A DNA stretch of 64,000 nt, taken from NCBI RefSeq assembly GCF_011745625.1, contig NW_027191464.1:186001-250000 (forward strand). Direction: 5' to 3'. The translations under genes were made by a program, and so were the position numbers. Source of the DNA: Cladosporium halotolerans (taxonomy: Eukaryota). The notes beneath the pieces were generated by a model. The model did no database searches. It was not told the DNA's origin and saw only the letters and a list, made by a program, of their open reading frames with translations. Shown here one piece after another: positions 1-64,000 of the stretch (position 1 is its first letter; the number at the start of each line of letters is the position of its first letter).

Positions 1-54
1 CATCATGCTGCTGTCGGCGTTACCATGGGAGCCCGGGGCCACGACGGAGGCCAT
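1..54 (-). CDS. Possible 5' end of a gene continuing off the left edge (MASVVAPGSHGNADSSMM...)
   Basis: ATG at 54 (minus) in good context GCGACCATGG, open to position 1, preceded by a pyrimidine-rich leader. Too short to identify. Confidence 0.3.
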   Translation of the reverse strand, partial: MASVVAPGSHGNADSSMM

Positions 55-1529
55 GGTCGCGGGTTCGCCTTACGGCATCTTCCAGCGCGTGTGTGTGGCG
101 AGGTGGGAGGGAGAGATGCACGGTCGAGACGAGAGGAGAATGGGAACAGGGTTAGGTTGTTAGAGTCAGTAGTAGTGAGTCGGGCCCAGCAGCGGCCCTC
201 CAAGACAAGCACAAGAAACCACGCGCCCCGTCACGTTCAGACTCTGGCCGGCGGAACGTTAAGCGCCTAAGGGTGACGAGCAGAGCGAGCAGAGAGGAAC
301 AACAGAGGGAGCTGCAGCAGCCGCACCGCGGTAGCCGGCCGACGACTCACGACCCATGCGCGCACGCAGCAGGCTGTCTTTCTGCCCCGGGTCAGGGCAG
401 CTGGGGGAGGTCGTGTGGAGCCGAAGCCGCCCCCGTGTGCGCAGGACCAGCCTACACACCCACACGGCGACTGGTTCATTTGGCTCGGCAGGCCTGGGTG
501 GGTTCAGTTCGAAGCGGGGAAATTGATGCAGGGCCCGTAGGTCATTTCGCGACCAAGTTGCTTGCCTGCCTGGCTGGCAGGCTCTATACCGCTGGGCCCT
601 CGCTCGCTCGCTTGACAGCCCTGCCTGCAGACGGGGACGCCCACCGCGCCCCCGATTATATTTTCCGCGCCCTGTTCCTGACCCGTTCGAGCGCGCAGGC
701 CGCACGCTCCGGCCAGACCATTCGCAGCGGCAGACGGCGAACGAGAGGGAGGGAGGCCAGCGTCTGCTGTGCAGTCCAGTGCTGGTAGCCGTTAGGGCTG
801 GCTCTCTTGGTCGGCGGGCTGCCCGCATTCAGGCCCAGCCGAGATGCGACTGCGCTCCACCGCCTGCTGGCACCGGACGCTTTCCGCAGCATCACCGGGG
901 CCGTGATTTGGCTCGAGCGGCGGCTCGGTGGCCGCTCTGCACGGCGGCGTGCAGGCCTGCGGGAGAGGAGCCTTTGTCGTTTGCGGCATGGCGTGGTGTG
1001 AGACGAGGCGGGGTGCGGACAAGCGAGGTGCGGGCTGGAGGAGGGAGGGAGGGCGCCGGGGCCCGTGCGGGTTGCTTGATCGATGGGGCCGGGGTAATGC
1101 TGGGCCGAGGGGAGAGCTCCTCGGGGAGGCGTAGATGACACTATCACTGTGTACTTCTTGGGCGCTGTGGCTGCTACTGATGTTTAGATGAAGTCAATCT
1201 GCGCGCCTGATGCTGGAGCCCCGTGTGGTCCCGTTGTTGTGCACTTTTCCGGGCGCAGTGGAAGGCAAGTGTCACGAGCGATAATAGGCAGAGTAAGAAT
1301 AGGAACGTCAGACGGTCCTTTGCATCTCTGCGTGCATCCCAGCGTGTAACCGAGATCTGTACCCTAAGTCCTAAGAATCGAGTTATGTACTGTACCCTAA
1401 ACTCCGCCCCAGCCGCCGCAGCACACCTGGGAAGGTCATATACCACGTCGAACGTGTCGAGCGCAACACGCGCCGGTTGACAGCTCGCAATGCAATCCAA
1501 TCCAATTCACGCTCCCGCCGCCTACCCAT

Positions 1530-3578
1530 TCAAGCGTACAGGCTCCTCCCCGACGCAAGACGGACGAAATCGAACGGGACGTTCTGCCCGACGAGCAGCC
1601 GCAGCGTCTCGACGGCCGTCCAGGCGTTGACGTCGGCGACGCCGTATGCCGCCCACCCGAACGACGCCGCCACGGCGATCGGGTCGCCCTTCTTCACGCC
1701 GCTGCTCAGGTCGACGAAGACCTTGCCCGGCCGCTGGTGCGGGCTAGTCCGCCGTGCACTCCTGCTACTGCTGTAGTGCTTCAGCAGCGGCGCGACGACG
1801 AAGCTCTTCTCCGCCGGCAGCGCGGAAATGATGACGAACGGCTCCTCGACGCGCTTCATGTCCTCGATGCCGCGGAAGTGGTGCACGTCTGCTGCGTAAT
1901 TGGACTTTGCCTTGAAGCCGATGGTGTAGATCGGACCGATGTTGAGGCTCTGCAGCGCGAAGATGGCGGCTGCTGCCTGCGACTCGGCGCTAGCCAAAAT
2001 CAGCGCCGGCCGCTCGGTGTACGCGGAGGGGATGTAGTCGGCGGTGAGTGTGGCACGGATACCCTTCCACGTTGCGTTGTCGCCCACAAGGGAGCCGCCA
2101 CCGGTGTTGGATTTCGAGCTCGCCACCACGGTGTCGATCTGGCCTATTGCGACGGCGGCATCAGAAAGCGATGGGATGTAGGAGGCCGTTGTAGCCGGCA
2201 GAGGTGGGTTGAGGAAAGCACCGCCAAAGTTCGCTTTCGACAGCATGGGCTCTATCGGACTGCGAGGCGCTTGCTCAACGCAAAGAAGCTGGTGGGGCAG
2301 GCTCAACTCGTTCAGGCATTTCTCGAAGAACATTGCCTGGCCGTCCGAGCGAACATTCCCGATGGCATAGATGTCCAAGCCAGGCATCTGACCCATCGAG
2401 TGCAGCATGGAGTTGATCTCGGCGGCACTCAACTGTCCTGGAGCCGCTATCATCGGAAGCAGTGGGTGTGTTATTGGTGTGAACACTTTGTTGAGCGTTC
2501 TTGAGAGTTGGCCCGTCGGGCCCATGTTAAGACCAGAGAAGAGGGGGTGAGTATATGTCGACTGTGTGATTGACCGGAAATATTCGAGTTCGTAGTTCTC
2601 CTCGTTGGACGTGATGAGTGCGATCATCTTGACCACATCACCGTAGACGGCACCCTCTTTGTAAAGTGCCTGCGCTTCGGGTGACGTCCACTTGAACTTC
2701 CCTGAGAAGTCATGAAACGCCGAGATGATCTTGCTGTTGCCCTTCTCTCGCGATAGCCTTTGACGAATCTCGTGGGGTAGCCAGAGCTCGACGTCGATGT
2801 ACTCGCAACCCCACTGTATCGCTTTGCGGAGATACCGATAGAAAAGCATGGGGTCGTCCATCGGGAACCGCCCGTTCTCATTCGTGCATCTTGTAGTGAA
2901 TATGATGGGCAGCTCCGTCCGCTGCCTCAACCACATGATCTGCTCCCCAACATACTTCAAGCCGGGGACGCCAGTTGCTGCGGCGTCGCTTGCTCCGTTT
3001 GCTTCCGGCTCTTTGAGCAAGTCCACACGGATCTCGACTGAGTCGGCACCGACCGACAGTATGTCGAGGTTTGGCAGTGCCGTGCGCACGTCTGGGAATG
3101 TTGTTGACAGAAGTGTCGTCCTCCTCTTCTTCTTGAGATCTTCGTGCGGCTTGATCTGACCAAGCACGAATCCCAAGAACCTTGCGAGGTCTCTCCGGAG
3201 AAATGGCTTCAGTGTGTAAAGGTATTCGTAGTCGCAAACCGAAGTCAAGTCCTCGTCTCTTAAGTCGCCAGTATCGAGACAGTGCGTCGTAAGGATCGTC
3301 CGTTGAATCTGCCGCAACGCTTCCGGCTCCGAGATCTTCTGGTTGCTGATTCCAACAACCACATCGACCTGCCGTCCTGCAATGTCGTCCGCTGCATCGA
3401 CCGCCACGTATGGCTGGCCGACCACATCCGCAACGATCTGAAGAATATCCTCCTGCCCCTCATCAAACAGAACCAGCAACCGCGGCGGCTCCGAGTGTAT
3501 GATCTCCTCGATCTTCATAACCCCATTGGACTTCGTCATGGCAGGCACAGGCTCACAAGCCTGCAGCACAGTCGCCAT
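1530..3578 (-). CDS. AROM C-terminal-like / quinate repressor (QutR, qa-1S)-like protein: degenerate shikimate kinase + type I dehydroquinase + degenerate shikimate dehydrogenase, 682 aa, intronless
   Basis: Type I DHQase motifs VEIRVDLL, PIIFTTR..ENGRF, YIDVEL, SAFHDF, DVVKMI, NMG..GQLSR, AAPGQLS; SDH-like AIGQIDTV and LVGDNATWKGI. Confidence 0.85.
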   Translation of the reverse strand: MATVLQACEPVPAMTKSNGVMKIEEIIHSEPPRLLVLFDEGQEDILQIVADVVGQPYVAVDAADDIAGRQVDVVVGISNQKISEPEALRQIQRTILTTHCLDTGDLRDEDLTSVCDYEYLYTLKPFLRRDLARFLGFVLGQIKPHEDLKKKRRTTLLSTTFPDVRTALPNLDILSVGADSVEIRVDLLKEPEANGASDAAATGVPGLKYVGEQIMWLRQRTELPIIFTTRCTNENGRFPMDDPMLFYRYLRKAIQWGCEYIDVELWLPHEIRQRLSREKGNSKIISAFHDFSGKFKWTSPEAQALYKEGAVYGDVVKMIALITSNEENYELEYFRSITQSTYTHPLFSGLNMGPTGQLSRTLNKVFTPITHPLLPMIAAPGQLSAAEINSMLHSMGQMPGLDIYAIGNVRSDGQAMFFEKCLNELSLPHQLLCVEQAPRSPIEPMLSKANFGGAFLNPPLPATTASYIPSLSDAAVAIGQIDTVVASSKSNTGGGSLVGDNATWKGIRATLTADYIPSAYTERPALILASAESQAAAAIFALQSLNIGPIYTIGFKAKSNYAADVHHFRGIEDMKRVEEPFVIISALPAEKSFVVAPLLKHYSSSRSARRTSPHQRPGKVFVDLSSGVKKGDPIAVAASFGWAAYGVADVNAWTAVETLRLLVGQNVPFDFVRLASGRSLYA

Positions 3579-5467
3579 AAGTCTCTCCTTCCTCTCGCCG
3601 CTGCAAGATCAACCGAATCCCCTCTTCGACTGAACGCAGCCTGTTCCAAAGTGATCACCGAATCGAGATGTCGTGCGCGCCGTGGCCTCGCTGGGTACGG
3701 TACGAAGGACGAACGTGCTGCGCCGCGGACTCCCACCTGCTCATGGCGAGGCCAAAGGGGAACAGACCAAGCCTCGCAACGAAGAGCCTCTCCTCCCCTC
3801 GTCCTTGGCCAGCCTCACTCTCGCGCGCGCGAAGGGCCTGCAGGAACGGCGCCTAGTCCGGAGAGAGAGAAGAGTCGCCTCGCCTCCAGGAGCATTCGCT
3901 TGCCGCTGGTGGACGGACGGGAGATCAATCGAGGATGGAGGGATCCAGGCGGCGGCGGCGGCGCACAAAGCCTCCGTGTGCGTGTGTGTATGCGGGTGAA
4001 GGTTACGGTAGCGTGAGGTGGTTCTGCCTGCGGCGGGCGGCGGGTTCTCAGTTCGCGGGACGGGTATATTCCTGCAATCCCGAGCAAGAGGCGCTTTAAC
4101 GTGGCATCGCGGTCGCCTGGGCGTGATCAGCCCGCGGTCGGCCTGGTGCCGGGCAATGGACGAGTCTGCGCGGTCGGCGACCCGCCAAGGGCAGATCGTG
4201 CGGCCATTCGGGCTAGGCTGGCGACGGAGGTGCGCACGATTTATCCGGCCAGCGACAGGCGTCTGGCGGCGACCTGCTGCGTGGTTGTTCCGCCAATCGC
4301 GTGGCGCTCCCCGCTTTCGCGGGGCGGGCGTGGAGGGCTGCAAATGCCGCCGAACGCTGCCGCATGGCTTCCATCGATCTTCCAGCCTTCTTGGGTGCTT
4401 CCAGAGCGTTGCTGGAGGGCTGTCCAGCTGACATGATCATATGGATAAATGTTGGGCTGTGCTATAATTCCCGTGTTCCTGGTATCGTCACTGTCGCATG
4501 TCATCGTGACTGAGGTTTCGTAGTAATGAAGGCGCATTGCAACATCACGTCCCGAGGTCACTTCATCGATAGTGAAACGCCGAAACCACGCGTGATCGCT
4601 TTTTAATGTTTCGTGTAACGTTATCGGCCTTCCAAGACGGAGAAATAGCTGCTGGATATCGTTTCGACATTACTTTCATGTCGCGATGCATCGATCATCA
4701 GCAACAACGCAGATGCACGTTTTGGACTGGCCCGAAGGCGCTTCATCAAGAGATAATAGGGTTAGGGTTGGGGTAATGTCACCCGGCAATTGACTCCATC
4801 CCCCAAATACCGAGAGCACCGAGCCACCCACCTCTCACCCGGAAGATTGTAGCTTCGGAAGACTACGACCCGTTCCGATATGGTCACGACTTGAGGCTCT
4901 TCAGACGTGAATCTGGGTTCAACTAGAAGAAAAGTGAGTGCGTTGAGAATCATTTCTATCGGGGGAATTGAGATGACTAGTGATATTCACTTCATGATAG
5001 AATCTCACAGACTTCAATCTTTCGGCCGAACGAAGGAGAGCCTCAGCCTCAAGCGTCGCTTCGCCAGGCCATTCATCAACCACGATCTCCTGGCACTTCC
5101 AACACTTGCCAATGGCTTCTACCCTCATAACCACATGCTCTCACTCAAGAGCCTCTATCTCAGATTTATCTCGCTTAGAAAAAGAAGTGGAACGCTGAGA
5201 GGTCGACAAGCGAATTTCGATATGAAGTAGGCACAATTGCACGCTGCTCGCCAATGAACGCGCAACGTGCTCTTCTTCCAAGAGCCTATCGCTCTAAGCG
5301 AGCTAGGAAAACACACCACTCGATACGGTATGCTTGATGTACGCTTGATGTAGGTGCATCCCGAAAAACATAAAAAAGCCCGGACAGCGTCCATTGGTGT
5401 CAATGGATTCGTTCTACATCGTCTCCGATCGACTGGACTTGTACTGTTACATCGGCCAATTGACATA

Positions 5468-6974
5468 ATGAAGACCGTCGCGGCTGCAACCATTGCGGCA
5501 TTCGCCATTTCGACAGAGGCACAGTTCGAGCCTCTTCACCACCTTGGTGGCAGCAGCCCCTGGTTCGAAGGACCCAATGTCTTCGGTATCTCGCCTGATG
5601 CGCCTGAAGGCTGCTCGGTAGATCAAGTGGCTTTCGCCTCCAGGCACGGATCCAGATACCCTGACACTGGAGCGTACAATGGCTGGGTCGCACTGAGCGA
5701 GAAGGTGACATCACAACCACAGCATTGAATCACAAGGAGCACAATACTGACCTCTCGCGCAGATCCACGCTCAGCCCTTCACCACCAACGCCTCCGAGCT
5801 GGCCTTCCTCCAAACATGGAAACCCGTCCTCACCAACCCCGCAGCCCAGATCGCCCAGATCTCCCTCGGCGGCTACAAAGAGCTCTACGACATGGGCGTC
5901 GACTACCGCTGGAAGTACCCCAGCCTGTACAGCGAAAACGAGCCCTTCGTCATGTGGGCCAACAAGTACCAAGAGTTCGGCCCTCGCGTCGTCGACTCCG
6001 GCCGCCTCTTCGCCCGCGGCTACCTGGGCCCCAACGCGACCTCCGTCGGCCAAGTCTACGTCGTCAACCAAACCGACCCGCGCTCCATCGCCAACTCCCT
6101 CGCGCCCTCCGACCTCTGCGCCAACTACGCCGACGACCCCGCCGGCAACACCACCACCTGGGCCTCCATCTACCTCCCGCCCATCGCCGCCCGCATCAAC
6201 TCCCTCCTCTCCGGCCTCAACTTCACCGAGTCCGACATCACCTCCTTCCCCTACCTCTGCGGCTTCGAGACGCAGATCACCGGCTCGCGCTCGCCCTGGT
6301 GCTCCGTCTGGACCGAGTCCGAAATCGCCCAGTACGAGTACGCGCAAGACCTGCGCTACTACTACGGCACGGGGCCCGGGACCTCGCTCGAAAGCAACCT
6401 CATGCTGCCCTTCCTGACCGCCATCCTGCAGCGCTTCGCCGACGGCCCGAACGCAACCTACGCGTCCGGCGGGCCGGACAACAACAGCAGCTTCACGCCC
6501 AACCCGCTGATCGCGACGTTCGCCAACGACGGGCAGATCAGCCAGCTCGCGGCCGCGACGGGCGTCTTCGACGGCCACCCGCGGCTGCCCATCACGCGCG
6601 TGCTGGCCAACCGCACCTACCGCGCCACCAACGTGAACCCCATGCGCGGGACCATCTCGTTCGAGCGCCTCACGTGCACCTCGAGCAGCCCCGGCGCGTA
6701 CTCCAACTCCAGCGCCGACGGCGAGGAGCAGCAGCAGCACGTGCGCGTCAAGTTCAACGACGCCGTCTACCCCGTGGCGGCGTGCCAGAGCGGGCCCGGG
6801 CGCAGCTGTCCGCTGGCGGAGTACAGGGCGCTGGTGGACGCGAAGAGCGCGGCGTTCGGGGACTGGCAGGAGAGGTGCGGGAACGAGGAGAGTGAGAGGG
6901 TGCCGGTGGAGGAGGCGCGGACGACGTTTTTGTGGGATTTGGGGTTGGGGTGGTTGAGGGCTGTTAGGCCTTAG
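5468..6974 (+). CDS. Secreted histidine acid phosphatase / 3-phytase-like; exons 5468-5704, 5763-6974
   Basis: Signal peptide MKTVAAATIAAFAISTEA, HLGGSSPWF, catalytic RHGSRYP, YLCGFE, YEYAQDLRYYYGTGPG, CQSGPGRSCPL; 58-nt GT..CTGAC..AG intron joins the frames. Confidence 0.92.
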
Positions 6975-9541
6975 GGGTGAGGGTTGATGATGAGGGTTGG
7001 GGTGGTTAGGGTTTCGAGATAGACTGGTGAGCTGGATGGATGGGGGGTGGTGTGGCAAATTGTTCTTGTGGATTGGGTGAGGTGACGCTATTTTGGGGTC
7101 GTTACGGATGGACGGGATGGACGAAACAGTGGTGCTGCTGTGGGCTGAAGGGTTAGCTGCTTCAGACGGGGGTTGTCGTTCTTCCGTCGACGTTCACGCC
7201 GCAGGCAAGGATGCCGCTGCTTGTACATATCCAATGCTCAGCCAGGACCGGGAGGCGACCGACAGATACTGTAGACAGACAGAACGATCGATCCGTTCGC
7301 ACCCATCGGCAATCTTTTCCATCTCGCATTCGATCTGCGATTCTCGCGCCCGAGGCTGTTTCATCAGTCGATGCGCGCGAGTGAGCACTGCTTTCCCCGC
7401 GCGTGTCTGTGATTATACAGTAGTCGTTGCCAACGACCGCAATGTAAACCAACCTATAGCAGCAGCAGCAGCCACCCGGCAACCAGTCTTCAACAGCTTC
7501 GACGGTTAGAGGCGCAACGACGTAAGTGGGCGTCTGCTGTTTATGACGCCGCGCGCAGGGCACCGTTGCGTGGCGTTCCACCCTGCTACTGGACGTGTGC
7601 TCACAGATGTCCAGGTGCTCGGGGCGGAGGGCAGCCACGCGGACGACAGGAATGCAGTGCAGGCTGGGTGCCGTTATCCGAAAGTCGACGATCGTCCTCA
7701 AAAGAAGCTCTCGCCGGAACGGCGGCCAATGCTACGCGTGCTCACTCCGACCGGAGAGCGGGGAGGGCCTGGACTTGCGCGCCTTGAAGGGTGTTTCGAT
7801 GTGTGTTCACAGAATATGGTGCGATGATGTCGTTCGACGAGACATGTGTGTGAGAGGGAAAGCCATGTGGAGAGGGCGCAGCGCGCTGAGGTGGTTGGAC
7901 TGTGAGATGCTGTCTGACGCGCGTGTCTTGCACGTGGAACGCAGGAGTGCCGAACGCGCCTTCCGACAACAAGGGAGGGAGCCTTGAAGGGAGGGGGGGA
8001 GGGAGAGCACCGACGACCGCCACCACCACAACCACAACCGCGCTGTTGCTGCTCTTCATGGCTTCTTCCTTCACTCTCCCCCAGTCCGTGCGGCTAGCAA
8101 TCTTCCTTCGCGGGCGGCTACGAGTTTACGACGATTAGCAGCAAATGCCGGGACATGAGGGCCAATTTCGCCGTTGCCATCGCCATTCGCCGCCGCCGGG
8201 CAACGCGGGCGGACGCTGGAGATTGGACGCAGAGGCAACGGTCGGTGCGCAGCAGCGGAGTGTGGGCGAAACGGCGGACAAGCCTCAATCTCACTTAATC
8301 GCTCGCCGCCCGCGGGCCATCGGCATCATCCTGCTCGCTCGACGACGAGGGGCGGCGCCCTGAAGACGCGCGCACTGGCCCGCCCACGCTGCCCACCCGC
8401 ACGAATCACGCGTTCGGGCGGAGGGCTCAGGCTGAGACGCTGGGCGGGCAGCCATCGTGGGTGGCGACACGAGAGATCGCGAGATGTGTCCGCTCAAAAC
8501 CTTCACTCGTTAGAAGCACGCCGGGCGCTTCGAGTGTCTCGCCACGGCGGCGAAGCCGGAGCGTCGTTCTCGCGAGCGTCGCACCGCAGCGCTCGCCCTT
8601 CCGAGCCCAGAGCGCAGCGGACCTCAGGCCTGCGCGGCGCTTGGCTGGGGTGCGAGAAGCGTGCTGAGTGTCTGCGCGGCAGGATTGGCTGCGGACAGGG
8701 CTGGGTTGATTAGGCGAGATTGACGAGCAAGCGCGCTGCACCAACGCAGTACAACACAATATAATATGAGGAGCGCGGCGCCAGGCGCGCTGGCCCCCCA
8801 GTCGAGGCCGGGGCCTGGCATGGGTGAGGCATGGATGAGGCCGTGACGCCGGCGGCTGATCAGGGCTCGCAGGGGATCTGGAGAGTAGGGTGAGAGCGTG
8901 AGGGCACGCAGCGGCGGAGAGTAGCAGCAACAAAGCTCGCCACGGCAACGCGGAGAGGTGCCTCTGCCGGCATCTGCTCGCCAAACCAATAATACCACCT
9001 GCTGCTGCGCCGGCGGCGATGGTGAAGCAGGCGGCAAACTCTCGCGCTCTCCAGGGCTGCTTTGGCTGCGGCTGCAGGTCTGTGTACCTGCGCCGGGCGC
9101 AACCTACTGCCCGCCATCCGGCGCGCGGGCACGAAAGGGGCAAGACTGAGGCAGGAACAGGCCAATCGTCACACGAACGCCGCGCTAGCCCCGGCTAGCA
9201 GGCGTGTCTCGCAAATTAGACTACCACCACCCGCCGATCCTCCTAAATTACGCCCCAGCGCGCGCATGGCCGTGCTGGCCTCTGCACGCCCGCGCCAGCA
9301 GGGGCGCCCGCCCCGTTGCATGCCCTTTTGTTCAGGCCATCCCCAGTCGCCGCTCCGTTTCGTCCTGCTTCACACAAGGCCTCCGTTTTCGCGACGAACA
9401 CTCTCGCTCCTTGCTGTCTCTTGCAGACTTGTCATTCTTTCCAACCCAGTCACTCTTTTCTGTGTGTTGTGCTCGTCGCGGTCTTTTGCCTTTCCCCCAA
9501 AACCACTCACATCCAACTTCTTCCGTTCCTGAACGATCAAA

Positions 9542-11041
9542 ATGCAGGTCATCAGCAAGATCGCCGCCGTCGCCGGCCTGGCCTCTGTCGCCATGGCTCG
9601 TTCCACCCCCCTCCAGCGCAGGCAGGACTCCTACGGCCCCCCGGCTGCCTACAACATGCCGCCCGCCTACGGCCAGCCTCACTCCGTCCCGCTCGGCACC
9701 GGTGTCAGCAGCGCCGTCCCGACCACCTCCTCCACCGCCGACAATGTCCAGCCGAGCAGCTCCGCCCCGGCCTACTCCGCGCCGCCCAGCTACGGCTCCG
9801 AGTCCAGCGTCGCCTCCGACGTCCAGTCCAGCTCGACCAGCCCCAGCTCCTCCGTCGTCGCCCCGCTCAGCACTGGCTACTCCGCCCCGGCCTACGAGGC
9901 TCCCTCCGGCTACGAGGCTCCGGCTTCCGTTCCCCTCAGCACTGGTGCCTCTTCCAGCTCTCTGGTTGACAACCTCTCCACCTCCAGCTCCGTGAACGTG
10001 CCGCTCTCCACCGGTGGCTACATGAAGCCTGCTGAGTACTCCAGCGCTCCTGCCTCGAGCGCCGCCACCTCCAACGCCTCGACTGCCGACGACGTCATGC
10101 CGACCAGCTCTGCCCCGGCCTACTCTGCTCCCGCGTACGAGGCCCCCAGCTCCAAGGACTCTTCCCTCCCGCCGTACCCCATGCCCAGCTCTCAGGCTGG
10201 TCCTGTTGGCCCGACTGGCACCGGCATGGTCCCCGCTGAGTCCTCGCCCGCCCCGACCGGCTCCGCCACCACCTACACCACCGACCAGACCCTCACCTAC
10301 ACTCTCGGCACTGGCTCTTCCACCACTGTCGTGACCACCACCATCCACTCCACCATCACCAAGTACATGACCGCCACTCTCACCGAGACCCGCAAGGCGA
10401 CCGCCACCGGTGGCTCTGGCTCTGGTTCTTCCGATGACAGCGACATCACCAAGACTCGCTCCACCACCTCCACCATCACCAACGTGATCACCGTCTACCC
10501 CGTCAAGTCTACTGGCGCCGCTGTCCCCAGCGGAACTGGCAGCCCCGCCTCTTCCGCCCCGGCTGCCTACGGCACTGGCATCAGCCCCGCTGACTACTCC
10601 AGCGGTGCTTCTGACGTCTGCGAGGCCAAGACTGTCACCGTCACTGCCACCGAGACTGAGACCGTGACCGCCACCCCGTCTGCCTCCAGCACCGGCAAGA
10701 ACGTTAAGCCCGTCGCCGAGTCCAACTCCGTCTACTACCCGACTGGCCCCTCCAGCCCCGTCGTCCACCTCCCCAGCGGCACTGGCTTCGTCACCAAGGC
10801 CAAGCCCACCGGCTACTCCAGCTCCAAGCCCGTGACTCCCCTCGGCACTGGTGCCCACAGCACCAAGAGCATCGCCATGAACACCGCTCCCATCTCCGAC
10901 AGCTACGCGATCCCCACCAGCTTCGAGTACGCCCCGGAGGCCAGCAGCGCCAGCAGCATGGCCGCCGCCGAGCAGTCGAGCGCTCCCGCCTACAGCGCTC
11001 CGGCCGCCTACGAGGCCCCCGCCGCGTACGGCCGCGCTTAA
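9542..11041 (+). CDS. Secreted Ser/Thr/Pro/Ala-rich repeat protein (cell wall / extracellular matrix), 499 aa, intronless
   Basis: Strong C-ending codon bias, signal peptide, dibasic LQRR site, repeated SAPAYSAPAYEAP and PL(S/G)TG motifs; no hydrophobic GPI tail. Confidence 0.88.
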   Translation: MQVISKIAAVAGLASVAMARSTPLQRRQDSYGPPAAYNMPPAYGQPHSVPLGTGVSSAVPTTSSTADNVQPSSSAPAYSAPPSYGSESSVASDVQSSSTSPSSSVVAPLSTGYSAPAYEAPSGYEAPASVPLSTGASSSSLVDNLSTSSSVNVPLSTGGYMKPAEYSSAPASSAATSNASTADDVMPTSSAPAYSAPAYEAPSSKDSSLPPYPMPSSQAGPVGPTGTGMVPAESSPAPTGSATTYTTDQTLTYTLGTGSSTTVVTTTIHSTITKYMTATLTETRKATATGGSGSGSSDDSDITKTRSTTSTITNVITVYPVKSTGAAVPSGTGSPASSAPAAYGTGISPADYSSGASDVCEAKTVTVTATETETVTATPSASSTGKNVKPVAESNSVYYPTGPSSPVVHLPSGTGFVTKAKPTGYSSSKPVTPLGTGAHSTKSIAMNTAPISDSYAIPTSFEYAPEASSASSMAAAEQSSAPAYSAPAAYEAPAAYGRA

Positions 11042-13298
11042 GTGCAGCCGCGCCAGCCGCGCGGTCTGAGAGTCTGAGAAACCCCCAGCACCCAGCCAAC
11101 ACACCTCTTCACGACTTGATGACATGCGAAGAAGCGTCGCTGCTCTTGTGTGCATAGCCAAGCACTTGCTTTCCTTCGCTCGGACAAACGGGTGTCGCGC
11201 ATTCATATCTTGTGTCTGTCTATACCCGTTTCTTCTTTCGCTCTTTCCATCCATCCATCCGGCCATCTCACCCTCGTCCCTAGCGGATGTCCTGGGTTGA
11301 GAGGTTAGAGAGGAGGGGAGGGGGCGAAAAGATACACACCTTTTACATTCATCTTTTCCTTTCACCGTCCTTTCCTTTACGTCAAACCGCGCTTGTTTTT
11401 TTTGCTTGATATCACCTTTGAACTTTTTATTACTTGTTTCCTTGGTCTCTCGAATGCTCTCTTGTTTGGTTCTTGGAAATACATAAAAAGATCTAGGGTG
11501 AGAAAGAGGGGAAAAGACAATCGCAACGACGTACTTCTTTGGACACTTTGTTCAACTATCTCGAAGGGATCCCGGCCTGGTCGGTCGGTCGGTCGTGTCG
11601 GCCTTTTCATTAGTGACGGCGGTGTCGATAATACCTTATCTATCAATCTTGCACTTTATTCCTGCCTTGCCTCACGCTCTCTCCACAATCTCATCTTCAC
11701 AGATTCACTCTCTCGCTACCTCCCACTCTCAAAGCCACGAACTGAAGTGCCGCAAAGTGGAACCGTGGAGTCGGGACTCAGGCGCGCTGAACCGTGGTAC
11801 GACTTCTCGGAGATTTTCCTGAGTTCCCGGGCGGGCCCCTGAGCCAGCGCGGGCTGCGAGGGCTGCACCCCTGACGTTCGGTAGGGCGGGGCGGACCGTG
11901 ATGGCTTGGACTGCACTGCTCTTGCGCGAGGTACTTCTGTGATGTATCGATACCTTGAGCGATCGGACTGCGTTGAGTTGCTGTCGTTGATGCGATAGGT
12001 TTCGTGCTGGCTGGAAGGTAGGGTGTGGTTGGGAGTGTCTTTGGTCGGGCGAGACCTGAGGCTCGGTCGCGCGGTGGAGATTGGGGGGACGGGAGGGTTG
12101 GCGGCGATGGTTGCGGTGCTGTGGCGGACTGCCTCGACAAGGTTTGCGGATATACGTACGTATCTGAGAACATGTTGTTTCGCTTATTGTTGATGGATGA
12201 TGTACAGCTCTCGCGCCGCAGATGGCAAGGCCGAAGGCGACACTTGAGGTATCATCAGCATACGTTCGATCAGGAGCGCCGCTCGCTACTTCCGGCGCGG
12301 CTGTTGGAGGACGACAGAGGGCATTGGAAGGCTCGACATTGACTTTTTTTTTTTTTTTGGGAAATGGCTGAAGCTATTGAGATGTTGAGTGGGCGTTTTA
12401 TCTGAGCAGGACCGGTCCGCGCAGCAGGAACCTTGAAGTGATCCCTTCAGGAAGGATGCCGAACTTTATTGCAGCGTTGCTGCCGGCCTTTGGCTTCGAA
12501 GCTCCTATCGTCAAACGCACTCATACAATAATTCATCATGAAAGCTGAGATCGGAGCCTCCTATCAACAAATTTCCATCCGACACGTTTCATGCTCTCGA
12601 CGTCATACGCTGCTATCCTCATCGTAATTCATACACCCGCGTCCTCGTCGGCCGAGCACCTCTGGGAACCTGACGCAAAGCAATCAACGCCTGAGGAACA
12701 GGATCGGCTGCTGAAGACGAACCCGAAGGGCGCCTCGAGAGAGTCGACCCAGAGGAAACTCTGTGGAACGAGTATCTCAAAGAGACGGCTGAGGACGGGA
12801 AGCCAAAGGTGGTCCTCCCTGAACTCACGCTCGTCGACACAACGTGGAAGAAGCGGGCGAAGCGGAGAGGGAGAAGGAAAGGGAGAGGGACGATGCTGCT
12901 GCCTCCAAAGACGAGGAAACGAGGAGACGAGCGACATGGAGGACTGTCTGCCAAAAACGCGTCGCTGTCTAAGACTGCTCGATCGATGTCAATACTGGAG
13001 AAGCATTGTCGATCACTGAATGGGACTGGAGCTTTCTTTTCCCGCATATCTGGAGCTGCTATCTATGCACTTGGACATATGCGAGTATCGCTCCTCACAA
13101 GCCCTGGCTTTTCACCTCCCGCTGGCCATGTCGGGCTATCGTCATCCCCAATGGATACACCTTTCAAGATCTGCCTCAGGGACACACAACCCTGCGTTGA
13201 AGTTGTACTCATCTCCCCTAGACATCTCGATATGCTACCATCTGCTATGTGCTTACACCCGCTATCAGATCCGAAACGACGTTCTGAGTCCGCTCCCA

Positions 13299-13520
13299 TG
13301 TCCTCATACGAAAACCTCAGGCAGCCGCTAATATGCGCACACCGACCCTGTCACTCAGGATGAGGAGACCATCGTTTGTCCTCACAGTGTCCTCACACTG
13401 TCCTCATACCAACTCTAGAGCTGCTATCAAGAAACGCCATCCTATCGTTGCGAATTGATAAGACCGGAAGTCTGGTTTCCATGTCCTCACGCGTCCTCAT
13501 TTGTCCTCACAATGTCCTCA
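13299..13520. repeat. Array of 8 (T/C)GTCCTCA motifs in two phased clusters upstream of the 13712 gene
   Basis: Copies start at 13299; 13377, 13388, 13399; 13482, 13492, 13502, 13513. Confidence 0.8.
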
Positions 13521-13711
13521 TGCGAAACTTAGCAGTAATACCGTTGTCTGTTCCCTGAGTATATCATAAACGCCCATCATGCCTGCATTACGGTTGTTTC
13601 CAAGGATACCATTCCCATTACCAATCCGTCCCCTTTGGCTACAAGCACGCTGACACCAGCCCAACCACTCAAACACACCGCAAAGCCTCTTAGCAAGCCA
13701 ATCACGTCAAC

Positions 13712-14782
13712 ATGAACTCTTACCGCCCCATACAGAGGCGCAGGGACGACCAGTCCCTCTCCCCACCCAGGCGGGAGCGAGACGTGAGGAACATCAACTG
13801 GAGAGACCGGCAGTCTTCCTCCTCCCGGAGCACGTCGCCCCCCAAAGACGAGGAGGACAGCTCGCCCAACTGGCGTGGGCAACGTTCTGACTCTTCGGAG
13901 TCATCTGGCAACGGTTTCCCGAGGAGAAACGCCCCCAGCGGTCCTCGCAACCGCAACAACTCTGGCTCTGGTCGTCTCAATGGCCACACCAACAACTCGT
14001 GGCGCAACCAGCGCAACCAGCACGATGCTCCCAGGCGCGACTCCGGGGACTTCGTCAACGCCGACGACGTCGCTCCCGGCCTCATTCTCCAGCTGCCGCA
14101 GCCGCTACTGAGAGGCTGCATCTTTCGGGAGTCCCGCGAGCTGAGGAGACAGCCGCATGTCAACGAGCACGCCGGCGGGCACCCGACGATCGTCTGGGAC
14201 ACGTACGTGCGCCACGACGGCGAGAAGATCGCGCGCTGCCTGCAGGTCACGTCCTTCAGCTGCCAGGGCGAGGAGGGCCAGTACCACCAGACGGTGGAGG
14301 AGAAGTACAGCCGCGGCGGCGGCGCCTGGAAGGTGCAGGTCCAGTACCTGCCCATCGACCACGACGCGCGCTCCTCCTCGCGCACCAACCAGCCCATCCT
14401 GAAGCTCGCGGACGGCAGGAACATGGACCACCAGTCCTACGCGCACCTCGACCACTTCTTCGAGATCGAGGCGCGCCTGCTCAAGCACATGCCCGGCGGT
14501 GGCCCCGACCGCCGCCTGACCGAGGACTCGCTGTGCGTTGTCGTCTGGAAGCTGCGCCAGTTCTTCGACGACACGATCTGTCGTCGTCAGTGGCACCCGG
14601 ACAGCAGGTTCCCCAAGTCGCCGCTTGACGAGGGTGGTTGCGGGAAGCCGAGGGACCTCAGCGAGAGCGTCAGGCGGCTCGAGGCGCGTGGTGCTCGGAT
14701 TGAGCGCGAGAGATTAGCGTCGACTGGGACGCGCCTCATCACTGGTTACGAGAATTCCTTGCCTTCGATCTATGCTCGTTGA
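13712..14782 (+). CDS. Hypothetical protein, 356 aa: disordered R/S/N-rich N-terminus plus globular C-terminal domain with PemK/MazF-like motif order
   Basis: Intronless ORF with strong codon bias; C-half motifs PGLIL..GHPTIVW..CLQVTSF..YLPI..L.L..QSYAHLDHFFEIEARLL..RLTEDS. The gene is well supported, the fold is inference. Confidence 0.75.
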   Translation: MNSYRPIQRRRDDQSLSPPRRERDVRNINWRDRQSSSSRSTSPPKDEEDSSPNWRGQRSDSSESSGNGFPRRNAPSGPRNRNNSGSGRLNGHTNNSWRNQRNQHDAPRRDSGDFVNADDVAPGLILQLPQPLLRGCIFRESRELRRQPHVNEHAGGHPTIVWDTYVRHDGEKIARCLQVTSFSCQGEEGQYHQTVEEKYSRGGGAWKVQVQYLPIDHDARSSSRTNQPILKLADGRNMDHQSYAHLDHFFEIEARLLKHMPGGGPDRRLTEDSLCVVVWKLRQFFDDTICRRQWHPDSRFPKSPLDEGGCGKPRDLSESVRRLEARGARIERERLASTGTRLITGYENSLPSIYAR

Positions 14783-16422
14783 GCTAGGCGGGGTGGTTGA
14801 TCGATCGATCGATCGATTGATAAATCAATACGTTGCTGAGCGGCGGTGCTAATATCTGCTTTCGGGTCATTGAAGGCACTGCAAGAACGAGAGAATGAAT
14901 CACGAATGACGATCACATGGGCGGCAAGCAAAGGCGTTTCCGCTTGAAGATACCCTTTATTACTAGACTGCTTTCTACTGCTTTGTTGTTTTAGTCATGA
15001 GGAGGGAGAACGGGAACCTCTGCGCGTTGCTTTTGAGTGTTTGCTTGGGCGTTTCTCGAGTATCAAGTTGTTTTTCTCGCAACTTCAGTCATTCTCATGT
15101 GTTGCTTCCGTCGTTCGTGGATCATCATCGTTCATGCAATGCCCTTGAGATGCCCGCTTCCCAGATCCCCAAATGCAGCTTTCCACTGCGCACCTCCGCA
15201 CCTATTTAATCATATGTACTGCTACCAACGCCTCCCAACGCACTCTCTGGGACCCCACTGGCGAAACGCAGAATCGACAGGGAGTACATGGCGACTTCGC
15301 TACGCGGGCTCTCACAATGCAACACCTCGCCCAACTGGACCGAAGAATTACCTTGAGATGCCGTCTGGCTTGACGGTTTCGCCTCTTATAATGCAAGCCT
15401 CGCTTTGCATGCGACGCCTGCCGCCAGAAGCCGCGTCCTGATCCTATGCCGGGTCTGCCAAGGTGACCCGCTTGTGCATCAAGTCCGCGTGCTGCCCAAG
15501 GAAGACATTCACTTCGACGGCAATCTCTAGCCTCCACTCTCAGTTCTCCGACGAAGCGAACGCGCTGCTGCCATAGTCCTCAGCTAGATGTAACTACAGA
15601 TCGCCGTTGAAGACACCCGTTGCCCGACGACCCTTGGTTCTCCATGTCTGGAACCGATGTCGTCAGTCGAAAGACTCGGGACGCTGCTGCCATCGCCGCA
15701 AAGGTCTCGCGCTCGTCTCTGAAGTCTCCCGAGGCGCCGAAGGTCGAACGAAGCTGTTTGCGACAGCCGCCGAGTTCTTCCAAGCTGCGCTCGACGCAGT
15801 TTCTAGGTCATGGGAGTGACGCTGTCGCTGGGGTGCATCTCGATCGTGCTTCGCAAACGCATGCCATTATACCCGGCCGATGCCATTCATCGACTCATCG
15901 ACGACGTACGAGACAAGCGCTTTCGTTGCCGCAGTGTGCACGACCTTTCGCCCAAATCGACAGCTACTACCTTCTGGCGAGCTATGAATCGTCGATGACA
16001 CACTCCCTGGGTCTAGTCAGGCCCGACATCGAGAGCATCTTCGCCGCCCTGCCATTTAGTGATTCACATGTCGTACTGGGTCCTGGTGCGATCGCGCTGT
16101 TCGCGCGCCGGAGACCGGCAGGGCCGTACTTAGCGGTTCCTTTATGTTCGAGCTGAGCGCAAGTGATTTGAGGTCTAATTGTCTTACAACGGAAGTCACT
16201 CAATTAGAAGTCACTCAAGTGAAGGCTAAGTCGTCACTACCGGAAGGTGAAATCAAGGAAACTGGATCTTTTCATTGAGGCTCATAGAGACTGCAGTGAA
16301 TGCAATGCTCGAAACAGAATTGACCTCATGCTTACACTCCATTACACACCATGCATGCATGCCATCGCGCCGAGAAATGCCGATGCATATCGAAACCATC
16401 AACACCACGCTCAAACGCCAAT

Positions 16423-19400
16423 TCAAGGCTTGAAAATCTCTCTGGCTCTCGGCAGCCTGCCATCCTCGTTCCTCGTTCCGTCGCGATAAGCCAGCTGACC
16501 GTCCGATATTATCGGAAGCATGTTCGCCGGATAATCCCAGAACTCCTCCAGTGTTTTGCACTCTTTGCGCGTGGGGTCGATGTCCGGGTCCTCCCAGGGA
16601 TACGGGTTGCTGGCATCGAACAGTGTCCTCGACCTCTTCTCCGGCGACGCCATCGTCGGGTTCATCGGGATACTTGTGCGACCCTCTTGTCTCCCCAAGC
16701 GCGAATGCGACGCTGGCTTGCCGAACATCTGTTTCCTAGTTGGGCGTTTGCGGATCTCCGCTAGCTTCTCTTCGGGGTCGAAGCTTTCCTCATCGCGGTA
16801 CTCTGGCCACTCATCGAAGAGGGATGTAACCATTCGTTTGGGCTTATCCTGATTGTTGTCGAGGGGAAGGTCTTGTCCTGAGAACTTGCGCAGACCTTGG
16901 ACAGACAGAGTCACCAATCCGGGTCTCTTCGGAGCAGTAGAACGAATGAACGAGCCGTCATAGTTTCCACATGTTGGTGCTGTAGATGGTTTGGTCGCAC
17001 CCTGAACAGCAGGCTGAGCTTGCTGCATGCTCACGCGTGAAGGGGTCTGCTGCGGTAAATAACCGTGTTCAGCATTGCTCAGCTGTTCAATGCGCCGCCT
17101 TCGCTTGGAAAGAGGTTCATCATCTGAAGATAAAGCTGCCGGCTCTGGTGTGCCTTCCGCATTGTTACCACCCTTTTGCATGTCGAGTATGTCGCACGCC
17201 TCGATACCAGCAGCTAGCAGGTCACTAGCTGTTTGATCTTCGTCAATATCCATGCGATCGTCCTCTGGTGTTTGCGCACGCCTCTCAGCCGCAGGTTGCA
17301 TGTCGGCGCCCCCAATAGACTCACTCGGTAACGGTGCTTTCTCTGTCGTGGCTGCCTTTTTCGGCGCTCCTGCCTTCTTCTTACAAAAAGTGCACAACTT
17401 GTTCTTACCGGACGGGACTTGCGCTATCTTTTTACCACACTCTTGACACTCCACGGTCCTGGGGCCTCGAGGGCCTTTTGCAGGACCTGATCGTGCAGTC
17501 AGGCTTGAGCGAGACGCACCCTTCAGAGTGTCCGATGAAAGTCTCTCTCGGGAATCACGCTGCGCGCTAGGTGCTTGAAGTCCTTTGCTCGCGTTGAATT
17601 TCTCTTCTCCCCCTTTGCGGGACTCTTCCGGTGACTCTGGGACTTCGAGCCGACTTCCTGCATGTGGCGCAATTTGTGCTGGAAGCTCTCTTTTCGCTGA
17701 CGACGATCTACTGGACATCTTCGTCGACGAGCTCATCACGTTGGACGTTGGTTCACCAGTGGGCGTCGCATCATCTATTTGATTCTGCACACCCAATGAA
17801 TTGGGTTCGATGCTCTTCGCAATCTCGGACTGATGTCTCCGCTGAGCATAAGCTCTTAGGTCCGCAGCAGAAGACCTTGCGCTGCTCTGTCCGTTGTTCA
17901 CAGTCTGTGAAGTATGCTCGCGCGATTGCCCGTTGGCAACGTCTTTCTCATTGGTATTCTCAGGCTGTGGCTGCCGAGTATGCTCGCGCGATTGCTCGTT
18001 GGCAATGACTTTCTCCTTTATATTCTCAGGCTGTGGCTGCCGAGTATGCTCGCGCGATTGCTCGTTGGCAATGGCTTTCTCCTTGATATTCTCAGGCTGT
18101 GGCTGCCGAGTATGCTCGCGCGATTGCTCGTGGGCTACGAGTTTCTCCTTGATATTCTCAGGCTGTGGCTGCCGAGTCTCATCGAAACTTTTGGACATTG
18201 ACGGTAGCAATTTTGTCCTTGTGAATTTCAACTTGCCCGAGTTTGATGCATTATCTTTGGCGTTGATCATTTCCTCAGCCGCTGCAAAACTCTGCGCAAC
18301 TAAAAGGTCAGTATCGGAAAGCGATTCCGCTTCTTTACCTGCTATCGAGGGTAATTCTGTGAACGATTCATGGCTTGGCTCAATCGATTGCATCTTCGAG
18401 TCGTATATCTCATCGCTAGCGGGAGCCTTCGGCGTGTCTGTGGTTGGAGCATCACCCGCCGCTGAAACTACATCATTAGACGATCCACGAAGGCCCTCAG
18501 CGCGGATCTGCGGCGGTGAGGTGTGACTCTCTGATCGGAAGGGTGCTGGATCGGAAGAAGGAACTGCAGTGTTAATATTCATGCGCTTCCTTACGCAACG
18601 ACGGCAGCTCCAGGCATGATCGTCGCTTAGAATGGCAGGAATGGGTGGCTCCTTGTGGCATCGACCGTGATACTTTCTCTTACAAGTCGAGCATTGCACG
18701 AGGTCTGGATATCCTGGTACAGGCTTTTGCTTGCAAACATGACAAGCATCTCGTGTACTCTGTCGGACACTATCGGATCGAGTGACAGCGCTGGCCAGTG
18801 ACGCTGTGTCATCATGTTCAGAACGCAATGACAGCTGGCTGGAAGGTAGATCATGTGTGCCACGCCTATCCATTTGCAGCACAGGCGTGTGACGGTGCTG
18901 AGGCTGCGAACCCGCAACCCGTATCGATGAATCATGCTCTTCTAGCCTTGGCGATCCGTTTCTGGCTGCCTGATTTTCCCTGAGGAAGTTAGGATATGAA
19001 GTCTCTTGGTCCTTGGAGCGCTTCAGGCACGATGTTGGCGGCGCTTGTGAAGGAGAGATCCCTTGTTGGTCTTGATTCGAAGAGGTGAAGCCAGGTTTGC
19101 TGATGCCTCCGGCTTGTCCGCTCACACCCCGGGGGAATTTTTTCATGTTGAGCTGGTATTCATTAAACAGACAGCGCATGTGGTATTCCCTGTGGCATCG
19201 CTCCAGTGTTTGACGTCCCGTTGGAGTTCTCTCGTATATCAAGTACCATCCACTGTGGTCTCTCCGTATTCTCCTCGGTCCGAGAGATTTGAGCAGGCCC
19301 TTGAGATGAGTCTCTATCTTGACAAGCACAGGGAGATCCCTGGCTGATATGAAGATATGAGGAGATTGCATGGCTTCTTCGGTATCTCGCAACTCGTCCT

Positions 19401-20257
19401 GGTTGAGGTTGATACTCTTAGGACCAACCGGTACATCTTTGAGACCTTCGAAGTCGATCACTCTCCCGACACTGTTAGTTCGACCACGAGAGTTGGAACT
19501 GTGAGGGCTTGTCCCGCCCTCGCGGAATACGTGAGCATCTTCCGAATCTCGAGGTCGCCTGTAAGCGTTCTCTAAAGACCAGTCCACGGTACGAGGCGGA
19601 TATCTCAAGAGGTTGGGTTGCGGTGTAAAACTGCTCACGGGTGAAAGTGGTGAGTTTTCATTAGGGCGATAGCAATCACCTGTCCTTGGAATCCTCTCAT
19701 TGTTATCACGCACAAATCTGTGACGAACGCTCCCAGAAGAAGCGACCGGAGAACTGGTGTTGTTATGGAACACGCCTGGCGGACTGCGTCGACGTATGCC
19801 AGAATCTGGCGACTGCGCCGATCGCTTCCGAGGCAATGAGAATGAGGACTCTCGTGACACGGTAGGCGATCTGCCTCGATCGCGGCGCGAATTTCCGATC
19901 GAGGTATCATTTGCGTCATTGTAATCAGAACCACGGTCTTGCATTGCCTGGAGGTGACATTAGCGCTCGCGAAGCACACAGTGTTTGACGACTACAATGC
20001 CGTAACGAGAATGAAAGCGACTCAGACATGAAAGTTTTGCCTCAGCCCCCCTCGACAGGTTAAGTGTTTGCCGGAGCAAACCGAAACACGCCTCAAGGGG
20101 GTCAGACCTTTTACCATAATATATCATCCTTGTGAACGATCGCTGCCTTAGCGACGAAAAGAGGGGAGCATGAACTTACGTTACCCGATAGCGTTCGTGG
20201 CCTTACAGCAGAGTTGTTGAGGCTTTGCTGTGCAGGCCCAGACTGTTCCTGCCCCAT
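16423..20257 (-). CDS. Large low-complexity nuclear protein with SET_assoc-like domain, PHD finger and C-terminal conserved-looking block; probable exons 20257-20180 and 19947-16423
   Basis: 1173-aa ORF; C4HC3 PHD CHVC..LVQCSTCKRKYHGRC..WSCRRC; second CxxC..CxxC; upstream 26-codon exon ends at GTAAGT and splices in phase 0 to a GCTAAT..CCAG acceptor at 19948. 5' exon structure less certain. Confidence 0.8.
17911..18177 (-). repeat. 66-bp coding tandem repeat, 4 copies (22-aa unit HTRQPQPENIKEKxIANEQSRE)
   Basis: Unit starts AGTATGCTCG at 17911, 17977, 18043, 18109; near-identical copies. Confidence 0.95.
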
Positions 20258-20853
20258 GTTGAATGAGCGTGTGTGCGATCTGTACGCACTCATCGGCAGG
20301 CTTCAAAGAATTTATCGACGTGTCGCTCGTTGTTCATCACTAAGTCAGGGCAGATAGTGTCCCAGATCTGCCCATGTGTTGAGGAGTTCGATCGACATAC
20401 GCCACGATGGCTGCTCAGTGCTCAAGGTTGCGGTAGCCTATGCAAAGCAACGACAGTGCACAATTTGTGACGGACCGCTGTTGATGATGCGAAAGTGATG
20501 AACCGGTGTGATGAGAATCTACCAGCAGAGGTGGAATTCGTGTTTGTGTTGTGAGTAGGAAATGAAGCGGCGAACGGCTGCCTATGTACGCGGTCGCGAA
20601 GATGGAAAGCGCGAGCGCGAGTGAAGTCGCGGGGCAGGCACGCAGGGATGAGGCATCAAGGGTTTCAGCTGGCGTTCGCCCGCGTCCGCGCCCGTGCGTC
20701 AGACGTCAGGCAGCGAGCGTCGAGCGTGTGGTGGGATAGATGTCCCGAAGCGAGATTCGAATTGGTGGCATTTATTCGACTTGATAAGATCTAACCAGAC
20801 ACCTACTGTGTTGTTGCTATCCCTTTGATATCGCGGTGTCTGGGTCGCTCACC

Positions 20854-23429
20854 ATGGACTTTCTCAAGTCGGCGGTCGCTTCTATCGCCAAAGGGCCAGC
20901 GTTTCCATACTCCTTTGGCGACCGAGTCGACATCGATCAGTCAATCTGGACTTTACACAACGGCACCAGGAGGGTACGCACACTTGAACTCATGCAAATA
21001 CAACTTGTCGGCGCCGCTTACACACCATCAGGAAGACAATTCGAAATGTAGCATCTTCTCCTTCGACGTCAACGCAAACCGCTCCCGCCTGCCTCTCGCT
21101 CGCAATGCCCTTAGGAAACTCAAAACGCTGCGTCACCCTGGTGTTGTGAGGGTCTTGGATACGGTGGAGGTTGGTTCTCCTCGACGAAAGATACAGGTTC
21201 AAGAGCATGCCGCTGATTGGACGACAAGCTAGACAGACCAACTCATCTATATTGCAACGGAGCGTGTGACACCACTTGGATGGTCGACGAAGCGTAAATC
21301 GCTGTCAGAAGAGAGCTTGAAGTGGGGATTGCACAACATTGCTGTATGTGGACACAGGGAAAAGGAAAGCCAGGCAAGGAAGCCTATGCTGATTTCAGCA
21401 GAAAACACTCAAGTTCGTCAACGATGAAGCGGCTTCTGTGCATGGGAATGTACGCGCAGCTTCGGTATTCACATCCGAGAGCGGAGAATGGAAGCTTGCA
21501 GGGCTGGAGATCCTATCTTCCATGAAGGAAGATGACGCGATCATTTTCACACAGGGCAGCCTCGTGCCTGATATTGGCCGCTACACTCCACCCGAGATTG
21601 CAAAGAGTGGCTGGGATGCCGTGCGAAGCAATCCAATCCATGCTGTGGACTCTTACGGTTACGGCATCCTGGTCACGGAAGTCTTCAACGGTGGTTTCTC
21701 TGGAAGTGACCAGATCGGCAGCACAAAGAACATCCCACTCACCATGCAGACCAGCTATAAGAGGCTGACGCACGCGGTGCCAAAAATGCGATTGAGTATT
21801 GGCCACTTCTTGGATCAGGGCAGCAGAAGTGGAGGCTTCTTCGATACGCCTTTGATTCAATTGACTGACGGCATCGACAATCTCGGACTGAAATCTGAAT
21901 CGGAGCGTGAATCATTCCTGAAGTAAGTCAAGGCATATTACCGGGGACTAGCGCTTAGCTGACGATCATGCAGCGAACTCGAGGCGGTCGCGGAATCTGA
22001 TGACTTCCCTGAAGATTTCTTCAGAGTGAAGGTCGTACCAGAGCTCCTCAAATCTGTCGAGTTTGGTGGCGGAGGCCCTAAGCCTTTCGCATTGGTCATG
22101 CGCATTGCCACAAAGATGTCCGACGACGAGTATGACAGTCAGATCACGCCAGTCATCATTCGTCTCTTCACCAGTCCTGATCGAGCATTGCGAGTCTGCT
22201 TACTAGATAACTTGCCATTGATGATCGATCATCTCAGCCAAAAGATCGTTAGCGACAAGATATTCCCACAAATGGTCACTGGCTTCGGTGATCTGGCGCC
22301 GCTGGTGCGCGAGCAGACGGTCAAAGCAGTACTGGTGGTCGTGCCAAAGCTCTCAGACCGAGTTGTCAACGGCGAACTTCTGCGACATTTAGCCAAAACC
22401 GCGAACGACGAACAACCGGGCATCAGAACAAACACCACCATCTGTCTGGGGAAGATCGCCCGCAACCTCAGCGCCAGCTCCAGAGTCAAAGTCCTGACTG
22501 CCGCTTTCTCACGCGCACTGAGGGATCCGTTCGTTCACGGCAGAAACGCTGCGCTCATGGCTCTCGCCGCTACAGCAGACATTTATCCAGAGGATGATTG
22601 TGCCATGAAGATGCTGCCAGCTATCTGCCCGTGCTTGGTGGACAAGGAGAAGATGATTCGAGATCAAGCCAACAAGACAATGAACATCTACCTCGAACGG
22701 ATACGGAAATATGCAACTACTCTCCCTGACACCATTTTACCACCGCCGCAGTCCCAATCTGCTGGACCGACGAGGATGAGCTCACCTCAACCGGGCAACC
22801 AATGGATGGGTTGGGCCATCTCATCTTTCACAAACAAGCTCGGCACTGCGAGCGGAGATATTGTGCCAAACAGCGACGGCACCCAGCCCACGCCAATGGA
22901 ACGCCCTTCGTCAACGCCACCCGCGAATGGTACTTCCACGCGGCCACAAAGCCATACTGTCCCATCAGCGCCAGCGGTGCCTCGCGCGCCGTCCAATCTC
23001 CGTAATTCCACGTCAACTCCTACCCCAGATGTCGAAGATGAGGACTTCGGTGACGGATGGGGCGACATGGATGACAACGAGGGGGTGGCCGACGCCTGGG
23101 GTGCCGAGCCCACACCGGGCGCTGCGCCTTCATCACAAGCAGCAAAACCCACCACGCATTACGATGACGGTGGTGAGCCAGATTTCGAAGGCTGGCTGAA
23201 CGCACAAGCTGCAGCTAAGCAGAAGAACAACAAAGCTTTGCCAAAGGGTCTCACGAAGAAATCGCCGGCCGCTAAGCCTGCAGCAAGCAAACCGCCTGTA
23301 AGCACAAAGGTGGCATCTGCAGGTGTTGGAACAAACAAAGCTGCGATGGCCAAGAAGACGGAGACAGTGAAGAAGCAGCAACAGGAGGAAGCAGAAGAAG
23401 ATGATGATTGGGGTGATGCATGGGGCTGA
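20854..23429 (+). CDS. SCY1-like pseudokinase with HEAT repeats (Cex1/SCYL1 type); exons 20854-20973, 21032-21169, 21233-21343, 21402-21922, 21974-23429
   Basis: LKTLRHPGVVRVLD, YIATERVTPL, VHGNVR..SVFTSESGEWKLAG, HEAT region REQTVK..ANDEQPGIRTNTTICLGKIA..ALRDPFVHGR, acidic DDWGDAWG end; four canonical introns. Confidence 0.93.
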
Positions 23430-23947
23430 GCTCGACACAGTATCACGATACATATTACTAAATGACTGACTAACGAGACTCATGTCATGTCAAGCACTAG
23501 ATAATCAATGAAAATGCCGCTCAATAGACAGACACCTGCTTTCACCTTTATAAACTCACGCAGCTTGTCGGTGTTGGTCGTCAAGTCGTTCGCCCCACGT
23601 GATTTGCGGGATCGGCTGCATGTGGCCTAGCGCATTGTGGAGCCGCGTCGACCCTTGTGAGGCCGGAAGCTTGTGAAAGCTCCCTTGTTGCGCGCGTCTG
23701 GTGGGATTATTTGTCCTGTTCACATACCTTAAGTAACCGATTCATCGCCCACCACCACATCACTTCGCCAATTCCCGCAAACCTTGAGTCCGCAACTGGA
23801 CGTTCCCTTCGACACCTTTGCCACCAGCAGTCCTCACCTTGCCTGAAGCAGTAGGTACCAACTGTCGCAAAGCATCGCAGTGATCCATCTGAACAAGCAT
23901 TGCTAATGTGAATCTCTACAGAACCCATCAAGACCCTTTCGTCCACC

Positions 23948-24680
23948 ATGGCCGACACCGAGAAGCGCGATCCCGAGCCCCTCGACGCCCAGCCCGCCGA
24001 AGATGGCCACGAGGCCGCCCCGGCGCAGGAGCCCGAGGCGGACGGCGCGGGCGACGGCGAGGGTGACGACGAGGAGGAGATCGCGGCGATGAAGAAGCGC
24101 GTGCAGGAGATGGAGGCGGAGGCGGCGCGCCTGCGCGAGATGCAGTCGCAGCTGGACTCGCAGTCGGAGAACCTGCGCGAGAGCAAGGAGGACATCGACA
24201 ATCGCAGCATCTTCGTTGGCAACGTCGACTACGGCGCCAGCCCGGAGGAGATCCAGGCGCACTTCCAGAACTGCGGCAGCATCAACCGGGTCACGATCTT
24301 GCTCGACAAGTTCACGGGCCAGCCCAAGGGCTATGCGTACGTCGAGTTTGCGGAGCCGAGCTTGGTCACGCAGGCGCTGGTGCTCAACGAGAGCGTGTTC
24401 AGGAACAGGAATCTGAAGGTGAGATTTTGAACGAGAGAGTCGGGTGCACAAATGGTGTGCGCTAATCAATGATTGATAGGTTGTCCCCAAGCGCACGAAC
24501 CTCCCGGGCATGAACCGTGGTCGTGGTCGCGGCGGCGGACCTCGCGGCCGTGGTGGCCCCTATGGCGGCTACGGTGCCCCTCCTATGCGTGGTGGCTACG
24601 GGCCGCCCGGCGGCTACGCTCCTAGGGGAGGCTACCGCGGGGGCTACCGCGGCCGTGGTCGCGGATACAACCCATACTGA
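23948..24680 (+). CDS. pab2: Nuclear poly(A)-binding protein 2 (PABPN1 ortholog); exons 23948-24418, 24480-24680
   Basis: Acidic N-terminus, coiled coil [26 protein letters not shown] ([17 protein letters not shown]), [11 protein letters not shown] tail ending YNPY. Confidence 0.95.
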
Positions 24681-27031
24681 GGAACTACCGATCAACTGGA
24701 TCTTGCCCTGTTGCATGCGTCAGGTCCATGCGACAAGCTGTCAGCGGACTCGCCCATGGCGCGAGCGAGATGAAAACGAAAGGGAAGACTACGACCTCTG
24801 GAATCAGGAGAGGCTAAAGGGTCAGGCGTTTGATTTTTCTATCGGTGATGCGTGTGCTATAGCCCTGTCGAGATGAAGAAAGAAAAACGGGATTTGGGTG
24901 AAACAGAAAGAAGCCACAAGAATTACCATTATGCAAAGGTGGAGCAAGAGCCATCCCGTGAAGAGTCAAGAGTGAGAAACCGCATCGTCCAGGCACTTCT
25001 CGGTTGAGATTTGAGATTCAAAGAAGGGCCACATGTCGAGTTCAATGTCGCCCAGAGCCACTCATCTGATCAATTGGTGTTGTACCCGCAACATCAGGCA
25101 GCAAGAAGATTGTGGCTTTGTCAATGTGACACTGATGGAAGAGGAGGCGCAACAGTCAAGGCAACACTCGGACATGCCGAGGTTCGAGCCTGGCGATGTG
25201 GAATAACAATCGTCTGAGGACAGCACAGCATGACGATCGGTGCTGCAAGAGAAGGATCATACGACTTCTCGAAGCATCCCCTGTCAAAGCACGTACCGAT
25301 AGAAGCTTCTTGGTACGGCGAAAGTCAGCCGGCCACCACACGAAGGAGCATGTAGATGTGGCGGAGCCTCCTTGGCGCATGCACGTCTGACATGATTTCA
25401 CTTTGTGATCTGGAGACTGTGAGCAAGATGTAAACTTCAACGGTAGCGAGGTTGAAACAACGGTACTGAAAGTCAAAGCCCTGCCCAAAAGACTAGGTAC
25501 TTTAACCGCTGTCATCATGCCGACTGCCTCCGCATCATGTGCACGTGGTCGTGAGTGGTGAGCCTCTTATCGGGGACTTTCGGCCGTAAGTTGTACGTAG
25601 ACGTGTAACGTACCGTGGAGTCATCTTCCTCAGCTCGGAGACTTTTCCTGGGGAATCTTGTTCGCCTAGGCAGGTTGATGACAAACCTCTGCCCTATAGA
25701 GGGCATACGTTGCGCTGAGGCTGTGTTCGGTCTCCAAGCTTTCGCGCACACAAATAAGTTCCACTAGGCGTGTGATCCTATTCGGCGCCGGCAGTTTGCT
25801 GACAATGGCTGAAGGAGGGTAACTCTAGCCTGCTGCCTTTGATATCAGCATCCTGACTAAACACACGTGCCTGGACTCGGGGGCCGTTTCGTCCGGGGTC
25901 GGGGGCGGAACTTGCTCAAACCCGACCGACGTCTGCCACTGTACGCGAGATCCGAGCTGGCGAATCAAGACGCCTCAAGTGAAGGCAGTGCAATTCCGTC
26001 GACTGCGAGATCGTACGTCTCGACCAGCGATATCTGGGAAGTCGTGGTGTCATGCACACTTGCCTTGCGCCATACGCCCAGTTCAGACACTATAAGCGAC
26101 TGACAGCTGTCCTTCTAAGCAGTATAGCAACAGGCACTGCTGCTCGAAGTACCTGCCAAGCAGCGCAATGCGAATGCGAGACTTCGCAGCCGTCGCGAAC
26201 AGAGCTCGAACCGGCCTAGTCCAACTGCCATTCTGCCCTACGCTTCCACTCTTACCGCGGCGGCGGTGTCTAACCCTATATCGTGTTGGATCCTGCAGAG
26301 CCACGCGCAACGGCGGGCGCAACGGGAGCTGTAGGAATGATAAACTCCACGAGCGCAAGTAACAATCTACCACATGACACTTCTCACCGACCTTTTCGTC
26401 GTTCCGTTGGCCGTCGTCCCTATCCATTCCGCTCCCTTGCTACTGCACGTTCGACTCATCCCTACCCCAGGTCGCTAGAACCCCCGTGGGATTCCCTCAG
26501 CTCGAATCGAGAATCCCGTGCCCGGCCATGGCACTCGGCCGGCTGAAACTGGACCGAGCGGCCGGCGATACCGTACCTCTCACTGGCCCTACCGCCCACC
26601 AGGCAGCAGTCTTCAAGCCCCTCCCTATCGTCGGCGAGGGCGATGACGGTGGTGCGCTCCGGCACGGCATGATTGATGCTGCGACTCAGCCTCCGGCGTC
26701 CAAGCTGCATGCGCTGGAACGATTCACTCACGGGGCTCGACGCGCCAGAACGCGGTCGTCGGAGTTAGAGCTGGGCTCCTCCACGGTGCAGGGCGGTCGT
26801 CAGAAGTCAGTAGGCCCCCATTTATAATTGCTCACCTTTTATTACTTACGCTCCGGCCGCCGACTGTTTGTTTTGCCCTTTCATTATTTATGTTTAGTGT
26901 CTCGTCGTGGTCGTTGCTGACCTGGCCACGTTCTCTTTTTGTCATTGGGGTTTCCTTGTCGGTTGCCCTTATATGTTGCTGCGCTCGTGCATGACTTTAC
27001 GATGTTAGCTATCGCGCCGCTTGGGTTGACA

Positions 27032-28509
27032 ATGGACAGTGGTAATGTGAGCAGAGCGCCGCGAGTCGGCCACAAGAAGTCGAGGAAGGGTTGTGCACAG
27101 TGTAAGAGAAGACATGTCAAGGTGCGTGGTTCTCCGCGGTTAAATAACCATCGGAAGCGACGGACAATGCTGACCGCTGCTCGCTTTCGCAGTGCAATGA
27201 AGAAGCACCGTGCTCGAACTGCATACGACACAGCGTCGCGTGCTCGCTCGCCGGGGGCCCAAACGTCCCAAGAGATGATGCGAAGCCCAAACAACGAAGT
27301 CCGGCGACGTCGGTGTCGAGTTTGTCGACGAGGACGTCGTCATATGATGCCACGGCGTCGAGCACGACCGCTACTGCGTCTGCGACATCGACGAGCGTGG
27401 GAGCTAGCCCGGTAGATTCAAACGAGTTCAATTCGATACGCGTCCTCACAGGGTCGATTGACCGCAACGCGGCACTGACAAACCAAGCCTGGATGCTCGA
27501 CCTGGAGCTGATGCACCACTTTACAGCATTCAGCAACGACATAATGACCGAGCACTTTGACCTGATCGGATCAATGTGGCAGCACGAGATGCCTCGAATA
27601 GCTTTCCGCTCGCAGTACGTGATGCATGGCTTGCTTGGGTTCTCCGCATTACATTTGGCCTCACTACAGCCCGAACGAGCACTGTTATTACGAGCCAGCG
27701 CAACCAACCATCTGGACCAAGCGCTGGTGCTCTACAGGCAAGACAGCGGGCCCGCGACGGCGGAGAACGCAGACGCGCGGTTCAGCTTCTCATGGCTAGT
27801 GGCACTGTTCGCCTTTGCCATCCCGCCTTCAGTCCCGCCCATAGAAGCAATGGTGGAACTGTTCTCGCTCGTCAGGGGCATTGAAGTCGTGCTCCAAGAG
27901 ACGCTCCTGTGGATAATGCAAGGGCCCTTCGCGCCCATCCTCACCCGAGCATTCATAGAAAACAAAGGCCTCTCAGACGACGGCACGGCGCTCTCGATGG
28001 CCTTCGCCTTCGAGCCCACCATCGGACACTCCGGCAGCGGCGACTGCGTCGCCAGCGACACGCTGCCCGAGGGCATGGAGTTCGGGCTCAATCACCTCGA
28101 CTTCATGATCGGCATGCATAGCATGGTGCCCGAGGAGCGGCGCACGTGCGTACTGATCCTGGCGGAGCTCAAGCAGCTGTACTCGCAGGTGCTGAGCTCG
28201 CAGGGTGGCTGCGGCATGTCGATGATCATGTGCTTCCCCAAGCAGGACCCCACACGGTTCTCGCTGCTGCTGAAGAGGCGACATCCGCAGGCGCTGGTCA
28301 TCCTTGCGTACCACACGGTGCTGCTGGACATGCTCGACTCAAGGTGGTGGGCGCGCGGTTGGGGCAGGAGGGTGCTGAGGGATGTTGTCGGCTCTCTGGG
28401 GGATGAGTGGAAGAGCTGGGTTGAATGGCCGGTGCAGACGGTGCTGATGAAGCAGGCGTCGCTGAGCCCGGTCGTGTCGTTGGATGCATCTATGCTGGGG
28501 TGTGGTTAA
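27032..28509 (+). CDS. Zn(II)2Cys6 transcription factor, Upc2-like family; exons 27032-27121, 27193-28509 (alternative ATG at 27002)
   Basis: Spliced HKKSRKGCAQCKRRHVK|CNEEAPCSNCIRHSVAC; LDLELMHHFT, YVMHGLLGFSALHLA, PQALVILAYH, RWWARGWG, WVEWP. Confidence 0.9.
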
Positions 28510-29457
28510 ACACGCGATAGACGGATTACCTCTCGCCACTCGATACATTGTGTAGACGTGAATGTACGATACTCGTGTAGTAGTAATGTCTGTCATCCGT
28601 GTTTTCCATGCATGCGCTATACTCTTGCAAAAGGAATGTCTGTCACCCGTATTTTCCATGATTCGGCGAAATGCAGGCACAGACGGAAACGAAACGGATG
28701 CGCACGTGACGCGCGAAACGGGACGAATGCTGATGTTTAGCGACACCAACGGCAGGCTCAAGCGGCACAATGGTGACATGTGAGATCTCAAATGCGTGCC
28801 ATTATTAGCACTCGCACCGCACCGCCTTCTCCGTTGCGCAGCCGCGTCGTTTGGCGAGCTCGGCAAGGCGAACGGGCGGCTTTGGGCGCGCTCGATCGGT
28901 GGTGGGGCAGCAGTCGTGCGAGCATCACAGGGCCCTGGTGACGCTGCGCTGAGTCCGCCCTGAGGCTGCTGCGGGCGGCCTGCGACTCCGCTGCGTGCGG
29001 CGTGCTGCTGCTCGAGACTCCTCCCACGTCTCCGCCCGCCAAGCGCGACCGCAACTGCGACCCGCCAGTTCTCTCCGCCACCTGACGGACCCAGAGCCAG
29101 ACCACCGCCGGCCCCGCCGTCGTCTGCCAGAACGACAACGCCCCGCCGCCCTGCCCGACCGCCGCCGACCCCCTCTCACCAGCCTGGCGCGGGATCCGTC
29201 CGCCGTTGTTGCGCCCTGCTGTGCTGACACAGCCACATTGTCGTAACCGCATCGAGCCATCCCACCACTGCCACCCGCGCCCGCTCCGCGAGCGCCTCGA
29301 CCGATCACATCTCTTCGCCGCTTCCACTACACCCCCTACACCACGCGGACCGCCTGGAGTCTCGCGCGACTACTGGCAACTCACACCGTCATCGCCGGCC
29401 GACGTTTGACCTCATCCACCGACTACCGAGGGCGCGGGACCGCATACCTTCGCAGCC

Positions 29458-32298
29458 ATGGAGCTGCCGGCACAGCCAAACCTGCGGGTGACGAGTACGC
29501 AAGAGCACGCACATTGCTTCGCACGGGCAGGACACGACTAACCCACCCTTCCCAGTCATCGCCGCCGATGGTCTGTACAAGAGGGATGTATTCCGTAAGT
29601 GGCAAGCACCGCAACCCCCGTTCCCACGAGGGTCACATGCTCACGGAATATGCGTACAGGCTTCCCTGATCCCTTCGCCGTCGCCACGATTGGCGGCGAG
29701 CAGACGAGGACCACGGGCGTCATCAAGAAGACACTGAACCCGTACTGGAACGAGAGCTTTGACATGTAGGTGCCGGCGGTAAAGCTTACACATGCGCGGA
29801 GGCAAGACGCTAATGGGGAGCGACAGGCGTGCGACGGACGAAAGCATACTCGCGGTGCAGATCTTTGACCAGAAGAAGTTCAAGAAAAAGGACCAGGGCT
29901 TCCTCGGTGTGGTCAACGTGCGCATTGGCAGTGTCCTAGATCTGGACGTTGGCGGAGACGGTATGTCTCGGCGCAGGCCCCGTGCGAGAACACGTACTGA
30001 CCTCGCTACCAGAGATGCTCACGCGAGACTTGCGAAAGTCAAACGACAACCTCGTCGTCAATGGAAAGCTCATTCTTAACCTCTCCACTAACCTGCGGGC
30101 ACCCATCAACAATTCTGGAAACAGTTCATCTAGACCAGCACTTACTACGCCCGGAACGTCAACGAATGGCGCTCACACAGGATCTTCTACGCCTGCAGGC
30201 GCTCAGTCGCAAGCATCATTGAACGCCGACCGACCTGCGAGCAACGCCTCTAGGCAACCAACCAATGCCGCCGGCCCTCCGGCTGCCACCAACGGTACCG
30301 CGGCTAACAGGCGCGCTGACGGGACCGGATACAGTGCGTTTGAAGACGCGCAAGGACGACTGCCAGGCGGTTGGGAGCGAAGGGAAGACAACCTAGGAAG
30401 AACTTACTACGTGGACCACAACTCGCGGCAGACTACCTGGATTAGACCCACTGCCAACTATGACGCTGGCGAGCAGCGGAACCAGTTGCAGCAGCAACAG
30501 AATGTGGAAAGACAAAGACATCAAGCACGTGTGTTGCCGGAAGACAGGACGGGTGCCAACTCACCAACTTCCGATCGCAACTCTCCTTCTCAGACTCCGA
30601 ACCCAGTGAACCAGGCTACTGCAGCCCAGATGGTGGCTACAGGTGCGACAACTGCAGGTACTGGCGAACTTCCAGCAGGCTGGGAGCAAAGGCATACGCC
30701 TGAGGGGCGCGCGTACTTTGTTGATCACAACACTCGCACCACCACGTGGGTCGACCCCAGGCGGCAGCAGTACATCAGGATGTACGGACAGAACGCCGGC
30801 GGAAACAACACCACTATTCAACAGCAACCGGTGTCGCAACTCGGACCTCTGCCCAGCGGCTGGGAAATGCGTCTTACCAACACAGCACGTGTCTACTTCG
30901 TGGACCACAACACCAAGACGACGACATGGGATGACCCTCGTCTGCCGTCATCTTTGGACCAGAACGTTCCGCAGTACAAGCGTGACTTCAGACGTAAGCT
31001 CATTTACTTCCGATCGCAACCAGCACTGCGGATTCTGTCTGGCCAATGCCACGTCAAGGTCCGACGATCGCATATTTTTGAGGACTCATATGCAGAAATC
31101 ATGCGTCAAAGCCCGAACGACCTCAAGAAGAGGCTAATGATCAAGTTCGATGGTGAAGACGGTCTGGATTACGGTGGTCTTTCTCGGTTAGTCGATCAAC
31201 CTTGCAATCTTCCAAAAAAAAAAACATTACTGACAATGCTTCCGCAGTGAATTCTTTTTCCTGCTTTCTCACGAAATGTTCAACCCCTTCTATTGCTTGT
31301 TCGAGTACTCGGCACACGACAACTACACTCTCCAAATAAACCCGCACTCTGGCATCAACCCTGAGCATCTTGGATATTTCAAGTTCATTGGCCGTGTCGT
31401 CGGCCTGGCCATCTTCCACCGACGCTTCCTGGACGCATTCTTCATTGGCGCTTTCTACAAGATGATCCTCAAGAAGAAAGTGGCCCTTGTCGACATGGAG
31501 GGTGTCGACGCCGAGTTCCACCGCACGCTCACCTGGACCATGGAGAACGACATCACTGATGTCATCTACTCCACTTTCTCGGTCGACGATGAGCGCTTCG
31601 GTGAGAAGGTCATTGTTGACCTCAAAGAAGGCGGCAGGGACATTGAGGTGACGAACGAGAACAAGAAGGAATACGTTGAGTATGTTCGCCCAGTATCTTT
31701 CTCATCGATCAAACAAGATTACTAACATTTTCCCAGGCTGATCACCGAGTGGCGCATCCAGAAGCGCGTCGAGGAGCAATTCAACGCTTTCGTCCAGGGC
31801 TTCCACGAGCTCATCCCCGCCGACCTCGTCAACGTTTTCGACGAGCGCGAGCTCGAGCTCCTCATCGGCGGTATCGCCGACATCGACGTTGACGACTGGA
31901 AGAAGCACACCGACTACCGCGGCTACACCGAAAGCGACCTCGTCGTGCAAAACTTCTGGAAGGTACGCATCCTATCCCTCTCCTCATTTACCCCCTCCCC
32001 ACGTCCCGCTAACACCCAACCCCACCAGGTCATCCGCAGCTGGGACGCAGAGCAGAAGTCCCGCCTCCTGCAGTTCGCGACCGGCACCTCGCGCATCCCC
32101 GTCAACGGCTTCAAGGACCTGCAGGGGTCCGACGGGCCCCGCCGCTTCACGATCGAGAAGTCCGGCGAGGAGAGCCAGCTGCCCAAGTCCCACACGTGCT
32201 TCAACCGCCTCGACCTGCCGCCTTACAAGAGCTACGACGCCCTGCAGCAAAAGCTCACGTGGGCGGTCGAGGAGACGGTCGGTTTTGGGCAGGAGTAG
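29458..32298 (+). CDS. RSP5: NEDD4-family HECT E3 ubiquitin ligase (C2-WW3-HECT); exons 29458-29494, 29556-29594, 29660-29765, 29827-29960, 30013-31186, 31248-31679, 31737-31962, 32029-32298
   Basis: C2 ([22 protein letters not shown]), three WW domains (LPxGWE..YxVDHN..TTW), HECT with [10 protein letters not shown] and catalytic [14 protein letters not shown], end GFGQE. Confidence 0.98.
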
Positions 32299-33144
32299 AT
32301 GGGGATGTGGGGGTATATATCGAATAAGGGGGTTCTTTGGGGTTGTATTGTTGATACATATGGAAGGACGGATGGATGGATGAATGTGGGGGGTTTTGCT
32401 GCGCGCGTCCCGCTTGTATCATCATCATCATGCAAGAGGGACTGCTGTGCGCTTCGGGCAACGAAATGACTTCGAGAGGAGATGGAGCGCGGAGGAAAAT
32501 ATAGGATGGCACATTCGGATGGGGAGCTGTATCTCACTTTTTCCTAAGCTGCCTTTGTTCTTTTCTGGGGTTTCAAGTGATATCTGCTGTTTCTATGTGA
32601 GTTGCGCCAAGATGATGCTCATGGCGGCCCCGGATGTATGTGGCGTGGTTGGCGTGCCATGACCATTGGGTTCATTAGAACGCTGCTCGACAGAGAAGAC
32701 AAGCAGGCAAAGGCATTGCCCATCAATCTTCTCACCAATCCCCACGTCTGAGACCCGGGCAGGATCCGCTCACGTGGGCTGGATCACATATTATTATGAC
32801 CGCCGACCGGAATGATTGACCTAACGAGACAAATCCGAGTTTTGGCGATACCTTTCTGATTGGGCTACAAGTAGCTATACTAAAGACATTGACATCTGCG
32901 CTTTCGCTTTCGAAACCAGGAACTCCCTCGCCGTTCTTTCGTCGAAGGCAGGCAGGGACGAGAGGCCGTACACATCCCTCCGTGCTCCGACTCATCAGCC
33001 TCTCTTCCTCTGCCTCCTCGCGTCTTCCTCCCTGCTTACGAGGCGTTTAGCCAAATTTGAAACAACAACACTAATAATTACGAGAGAAAAAAGAACCTAG
33101 AATCGAACGACTCTCTTACTCCCCAATCACACCCATCACGCCCT

Positions 33145-33841
33145 TTAAAGCGCAGCAACAACACCCATCATGGCAGCCAAAACACCCGCAGCGGGCACGA
33201 CCACGCTACCAGCCGCGCTATCGCCCGTCGCGGACGCGGCGGCGTCCGAAGCCGTCGAAGACGCCGCGCGGCCGCCGGAAGTGGACGTGGACCCGGAGGA
33301 CTCGGTCGCCTCGGCCTCGGAGCCCGTCGAAGTGCTGTCGGCGGACGACTGCGTGGCGGTGCTGGAGCCCGTGGAGCGGGAGGAGCTGGCGCTGCTGCTG
33401 CTGGAGCTGTAGGCTTTGGCGGCGTTGCACCAGGCGACGTTTTGCTGGTCGGCGGCGAAGCGGTTGGGGTCTGGGGGGAGGTTAGTTGGTGGGTTTTTGG
33501 GGGGTTTGTGATGGCGTTGGCTTACCGGACGGGCAGTTGTCGTAGCAGGTCAGGACGGCCTGGGAGTTGTCGCACTTGCAGTTCCAGTCTTGGTCGTCGC
33601 AGCTCTGGACGCGGGCGGAGGTCGAGGCGTAGCAGTTGGAGATGATGCTGGTGGGGTTTTGTTAGGTTTGTGGTTTTGAGTGTGAGGATGGCGTTTGGGG
33701 TGGGTCTTACGCATCAATGGCCTCACCGCAGCCGGAGGAGCTAGTTGTGGCAGAGGAGGTCGCGGCGCTGGCGGTGGAAGTGGTGGACTGGGCGGCGGCG
33801 AGGCCGGCGACGGCCAGGACGAGGGCGGTGGTGTACTGCAT
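33145..33841 (-). CDS. Small GPI-anchored Ser/Thr-rich protein with an 8-cysteine (CFEM-like) domain; exons 33841-33711, 33647-33526, 33470-33145
   Basis: Signal MQYTTALVLAVAGLAAA; spliced C..NC..SC.DQDWNCKC..TCYDNCPSDP..WC; Ser/Thr stalk; hydrophobic tail SAAGSVVVPAAGVLAAMMGVVAAL. Confidence 0.88.
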
Positions 33842-35006
33842 GTTTGTTGATGTAGTCTTTGATGTCTGATGTAGCGTTGTGTATGTTTTCCAATGCTTTC
33901 TGCAAGTGTTGATGCGAGAAGACTGTGCTACAGAACGAGAAGAGGAGCTGACAGGACGACACGGCAACGGAGGAGGAGAGGCCCAAACAAATAATGTATA
34001 CCTACCCGGCAAACAGCAGCAAAAGGAGGAAAGACCGCGCGCATACCCTTGCTTTCCCATCCAGTCCCCAATAGAGCCAGAGCCAGCGCCAGATAAACAG
34101 ACGGACTCCGGGGAAAGCAGCGCCCACAGACCACTCTGCAGGAATGAGGCGGCCGGCGGCGCGCGTGATTGGACTCGCGGCACGCCGCTAAGCTGAGAGA
34201 GAGGGCAGGCGATATGCCGGCGGGCGCTGGGAACCGCAGAAACACCCCGTGAACGGCCCTGCGGCTCTCGCGAGTCGCGACGAGTCTCACGCCAGCCGTG
34301 CATGTGCATGTAACAAGTACCTACACGGCCGGCTCCCCCTCAGCATAGCTGCAGCCCGTGTACATTGCGCGGCCCTGGTGCTTGTCAGGGCGTGCGTCTA
34401 GCCGGCCACCTGGGTACCTTGAAGGTGGCGAGTTCGCCACCGCGGAGGGTCTATTGGCGACAAACGGCTTCTTAGGCGTATCGGGGCAAGTGAGGTGGTA
34501 TGGGCTACTGCTAAGTTTGGGAGATCTGGGCGGCCGTTGGAAGGCGAGATTGCAGGGTCCGCTTGCTGCCGAGCCCGCGCTAGCCAGGCGAGCCCTGGCT
34601 CTGAGCTTATGTGCGGCACGTTTGTTGTTTGGTGCCTCGGAGGAAACATTCACGTGGTGCGTCTTTGTGAGACCGCGAGCAATGCTCGTGGTTCCACGGT
34701 AAGGGACTGTGGTGCAGCGTTGGGGCTCGTGCTGGGTGGTCGGCTGTCTCGGGACGAGAGCGTACCATGGCCATTCATCTCGTCTTTCTGCTCGAAGTTC
34801 ACCACGGCGTGCGTGATGAGGTGTGATGGGAAAAGTCACGTCGTATAGGAGTATGGGCTATAGCCATTGCTTCGAAGGCATTCGGTACGCATTTTGCGAG
34901 CTATCACGCGCTACTGACCTTATTATCACTGTTCTTCGTTATCCATTATTTTCTCATGGCCGCAATGGCCTCTGTCTGACCTCGCCAGTCACATCTCACA
35001 CCCCAT

Positions 35007-36253
35007 CTAAAGCGGCGGAGTGTCAGCGTACAGCGACCCAGCGAACGCCTCCGGATACCTGTGCCCAGCATCCTCCGCCTCCTCGCACGCCTTCCTGATC
35101 TCCGCCTCCTCCTCCTTGCTCAGCTTGATCTTCAGCGAGCCCACGTTCTCCTCGACTCTCGGGATCGACGTCGTGCCCGGGATGGGGAAGAAGTCGTCGC
35201 CCTGCGCCAGGATCCAGGCCAGCGTCAGCTGGCTAGGCGTGCAGTTCTTCTTCTGCGCCAGCGCCGTGATCTGGTCGACGAGCTTGAGGTTCTTGGGGAA
35301 GTTCTCGGCGGAGAAGCGCGGCGCGAACTTGCGGAAGTCGCCCTCCTCGAAGTCGTCCGGGCTCCTGATCTGCCCGCCCAGCATGCCGCGGCCGATGGGC
35401 GAGTAGGCGACGATGGCGACGCCGAGCTCGCGCGCGGTCTTGAGGAGGCCGATCTGCTCGGACTCGATGTCGAGGCTGAAGGGGGAGTACCTGTGTGGAG
35501 CGAAGCGCGTCAGCGTCTCATCCTTCAAGTTTCACGACCGGACATAAAACATACTCAATCTGAACAGCATCCACATGCTCGACCTTGCACGCACGGCGCA
35601 GCGTCTCGGAGCTGATCTCCGACAGGCCGATGTACTTGATCTTGCCCTCCTGCTTGAGCTTCTTCATCTCACCCATTGTCTTCTCGATCGGGGTGACCTG
35701 GTCGACGCGGTGGCAGTAGTAGAGGTCGATGACGTCGACGCCCAGGCGGCGCAGCGAGCGCTCGCACGCGCTGCGGCAGTACTCGGGGCTGCTGTCGACG
35801 TAGCGGCTGCCGTCCTCGCGCATCGCGTTCGCGAACTTGGTCGCGAGGAAGATGTGCTCGCGCTTGCCGGGGTTTTGCTTGAACCATTTGCCTTGGGGTG
35901 GGGTGTTAGCAGGCCTCTCCTCGCATTGCTATCAGATGTTGAGACAACTCACCGAGAAGATCCTCACTGTCCTGGTACATGTCGGCAGTGTCCCAGAAAA
36001 GGTCGCCCTCCTCGTAGACTTTGTCGAGCACCTTGAAACGCTCGGCATCCGGCTTCGCAGTGCCATAGAAAGCACTCTGCATCCCAATGTCAGCGACCAG
36101 CCATTTTTCCAAGAACTCACAAAACCCTCAACTCACCAGTCCCATAGTACCATAGCCCAACCTGTTGACCTGCGGTCCATTCTTGCCGAGCTTGGCCGTG
36201 GGCAGCTTGCTCTGGCCGGTGACCTTGCCGATGACCTGCTGTACTTTGTCCAT
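35007..36253 (-). CDS. Aldo-keto reductase (AKR13/YakC-like); exons 36253-36137, 36076-35953, 35891-35555, 35490-35007
   Basis: LGYGTMGLSAFYG, WDTADMY, FLATKF, IDLYYCHR, KYIGLSE, QIEYSPF, AYSPIGRG, PIPGT; Asp-Tyr-Lys-His tetrad intact. Confidence 0.95.
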
Positions 36254-37083
36254 TATGAGTTTTGGCAGATTGTTTTCGAAGTAAATGAGATGCTGTTGGA
36301 GTCCAAGAGCAACAATGTGAAGAAGCGGAAAGGCGTTCGAACCTCCCCTTATATCCGCCACATCACATTGCCGCGTTCACGACAGCCCGCCCATCAATGT
36401 TCACGCATGACGTTACAGCTACCTACCTAGCAGCGGGAAGCTCAGGCTCGGAGTTAAGGGCCATTTGGAAGCGCTTTCGTCCGTCTCACCCACCAGCAGT
36501 GCGGGGCTTTGCGGCAGACTCTCCACCGCTGTGTTACGGCTCTTAGCAAGTCGTTCTCCGCGATCCAATGTTCGAAACTCTATGCGCTTCACGTAAGCAG
36601 GCCGCATTAATATTGCATGATCGCACCAAGGGGGAACTGCACGTCTGGCCAACGGCGGGTCCGTGGCGAGGATCCTGCTCAAGCCGACGCGGGGCCGCGT
36701 GAACAAGCTCACTGAAGAGGACCGCACAGTCCGTGGCTCGGGATCGGTGGATTCAGTTCATGCGAAATATACATTCGTTCGTTCCGCTGACATACATATG
36801 TACAATGTGGACAATCATCCTCCAGACCAGACAAAATCGTATCATGCAGGCATGCCGTCCCAAAATTCTCTTTTTCCCTTCCCCCAAGCCCGGCGCCGTG
36901 CTGTTCGCGGAAAGCTGCGAAATGTAACAAGCCTCTCTCTCCCTCTCTCCGCCTTCCAAAAATTCGTAAGAGCAACCCATTGGTATCATGTGAAATCAAA
37001 AGACCCGTCCCAAAAGAAAAAGAGAATTCAAAAACCAGAGAACCTCCCAAAAAACGCCCTTGTGCGTGCCATGAACGATCCCT

Positions 37084-39699
37084 TCACGTCTGCCCTCCTC
37101 CATTGCTGCTTCGCTCCCTAAACTCCACCGCGCCATTCTCCTTGCTAGGCCGCTTGCCCATCATGACGATGCTCAGCGCGCGGCTGGCCACGCTGCTCGT
37201 CGAGCTGGGCCGGCCGTCGCTGGCCGCCTCAGACCACGACATCGGATCGACGACGCGGCGAATCTTGCCGACGGAGCTGAAGACGATCGGCATGACCGTG
37301 CCCGCCGCGAAGACGACGACGGCGACGATGACGGCGAACTGCGGCCCCCGCCCCTCGTTGACGATGTGGCTGCTGATGGGCGAGAAGACGGCGCCGCCGG
37401 AGATGGCGGACGTGACGACGACGCTGGCGAAGCGCGTGTGCTTGCCCATGCCGCGGATGGCCAGCGCGAAGATGAGCGGGAACAGCGGGCCCTCCATGCA
37501 GAAGACCATGAGGAGCATGGCGAGGCCGGCGCGGCCCGTGAGGTGCATGGAGAGGGCCTGGAAGAGGATGGCGCCGAGGAAGAAGATCAGGATGAGGTAG
37601 CGGGGGCGGACGAGGAGGGTCAGCCCCGCGGCGAGGAAGCGCGAGACGGCGAAGCAGGTGTGCGCGACGGCCAGGTAGTTGGATGCGCTCCAGTCTGTGC
37701 CGACGACGGCCGCGAGGTACTCGTCGAAGGTCGTGCCGTTGACTTCTTGCGCGCCGACATAGCAGAATTGGCTGAATGCTCCGAGGCCCAGAATGATCCA
37801 GATGACGGGGATTGAGCGGATTTGGGCCTTGTTTGCGCCGTCCATGCGCTCCGCTGCATCCTCCAGCTCGGCGTTGGTGGCTTCGGGGAGTGGCACGTAG
37901 TGGTAGACTACAGCCAGCAGGACCGTGAAGAGCGCAATACCAAGATACGCGTACTGCGTGTCCACCAGGGAGGGAGCATCAAAGTACGTCTCGAAGAACG
38001 CCTTCTTGGCGATCAAAGGCGCAATGACAGTGCCAACGGCCTGGATAGCCTGACTGAGCAACAGCCGCATTTCGGCGTACTGCGGCGGACCGCAGAGTGC
38101 GATGAAAGGGTTCGCCGAAACCTCCAAGATCGACAGGCCGAAACCGACGAAAATGTTCGTGATCAGATAAGCCGGGTAAGATGTTAGTACGGCCGATGGC
38201 CAGAAGATGAGAGTTCCGCAAGCGTATATGCTCAGACCGACGGAATAGCATGCCTTGAAACCCCAGTGCTCGAGAACCCAACGTCCCACAAGCCAAGGTC
38301 CGATGAGGTAACCAGCGAAGTATGCGCTGTGAATGCTCGATGTCTGTCCAGGCGACATCCGAGCGACGCTCTGGAATTGTTGGTTGAGCACATCAAGCAA
38401 GCCGTACTCGAAACCCCAGATAAAGAAGAGAAGCGATACCATGGCGAATGGGAAGACTGAGTCGCGACTCGTCATTTGTACCATACTCTTCTTCTGGTTG
38501 AGGTTCACAAAATCGAAAAAGGTGGGCGAATCTGGCCTCGTGTTCCGCGTTGTGTTGGTGAGCATTGTTGTCGTGCGGTCCAGTCTTGCGCCGTTCGCGC
38601 CGTTCATATCAGGCGTCGTCAAAAAGTCCATCATACCCATCGGCCCTTCGTCTTCGTGTGGTTCTGCATGGCTCTCATTTGCTGAAGGCGGCGTCTCGAC
38701 AATGGACGGAACGCGGTGTGCGTTGGCCATCTCGGAGTTGTAAGTGTACCTTGGAGCCGAGATGGACGAGTCTTTTTCGGTGACATCTCCTGCGTCGCGA
38801 AGCATGCGTGGCAAAAACCTCGAAGCCAACGGCTTGAGAGCAGGTACGCATGCGCACATGATACCGATGTTGACTTCGATCACGGACCACATGAAACTCA
38901 AGGAAGCGTACCAAGCAAAGTCCGTGTTCTCCGAGGTAAGGTTGTTGTCCTCGTTCAGATTATTGTGTATGTTGGCGATGCGTGTTTCTGCCGCAGACTG
39001 CAAGTACGCAATGCGTACCACATCGACGGCGGCGACAAAGATACCAAAGCTGAAGGTGATTATAAGAATGATTTTCTGTTTCTTCGGCAGGCGCATGCTC
39101 GTGAGAATAGGCATAGGTAAAAATAGAATGGCCAGATCGGTGATGATGTTGAGAGGTGCTGATGATAAATAGATGGTGACGATATCGGTGCAACTGGCTG
39201 AATCGGGAATTGGCGTTTGAAAGACGGCGTTGACGGGCGTGCATTGCCAGATATTGAGCATAGTCAACGCGAAGCCGCCAGCGTTGACCACAAAAAGTGT
39301 CGCAATTGTCGCCCACCGAAACGTGTGGTTGCTCTTGGAAAGTGTGAGGTAGAATATCAGGATTGATGTCTTTGACATCATGAGGGCAGGGTTGTAAAGC
39401 ACGCTGAAGGCGTAGTTGGATTTTTTGAGCGTCGACGCCCATTCCGGAGGTATGTTTTCTTCGTGTCGTCCGAGTCCGTAGCGTGTGCCCCAGATCACTG
39501 CCATCGTCATGCCGAATGCGATGATCCACGCGAGCACCATGAAGTAGTCATCCAGCGCGATCTTCTTGACGATTGCGCCACGGGACAGCATGCGCAGAAG
39601 GACAAAGACGGTGGATAGGACGGCCAGCGCAATGCTGACCGCCAGCACAGGCGCTGCTCGGCCCTGGAAATCATTGTGGTCCAAGTTCATGCCCGCCAT
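37084..39699 (-). CDS. Fusion of PTH11-like (fungal rhodopsin-domain) 7TM protein and FucP/GluP-type MFS sugar transporter, ~871 aa, intronless
   Basis: N-half: LDDY, YGLGRH, KTSILIFYL, NIITDLAILFLPMP, WSVIEVNIGIMCACVPALKPL. C-half: LFFIWGF.YGLLDVLN, AYFAGY, LEVSANPF, QFCYVGAQ, FPLIFALAIRG, ISGGAVF. Confidence 0.9.
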   Translation of the reverse strand: MAGMNLDHNDFQGRAAPVLAVSIALAVLSTVFVLLRMLSRGAIVKKIALDDYFMVLAWIIAFGMTMAVIWGTRYGLGRHEENIPPEWASTLKKSNYAFSVLYNPALMMSKTSILIFYLTLSKSNHTFRWATIATLFVVNAGGFALTMLNIWQCTPVNAVFQTPIPDSASCTDIVTIYLSSAPLNIITDLAILFLPMPILTSMRLPKKQKIILIITFSFGIFVAAVDVVRIAYLQSAAETRIANIHNNLNEDNNLTSENTDFAWYASLSFMWSVIEVNIGIMCACVPALKPLASRFLPRMLRDAGDVTEKDSSISAPRYTYNSEMANAHRVPSIVETPPSANESHAEPHEDEGPMGMMDFLTTPDMNGANGARLDRTTTMLTNTTRNTRPDSPTFFDFVNLNQKKSMVQMTSRDSVFPFAMVSLLFFIWGFEYGLLDVLNQQFQSVARMSPGQTSSIHSAYFAGYLIGPWLVGRWVLEHWGFKACYSVGLSIYACGTLIFWPSAVLTSYPAYLITNIFVGFGLSILEVSANPFIALCGPPQYAEMRLLLSQAIQAVGTVIAPLIAKKAFFETYFDAPSLVDTQYAYLGIALFTVLLAVVYHYVPLPEATNAELEDAAERMDGANKAQIRSIPVIWIILGLGAFSQFCYVGAQEVNGTTFDEYLAAVVGTDWSASNYLAVAHTCFAVSRFLAAGLTLLVRPRYLILIFFLGAILFQALSMHLTGRAGLAMLLMVFCMEGPLFPLIFALAIRGMGKHTRFASVVVTSAISGGAVFSPISSHIVNEGRGPQFAVIVAVVVFAAGTVMPIVFSSVGKIRRVVDPMSWSEAASDGRPSSTSSVASRALSIVMMGKRPSKENGAVEFRERSSNGGGQT

Positions 39700-41463
39700 G
39701 CCCAGTGTAACAGTATGCGGGCGGCCGGCGGCCCCCGATAGTTGTGCGCAGTTCACCCTCCAATTGTCCTAGGCGGCCTTCGCGACCACGCCATGCCTCA
39801 CCAGCGTCGCTGTCGGCAGAGTCCCCTCCGATCAAGCCAGGCCGGCTCTGCGGTATTCGATGTGTTGTCGGCGGTGGTTCGAATCCAGGATGTCGGCGCA
39901 GGGCCGCGGATGGTGTGGTGTGCAGGCGGGCGGACAGCGGCGAGAACAGACGATATCAAGCAGAGAAGGCGGAGGCAAAGGCGGCCGGCCGGGTGGGTCC
40001 ACCACGAGGCGGGAAGGCCTTCACATCGCGGGCTCTGCAGACCCCGAGTCGCGGGCGGCGGTCGAGGAGCTGGGGCAGGCAAAGGCAAAGCGCGGCGAGG
40101 CCGCTGATTTGCGGACGGGTGGAAAGTACCGGGGCGCGCGTCGCCAGACAGGCGAGCGCTGGAGTATCGACAGACTTAGACAAACTTAGCCCACGCATCG
40201 GCCGCTTGTTCCTGCTGCTCCTGGGCCGCTGACGTCGCGCTCTCCGCAATTCGGCTGAGCCTTTTTCTGCTGCAGACGCTGGCCGGTCGCGTGGGGGCTG
40301 CGCTGTGTCCAGTGCGCGCGGCCGCACCGCGTGTCTGCCGCCGTGCTTATTACCTAGGTATTGCCAGAGCACGCGTGTGAGCCGCGGTGCAATATTAATC
40401 TGCCTCGAACGGCAGCAGCTGGCAACTCGAGCGCACTGCTCGGCGACACCAGCGTCCGCCGCAGAGAGTACATAGTCCCGCCGAGCCCTGGCGCAGCGTC
40501 GCGGCCTCGACCCAAGACCCTCGACCAACGGCAAAGAGGCCGCATTTCGCCCGGCGGCGGTGGCTTGCAGCACAGCCAGATCCGGGCCAGACAGACGCGT
40601 GAGCCGCCCCATCCCTCACTCTGCGGCGCCAGCCGAGCTATGCACGTGACCCTGCGTGTGCGCCTCTGCCTCTGCAGCAAATCAGCAGGCTTACTACCCC
40701 GTGGGGCGCCCGCAGCCGCGCAAGTCTCCTGACCCTCCACCGTTCTGCGCCGTTCCCGCCGTTTCGTCCAGCCCCATGGCCTGCTCCGATGTTCGCAATC
40801 GTCTCCATCGGACGCCGTGTCATGTCCAGCGGCGAGGGGCGCGGTGGGCTCTGGTCGCAGGAGATCTTCACACCGCAACCGTCAATGCTTGCGCGGTGCG
40901 CTTGGACGCCTCGCTTGTGTACGAGGTGGGGGAGATGGCGTTTCGCTCGTTGCGAATCCTTTGACTGATCGCCGCATGGGCGGTGATCCTACTGGTCGGC
41001 GATTGACAGCTTTCGCCAGAAGCTCTAGCTTTCGGCCATTCACAGGCCACGATTTGCTCTCGCTAGTAGACTCAAAGGCTCTCTACTTTGGTGAGATCGC
41101 CCCATCACCTCGCCCTCCACCAGGGCAGCCCCTGGATCTCGGTCCTTTCTGCCCCGAGGCTACCAGCGGCTGAGTGATGTGAAAATGTGCAGCTTTGACG
41201 AAATCGCATTGGAGGAGCAATGCGCCGATCCTTAGGAATTCTGGATTGTGACTTCGAAGCAACGGTCCGCAGAAACGCGGCGTGAAGTGTGAATACAACT
41301 TATCCGGAACCCCTTGCGTGATCATCCGCGCGTACGGATTCGCGAGTAGTATACCCGACACTACCCTATTGACCAGTCGATTTAACTGTATCTATCAAGA
41401 TCCCAGTAGGGTGGACGCTGTAGAGTTAGTCACCTTCCCATTGATCGCTTCAATAGCGACGCA

Positions 41464-43978
41464 TCAAGCAGCCTGAGGCGCCACTGCAACAATCCTTCCA
41501 TTCTCGCGCAGCGCCCTGAAAGCCTCATCCACTTCCGCAACGCCGCATAGTCCAAGCTGCATCTCACCGTGTCTCTCAGAAGCGGACCTAACAGCTTCAG
41601 CAGCATAAGCGCTCCGCTCCGTGTACGCCCACTGCCTCAGTGCGTCTACCTCACTCTCCCACCTCTTCAAGCACGCTTCGACCTCATGCTCTTCGCTCTC
41701 CCGCATGCATTTCCGAAGGAAGCACGCGGCGTCGAGAACCAGAGTGTTGCCCTCCGCATCGAGGCTGGCGAACTGTAGCGGAGCTTCGTGAGCATGGGGT
41801 CCCTGCGCTCGATGATTCCGTGGCAGACGACGATGGTCCATTTGCCTTGCGTTAGGGGTGCGGTTGGCATGAAAGGGCCAGGCGACATTTGGCTGGTTCG
41901 GGCGGCGAAGGCGCAGAGTTCGCCGGGGAGGGGGTGGACGGCGAGGTCGTCCTGGGATAAGTTAGCAGAGTATAGGTTGGAGTGGTTGCAAAGCCGCGCA
42001 GCGATGTGAGCGGCCAGCGAAGGGTTTTAGCAGTGCTTGTTCCGAACACCACTATTTTTGTGTTCTAGCAGAACGGATACTAGCGTGAGACCCAAGATGT
42101 GTCCGTGGATGCTGATGCGCAGGAGCAACAGTTGGAGCGATTGGAGGCGGAGTGATGTGCTTACCTTCAATGACACGCGCTCTGCCATTTGCATAATGGC
42201 CCATCCTCTCTCCCAATCGGGACTCATCGCGTAAGGCTCCGCGAGAATGGATAAGAACATGGGGAAGGCCGCAACGCCTTCATCGGCTGTGAGGAAACTA
42301 TCGCTCAAATGGAGACATTAATTGTTGGCAGAGGGGCGGTCGTTGATGTCATTATTTCCCAGCACTTCGGACCACCGTAGTCCGTCGTTCTCAATACGTG
42401 GCGTGATCGTGGCGCTTGTTTCCGCTGATTCCGGAAGATTGAAGTATACGAGCTGCGTGAGAGGGAACTGTTTGGGGTGTGGGAGCGCCGGGAGCGGAGG
42501 GTTCTATAGTTTGGGCCGGATGCCTTGGGCTGATAGGACTCTTGTTTGGTTGGAGTCGTTGCTGCTCACAAATCTGCGAGAGTATAGCTCGGGCGTGGTG
42601 AGGCTTGTAATACCGGTGCCATCGATGGTGCTGACGATGTCATTGAGATCGATAGTGTCGTGTTTCCCAACGGATAGCTCAGCAATGCTATCGCTGGCGA
42701 TCAACCGTTGAAGACCCCCACCCGTGACATCTTCCAGATCTGGCAAGGTCAAGCGTAGCTTCTGGTTTGGGTCATCCGACAACTCATTCACGATTGTGAC
42801 AACTTTATCTAGCGAGAGGTTGCAGAAAGGGCTGAGGTCGACTGTAGTACAGCCTCTGTGTGCTCGCTCTAGTAACGTGCACAAATGCTCATCTCTCAAA
42901 TCCTCAGGAGAGGCAAGAACGTATGCATGCAACGCCTCTGGGAAGCCTGGTTCACCTTCAACCTCTTCGAGCCAGGAGAGACCGCCCGATTTGACCCCGT
43001 TCCCAATCAATTTGCCCAGCGATTCAATTTTCGAACGAGGGATGTGGCGATTAGAGCCGTGAAACTCTTCAGAAACTCGCTTACTGGCTGTACCCTCGCC
43101 GTCAAAAGGCAAGCTCACGGCCCCGAATCCACCACCTTGCGGTCAGACGCTATCCAAATCGCAGCAGCGGACGAGCGGGAACGCATCCAACTCACGCACC
43201 TCGTCCGGGAAGTGCTCGGCCACGGGGTTGCCAAGAGCAGGTCCATGATTGGAGCAGCCAGGGCCATCGGAATGGTCATTGGCGTCGTCGTAAATTTCAT
43301 CTTCGGCCCGGTACCTCCGGATGTAGTCGCTCGCGTTCATGATGCTCCGGCTGTGACACAATCCGTCATGACGGTCGCAAGGCCGTTTTGCGACGCATCG
43401 CATCATGGCGTAGCGCGGGCGGCCGATCTCTGTTATGTCGAAGATGGAGATGCCGTCGCCGTTCTGGATTTGGTCGGGTGGTGTGTCAATGGGTAGCGGG
43501 TGGGCGGGCGAGAGCGCGTGGGATGGAGGTCGGACGTCACTTCCGAGAAGTAGGGCTGTGGTCATGAAAGGGAAATCGATGCCCTGTTAGATATTCATCA
43601 GAGCTGTCAAAAACTAGCTATCTGGATCGAGGATTGGGGGAGATGTGCTGTCTTATTTTCCAGGCAATCAAATCTGGATCAATCACAAAACAAAATACTG
43701 GTAACATTGGATAGCAAGCAAGGAAGGGATATCGCACTCACCCATTCAGATCGATCGCCTCTACTGCATGGATTCCAGAAGTCCGCCGGCTTGGATGCGG
43801 CAAGTTTCAACTCTCGTCGGATTGCAGGAAAGTTGCGAGGCGCCCTCAGGATCTTCAATGTGACAAGGTATTGCCGCACCGCTGAAAGCTCCATCAACCA
43901 CTGGCTGTGAATTGCAGCTATCGTTCGATAGCGCTCGCCAACGCGGGCTATCGCGTAGAACTGGCGTCGCTGGCGCAT
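41464..43978 (-). pseudogene. Disabled copy of an uncharacterised fungal gene (exons ~43978-43742, 43583-42165, ~41952-41464) with 3 in-frame stops and 1 apparent frameshift
   Basis: ORF pieces 43565-43143, 43118-42504, 42503-42321 and 42308-42165 are one reading frame broken by TGA (43143), TAG (42504), TAA (42318); canonical introns persist; last exon changes frame near 41773. Confidence 0.72.
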
Positions 43979-44220
43979 ACCGTGAGCTGGGCAGACGTGT
44001 AAGATATGGTTGAGGATGACATCGTTAAGTGTCGAGCAGATTTACCGCGTTTTAAAGCTCTTGTATGCAAGATCTAGCAATGGTTGTGCATACACGCTTG
44101 TGTTACGCGAGAAGGCGGCAGGATCGCGCCAAGAGGTGAGGTCGACCCGCGGGGCACCTCATTGAACAGCCTGAAGGGCGATACTGTGCCACAACTTCCA
44201 ACCTGCATTGAGCAGTTGCG

Positions 44221-45694
44221 ATGGTTGCAAAAGAGTGCGAGATTGTCGAATGTGACGAAGCAGGAAATGTCACGGCGACATACGTGCAGACCGCCGGCTC
44301 CAAGGAAGGTGTCGGTCGAGTCGATGTCATTCTTCCAACGCAGACGAAACCAGTCTGGCAAAGACTACTAGACGTGTTTCTGCCCGCAGGATACCCCCAC
44401 AGTGTGACAGATGACTATTTGGAGTGAGTAGATGTCCACACGAGAAAGTAATGCTCCTATCGATTGTCTTGACTGACATCTGGCAAGATATCAGGTTTAT
44501 GTATGAGAACACGACCCGCATAGACCGTCACTCGACTGACAAACATCCAAGGACTCCCTCCAAGCATTCTCCAGCAGCATCGCTGGCCTCCTCTCCTCCC
44601 GCGCCGTCCTCTCCAGCGTCGGGGTAGGCGACTCCTCCGCCTCACCAACCGCCGCCCTCATCCTCTCCATCATCCAAGAATCCGCCGGCCGCATCGCAAC
44701 AATCCTCTTCGCCCACCGCTTCGGCACCTCCCTCGAGCCCGAGTGCAAAATGTACCGCCTGCTGGCCGACATCCTCAACGACCTCGCCTTCGTCCTCGAC
44801 TGCCTGTCCCCCGCCTTCCCCAAACCCCTCCGCGTCCTCGTCCTCAGCTTCAGCAGCGTCCTGCGCGCCCTCTGCGGCGTCGCCGCGGGTTCCGCGAAAG
44901 CCAGTCTCAGCGCGCACTTCGCCCGCTGGGGCAACCTGGGCGAGCTGAACGCGAAGGACTCCAGCCAGGAGACCGTCATCTCGCTCCTGGGCATGCTCGT
45001 CGGCAGCCTCGTCGTGCAGTACGTCACGTCGCCGCTCGCGACCTGGACGACTCTCATCGTGCTTCTCTCGGTACATCTCGAGACCAACCGCCGCGCCGTC
45101 CGCGCCGTCAGCATGCGGACGCTCAACCGCCAGCGCGCGAACCTCGTCTACCACCACCTGCGGCGCGGCCACGTTCCCACACCTACGGAAGTCTCGCGGG
45201 AAGAGCACATCTTCGAGCAGCCAGGCGTGCTGCGTAGCTCGGCGGGCGGAGCGCTGGGATTCTGCGAGCTGGGCGCGTCGCTGGCTTCGTTTCTACGAAC
45301 TCTAGGGCCTGCACACGCGGCGACGAAAGCTACGAGCGTGCCGAGCGCGGCGCTGGCGAAGTTGCTCAGGCCGTTCGATAACAGCAAATATCTGATGTGG
45401 TATGACCCGCTGAGCGTGAGTCAGAAGGTCAGCGTGCATGTTGCGTTCAAGCAGGGTGCTACGCCGCTGGATCATCTAACGGCGTGGTGGCATGCGCTGG
45501 CGCTGGCGGAGGGGTCGCACGGGCAGGTGCATGGTGAAGAAGCTGAGGGCGATGAGTTGAGCTTGCTGGAGCGATCGATGGCATCTGCGTCTGAGCTCGT
45601 GTCGAAGTATCAGGATCAATTGGTGGAGGCGGGTTGGGATCTGCAAACGGGGGCGCTGGAGACGGGCTCGAGTTCCCGTCTGATAGTGAAGTAG
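44221..45694 (+). CDS. RUS1 family protein (DUF647, root-UVB-sensitive / vitamin B6 homeostasis); exons 44221-44423, 44488-44500, 44552-45694
   Basis: FLPAGYPHSVTDDYLE|YQVY|DSLQAFSSSIAGLLSSRAVL..GVG, YRLLADILND, SAKASLSAHFA..NLGELNAKDSSQET, AVRAVSMRTLNRQR. Confidence 0.93.
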
Positions 45695-45968
45695 GTACAA
45701 CCACGGAAGGGGTTTATCCACATACCTGATGCTAGCGATACGTATATTCCTACGCCTCAATCTGCTTATTCGAAAAGACACGCATATTACGTCGTTCGCA
45801 GTGATACCCAAGTTCGTGATACTCCGCCGTTCAAAACCTCTCAATGAGACAACGACATACCTGTCGAGCGAGGATTACAGACGACTGGAGGTAAAAAAAG
45901 AACAAAAACAAAGAATGAAAGCAGAAGTGGCTGCAAAAGATAATATACTCCAGGTTGGCAAAAGAAAT

Positions 45969-46040
45969 TGACCGACGCAGGGATCGAACCTGCAATCTCT
46001 TGATTCGTAGTCAAGCGCCTTGCCATTGGGCCAGCCGGCC
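45969..46040 (-). tRNA. tRNA-Arg (anticodon ACG), 72 nt, no intron
   Basis: GGCCGGC acceptor stem pairs with GTCGGTC+A; anticodon arm CTTGA-CTACGAA-TCAAG; T arm GCAGG-TTCGATC-CCTGC; followed by TTTCTTTT Pol III terminator-like tract. Confidence 0.97.
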
Positions 46041-46450
46041 TACTTGTTGATAAGTCCTCTTTTGTGCAATATATATTATACAAACATTTTCTGACAATCT
46101 CAACGATGCGTGCTCAAGACATCATTGCCTGCCATCGCCAGGCCAATCTTCAAAGTATAAACGCCGGCTCATCTCAAAAGCATAGTCGTCTATTGAAAGT
46201 GATCTCGTCTCGTCTCTGCTCCCTCGCCCACATCCTGTGCCAAAAAAAAAAAGTTTGCGTCTCTATAGATTGCTCATTACAAATGTATCGTGCACTTCGT
46301 GTCTACCGTGATGACCAAAGAAAAATCTCCACCCAATTCCCCCCCAAAAGCAGGCCCAGCGCAGTCCGTGTCAACCATCGATTGCAACCTGCACTCGCAT
46401 TGCTTCCAACCTCTCTTGCCCTCCCAGAACCCTTCCAGAATCATCAATCA

Positions 46451-47407
46451 TCAACCCAAATAAGTATTCCCCACCAGCGGCCCCACCAACCTCCCCTTCC
46501 CGCCCCTCGCCGCCTTCATCTCCAAGTACAGCTGCGGGTTGATGCCCTTCTTCCGCAGCTTCGCCAGCTTCTTCTCGCCCAGCGCGCTGACGTCCGCGCC
46601 GCAGCCGCCGTCCTGCGACGTCCTCGCGTCGCCTCCCCCTCCCCCTCCTCCTCCTCCCAGCTCAGAAGCCGTGTGATGACTCCGCATATCTTCCCAGCCC
46701 GCCGTCGCCCCGCCCCCGCCATTGGTGTTGGTGCGCGCGGCTTCGAGGGACGAGGAAATGCTGAGGCGCTCGGACTGCTGGTCGAGCGAGATGCGCTTTT
46801 CGATGCGCGGCTGCGGGTCCGGGAGCGTTGTGCTGGAGGGTTTGGGCGAGAGGGCTGGGCGCTGCGTCTGCGCTTCGAGGCGCTGCTGCGCGACGGCGTG
46901 GGCGGGGGGCGCGTCGCCGGGCAGCTCGGCGATGAGCGGGTGGTCGGCGCGGCTGCTGGGAGGGCGGCGCGGGGTCGTCGTCGACGACGACGCTGCTGGT
47001 GGGCCGCTGGCTGTGTAGCGCTGCGCGTCGTAGTCGCTGCCGCGGCGGGGGAGGGTGCGTTTGGAGCGCAGCTCGCCGGTCTCGGGGTCCCAGACTAATT
47101 CTGAGCCGGCGGAGTGGGTGGAGGGCGCGAGGCTGTCGCGGTCGGAGTCGAGGGAGAAGCGAGGCTCGTCGGGCAGGTCGTGGGCGGCGCCTACGCCGCG
47201 GATGCTGCCGCCGGCGTTGCTGGATGAGGACGAGGTGGAGGCCGCGTAGGTGCCATCGCGGTTGAGGTTGCGCGACGACGGGATGTCCTGGGGCTTGGGG
47301 CGGGAGAAGTTGAGGGGTTTGGGCCGCAGGTCGACGGACGGGTTGCGGCTGGAGTGCAGGCTCTCGCTGTCCGTTTCGCTGACGGGACTCAGGCGCCCAA
47401 AGGGCAT
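46451..47407 (-). CDS. Hypothetical, largely disordered protein (~318 aa) with basic C-terminal motif
   Basis: Codon-biased ORF from MPFGRLSPVSETD; islands ELVWDPETGEL, HPLIAELPGD and EKKLAKLRKKGINPQLYLEMKAAR..GPLVGNTYLG. Confidence 0.75.
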   Translation of the reverse strand: MPFGRLSPVSETDSESLHSSRNPSVDLRPKPLNFSRPKPQDIPSSRNLNRDGTYAASTSSSSSNAGGSIRGVGAAHDLPDEPRFSLDSDRDSLAPSTHSAGSELVWDPETGELRSKRTLPRRGSDYDAQRYTASGPPAASSSTTTPRRPPSSRADHPLIAELPGDAPPAHAVAQQRLEAQTQRPALSPKPSSTTLPDPQPRIEKRISLDQQSERLSISSSLEAARTNTNGGGGATAGWEDMRSHHTASELGGGGGGGGGDARTSQDGGCGADVSALGEKKLAKLRKKGINPQLYLEMKAARGGKGRLVGPLVGNTYLG

Positions 47408-49124
47408 GGCGGACGAGGTGAGGTCGCTCGGCGACGCAAGGCAGGCGGATAAAGCGTGCGGTGGAGTTGGGTTAGCCCTCAGGCGGGCAAGCGGCGGCAC
47501 TTGGGTTTCAGCCAGTGCCGCGAGAGCAAGCAGCAGTAGACGTCGATGGGGCAAGCATCGCTCGATTGCGCAGAGCAGGAGACGGCGGCGGGCGGAGTGC
47601 TTCAGGATGCCTGGACGCAGAGAGGGATCTGCGAGGCCGCGACAGAGCAGTCACGTCTGCCCGGTCTGCCGGTGCCAGGGTAGCGTAGCGGTCGCGTGTG
47701 CCATGCCATGCGTGGAGTCGCTTCCGCGCCGGAGCGGGAGGTGGTGAGGTGGTGACAGCGCCGGTGCGGCGGTGCCTGATGATGCGTCCACCCGCGGCTC
47801 TCCAAAGCGCGATCTGCGCGCCGCTCGCACGCAGTCCATTGGCGGCAGACGATTCGCGAGCTGCGATCGGCAGCGCTAGCTGCGGAGCCTTTCGTCCAAG
47901 GCGTGCGGCAGCGCGGTACTAAGGCAGGCGGCGAGCGAGGCCGCTTTCTTGTGAAGAGCCTTGCAAAAGCCACCAACGCAAGCGTGCGTGCGTGCGCGGA
48001 GGCCGCCCGGGCGCCGTGCTTGTGCCTGTGCAATGACTGTGCAATAGCTACTTCCAGTGCGCGCCTGTCACAGAAATGACAAGGCGCGCGCAAAGCACGG
48101 TCTGATCAACGGTCTGCGGGAGTGATACTACACTACACGATCTGCGCTATCACACCCCAATCTACCAAAGATACGAACCTGCTCCGTCCGCCCCAATCAC
48201 CAAACGCGCGCGCGCGCCATCACCAGCCAGCCCCTCAAAGTAAAAAGCGCGGGCCTCGTCTTCACACGCTGGGTCGCGCGCGCCACAGGGTCCGACGAGG
48301 AGGGAGAGACATCCTGCTGTCTGAACAACCTTAAACCCCTAGTGGCAAGCCAAAACACGCTGCTGGTGCTGCCGGTGGCCGTGGAGTTGGGTGCCTTCGA
48401 AAGCGTATTCGGACCCTTTTTTGAGGGACCCACGACTTCGGTTGTATTTTCGCGTGATGGGCGTCTCGCTTGCTGTCGGTCTTGGGACGGTGGCGCGGGC
48501 GCGGTGGTGGGATTGGGTGGATTGTGTAGGTAGTTCCTAGGGTAGATGTAGATGCGTTGCGGTGGGGATTGGGGTGGGTTCAGCTGTAGTTGGGGAATGC
48601 GGATGCGAGGCGAGGGCTGCAGATCTTCGCTGGCGATTGAGCAGTGCGTAGCATGGAAGTCGAACTGGCCTGGGTCGAGAATCAGGACTCCTATGTGAGG
48701 CGCAGGCGAGGGTCACTGTGAAATGTGCAAACTGGGAACTGGAGATATCGTGTCATAAATTCCACCATGATGGCGGATAGAAATGTTTGTAAGAGTATCA
48801 AAAGTATCGTTTCGTTCCCATGCATCCCGGTCCTTGCAGGACTCATTCACGTCCACATCGTTAAGAGTAGGGAAAACACAACAAAAGTTAGTAGCAACAA
48901 CTCCCATCCTGACCGGTGCCTTATTTAAGCCTTCCCTGGCCGACACATCCCAATAAACACCAAGGCAAGCCTCTCCCAGACTTGGCTCGTATGCGCCTGA
49001 TATGCGCCAAACAATCGCTAAAGGCGGCGAATAATAACAGCGAAGATGCGCAATGAGTGGCATGCCAATATAAAAGAGACAATGATTTGGTCGTCAAACC
49101 TTGTGATCAAGGCCTGAGATGAGG

Positions 49125-50342
49125 TCATTGTTGTTCCTCTTTCAAGGCCGCCGAACTCTTCTTCTTTCCAACTTTCATCCCACTCAACCTGCCCAGCTTC
49201 TTCCAAACGTTGTTGCTATCGCGGCTGGTGCGTGGACTGTTTGCTGGGGAACCAATGTCACCAACAGGTGGACTGGTGGGCGGCGTCATGGGGCTGTCGT
49301 TGACAGGGCTGGGAGTACCGGTGCTGTCGTCGGTCATCCCCGGAGCAGTACCAGATCCAGAAGCGCTCACAGTCGTGTCGGAAGTACCAGAAGTGGCGGA
49401 TGCAAAGGGCGCAATGATATTTGGAGGATTAGATTGTGCGGGAGCGGATGTTGTAGGCGAAAGACGCATGCTGAAGCGGGCTTTGTGCAGTGTTGTAGTG
49501 AGGCTTGATGGTGCTGATTTTCGGTTGAGTGTCGAGGGCGCAGCGTAAGTGTGAGCGTAAGGCTCGACCGCTGTTTGAGGTGGAGGCGAACTACGAGCGT
49601 TCCGACCATGGCGTTTGAATGTCTGAGGAGCACTGCCTCCGCGAGAATGGCTGCCACCAGAGAGGCTATCTGTGGAGACATTCACAGGCATTGAAGAGAC
49701 GGTCGGTGCTGCGCTCTGAGGGTAACAGCTGTTGATGAAGGGAACCAGAACGGACTCCTCCATGAGCTCGTAGATTTTTGAAACGGCTGGATCCAGCTTT
49801 TCAGGTGTGGGCGGTAGGTCTTCGACCTTGATGTTGAGTATAGGATCCCTGACTTCTGAAGGCAGATTGACCTCCCTCGATCCGTTTGGCTGGATATACG
49901 CATCGATCAGGCGAGTCCACAACAGCTGAACGTATTCTCTGTCCTTGGCAGGCGGGCCTTCCTCGCCCTGGGCCTTCGAGAGCATCTTCGCATAGTGTTT
50001 CTTGTAACGACCAGCATCCATGGTGAACTCGAGTGTTTCTAAACAATGATTGCTCGACAAGTATGCCATAAAAGCCGCAAGCGTCCAGGGTGGAGGGGAG
50101 GTGTTGGCGAGGATCTCCCTCAGGTTCGGTCTCCGAGGGCAATGGGGCCCATGTGCGCCAGCGGCTTTCGGTATGGCTACGCTCAAGGGCGGTGACGGCG
50201 AGTTCGACTCGTCCGCCGACATTTCGTCCGCCTCGTCGGCCGACCAGCCGTCAGTCAAGGCGGAGCAAGGGTAAATGGATGAGCAGCGGGAAGAGCTTGT
50301 CGATGATGTGGTGGATTGCGACGAGGGCTTCCGCGTGACCAT
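49125..50342 (-). CDS. Regulator of G-protein signalling, RgsA-like, 405 aa, intronless
   Basis: RGS box RPNLREILANTSPPPWTLAAFMAYLSSNHCLETLEF..YIQPNGSREVNLPSEVR..IYELMEESVLVPF; S/P-rich tail with SPMTPPTSPP and WKKL. Confidence 0.88.
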   Translation of the reverse strand: MVTRKPSSQSTTSSTSSSRCSSIYPCSALTDGWSADEADEMSADESNSPSPPLSVAIPKAAGAHGPHCPRRPNLREILANTSPPPWTLAAFMAYLSSNHCLETLEFTMDAGRYKKHYAKMLSKAQGEEGPPAKDREYVQLLWTRLIDAYIQPNGSREVNLPSEVRDPILNIKVEDLPPTPEKLDPAVSKIYELMEESVLVPFINSCYPQSAAPTVSSMPVNVSTDSLSGGSHSRGGSAPQTFKRHGRNARSSPPPQTAVEPYAHTYAAPSTLNRKSAPSSLTTTLHKARFSMRLSPTTSAPAQSNPPNIIAPFASATSGTSDTTVSASGSGTAPGMTDDSTGTPSPVNDSPMTPPTSPPVGDIGSPANSPRTSRDSNNVWKKLGRLSGMKVGKKKSSAALKEEQQ

Positions 50343-53300
50343 AACGTTCCAGAAGGTGTGTTTGCAGGCGTTGCTGGAAGCGGCCTTGCGACGTTGGAGG
50401 TTAACTCCGGCTCGCGCGGGCAGCTGTACTGAAGCCAGTTTGAGGTGAGGGAGACGGGCACGACTGCCGTCTCACTTGTACGTCCGCCTTCAAACCGGAA
50501 GTTGTTGCGCGAGTGTCGCGAAGGCGGAGGGCGATATTATCTTGTATGACGTGGAGTGGGGTGCGACCTTGCTTGCGGGCGAGGGCGGGCGTGATGTTTG
50601 CTTGTGCGGCTCAAGCCATGCAGGGTCGAGGTGGGCGTTTGGTGGGTGTCGGGCGGCTGGCAGGTGACGGTGCGCTCTCAACCGGAGGAATGCAGTCGCA
50701 CGGCGAGCTCAGGCACGGTGACTCAACGCGAAACGACGAGTATGGTGCGCGGGCTGCGGCAGAAGAAGAAGGGTGGTGGGTGCGGCAAGGAAGCGCTGTG
50801 TACGACGACGAGGATGCAGGTGGAGAGTAGGGCAGGATTTGCCGGTGCGTGCTGAGCAGGCGAGCAGGTGGGCAGGTCGGGAGCCGGGTGGGAGGGCGAA
50901 TTAAGATTATGGCCGAAGCGTCGGTGGTGGTGAGAACGGCCGAAGGCAGAGGCAGCAGAAGGGGCGGGCGAGATCTGGAGGGCCGATTGCGCCGTGTTGA
51001 CGCGTGCTGGCGGCTGCAGGGTGCGAAGGCGAGGAATGCGCTGGGCGGGACTTTGTCGGCGGGCAGGGCTGAGACAGACAGGCGGCGGCTAGGGAGACAG
51101 CAGCAGCGCGAGCCTGGTCGGTGGGATCCGCACGCAGCGAGAGGGTGCGTGTGTGAACGGGGTGTGTTTTTGGGGGCGAGACGAGACGAGGTGAGGTGGG
51201 TGGGAATGGAAGAGGAGAGGGCGCAGGCGCGAGGAGCAGGCCGAGCCGGTGGTTTGGGCAGGCGGCTTGCAGGCGCAGGCGCAGCGGCGGTGGGAGGGTG
51301 TAGGGGAGCAGGCGAGGTGAGGACGGGCGCTGGGGCGCTGGCGCTGGCGGCAATAAGGTCAGGGCGGGCGGGCGGCGGGCAGGAGCAGGGCGAAGGCGCG
51401 CGCACGCAACGAGCGACGGTGTGTTTAACTAGGGCGTAGGCAGCGCGCACGGCGACGCTCGCCAACGGCGCCTGGTCTGCGGAGTCGGCGTGCGGCGGGG
51501 CGGGCAGGGAGGCAGGCCAGAGACGCAGAGACGCAGACCGGCCGGGCAGTGGGCGAGTGGGCGAGTGTCTGGCGCCGGGCGACGCTGGGGGACGGACGTG
51601 GTGGGCGCGGTGGGCGCGGTGAGGTGTCGTCGCTGATTGACTAACGCCATCTTCTCCCGCCGTTCGAGAAGGCGCGCGGCCAATCGCACGCCGCGCGCGC
51701 CCGCCGCCGGCCGCGCCGGCACAGCGCCGTGCCCGTCTCAAACCGGCGGTGGGTCCATGGAGCGCGCTAAGAACACGCCATGCCCGCCCGCGCCCCGCCC
51801 GCCGGCGCGCAGCTGTTGGCTGACCTCAGGGCGCTCTGCTTCCAGAAGGACGCAGCAGAACGCAGCAGGCCACTCACCAGCCTGCCCGCCCATCCTGGCC
51901 TGGCCTCTCGCCTCGCATTGCCCTACCCACGCGCCTCTCTGCCCGCTCATTTCCTCTGCCACTTCGCCGCCGCCACGCCCTTTGTGTGTCGCCTCGTCCT
52001 CTGTCCGACGCTGCCGCAGCAGCCGCGCCCTGCCTGCCGACGCGCTTTGTCTCGCCGCCGCCGGCATGCCGAGCGCGGCTCGCGCCAGCAGTCCGATCGG
52101 CGATCTGTCCTCCTGCTGCGACCCCGGCGCCCTACCTACGCGGACGCGGCGGGCAATGACGCCCTGGCGGGCCCTAGTGGGAAGGCGGCGGCAGTGGAAA
52201 AGTATTGGCTCCACACCCTGCCGAACATTCTGCGCGTTGCAGGGACGCCCTGGGCTGCTGGCCTCGTGATGCGCTGCTGTGTGTCGCACGTGTATTTGCC
52301 ATCAATGCCATTATTGAGACCACCGTTTCACCGCTGGCGAGACCTTTCAGTCAGCAAGAGCTCGCAGCCGGAACGTTGAGGCTCATCTCAACCAAGGAGC
52401 ACGACTGTCAGCACCACGCCGTCAGCACGCGCCCGTCACCGCACGCGAGAAGAAGACTCCGCCGGACGAGGCTTGCTTGCTGGGTGTGATCATGATGACT
52501 CGTCCGTCAGCAGAGGCCGCCCCACTCCTACTAGAGCCGTCGGGTCCGTCTGGCCGCTAATGCAGAGAAGTTTTCCAGAATCCTTCCTGTTCGGACCGTC
52601 GATCACGAAGACCCATGCGCCCATGCTGAACTTTTGGATCGCCAGGACAAAACACCCTCCGAATCCTTCGCACCCGCCGTCGCCGCGCTCCCAAGCACGG
52701 CCGGCCCACCAAGCTTTGCTCTGCAACTTGGGAGCCCGCACCCAGCTCCGCAGCAGAGCCTCGTCTTAGTAACGACTTTCCACACACAAACGATACCATA
52801 CTTCATCAGGCAGGTGTGTCGCTTCGGCTTCCGGCCCATGTCTTACGCTCATCTCACAACATCGCTTCGTTTCATTCGGACCTATTAGTCCCCACCGCTG
52901 CTCGAAAGAAGCCCCGTCTGACTCCTCAGAAATCCGAAAGTTTCGGATTGTGGACGCGTCGCCTCGTCGTATCTTAGGCTAGTGGAGCCCGCAACTACAC
53001 TGTCCCGCCGCCGTCTCTCCGGCATCATTTTCGGGGCTTTGCTATCTCCTAAAACCCCAGACTAGATGTCATCATCGGAGCAAGCGCACACCTGAATCAC
53101 GCCTTGCGTCCGGCCCTAGCACCGGCACGTGGGGTCTGTTCTGCTCAAGAGCGTCTGCCGCAGCGCCGCTGTGTGCGCGCTTGTCTATAGCTGCTCTTCT
53201 CCCTCGCGACCACATCACTGACCACCACCGGATTGTGGAGAGCGACGCAGTGATCCTTTGTCGCCCCTGCACAGCGGTTCTTGACCATCCGCTCACGCGC

Positions 53301-55474
53301 TCGCTTGTGTTCTCCGATCGCGCCTGAGCGGCACTGCAGGAGACATGGGCCAATGCTCGCACGTTGAGGCAGTCGAGACCGACGTCCGTCGACTCGGGGC
53401 AGGAACTTCACGAGCCCGCTACACGGCTCGCTTATATCGACCTCATTCATCTTGGTCTTCGAATTGATCAAGCCCTACTCTGCGTACCAACTTCGATCAA
53501 CTTCGATCAAGCCTTCAAGAGAAACGGAATAGCCGCGCTCGTTACGCGGAACCCTTCTAATAAACTGACGTTACATGCCCTCGATGCCCTCATATATTCA
53601 TCATTCCCGTGCCGCGTCGACAAACCTTAAAGAGGTAGCAGATAGGTAGGCGCTCTCGTGCCCATGGACCCAGCGCCTACAGTAGATATCGAGTAGTCAC
53701 GTCGCGAAGTCACAGATTCCGACCTCAGATCTCGATGCGGTGATCTGCACGGCACGCTCTACACACGCAAACGCAAAAGAAGGCAACCCTAAGGGCAATA
53801 TTGTCGCGCATCGTCGCGCGTAGAGTGAGATCCGCGCTCGCGCAATCCACCCAAGTAACGTCCCTCGCGCCTGACTCTTCCGCTCGCGCGCGCGAACTGC
53901 AACGCGGCTATGTATTATACCACGGCAACCGTCGCAGTAGTCGCTTCGAGTATGCGCAACCACAACTCGGCCTCTTCGGCGTCCTCCACCCCTCACCCAC
54001 GTAGCCGCTCAGGCGAGATCCGTCCCCTCGATCTTGCGCTCCCACCTCGATCTGTTACCTCTGCCAAACCAACCGACGTCTTTCCGTCCAGCCCATATAC
54101 ACGATTATTTCCCAACCCACACACGCAGTCCACCTCCCGACCTCCCGGCCAACCCAGCCCTCCCCACGGCGCCCCGACGGCGGCCTGAGATCTAGATCCC
54201 CGCGACGGCCCTGACAAGCCGGCACTTGGGACAAGCAGAAACGCAGGACGAAAGGCAGACAGACGGATGGGGGAAAGTTTCCTGCGTCCCGCGAAGCCTG
54301 TGCCCGGCTCCTGCACGACTCGTCGGGGTCTGCTGTTGCCGGCGTCGTCGGCGGGCGCCTATTTCCTCTCGGGATAGAGTTGGCAGAGTCTACTGCTGTA
54401 CTGTTCTGTACTGTGTGTCTGAGTTCGCGGGCCTGTGATTTTTTAAGACTAGGGTAGGGGATCTAGAGTAGAGTAGTCTCCTGCCTACCATACGCCCTCT
54501 GCCCGAAGTAGGAATGTCTATGCGCGGGCGCTGGCGGAGCCTCCGCCCGCCCCTGCACTGCACGCCCCGGGACCCTCCTACATACTTGGCTGTGGGCTGG
54601 AACTTCCACGACCTGGAGCGAAGGATCGCGTTAGGCGATTGTGCGAATACGCGAGGACAAATTTTTTTTTCTTCTCGTGTGAGTGATGTGATGTTGTGGA
54701 AAGAGCTCGAACGCGCGACCGCAGTCTGCGGTTGCGGTGTCGGGCTGGCCGGTCCCAATGGTTTCCTCGTGTTGGCCCGTGATCTGATCTGATCTGGCTG
54801 GCTTGAAGCCTCTCGCTTGGACCTTTCGAAAGAGAGGCCTGCTCTGCTCGGCTGGACGCGGGCTTCAGGGTCGACGCGCCGAGCGACGACGTCCGCTCGC
54901 AACTCCGGAGTCTGGATAGTGTCATTGCTGGACGTAATTGTTCAACAGACAGATCTGATGCGATGGATCTCGGCGAGGAGCCGAGACGTCTCAACGATGG
55001 CCGTAGTGCGCGATCCGGATGATGGGAGTCAACGATCGCTTGGTCCCAATGGTTGGGGCTTCGGGCGATTTGCGAAGCTTGAGTTGATGTTGTCGGTATG
55101 GCGACGATTATTCCCGGGAGCTACTGGGCTGATGGGATGCGAGCTTCTCGGATTGGGAGGGCTTACAGGTGCGTTTTGTAGATCTTTTGTGGGAAGCTTA
55201 TTCAGCTCTCTCTGCTATGCCTTGGCAGGACTGAGTCGTGAGGTGTGAGTGATGGAGGTTGCTTCAGCATTTGTGTTCTCAATCTGAGAGCCCGCGAAGG
55301 GGTGATTGAGGGCTTTCACGAGGGGAGGGGACATTCTCGGTGGACTTGAGTGCAATCGGTTTGGAGCAACATGCGCTTCAAGGCGCTGGGAACGCGATTC
55401 GATGTTTTTACATGCTTTCGAGAAATTATGGATATCTTATAGTGCTGCCCGTTTCACCACTGGCATTTACTCAC

Positions 55475-56884
55475 TTACTGGCCAGCAAGAGCCTTCTTGA
55501 CCGCCTCGATCTGCTCCATGACGGCGCTCTTGCTCGTACCTCCCTTCGCAGAGCGCATCTCGACAGACTTCTGGTAGTCGAAGACGCCCAGCACGTCCTT
55601 CTCGAACCGCGCATCAATGCCCTGCAGCTGCTCGAACGACAGCTTGTCCATGGGCGTGTTCTCCTTCTCCGCGAGCGCGACGCACTGCCCGGAGATGTGG
55701 TGGGTCTCGCGGAAGGGCACGCCCTTGCGCACGAGGTAGTCCGCCAGGTCCGTCGCGAGCATGTCCGGCGTCAGCGAGCGCAGCATGGCGTCCGGCTGGA
55801 TCGCCAGCGTGCTCAGCACGCCCGTCGCAATCTGCGTGCTGTCGCCGACGGTTTTAACGTGGTCCAGCAGCGGCTCCACGGACTCCTGCAGGTCTTTGTT
55901 GTAGGTCGAGGGAATGCCCTTGACGCTCATCATGAGGCCGGTCATGTGGCCGAAGGCGCGGCCGGCTTTGCCGCGGATCAGCTCGAGGGAGTCGGGGTTC
56001 TTCTTCTGAGGCATCAGCGAGGAGCCGGTCGAGTATGCGTCCGCGAGCTTGACGAAGGCGAACTCGCCGGACGAATAGATGATCAGGTCCTCCGCCCAGC
56101 GGGAGAAGTGCATCATAAGGGTTGAACCCCACTGAAGGGTCTCGACGACGAAGTCACGGTCCGACACCCCGGCCATGGAGTTCATGATGAGACCGTCGAA
56201 ACCGAGCTCCTTTGCGATCGCCTCACGGTCGATGTTGAACGGGTTGCCCGCGAGCGCACCGCAGCCCAGTGGCGACTTGTTCACGCGGGCCTTGAGCTCA
56301 CGCAGCCTCTGCAGATCAGATGCGAAGAACGAGCCGTACATGAGCATCCAATGGCTCCATCGGATGGGCTGCGCGCGCTGCAGGTGGGTGTAGCCAGGCA
56401 TGACGTGCTCAATGTCCTTCTCAGCACGGGCGGCGATGACCTTCAGGAAGTCGACGAGGTAGCCCTCGAGGGTGTCCAGCTGGTCGCGCAGCCACAGGCG
56501 CATATCCGTCGCGACCTGGTCGTTCCTGCTGCGGCCCGTGTGCAGCTTGCCCGCGATGTCCTTGCCGATGATCTCGCCCAGCCGCCTCTCGTTCGCGGTG
56601 TGGATGTCCTCGTCCACGCCCGGCTGGATCTTGAAGGTGTTGTCCTGCCATTCCTGGAGGATCTGCTTGAAGCCCCGCTCGATTTCGGAGAACTCGTGCT
56701 CGGTCAGGAGCTTGTTGTTCTTGTTGGCGCGCGCGTAGGCAATGCTGCCGCGGATGTCTTGCGAGTAGAAGACGCGGTCGAAGTAGATGGACTCGTTGTA
56801 CTGGGTCATGATCGGGTCCTGGCCGCCGGTGAAGCGGCCTCCCCAGAGCTTTCCGGCTGCGGGAGCGTTCTGTTCGCTGGCCAT
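55475..56884 (-). CDS. ARG4: Argininosuccinate lyase, 469 aa, intronless
   Basis: KLWGGRF, DEDIHTANERRL, HTGRSRNDQVATD, PGYTHLQRAQP, signature STGSSLMPQKKNPD, YNKDLQE, GVPFRETH. Confidence 0.98.
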   Translation of the reverse strand: MASEQNAPAAGKLWGGRFTGGQDPIMTQYNESIYFDRVFYSQDIRGSIAYARANKNNKLLTEHEFSEIERGFKQILQEWQDNTFKIQPGVDEDIHTANERRLGEIIGKDIAGKLHTGRSRNDQVATDMRLWLRDQLDTLEGYLVDFLKVIAARAEKDIEHVMPGYTHLQRAQPIRWSHWMLMYGSFFASDLQRLRELKARVNKSPLGCGALAGNPFNIDREAIAKELGFDGLIMNSMAGVSDRDFVVETLQWGSTLMMHFSRWAEDLIIYSSGEFAFVKLADAYSTGSSLMPQKKNPDSLELIRGKAGRAFGHMTGLMMSVKGIPSTYNKDLQESVEPLLDHVKTVGDSTQIATGVLSTLAIQPDAMLRSLTPDMLATDLADYLVRKGVPFRETHHISGQCVALAEKENTPMDKLSFEQLQGIDARFEKDVLGVFDYQKSVEMRSAKGGTSKSAVMEQIEAVKKALAGQ

Positions 56885-57010
56885 GGTTGCGTCAGTTTTG
56901 TTTCAGATGGTTGCGATGATTATGACCCAGTGTCTGGAAATGTATTGAATAAAAATTGTAAGAAACAAAAATCCAATGGCTTATCAACAAAATGACATAG
57001 GGAGGGACTC

Positions 57011-57016
57011 TGACTC
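57011..57016. promoter_or_regulatory. Candidate Gcn4/CpcA (cross-pathway control) site TGACTC in the ARG4-VFA1 divergent promoter
   Basis: TGACTC 127 bp upstream of the ARG4 ATG; arginine genes are established CpcA/Gcn4 targets, but a 6-mer is common by chance. Confidence 0.5.
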
Positions 57017-57195
57017 CGATGCAGGCGGTTAGCGTCTGTTTTTCTTATCGATAAGAATTGGCCCGTCCCTGCATTTGGTAGATCATCGGGTAGCTCTCCA
57101 CATCCTGGAGATACTTTAGCGTCGGCCTCTACGTCGTGGACGACCTGACACCTGGCAATCAAAAATCGAAAGGAAAGGACTTGATCTTTGTCATC

Positions 57196-57762
57196 ATGGC
57201 ATCGCAGAAGGTGTCGCAAAATCTGTACCACCGCAGACTGGTTGCTGAAAGTAGTGGCAAGGCTTGTTGGATCTGCTACAAGCCTTCGTCGACAGTACTG
57301 ATCACACCAGAGAGTGACGACTGGTTTCATATCTGCCCGGGTCACTTGACAGATCGGAAGTTTGCCATACCAAAAGACGAGGAGGATCTGGCGAAGAAGA
57401 AGAAAGACGAGGAGCTTGAGAAGGAAATTGAAGCCGTTAAGAAGGAATACGAGGAGAAGAAGCGAAAGAAGGCAGAGAAGAACAAGGATAAGAATAAGGA
57501 CGCTGAGAAAGACAAGAAGAAAGAGGAACAGAAGAAGGAAGACGAGAAGGATGAGAAAGAGCAAGAAGAGAAGCTGAAGGAGCTTGAAAAGAAAAAGGAA
57601 CCTGCCAAAGCTGCCGTACAAGGTCCCCGGATCTTCGAACTCCAGAAGAACTTTTATCAAATGCGTTTGCAGAAGAAGCGAGACGCCGAGGTCGCCAGGA
57701 GGAATCGGGAGAGACTGAACGCTCCTGGCGCCTTTCCGAGTGTCCCCACTGGAAATCCTTGA
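57196..57762 (+). CDS. VFA1: Vps4-associated protein 1 family (DUF1742), 188 aa
   Basis: NLYHRRLVAE..KACWICYKPSSTVLITP..DWFHICPGHLTDRKF, K/E-rich coiled coil, PRIFELQKNFYQMR, FPSVP. Confidence 0.88.
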   Translation: MASQKVSQNLYHRRLVAESSGKACWICYKPSSTVLITPESDDWFHICPGHLTDRKFAIPKDEEDLAKKKKDEELEKEIEAVKKEYEEKKRKKAEKNKDKNKDAEKDKKKEEQKKEDEKDEKEQEEKLKELEKKKEPAKAAVQGPRIFELQKNFYQMRLQKKRDAEVARRNRERLNAPGAFPSVPTGNP

Positions 57763-58824
57763 ACCGGGGTGCTCGTCTCATCTCGACGTCCGATGGGCAT
57801 TCATCGTATGGCCTCACATAGTCCGTGAAGAAGGTTCCCAGACGGTATACTAGAAAGTTATCTGGCCATGAGTTGCGGTCTCCCATGCGGTTTTCTATCC
57901 ACCGGAATCTGCCAGTACAGACAAGGTACTCCAAAGGCGATCCTATGTTGGACTCTCGAATGATCCTAAGCGAGCATCCAGCTTAGGCAGACAAGATAGC
58001 TGGAGGCCAGCACTTGTATATTATGGCAGGAAAAACCGCGGGCCCGTATAGTGGAAACTGATGCTTCACGCAAGTCCAGTTTGGGTATTCTTGACACCGG
58101 AGAAGAAACCCTAGTCTCAAGCACGGGTGGATAATTCCTCTGTCCTGCGCACACTGACGCAAAGGAGGAGGACATGCAGGGAGGCTATGTCTGAGACAAA
58201 GAAGCTATCGATCGTAAGACGTGGCCCAGCTCAAACCCCTGAGTAGCCATGAAGAATTGAATGTGCTCTCTCGGACCAAAGAGTTCCGAAGTGGGTACCA
58301 CGCGGGTTAATCATTCACATTTCGTGATAGCGAACATGATGTGCGCGCGCCGGTATCATACCTGTGGCTTTGCCAAAACAGGATGTTGTATCATTTCTCT
58401 CCGGTGATTTAAGCGCTATCGCGTGTGGTACCTACACTTTGTCTCGATGTCTGACGAGATTCTATGATTAGCCCAGACGACGTTTTCCGGGGCAGTTAGC
58501 TAGTTGCATACTTCACTTGGGCATCCACTACGCCTGTGACTTCACTTCATTTGGACTTTCACTCGTGGACAATCACTCACCATTGTCAACGATCCGCGAC
58601 CGCATTCCATTCCGATCGGCACTCACTGAATGATTCACTAGCGATGTCTGCCTCCGCTCGAATTCGCAATGATCCGGTGAACCTCGACGAGCCGCTGTGA
58701 TTCACTACACGCACAAGGCAGACTTTTTTTTATAAGACGCCCGCTCTTTCCGCCTCGACGATGGCTTCTCGATCAAACAACACCAAGAACAACATCGACC
58801 ATCCAAACGAAGCTTTCGCCAACC

Positions 58825-59799
58825 ATGGAAATTCTCTCGCCCGAACTCATAGGGCTTATTTGCGCCCATCTCGTACCTGAGGATATTCGCTCCGTGCGAG
58901 CAACTTGCAAAAGCTTCCAAGAGAAGTCATCATTCGATTTCGCTCGCACTCACCTCTCAGACATGACAATCGTCGGTACAAAATCGAAGATCCACGCTCT
59001 GACTTCGCTGCTTTCATCTCCGAACATTCCCTCTGCCAAAATCCTGGCAAAGAAACTGAAGGTCTACATCCCGGACACACGTCACATTGCCCCTTTCGAC
59101 AATAATATCTCGAGTGCGGAAGACGTCCTCGACTTGTTCAAGGCGATGCCAAGTCTCGAGTACTTGTCTTTTGGAGGGTATAAGCCGATCCATCCAGATG
59201 ACATAGATGACGATTACCTGAACTACCACTACCAACACGTCCTTCACTACGAAGACGCAGAGGTGATATTTGACCAGCTCAAGAGCTGGCAAGTGGAACA
59301 CTTTTCCGTGCAAAGCCTCGCTTGCTTGGAGTCGAGCACTTCTCAGATCAAAACTTTGAAGATCGTGGAATGTTATTTGGGTGGCGTAGACCTCATAACA
59401 GCTCTCATGGCGCACGAGAGGACTCTCAGAACCCTCACATTGCATGGCGTGACTTTAGTGGGTTCTCAATCCGCTTGGTCTGATGTCTTCAGATGTCTCT
59501 TGAGGTTGCGCCTGACAAAGGTCAGGTTCTCCGAACTTGTCGGGTTCTCCAAATTTTACGACTGCTATTGCGAACAATTGATGTGGCTGGAAAAGACCCA
59601 AGACGACGCCCGCAACGGCCCATGCTGCTCAGTCGATCACAGTCGGGAGGAAAAGGATGAATCTTATCGGAACGGTCTGGCCCTTGAAGGCGTGGGCAGA
59701 TACTCCAAGTATGGTGTCAAGTTGACCCTTGGCTGGGTCAAGAAGGGCTTGGAAAAGTTTCTCGGTATCGAGGATCATACTCTCTATCCATGTGAATGA
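58825..59799 (+). CDS. F-box domain protein, 324 aa, intronless, probably lineage-specific
   Basis: N-terminal F-box pattern ILSPELIGLICAHLVPEDIRSVRATCKSF; LRR-like MPSLEYLSF, IKTLKI, TLRTLTLHGVTL; TATA-like TTTTTTATAAG ~95 bp upstream. Confidence 0.75.
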   Translation: MEILSPELIGLICAHLVPEDIRSVRATCKSFQEKSSFDFARTHLSDMTIVGTKSKIHALTSLLSSPNIPSAKILAKKLKVYIPDTRHIAPFDNNISSAEDVLDLFKAMPSLEYLSFGGYKPIHPDDIDDDYLNYHYQHVLHYEDAEVIFDQLKSWQVEHFSVQSLACLESSTSQIKTLKIVECYLGGVDLITALMAHERTLRTLTLHGVTLVGSQSAWSDVFRCLLRLRLTKVRFSELVGFSKFYDCYCEQLMWLEKTQDDARNGPCCSVDHSREEKDESYRNGLALEGVGRYSKYGVKLTLGWVKKGLEKFLGIEDHTLYPCE

Positions 59800-62030
59800 G
59801 ACTGTGGCTCTAGAAACATCGGTGATGGGGTTTCACAGACAGAGGAAGGAGTAAGCATCCACAGCTTCTTTGATGGAACAATGCGGGCTCGAGGCTCCAA
59901 GATTGACGGTGCTGAAGAATGCAGTACAAGAGCATACAACCTGTCTTTCAATCGATGACCGTTCAAATGATACCTGAAAGCAATTCCACATTTGCGGAAT
60001 ACATCCCCAATCGTCGTTCACTACACCGTCTTCATCTATAATATATCAACGACCGTGTCTATCAACCACAAAACTCCATGGGCACACCCGTGAGTCTCGG
60101 TCTACCCAGTCGTATAACGCGTATGTCAAAGGCGAAGCGTCACCGCATCCGACATCAATGAAACTTGACATCTCACCGACCTTTCAGCGTCCCAATCCTC
60201 AAAATCAGCCAACGACCCAATCTCCCACTCACTCCAAGACCGCAACCGCAAATCCTCACACCAACCTACCATTCATCCCAGAACAGCACGCCGCGAACCC
60301 CTAACCAGCCCCTAACCAGCCCCCAGTCCCCCTTCCAGCTCCCCTCCCTCCCATCATCCACCTCAGCCCTCCCTCCCTCGCCTCCCCCCAAACAACCTGA
60401 AACACGCCCCCGTCAGCACTAACACCCGACCCCCATCTTCACGAACCCGCCCTCAGCCCCTCGCCCAGCAACGCAAGTGAGACCCCGTCCGCAGCTCAGC
60501 CAGCAGCTCGAATCCTTCCCGGTCCCGCTTGGGCTTTGCCAGAGCTGAGTGGTGGAAACAAGAGAGGGCTGAGAGGCGCAGGGCTGAGAGCGGAGCTGCT
60601 TTTGCGGCCCTGGGTTTGCCACTTGGAGGTTGGGGTGTATTAGCCGGGTGATGAGGGATATGGGAGGGTTGGGTGTCTGAGTGAGCGATATCAAATGAGC
60701 CCGGGAGCTTCCCCGTGCTATCTACAATAATACACTACCAGGACACGTAGGCTCGTGTTCCTGTTGCCAGAAGGATTTTGTAGGCGTGCGACTCCCCGTC
60801 CCTCTTCCAGCGAGCTGCAGCGCGAACGAGACCGAGATCTAGCGGTCCTGCCTGCCTGCAAGAACCGGTCCTCGATCTGGCCAGCCGGGAAGCCTTGTGG
60901 GATGGGGTGGGATAGGATGGACAGCCCTCCCCTCCGCGGCGAGAATAGCAACGCAGCAAGCAGCGCATGCACGGAAGCAGGCAAGCGAGATCCTTCGGTC
61001 GGGGCGAGGTGGCTAGCTGAAGCTGAGATAAGGAAGGTACAGTAGGCGGGGTGACAGAGCCAGAAGCTACGGTGCAGAGATCATGCGAGCCCCCCTCTTC
61101 TGCGTCCTGCTGGCGTGAAGCTGCGTGGCGTGGGGGAGGATTTTGGGATGGGATGGGAGGTGTATGGAGGTGTGGGGGGGTAGCCTACGCTACCCCTCCG
61201 GAGGCGCGAAGGGCGATCGTACGGGTACATGCATGGAAGAAGGAGGGAGATTGTGTGAGCCGTTGTTGAAGGCGTGCGAGATTTTCACAGCAAAAACACA
61301 TAGTCGTACCGGATCGAAGAGAAGAAAGCGATCGTGGCTCAGGAGGATGTAGCGAGGTACAGCAACTTTTTCATGTAAATGCATTTTTCTTTCGTCGAAA
61401 CCACGGATATGCGAGCCTTCACCATCTTCCCCTGCCACTTAGGCAATAATATTCCCTCACCCTCAACCCAGATTCCCACCCGCCACATACGTACCAACCC
61501 TCATTCCGTAGAAAGAGGGTACCTAAAAAAGTTCCCAGATTCCGAACCCTCGCTTCCCAAATCCGGGTATAATATCATCTCTTCCCCCCCCTTTCTCCGG
61601 GAATTTTTGTTTGAATTCGACTCTCAACGCCTGCCGAGATCCCGAACCATTCGTGCATGCATGCGCGCGTTTGAAGAATAGAATTGTAGCAAAAAAAAAA
61701 AAAAAAAAGGCGATGCCCTCCCGACGAGTTGTCGGTGCCGACGGGCACGTTCTTTTCTCGAGCGGAGAGGAAGTGAAAAAGCCCATGTATGTTGTGTTGT
61801 GTCTGTCATGATAATCGTAGCGAACGGAAGATGCGATGCGGGAAAATTGTCTCGCCGAAGCAGATGTAGAAGCGAGCAGGTACCGGCCGAGCACGGCAAC
61901 TTGCGAAAGAATAGATGTGAAGCCGACGAGCGCGGTGCGAGAGCGAAGCATCAGCACTGCGATGGACTTGCATTGCTCTAGTTTACAGCTTAGCCGACGG
62001 TGCCGATGTGGAGGACGTGCACACATCGTG

Positions 62031-64000
62031 CTAGGTACTTCGCGGGTCGCGCTCGAGCAGGCTTGAGCACTGTATGGGCGAGCCCGTGAGGCCGGTCGTT
62101 GTGACCATTAGAGCCGGAGGAGCTTGGGGAGCGCCACCGCCGGTTACGACGGCCCGCTTCTCAGGCAGCGGCTCGTCCTTCATGCACGCGTTCTCCAGCA
62201 TGTTCGTCCACTTGCCGCTGGTGCCGGCGTGACTGTGCTTGAGGTGCTGGCGGAAGTGGTCGGCGCGGAAGAACTTCTTGGCTTTGTTGCACTCGCCGAA
62301 CTTGTGGACGTGGTTGAGGTGCTCCGCGCGTTGGTCCCAGCGCGGCGGGTTCTGGAACTCCTCGCCGCAGTAGCCGCAGACGTCTGCACCGCTGCCGGTT
62401 ACAGATTGATGGAAGGCGGCTTCTGGGCCGGCGAGGGCGGCGCATGACCAGGAATGACGACGCAGGTGAAGGGAATTTTGGTGTCGCTCGGCTTCATTCT
62501 TGTTCTTGAAGCGATTCGGACAGTAGGCGCAGCTATATTGCTTCTCGGACTCGTGACTCCTGCGAATAGTCAGTGATTGTACCTTCGAAGATATGTGGCA
62601 CGCCTGAAGCTCACCTCAGCTCTTCCTCGCTGTCGAACTTTTTGGGCTTCTTCGGGCAACACTCGCAGATGTACATGCCCCTCAGCTGCGACAAGCTACT
62701 TTGGCGGGAGTGCGGAGCGCTATCTGGTCCCGAGCTATGAGCCCCACCTTGGGTACTGCTGGATAGGGTTCGACCGTGGTGGGGGTTAGGAAGGATCGGA
62801 CTAGGCTTGAGCGATTGGTCGCTGCCAGAAGGAGTCCTAGCTCGTAGCTCTGGGTCGATAGCGGGAGACATCATGCCGGGTGAAATGCGACCAGAAGCAT
62901 AGCTGGTGGCGCTGCTGGGGACGCTCGGGATGCCGAGAGACGAACCGAATGAGCCGTGTCGAGGTGCGTAAGAAGATGCCGAAGACAGTGAGGAGTGGCT
63001 TGGCTGGAATCGTGCGACAGGGGAGCCACGCTCCGGAAGTTGGTGAAGTGAACGACGGTTGTAGGCATCAGTCTGACCGGATGCGCTGCTGACAGACGAA
63101 CGTTCGTCGTAGTATAGCTCCCTTGGCGGCGAAGATGCTCGTCGCTTGGTCCCGGCCTTAGCGCCGTTTGAAGATTCGTCTGAGAAGCCGGAAGGGCTGC
63201 GGTCGTGAATATGTAGGTTGCCCATGCGAGATTCCTCCATGGGGAAGTCCTCGTTCGCGTACATTGTGTTGTCGTAGCTGCCGCGATGAGACGATGAAAG
63301 GCTCCCATTGCGCGTATGTAGTCGGCTTGAGTCTGCAGGCCCGTGCTCCCAGAACCCAGCGAAACCTGGTGATATCGCGCCTGAAGAAGACATGCTTGGC
63401 GGGTAACGAGCATTCGCCGGCGACTCCAATAACGAACTTGGACGTCGCTCGTGAGTTGGGACGGTCAAAGGCCGCAATTGGCTATTTCGTCGTTCGCTTT
63501 CGGCATTTGCAAGTTGCGCTGTTTCTTGCATCCCTGAGCCATACGAAACTGATTGTCTCTTGGAGTCGGGTGTGCTGGGGCCACCAATTCGACTCAACAG
63601 TTGCTTGTCATAAGCTTGCGAAGAGCCTTCGAGCGTGGTTTGTTCCAATCGACGCTCGCTTTGAAGTCTGCTCGCAAAAGAGGTTAGCGGTTGTTACGAT
63701 GAAGGATAAAGTGATGTCTGGGGTCGTGAATGATTGTTTCCTTCGCATATCCCAAAAATTCGGCCGGGCCACTTTGATCGATGACCAGACATCTCCAACT
63801 CCAATTCAAAGCAGCATTCGCAACGAGGCGCACGTACCTGTAACTGGATCCTGTTCGCGAACCTTCATCGTCGCTTTGTTGCTGCGCGTCCGGCATCTCA
63901 TGATCCCGCGCGATTCCAACAACAGTTGACAAGGAACTGCCTCGCCGTCCATCGTCCATGCTGCCGTTTCCTGTGTGCTCAAGCTCTTTCGCATAAAGCG
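62031..64000 (-). CDS. C2H2 zinc-finger transcription factor, 5' end outside window; exons >64000-63838, 63667-62615, 62559-62031
   Basis: Spliced YICECCPKKPKKFDSEEELR|SHESEKQYSCAYCPNRFKNKNEAERHQNSLH..SWSC..CGYCGEEF..EHLNHVHKFGECNKAKKFFRADHFRQHLKHSH; both introns canonical and phase-matched. Confidence 0.9.

Follow-up and report, generated by a model that had tools for sequence, protein, structure and literature searches.

Pth11-like proteins form the largest class of putative G-protein-coupled receptors (GPCRs) in filamentous fungi, and their ligands are not known (PMC13308352). Pth11 itself acts through G proteins and the cAMP-PKA pathway (PMC13308352, PMC4683645). G-protein coupling is documented for Pth11 itself (PMC13308352). 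It is not known to be documented for relatives without a CFEM domain. The FHS family of sugar permeases (TC 2.A.1.7) includes FucP from Escherichia coli. In this protein Asp46 is the proposed proton site, and Glu135 takes part in substrate recognition (PMC3824880, PMC4882079). Tyr365 is the hydrogen-bonding partner of Glu135 in the proposed transport cycle (PMC3824880). Fungal FHS members carry 6-deoxyhexoses, and two of them, FRT-1 from Neurospora crassa and RhtA from Aspergillus niger, are fucose-rhamnose transporters (PMC10774165). Finally, the yeast transceptors Pho84, Gap1 and Mep2 are proteins with a transporter fold that informs signalling (PMC3824880). In these three, as in Snf3 and Rgt2, the transporter fold or the C-terminal tail provides the signal, and no receptor-type seven-helix (7TM) domain is known to be attached. 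Snf3 and Rgt2 are MFS sensors that do not transport.

Here we describe a gene from Cladosporium halotolerans that encodes a Pth11-like 7TM domain and an FHS-type permease in one chain. The gene lies in a window of 64,000 nucleotides (contig NW_027191464.1, positions 186,001 to 250,000), and its features are collected in Table 1. On the minus strand the reading frame is open from 39768, and the ORF from ATG to stop codes for 871 amino acids. With a threshold of E ≤ 1, Pfam recognises two families in this protein and no third, PF20684 and PF07690. An open frame of this length combined with two domain matches at the E-values given below is far beyond chance.

Table 1. Features of the fused gene and its product (positions in the window; residue numbers refer to the encoded protein)
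Feature	Position	Strand	Remark
Complete intronless coding sequence	37084..39699	-	871 codons plus stop; no joints in any of four sequencing runs
5' untranslated stretch	39700..39909	-	Spliced-type contigs: X3 record 12 to 39890, X6 record 18 to 39909
3' untranslated stretch	36836..37083	-	X3 record 10 (spliced-type run) spans 36836-37110
Pth11-like 7TM domain, aa 15-295	38815..39657	-	PF20684; AF2 model of the domain alone
TM4-TM5 loop, bounded by the codons of Cys153 (39241-39243) and Cys170 (39190-39192)	39190..39243	-	
Cytosolic linker, aa 296-410, predicted disordered	38470..38814	-	pLDDT < 50 over 305-403
Linker motif 1, MDFLTTPD, aa 357-364	38608..38631	-	F359, L360 and T361 invariant
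Linker motif 2, PTFFDFVN, aa 392-399, directly before MFS TM1	38503..38526	-	
FHS-family (FucP-like) MFS domain, aa 411-810, 12 helices (6+6)	37270..38469	-	
Asp436 codon, equivalent of FucP Asp46 (proton site)	38392..38394	-	HMMER alignment to 3o7q
Glu526 codon, equivalent of FucP Glu135	38122..38124	-	Invariant in 40-sequence alignment
Glu652 codon, MFS TM7	37744..37746	-	Fused-lineage signature
C-terminal cytosolic tail, aa 811-871, predicted disordered	37087..37269	-	Conserved patches VDP, SRALS, VExRER

The alignment of four sequencing runs to the window provides evidence for expression. None of these runs contains a joint (intron) within 36906-39943. Runs X1, X3 and X6 were taken as RNA from a software guess that is backed solely by spliced joints. 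These joints, 60-64 nt long and in two of three cases with CT..AC ends, are found in a neighbouring gene in X1, X3 and X6 and do not occur there in the DNA-like run X8. Contig cover in X1, X3 and X6 is absent over 39944-43415 and over parts of 33868-34735, and we drew nothing from these blanks. Record 12 of X3 (2198 nt) is unbroken on 37715-39890 and runs from the 7TM domain through the linker into the MFS domain, whose N-terminal half it includes; the bridging of both domains comes from this one contig and one study. The gene appears to be transcribed; a single unit encodes both halves, and on at least one occasion spliced-type contigs also assemble them as such.

A preliminary description of this gene, made from its letters, had read it as a single-exon fusion that is not an artefact of gene merging. 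The uninterrupted 871-codon ORF and the spanning contig agree with this reading, as do related metagenome loci: in 70 of 79, the junction is spanned by a single ORF free of stops. The junction always falls within one exon. The single-exon form is specific to the lineage of the Cladosporium gene and does not extend to the wider family, since most related loci carry an intron inside the 7TM or the MFS part. The domain limits proposed at the outset (aa ~14-290 and ~416-810) agree with the AlphaFold helices at 15-295 and 415-809. These helices also bear out the count of about 19 transmembrane segments (7 + 12), and the fusion in a single polypeptide is genuine. All four sequence strings singled out beforehand are found where they had been placed: the two linker motifs (Table 1), GLLDVLN (38383-38403) and LEVSANPF (38104-38127).

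The N-terminal half matches PF20684 (Fung_rhodopsin) over residues 35-293 with an E-value of 1.3e-59 (202.1 bits, cutoff 27), which covers positions 1-236 of the 237-position profile. An AF2 model of this domain alone contains seven long helices at 15-284 and a short helix at 286-299 (pLDDT 88, pTM 0.86), so that the N-terminal half does model as a 7TM protein, with seven transmembrane helices plus a short eighth. Lys and Arg are concentrated in loops 1, 3 and 5 and past TM7. The TM4-TM5 loop contains neither, and its two bounding cysteines, Cys153 and Cys170, are invariant in two family alignments (40 and 46 sequences). These cysteines probably form an extracellular disulfide, and the pair together with the distribution of Lys and Arg would place the N-terminus of the domain outside and its C-terminus inside. 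Because Lys and Arg occur in the odd loops and after TM7 and are missing from the TM4-TM5 loop, the linker and the N-terminus of the MFS domain are expected on the same, cytosolic side. Two charged residues within the membrane, D188 and R229, are also invariant.

Structural alignment of the 7TM model with VIA-align returned the fungal receptor Ste2 (7ad3_B) as best match, with a Z score of 18.8 and an rmsd of 4.5 Å over 253 aligned residues. The row that follows scores 3.3 Z units lower. Nearly all lower rows are GPCRs at Z 13-15, a range to be read against the Z of ~13-14 that helical bundles reach even with unrelated chains. When the PDB was searched with the same model by Foldseek, the top rows were all GPCRs, but none of them reached E ≤ 1e-3. 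As modelled, the 7TM half has a GPCR-type arrangement of helices. The domain shares with Magnaporthe oryzae Pth11 and class XIV the full-profile PF20684 match, the seven helices, the charge pattern for an outside N-terminus and an inside C-terminus, and the GPCR-type fold. Unlike Pth11, the fusion protein has no CFEM domain (PF05730 is absent at E ≤ 1 in the Pfam search, and just 14 residues precede TM1), and a complete MFS permease takes the place of the cytosolic tail.

These likenesses bring up the hard-wired transceptor that had been proposed from the sequence. In this reading, the attached 7TM domain would read substrate binding or alternating access in the MFS half and activate heterotrimeric G proteins and the cAMP or MAPK pathways. 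It draws on the GPCR-type fold, on the best match being a G-protein-coupled fungal receptor, and on the action of Pth11 through G proteins and cAMP-PKA (PMC13308352, PMC4683645). However, fold alone is no proof of G-protein coupling, given the Z scores of unrelated bundles. Also with the further evidence discussed below, we consider this transceptor unlikely.

The C-terminal half matches PF07690 (MFS_1) over residues 425-774 with an E-value of 8e-18. The only solved relative that was found by sequence is FucP (3o7q; HMMER E 1.7e-36), which aligns over 388 residues (411-798 of the query with 21-423 of FucP). A Foldseek search of the MFS half also placed FucP on top (3o7p and 3o7q, E 6e-13 and 1.6e-12, target-normalised TM scores 0.79-0.81, 24-26% identity), and the next MFS follows at an E-value five orders of magnitude higher. 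Nevertheless, the NCBIfam equivalog cutoffs were not reached for fucP (TIGR00885 and NF007524, 154.1 against 280.4 and 127.5 against 427 bits), and likewise not for gluP (92.5 against 202.55 bits) or NagP (84.2 against 625 bits). In addition, Tyr365 of FucP is replaced by Phe740, which is invariant in the 40-sequence alignment. Because of these low scores and this replacement, the earlier designation as a FucP-type transporter holds at the family level only.

With FucP the MFS half shares the 12 helices and the residues D46, E135, Q159 and W38. The pairing of D46 with D436 and of E135 with E526 was counted by hand in ungapped blocks of the HMMER alignment to 3o7q; Q159 and W38 align with Q550 and W428. 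FucP N162 corresponds to Gln553. The fusion protein differs from FucP by ~410 extra N-terminal residues, which comprise the 7TM domain and the linker, and by two membrane glutamates, E652 and E736, at positions where the E. coli protein has Thr and Met.

Fusions of this type are by no means restricted to Cladosporium. All 120 of the best relatives listed carry both Pfam domains, and so do 88 of the 150 listed representatives at 50% identity. The family extends over Dothideo-, Sordario-, Eurotio- and Leotiomycetes, and the earlier belief that fused orthologues exist elsewhere in Pezizomycotina is amply confirmed for at least four classes. Position 652 is occupied by Glu in 120/120, 45/57 and 165/168 fused sequences; in 126 stand-alone fungal FHS permeases it is Val (118) or Ile (6). 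In a tree of MFS domains all 101 fused tips are separated from 28 conserved stand-alone fungal FHS permeases. Within the fused clade the deepest node is weakly supported (0.43), and paralogues such as FRT-1 and RhtA were left out of the tree. Thirteen MFS-only records lie inside the fused clade, and most of them look like fragments. Judged by these comparisons, the fusion is kept under selection, and the gene in the window is an ordinary member of a widespread fused family rather than a singular event.

The family is less uniform at the proton site. The preliminary description had noted that the equivalents of Asp46 and Glu135 appear to be retained. This is true for the Cladosporium protein but not family-wide for the Asp: of 119 Sordariomycete members, 106 have Asn as the equivalent residue, and no more than 19 among 88 divergent fused representatives have Asp; in the wider family the residue is often Asn, Gly or Ser. 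With the Asp missing from most fused proteins of this wider family, proton symport via this residue is not a family property. Such a loss would fit a drift from transport to sensing, as the transceptor reading would have it, but the Cladosporium protein keeps both carboxylates, a trait that favours a working permease over a pure sensor.

The two domains are joined by a linker of 115 residues. Among homologues its first half is 35% identical, and the second half (aa 346-410) reaches 60%, on par with the transmembrane domains (63-66%). Two short motifs stand out in this second half. The pattern [DE]F[LIVM][TSN].P, which describes motif 1, is present in the linker in 109 of the 121 close and 32 of the 86 divergent relatives, with no occurrence outside linkers in 145,016 amino acids. 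Some orthologues contain motif 1 in two copies. For motif 2, the pattern [FYW][FYW][DGE]F[VIMLY] occurs in the linkers of 109/121 close and 44/86 divergent relatives and three times outside linkers; it takes the form YFGFV in the members from Trichoderma reesei, N. crassa and Metarhizium. Proline-directed kinases might act on the conserved T-P and S-P dipeptides. We also compared both motifs by eye with known linear motifs (FFAT, LIR/AIM, clathrin box, 14-3-3 and Cdc4 degron), and none of these fits cleanly.

The sharply conserved motif in the long, predicted-disordered linker could also be a processing site. One gene may then give two proteins that act independently, either by cleavage of the linker or by an internal transcription start that yields an MFS-only product. 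Contigs can neither show transcript starts nor exclude an internal start for an MFS-only transcript, and the MFS-only records within the fused clade, fragment-like as most of them are, would be compatible with such a product. On the other hand, the ORF is continuous across the junction in 70 of the 79 loci, and one contig spans the junction. Nor would separation after co-translation suffice to account for the retention of the fusion in four fungal classes. We therefore regard two separate products as very improbable.

Stand-alone fungal FHS permeases (~460-500 aa, annotated as 'L-fucose permease') belong to the same MFS family and keep the D/E pair in 124 of 126 cases. The sampled group shares ~35% identity with the MFS half of the fusion and lies on the opposite side of the tree. 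Stand-alone members from Mycena have N-termini without the linker motifs. Baudoinia and Oleoguttula each hold both a fused and a stand-alone FHS form.

This coexistence bears on the idea that the protein is a plain permease, with the 7TM domain as a non-signalling accessory for folding, targeting, oligomerisation or turnover and the linker motifs as trafficking or phosphorylation sites. The conserved motifs lie in cytosolic segments, the linker and the tail, that are predicted to be disordered, which is indeed typical of regulatory sites, and another fungal 'GPCR class', Stm1 (class IV), proved to be transporters (PMC13308352). But a 280-residue, 66%-conserved bundle with invariant D188, R229 and Cys pair is a heavy cost for a passive anchor, and the stand-alone FHS permeases of the same species, for example in Baudoinia and Oleoguttula, manage without a 7TM domain. 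A plain permease is a reading that we doubt but would keep in mind.

Uncharacterised fused members from model fungi include NCU04310 from N. crassa (1050-1056 aa), TRIREDRAFT_67334 from T. reesei RUT C-30 (986 aa) and a Metarhizium 'L-fucose permease' (955 aa), all of which contain the same two Pfam domains. They are ~100-200 residues longer than the Cladosporium protein and have Asn at the position equivalent to Asp46. The T. reesei and Metarhizium members show the linker motifs as EFLTTP and YFGFV, and NCU04310 has the second only. The Sordariomycete fused member that was used as a query is 36% identical to the Cladosporium protein. In the supplement of an N. crassa sugar-transporter survey, NCU04310 is listed as an uncharacterised 'Fucose permease' (TC 2.A.1.7, 1050 aa) that is induced on fructose (PMC10774165). 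The available part of this survey does not mention a 7TM domain in NCU04310 (PMC10774165), and to that extent the protein has been annotated and surveyed solely as a transporter, as a plain permease would be. Conversely, NCU04310 is absent from the 25 Pth11-related genes of an N. crassa GPCR survey (0 occurrences, PMC4683645). T. reesei 67334 appears in a published table as an MFS permease with increased expression on cellulose and sophorose (PMC3998047). Another T. reesei 'L-fucose permease', 78833, which is upregulated in the FUR1 regulon (PMC12370193), was ruled out as the fused gene, which is TRIREDRAFT_67334.

The genomic surroundings offered one further candidate theme. An aldo-keto reductase neighbour and a gene with a 'vitamin B6 photo-protection' domain could have pointed to vitamin B6, and this was rejected on the relatives of the reductase: among solved proteins it matches perakine reductase best (AKR13, 1.2e-30), with pyridoxine 4-dehydrogenase far behind at 4.1e-6.

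How might the two halves work together? The gene encodes one membrane protein of 19 predicted helices, composed of the 7TM domain, the 115-residue cytosolic linker and the 12-helix FHS permease. The MFS half may be an active proton-coupled sugar permease, for which family precedent suggests a 6-deoxyhexose or a hexose as substrate. On the same molecule, the 7TM half together with the linker and its motifs would serve as a sensor or regulatory module, whose task is to control the permease or else to report on its state. We hold this combination of a proton-coupled sugar permease with an attached 7TM/linker sensor-regulator to have an even chance of being right, and some functional coupling within one protein is likely.

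Structure prediction contributes to this question in several ways. The AlphaFold model of the full-length protein has a pTM of 0.69. Because one rigid domain (~414 of 871 residues) caps pTM at ~0.48-0.53, the model seems to be self-confident about the relative placement of the domains, an indirect argument from the pTM score of a method that models proteins without a membrane. A defined two-domain arrangement of this kind would suit the transceptor, as would the conservation of the fusion and of the linker motifs. Conversely, because the linker is predicted to be disordered (pLDDT < 50), the halves could also be independent beads on a string. A complex prediction for aa 405-825 with aa 10-300 gave a score of 0.00 in a run without controls or family alignments, and bears neither way on contact.

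In the literature we found neither a description nor a functional study of a Pth11-like/MFS fusion (subscription journals and bioRxiv supplements were outside the scope of this search), which matches the statement in the preliminary description that no functional study was known. New details from the present analysis are Ste2 as the best match of the 7TM half, the two conserved linker motifs, Glu652 as a mark of the fused lineage, and the Asn at the Asp46-equivalent position in most Sordariomycete members. Since the fused family falls between the inventories of GPCRs and of sugar transporters, the gene counts of both are slightly off.

On the most far-reaching reading, nature would have joined a receptor of GPCR fold and a solute carrier into one chimera that works as a hard-wired transceptor. 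In such a protein the 7TM domain would read the cycle of the FHS permease and pass it on to G-protein, cAMP or MAPK pathways, the linker motifs and E652 would couple the two halves, and the lineages with Asn in place of Asp would have drifted to a pure sensor. We rate this full scheme as quite unlikely. The idea is directly testable, because members occur in fungi where knock-outs are routine, such as N. crassa and T. reesei. If it were true, sugars would become the first ligand class to be defined for the orphan Pth11-like proteins. A Pth11-like domain that is covalently tied to a transporter of an assayable substrate class provides a concrete handle on transporter coupling and on Pth11-like sensing.

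The fused gene is a single ATG-to-stop reading frame of 871 codons (the table collects the coordinates of all features), and upstream of the ATG the frame stays open for 23 more codons without a further ATG. This result bears out the uninterrupted ORF claimed in the preliminary description, which had placed a PTH11-like domain and an MFS domain on it; both Pfam families were matched, and each peptide string quoted there translates at its position. No third Pfam family was found in the protein at E <= 1. By sequence, the sole solved relatives are the E. coli FucP chains 3o7q and 3o7p (E 1.7e-36, aa 411-798 against FucP 21-423).

Features of the fused protein and of its gene neighbourhood (window coordinates, or residues where marked aa)
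Feature	Position	Strand	Remarks
Fused gene	37084-39699	-	
PF20684 Fung_rhodopsin (Pth11-like 7TM)	aa 35-293		Pfam, E 1.3e-59, whole profile
PF07690 MFS_1	aa 425-774		Pfam, E 8e-18
Linker motif 1			MDFLTTPD in window protein; pattern [DE]F[LIVM][TSN].P
Linker motif 2			PTFFDFVN in window protein; pattern [FYW][FYW][DGE]F[VIMLY]
Aldo-keto reductase, four exons	34846-36263	-	PF00248 matches three exons; ~0.6-0.8 kb downstream of fused gene, same strand
ORF with three WW domains	29940-31250	+	E 7.4e-37
PF04884 'vitamin B6 photo-protection and homoeostasis' (RUS/DUF647) gene	44540-45694	+	E 4.3e-85

The fusion of the 7TM and MFS domains is real. Fused orthologues had been predicted in other Pezizomycotina and were found: both Pfam domains occur in all 120 relatives among the matches listed, which are 815-938 aa long apart from a single gene model of 1397 aa that has additional domains. 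As a second set we took the best 150 of the 50%-identity representatives from 1.84 billion proteins and scanned them with our own domain HMMs. Both halves were present in 88, the MFS half only in 35, linker and MFS in 9 and the N-terminal half only in 18; those without both halves are for the most part fragments. In 70 of 79 related metagenome loci one stop-free ORF contains parts of both domains, so the 7TM/MFS junction is never split; the other nine are cut by a contig end or not resolved. Fifteen of the 70 encode both domains near-complete in a single ORF, like the window gene. In the other 55 the ORF is interrupted in the 7TM domain (most commonly near profile position 94, also near 50 and 256) or in the MFS domain (near 257). 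These recurrent breaks look like conserved introns absent from the window gene, so that the intronless state would be specific to its lineage. The break near position 94 would also explain why many database "proteins" start at the equivalent of Met107.

Assembled contigs from four sequencing runs (X1, X3, X6 and X8), none of them recorded as RNA, were compared over window 33000-46000. In the neighbouring gene, X1, X3 and X6 show joints 60-64 nt long at 35487/35552, 35892/35955 and 36076/36137, the first and the last of which end in CT..AC, that is, GT..AG on the minus strand. Since these joints match exon limits of the aldo-keto reductase, confirming three of its three introns, and are absent from the DNA-like run X8, we treated X1, X3 and X6 as assemblies of spliced transcripts. 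Record 12 of X3 (2198 nt) lies gapless on 37715-39890 and extends from the 5' leader through the entire 7TM domain and the linker to the middle of the MFS domain; it is the one domain-bridging contig, from a single study. Other contig pieces, with small breaks between them, tile the remainder of the gene, and no joint falls inside it in any of the four runs. An extra MFS-only transcript may also be made, as the contigs do not reveal transcript ends. Separation of the halves after translation, or their independent production through an internal start, is a minor rival that we consider very improbable.

A full-length AlphaFold2 model built on an alignment of 40 orthologues (mean pLDDT 71, pTM 0.69) contains the expected 7+12 helices. 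Seven long helices (aa 15-284) and short helices up to residue 300 are followed by a linker with pLDDT below 50 across aa 305-403, twelve helices (aa 415-809) and a tail that is disordered from aa 825. A single rigid domain of ~414 of the 871 residues would reach a pTM of ~0.48-0.53 at most; judged from pTM rather than from PAE or coordinates, the model is thus self-confident about the mutual placement of the two membrane domains. In the 7TM half, Lys and Arg are concentrated in loops 1, 3 and 5 and beyond TM7, and the TM4-TM5 loop lacks both residues and holds two invariant cysteines. This distribution suggests an N-out/C-in orientation, which would place both the linker and the MFS N-terminus in the cytosol and make the 7+12 layout topologically consistent. 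The best match in a structure search with the whole model was FucP (E 6e-13 and 1.6e-12, TM 0.79-0.81 normalised to target), with NorA as the next MFS protein (E 8.6e-8).

Modelled separately, the N-terminal 300 residues (46 sequences) again fold as a seven-helix bundle, with pLDDT 88 and pTM 0.86. Foldseek returned no match for this model in the PDB at E <= 1e-3, and its top rows were all GPCRs. In a wide VIA-align search the top rank went to Ste2, a class D GPCR of fungi (7ad3_B, Z 18.8, rmsd 4.5 A, 253 residues), ahead of AdipoR2 (Z 15.5), TAS2R14 (Z 15.1) and then dozens of GPCRs at Z 13-15. Because helical bundles can reach Z ~13-14 through arrangement alone, only Ste2 stands clearly above background. 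The hard-wired transceptor of the preliminary description, in which the 7TM half would report the state of the permease to G proteins, seems unlikely to us; that the 7TM half is a non-signalling accessory is a somewhat doubtful reading.

The linker is unevenly conserved. In a 40-sequence alignment its first half (aa 296-345) shows 35% identity and its second half (aa 346-410) 60%, near the 66% of the 7TM and 63% of the MFS domain. Motifs 1 and 2 each occur in the linkers of 109 of 121 close sequences, and in 32 and 44 of 86 divergent ones, respectively; some linkers hold two copies of motif 1. Outside linkers, the two patterns occur zero and three times in 145,016 residues. Trichoderma and Metarhizium keep the motifs as EFLTTP and YFGFV, and the N-termini of stand-alone Mycena permeases contain neither.

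We then consider the transporter half. Counted along ungapped alignment blocks, FucP D46, E135, W38 and Q159 correspond to D436, E526, W428 and Q550, which agrees with the retention of Asp46 and Glu135 noted earlier by eye; N162 and Y365 correspond to Q553 and F740. In FucP, Asp46 is regarded as the site of protonation and Glu135 as taking part in recognition of the substrate (PMC3824880, PMC4882079). On profile scores, the MFS half belongs to the FHS family but is no FucP equivalog (TIGR00885, 154 bits against a cutoff of 280; NF007524, 127 against 427), so the label 'FucP-type' holds for the family only; the gluP and NagP cutoffs are missed as well. Characterised fungal FHS members transport L-rhamnose and L-fucose, as stated in the available part of PMC10774165.

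The Asp/Glu pair of the window protein is not kept family-wide. At the Asp46 equivalent, the 120 close relatives among the matches listed have Asp 105, Asn 8, Ala 3, Glu 3 and Thr 1; 88 divergent fused representatives have Asp 19, Asn 34, Gly 13, Ser 8, Thr 5, others 6 and gaps 3; and 119 Sordariomycete members have Asn 106 and Asp 4. Asp together with the Glu135-equivalent Glu occurs in 124 of 126 conserved stand-alone fungal FHS permeases, and the Glu itself is near-universal across all sequence sets. Judging from these residues, the MFS half of the window protein is probably an active proton-coupled permease. Position 652 in MFS TM7 marks the fused lineage: fused sequences have Glu there (120/120, 45/57 and 165/168), stand-alone permeases Val or Ile (124/126) and FucP Thr. 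E652 probably faces the substrate path, because FucP Trp278, three residues beyond the equivalent position, presumably lines the cavity. The 7TM half may gate or route the permease rather than report its state to G proteins.

Several species, among them Baudoinia panamericana, Oleoguttula mirabilis and Meristemomyces frigidus, have both a fused gene and a stand-alone FHS permease of ~475 aa (protein pairs P0533/P0046, P0568/P0021 and P0559/P0017). The stand-alone group is unusually conserved, with 66-70% identity between ascomycetes and a Mycena query. Two fused genes of Berkeleyomyces rouxiae bear consecutive locus tags (BROUX41_001325/_001326; P0169, P0281) and are 78% identical, a pattern suggestive of tandem duplication. 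In the second copy Ser occupies the Asp46-equivalent position, and E652, E736 and the two linker motifs are gone.

A FastTree of MFS domains (143 tips, 414 columns) sampled 22/120 Dothideomycete, 22/168 Sordariomycete and 28/126 stand-alone sequences, together with the complete sets of 57 representatives with a near-complete MFS domain and 14 other MFS-only records. The 101 fused tips all group with 13 MFS-only records on one side, opposite the 28 stand-alone permeases; support is 0.43 for the deepest node of the fused side and 0.95 for a node containing 110 of its 114 tips. For this sampling, which leaves out other FHS paralogues and bacterial outgroups, the tree is compatible with a single fusion origin and ancestral Asp.

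Named relatives among the matches listed are Dothideomycetes, the closest being Cladosporium fusiforme (84%); after it come Rachicladosporium, Hortaea, Fulvia, Zasmidium, Aureobasidium, Elsinoe, Macrophomina and further taxa. Fused proteins of greater divergence occur in Leotiomycetes (Pseudogymnoascus), Eurotiomycetes (Penicillium canescens, Talaromyces atroroseus) and many Sordariomycetes, including Metarhizium, Beauveria, Xylaria, Trichoderma reesei (986 aa in RUT C-30; TRIREDRAFT_67334 in QM6a) and Neurospora crassa (NCU04310, 1050-1056 aa). Because the architecture spans four classes, the linker motifs are conserved and the transporter carries a fused-lineage change, we lean, by a little, towards some functional coupling between the halves of one protein. 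One full-length fused protein (P0146, 854 aa, 38% identity) is filed under the basidiomycete label 'Tremellales sp.'; the accessible portion of a preprint reports Pth11-related receptors from Pezizomycotina only (10.1101/2024.11.25.625238).

The best solved relative of the neighbouring aldo-keto reductase is perakine reductase (AKR13, 1.2e-30). Its adjacency and orientation recur in 12 of the 79 loci (L002, L003, L004, L006, L009, L010, L013, L038, L042, L048, L051 and L052; 53-84% identity to the query): in 10 of 15 loci with at least 52% identity and at least 2.5 kb of downstream flank, and in none of 20 more distant loci with enough flank. The arrangement could reflect mere microsynteny, or the two genes could form a functional pair. 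In L006, L019 and L053, relatives of the WW ORF are likewise found at most 10 kb away from the fused gene; L053 shares just 42% identity with the query. The PF04884 gene, for which X1 shows a GT..AG joint at 44423/44552, keeps its position upstream of the fused gene in the closest loci alone (L002, L003, L015 and L076).

The ESM Atlas holds four clusters with the 7TM and MFS pair, three of which are shown with 60, 184 and 97 members, so the architecture is already present in databases, where its entries are called, for example, "Rhodopsin domain-containing protein" or "L-fucose-proton symporter". A full-text literature search found no paper describing a Pth11-like/MFS fusion. In the consulted parts of an N. 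crassa sugar-transporter survey, NCU04310 is one of four FHS-family genes, uncharacterised, and the supplement lists it as "Fucose permease", 1050 aa, induced on fructose (PMC10774165); it has no occurrence in the accessible text, nor in the printed gene list, of an N. crassa GPCR survey with 25 Pth11-related genes (PMC4683645). Class XIV is defined through CFEM and PF20684 in a review of fungal GPCRs from 2026, whose available text never uses the word "fused" (PMC13308352). A table in PMC3998047 includes T. reesei 67334 as an MFS permease that is upregulated on cellulose and sophorose. Within a large family that databases already contain, but that none of the papers searched describes as a fusion, the window gene is an unexceptional member, and the interest attaches to this family rather than to a singular event in C. 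halotolerans.
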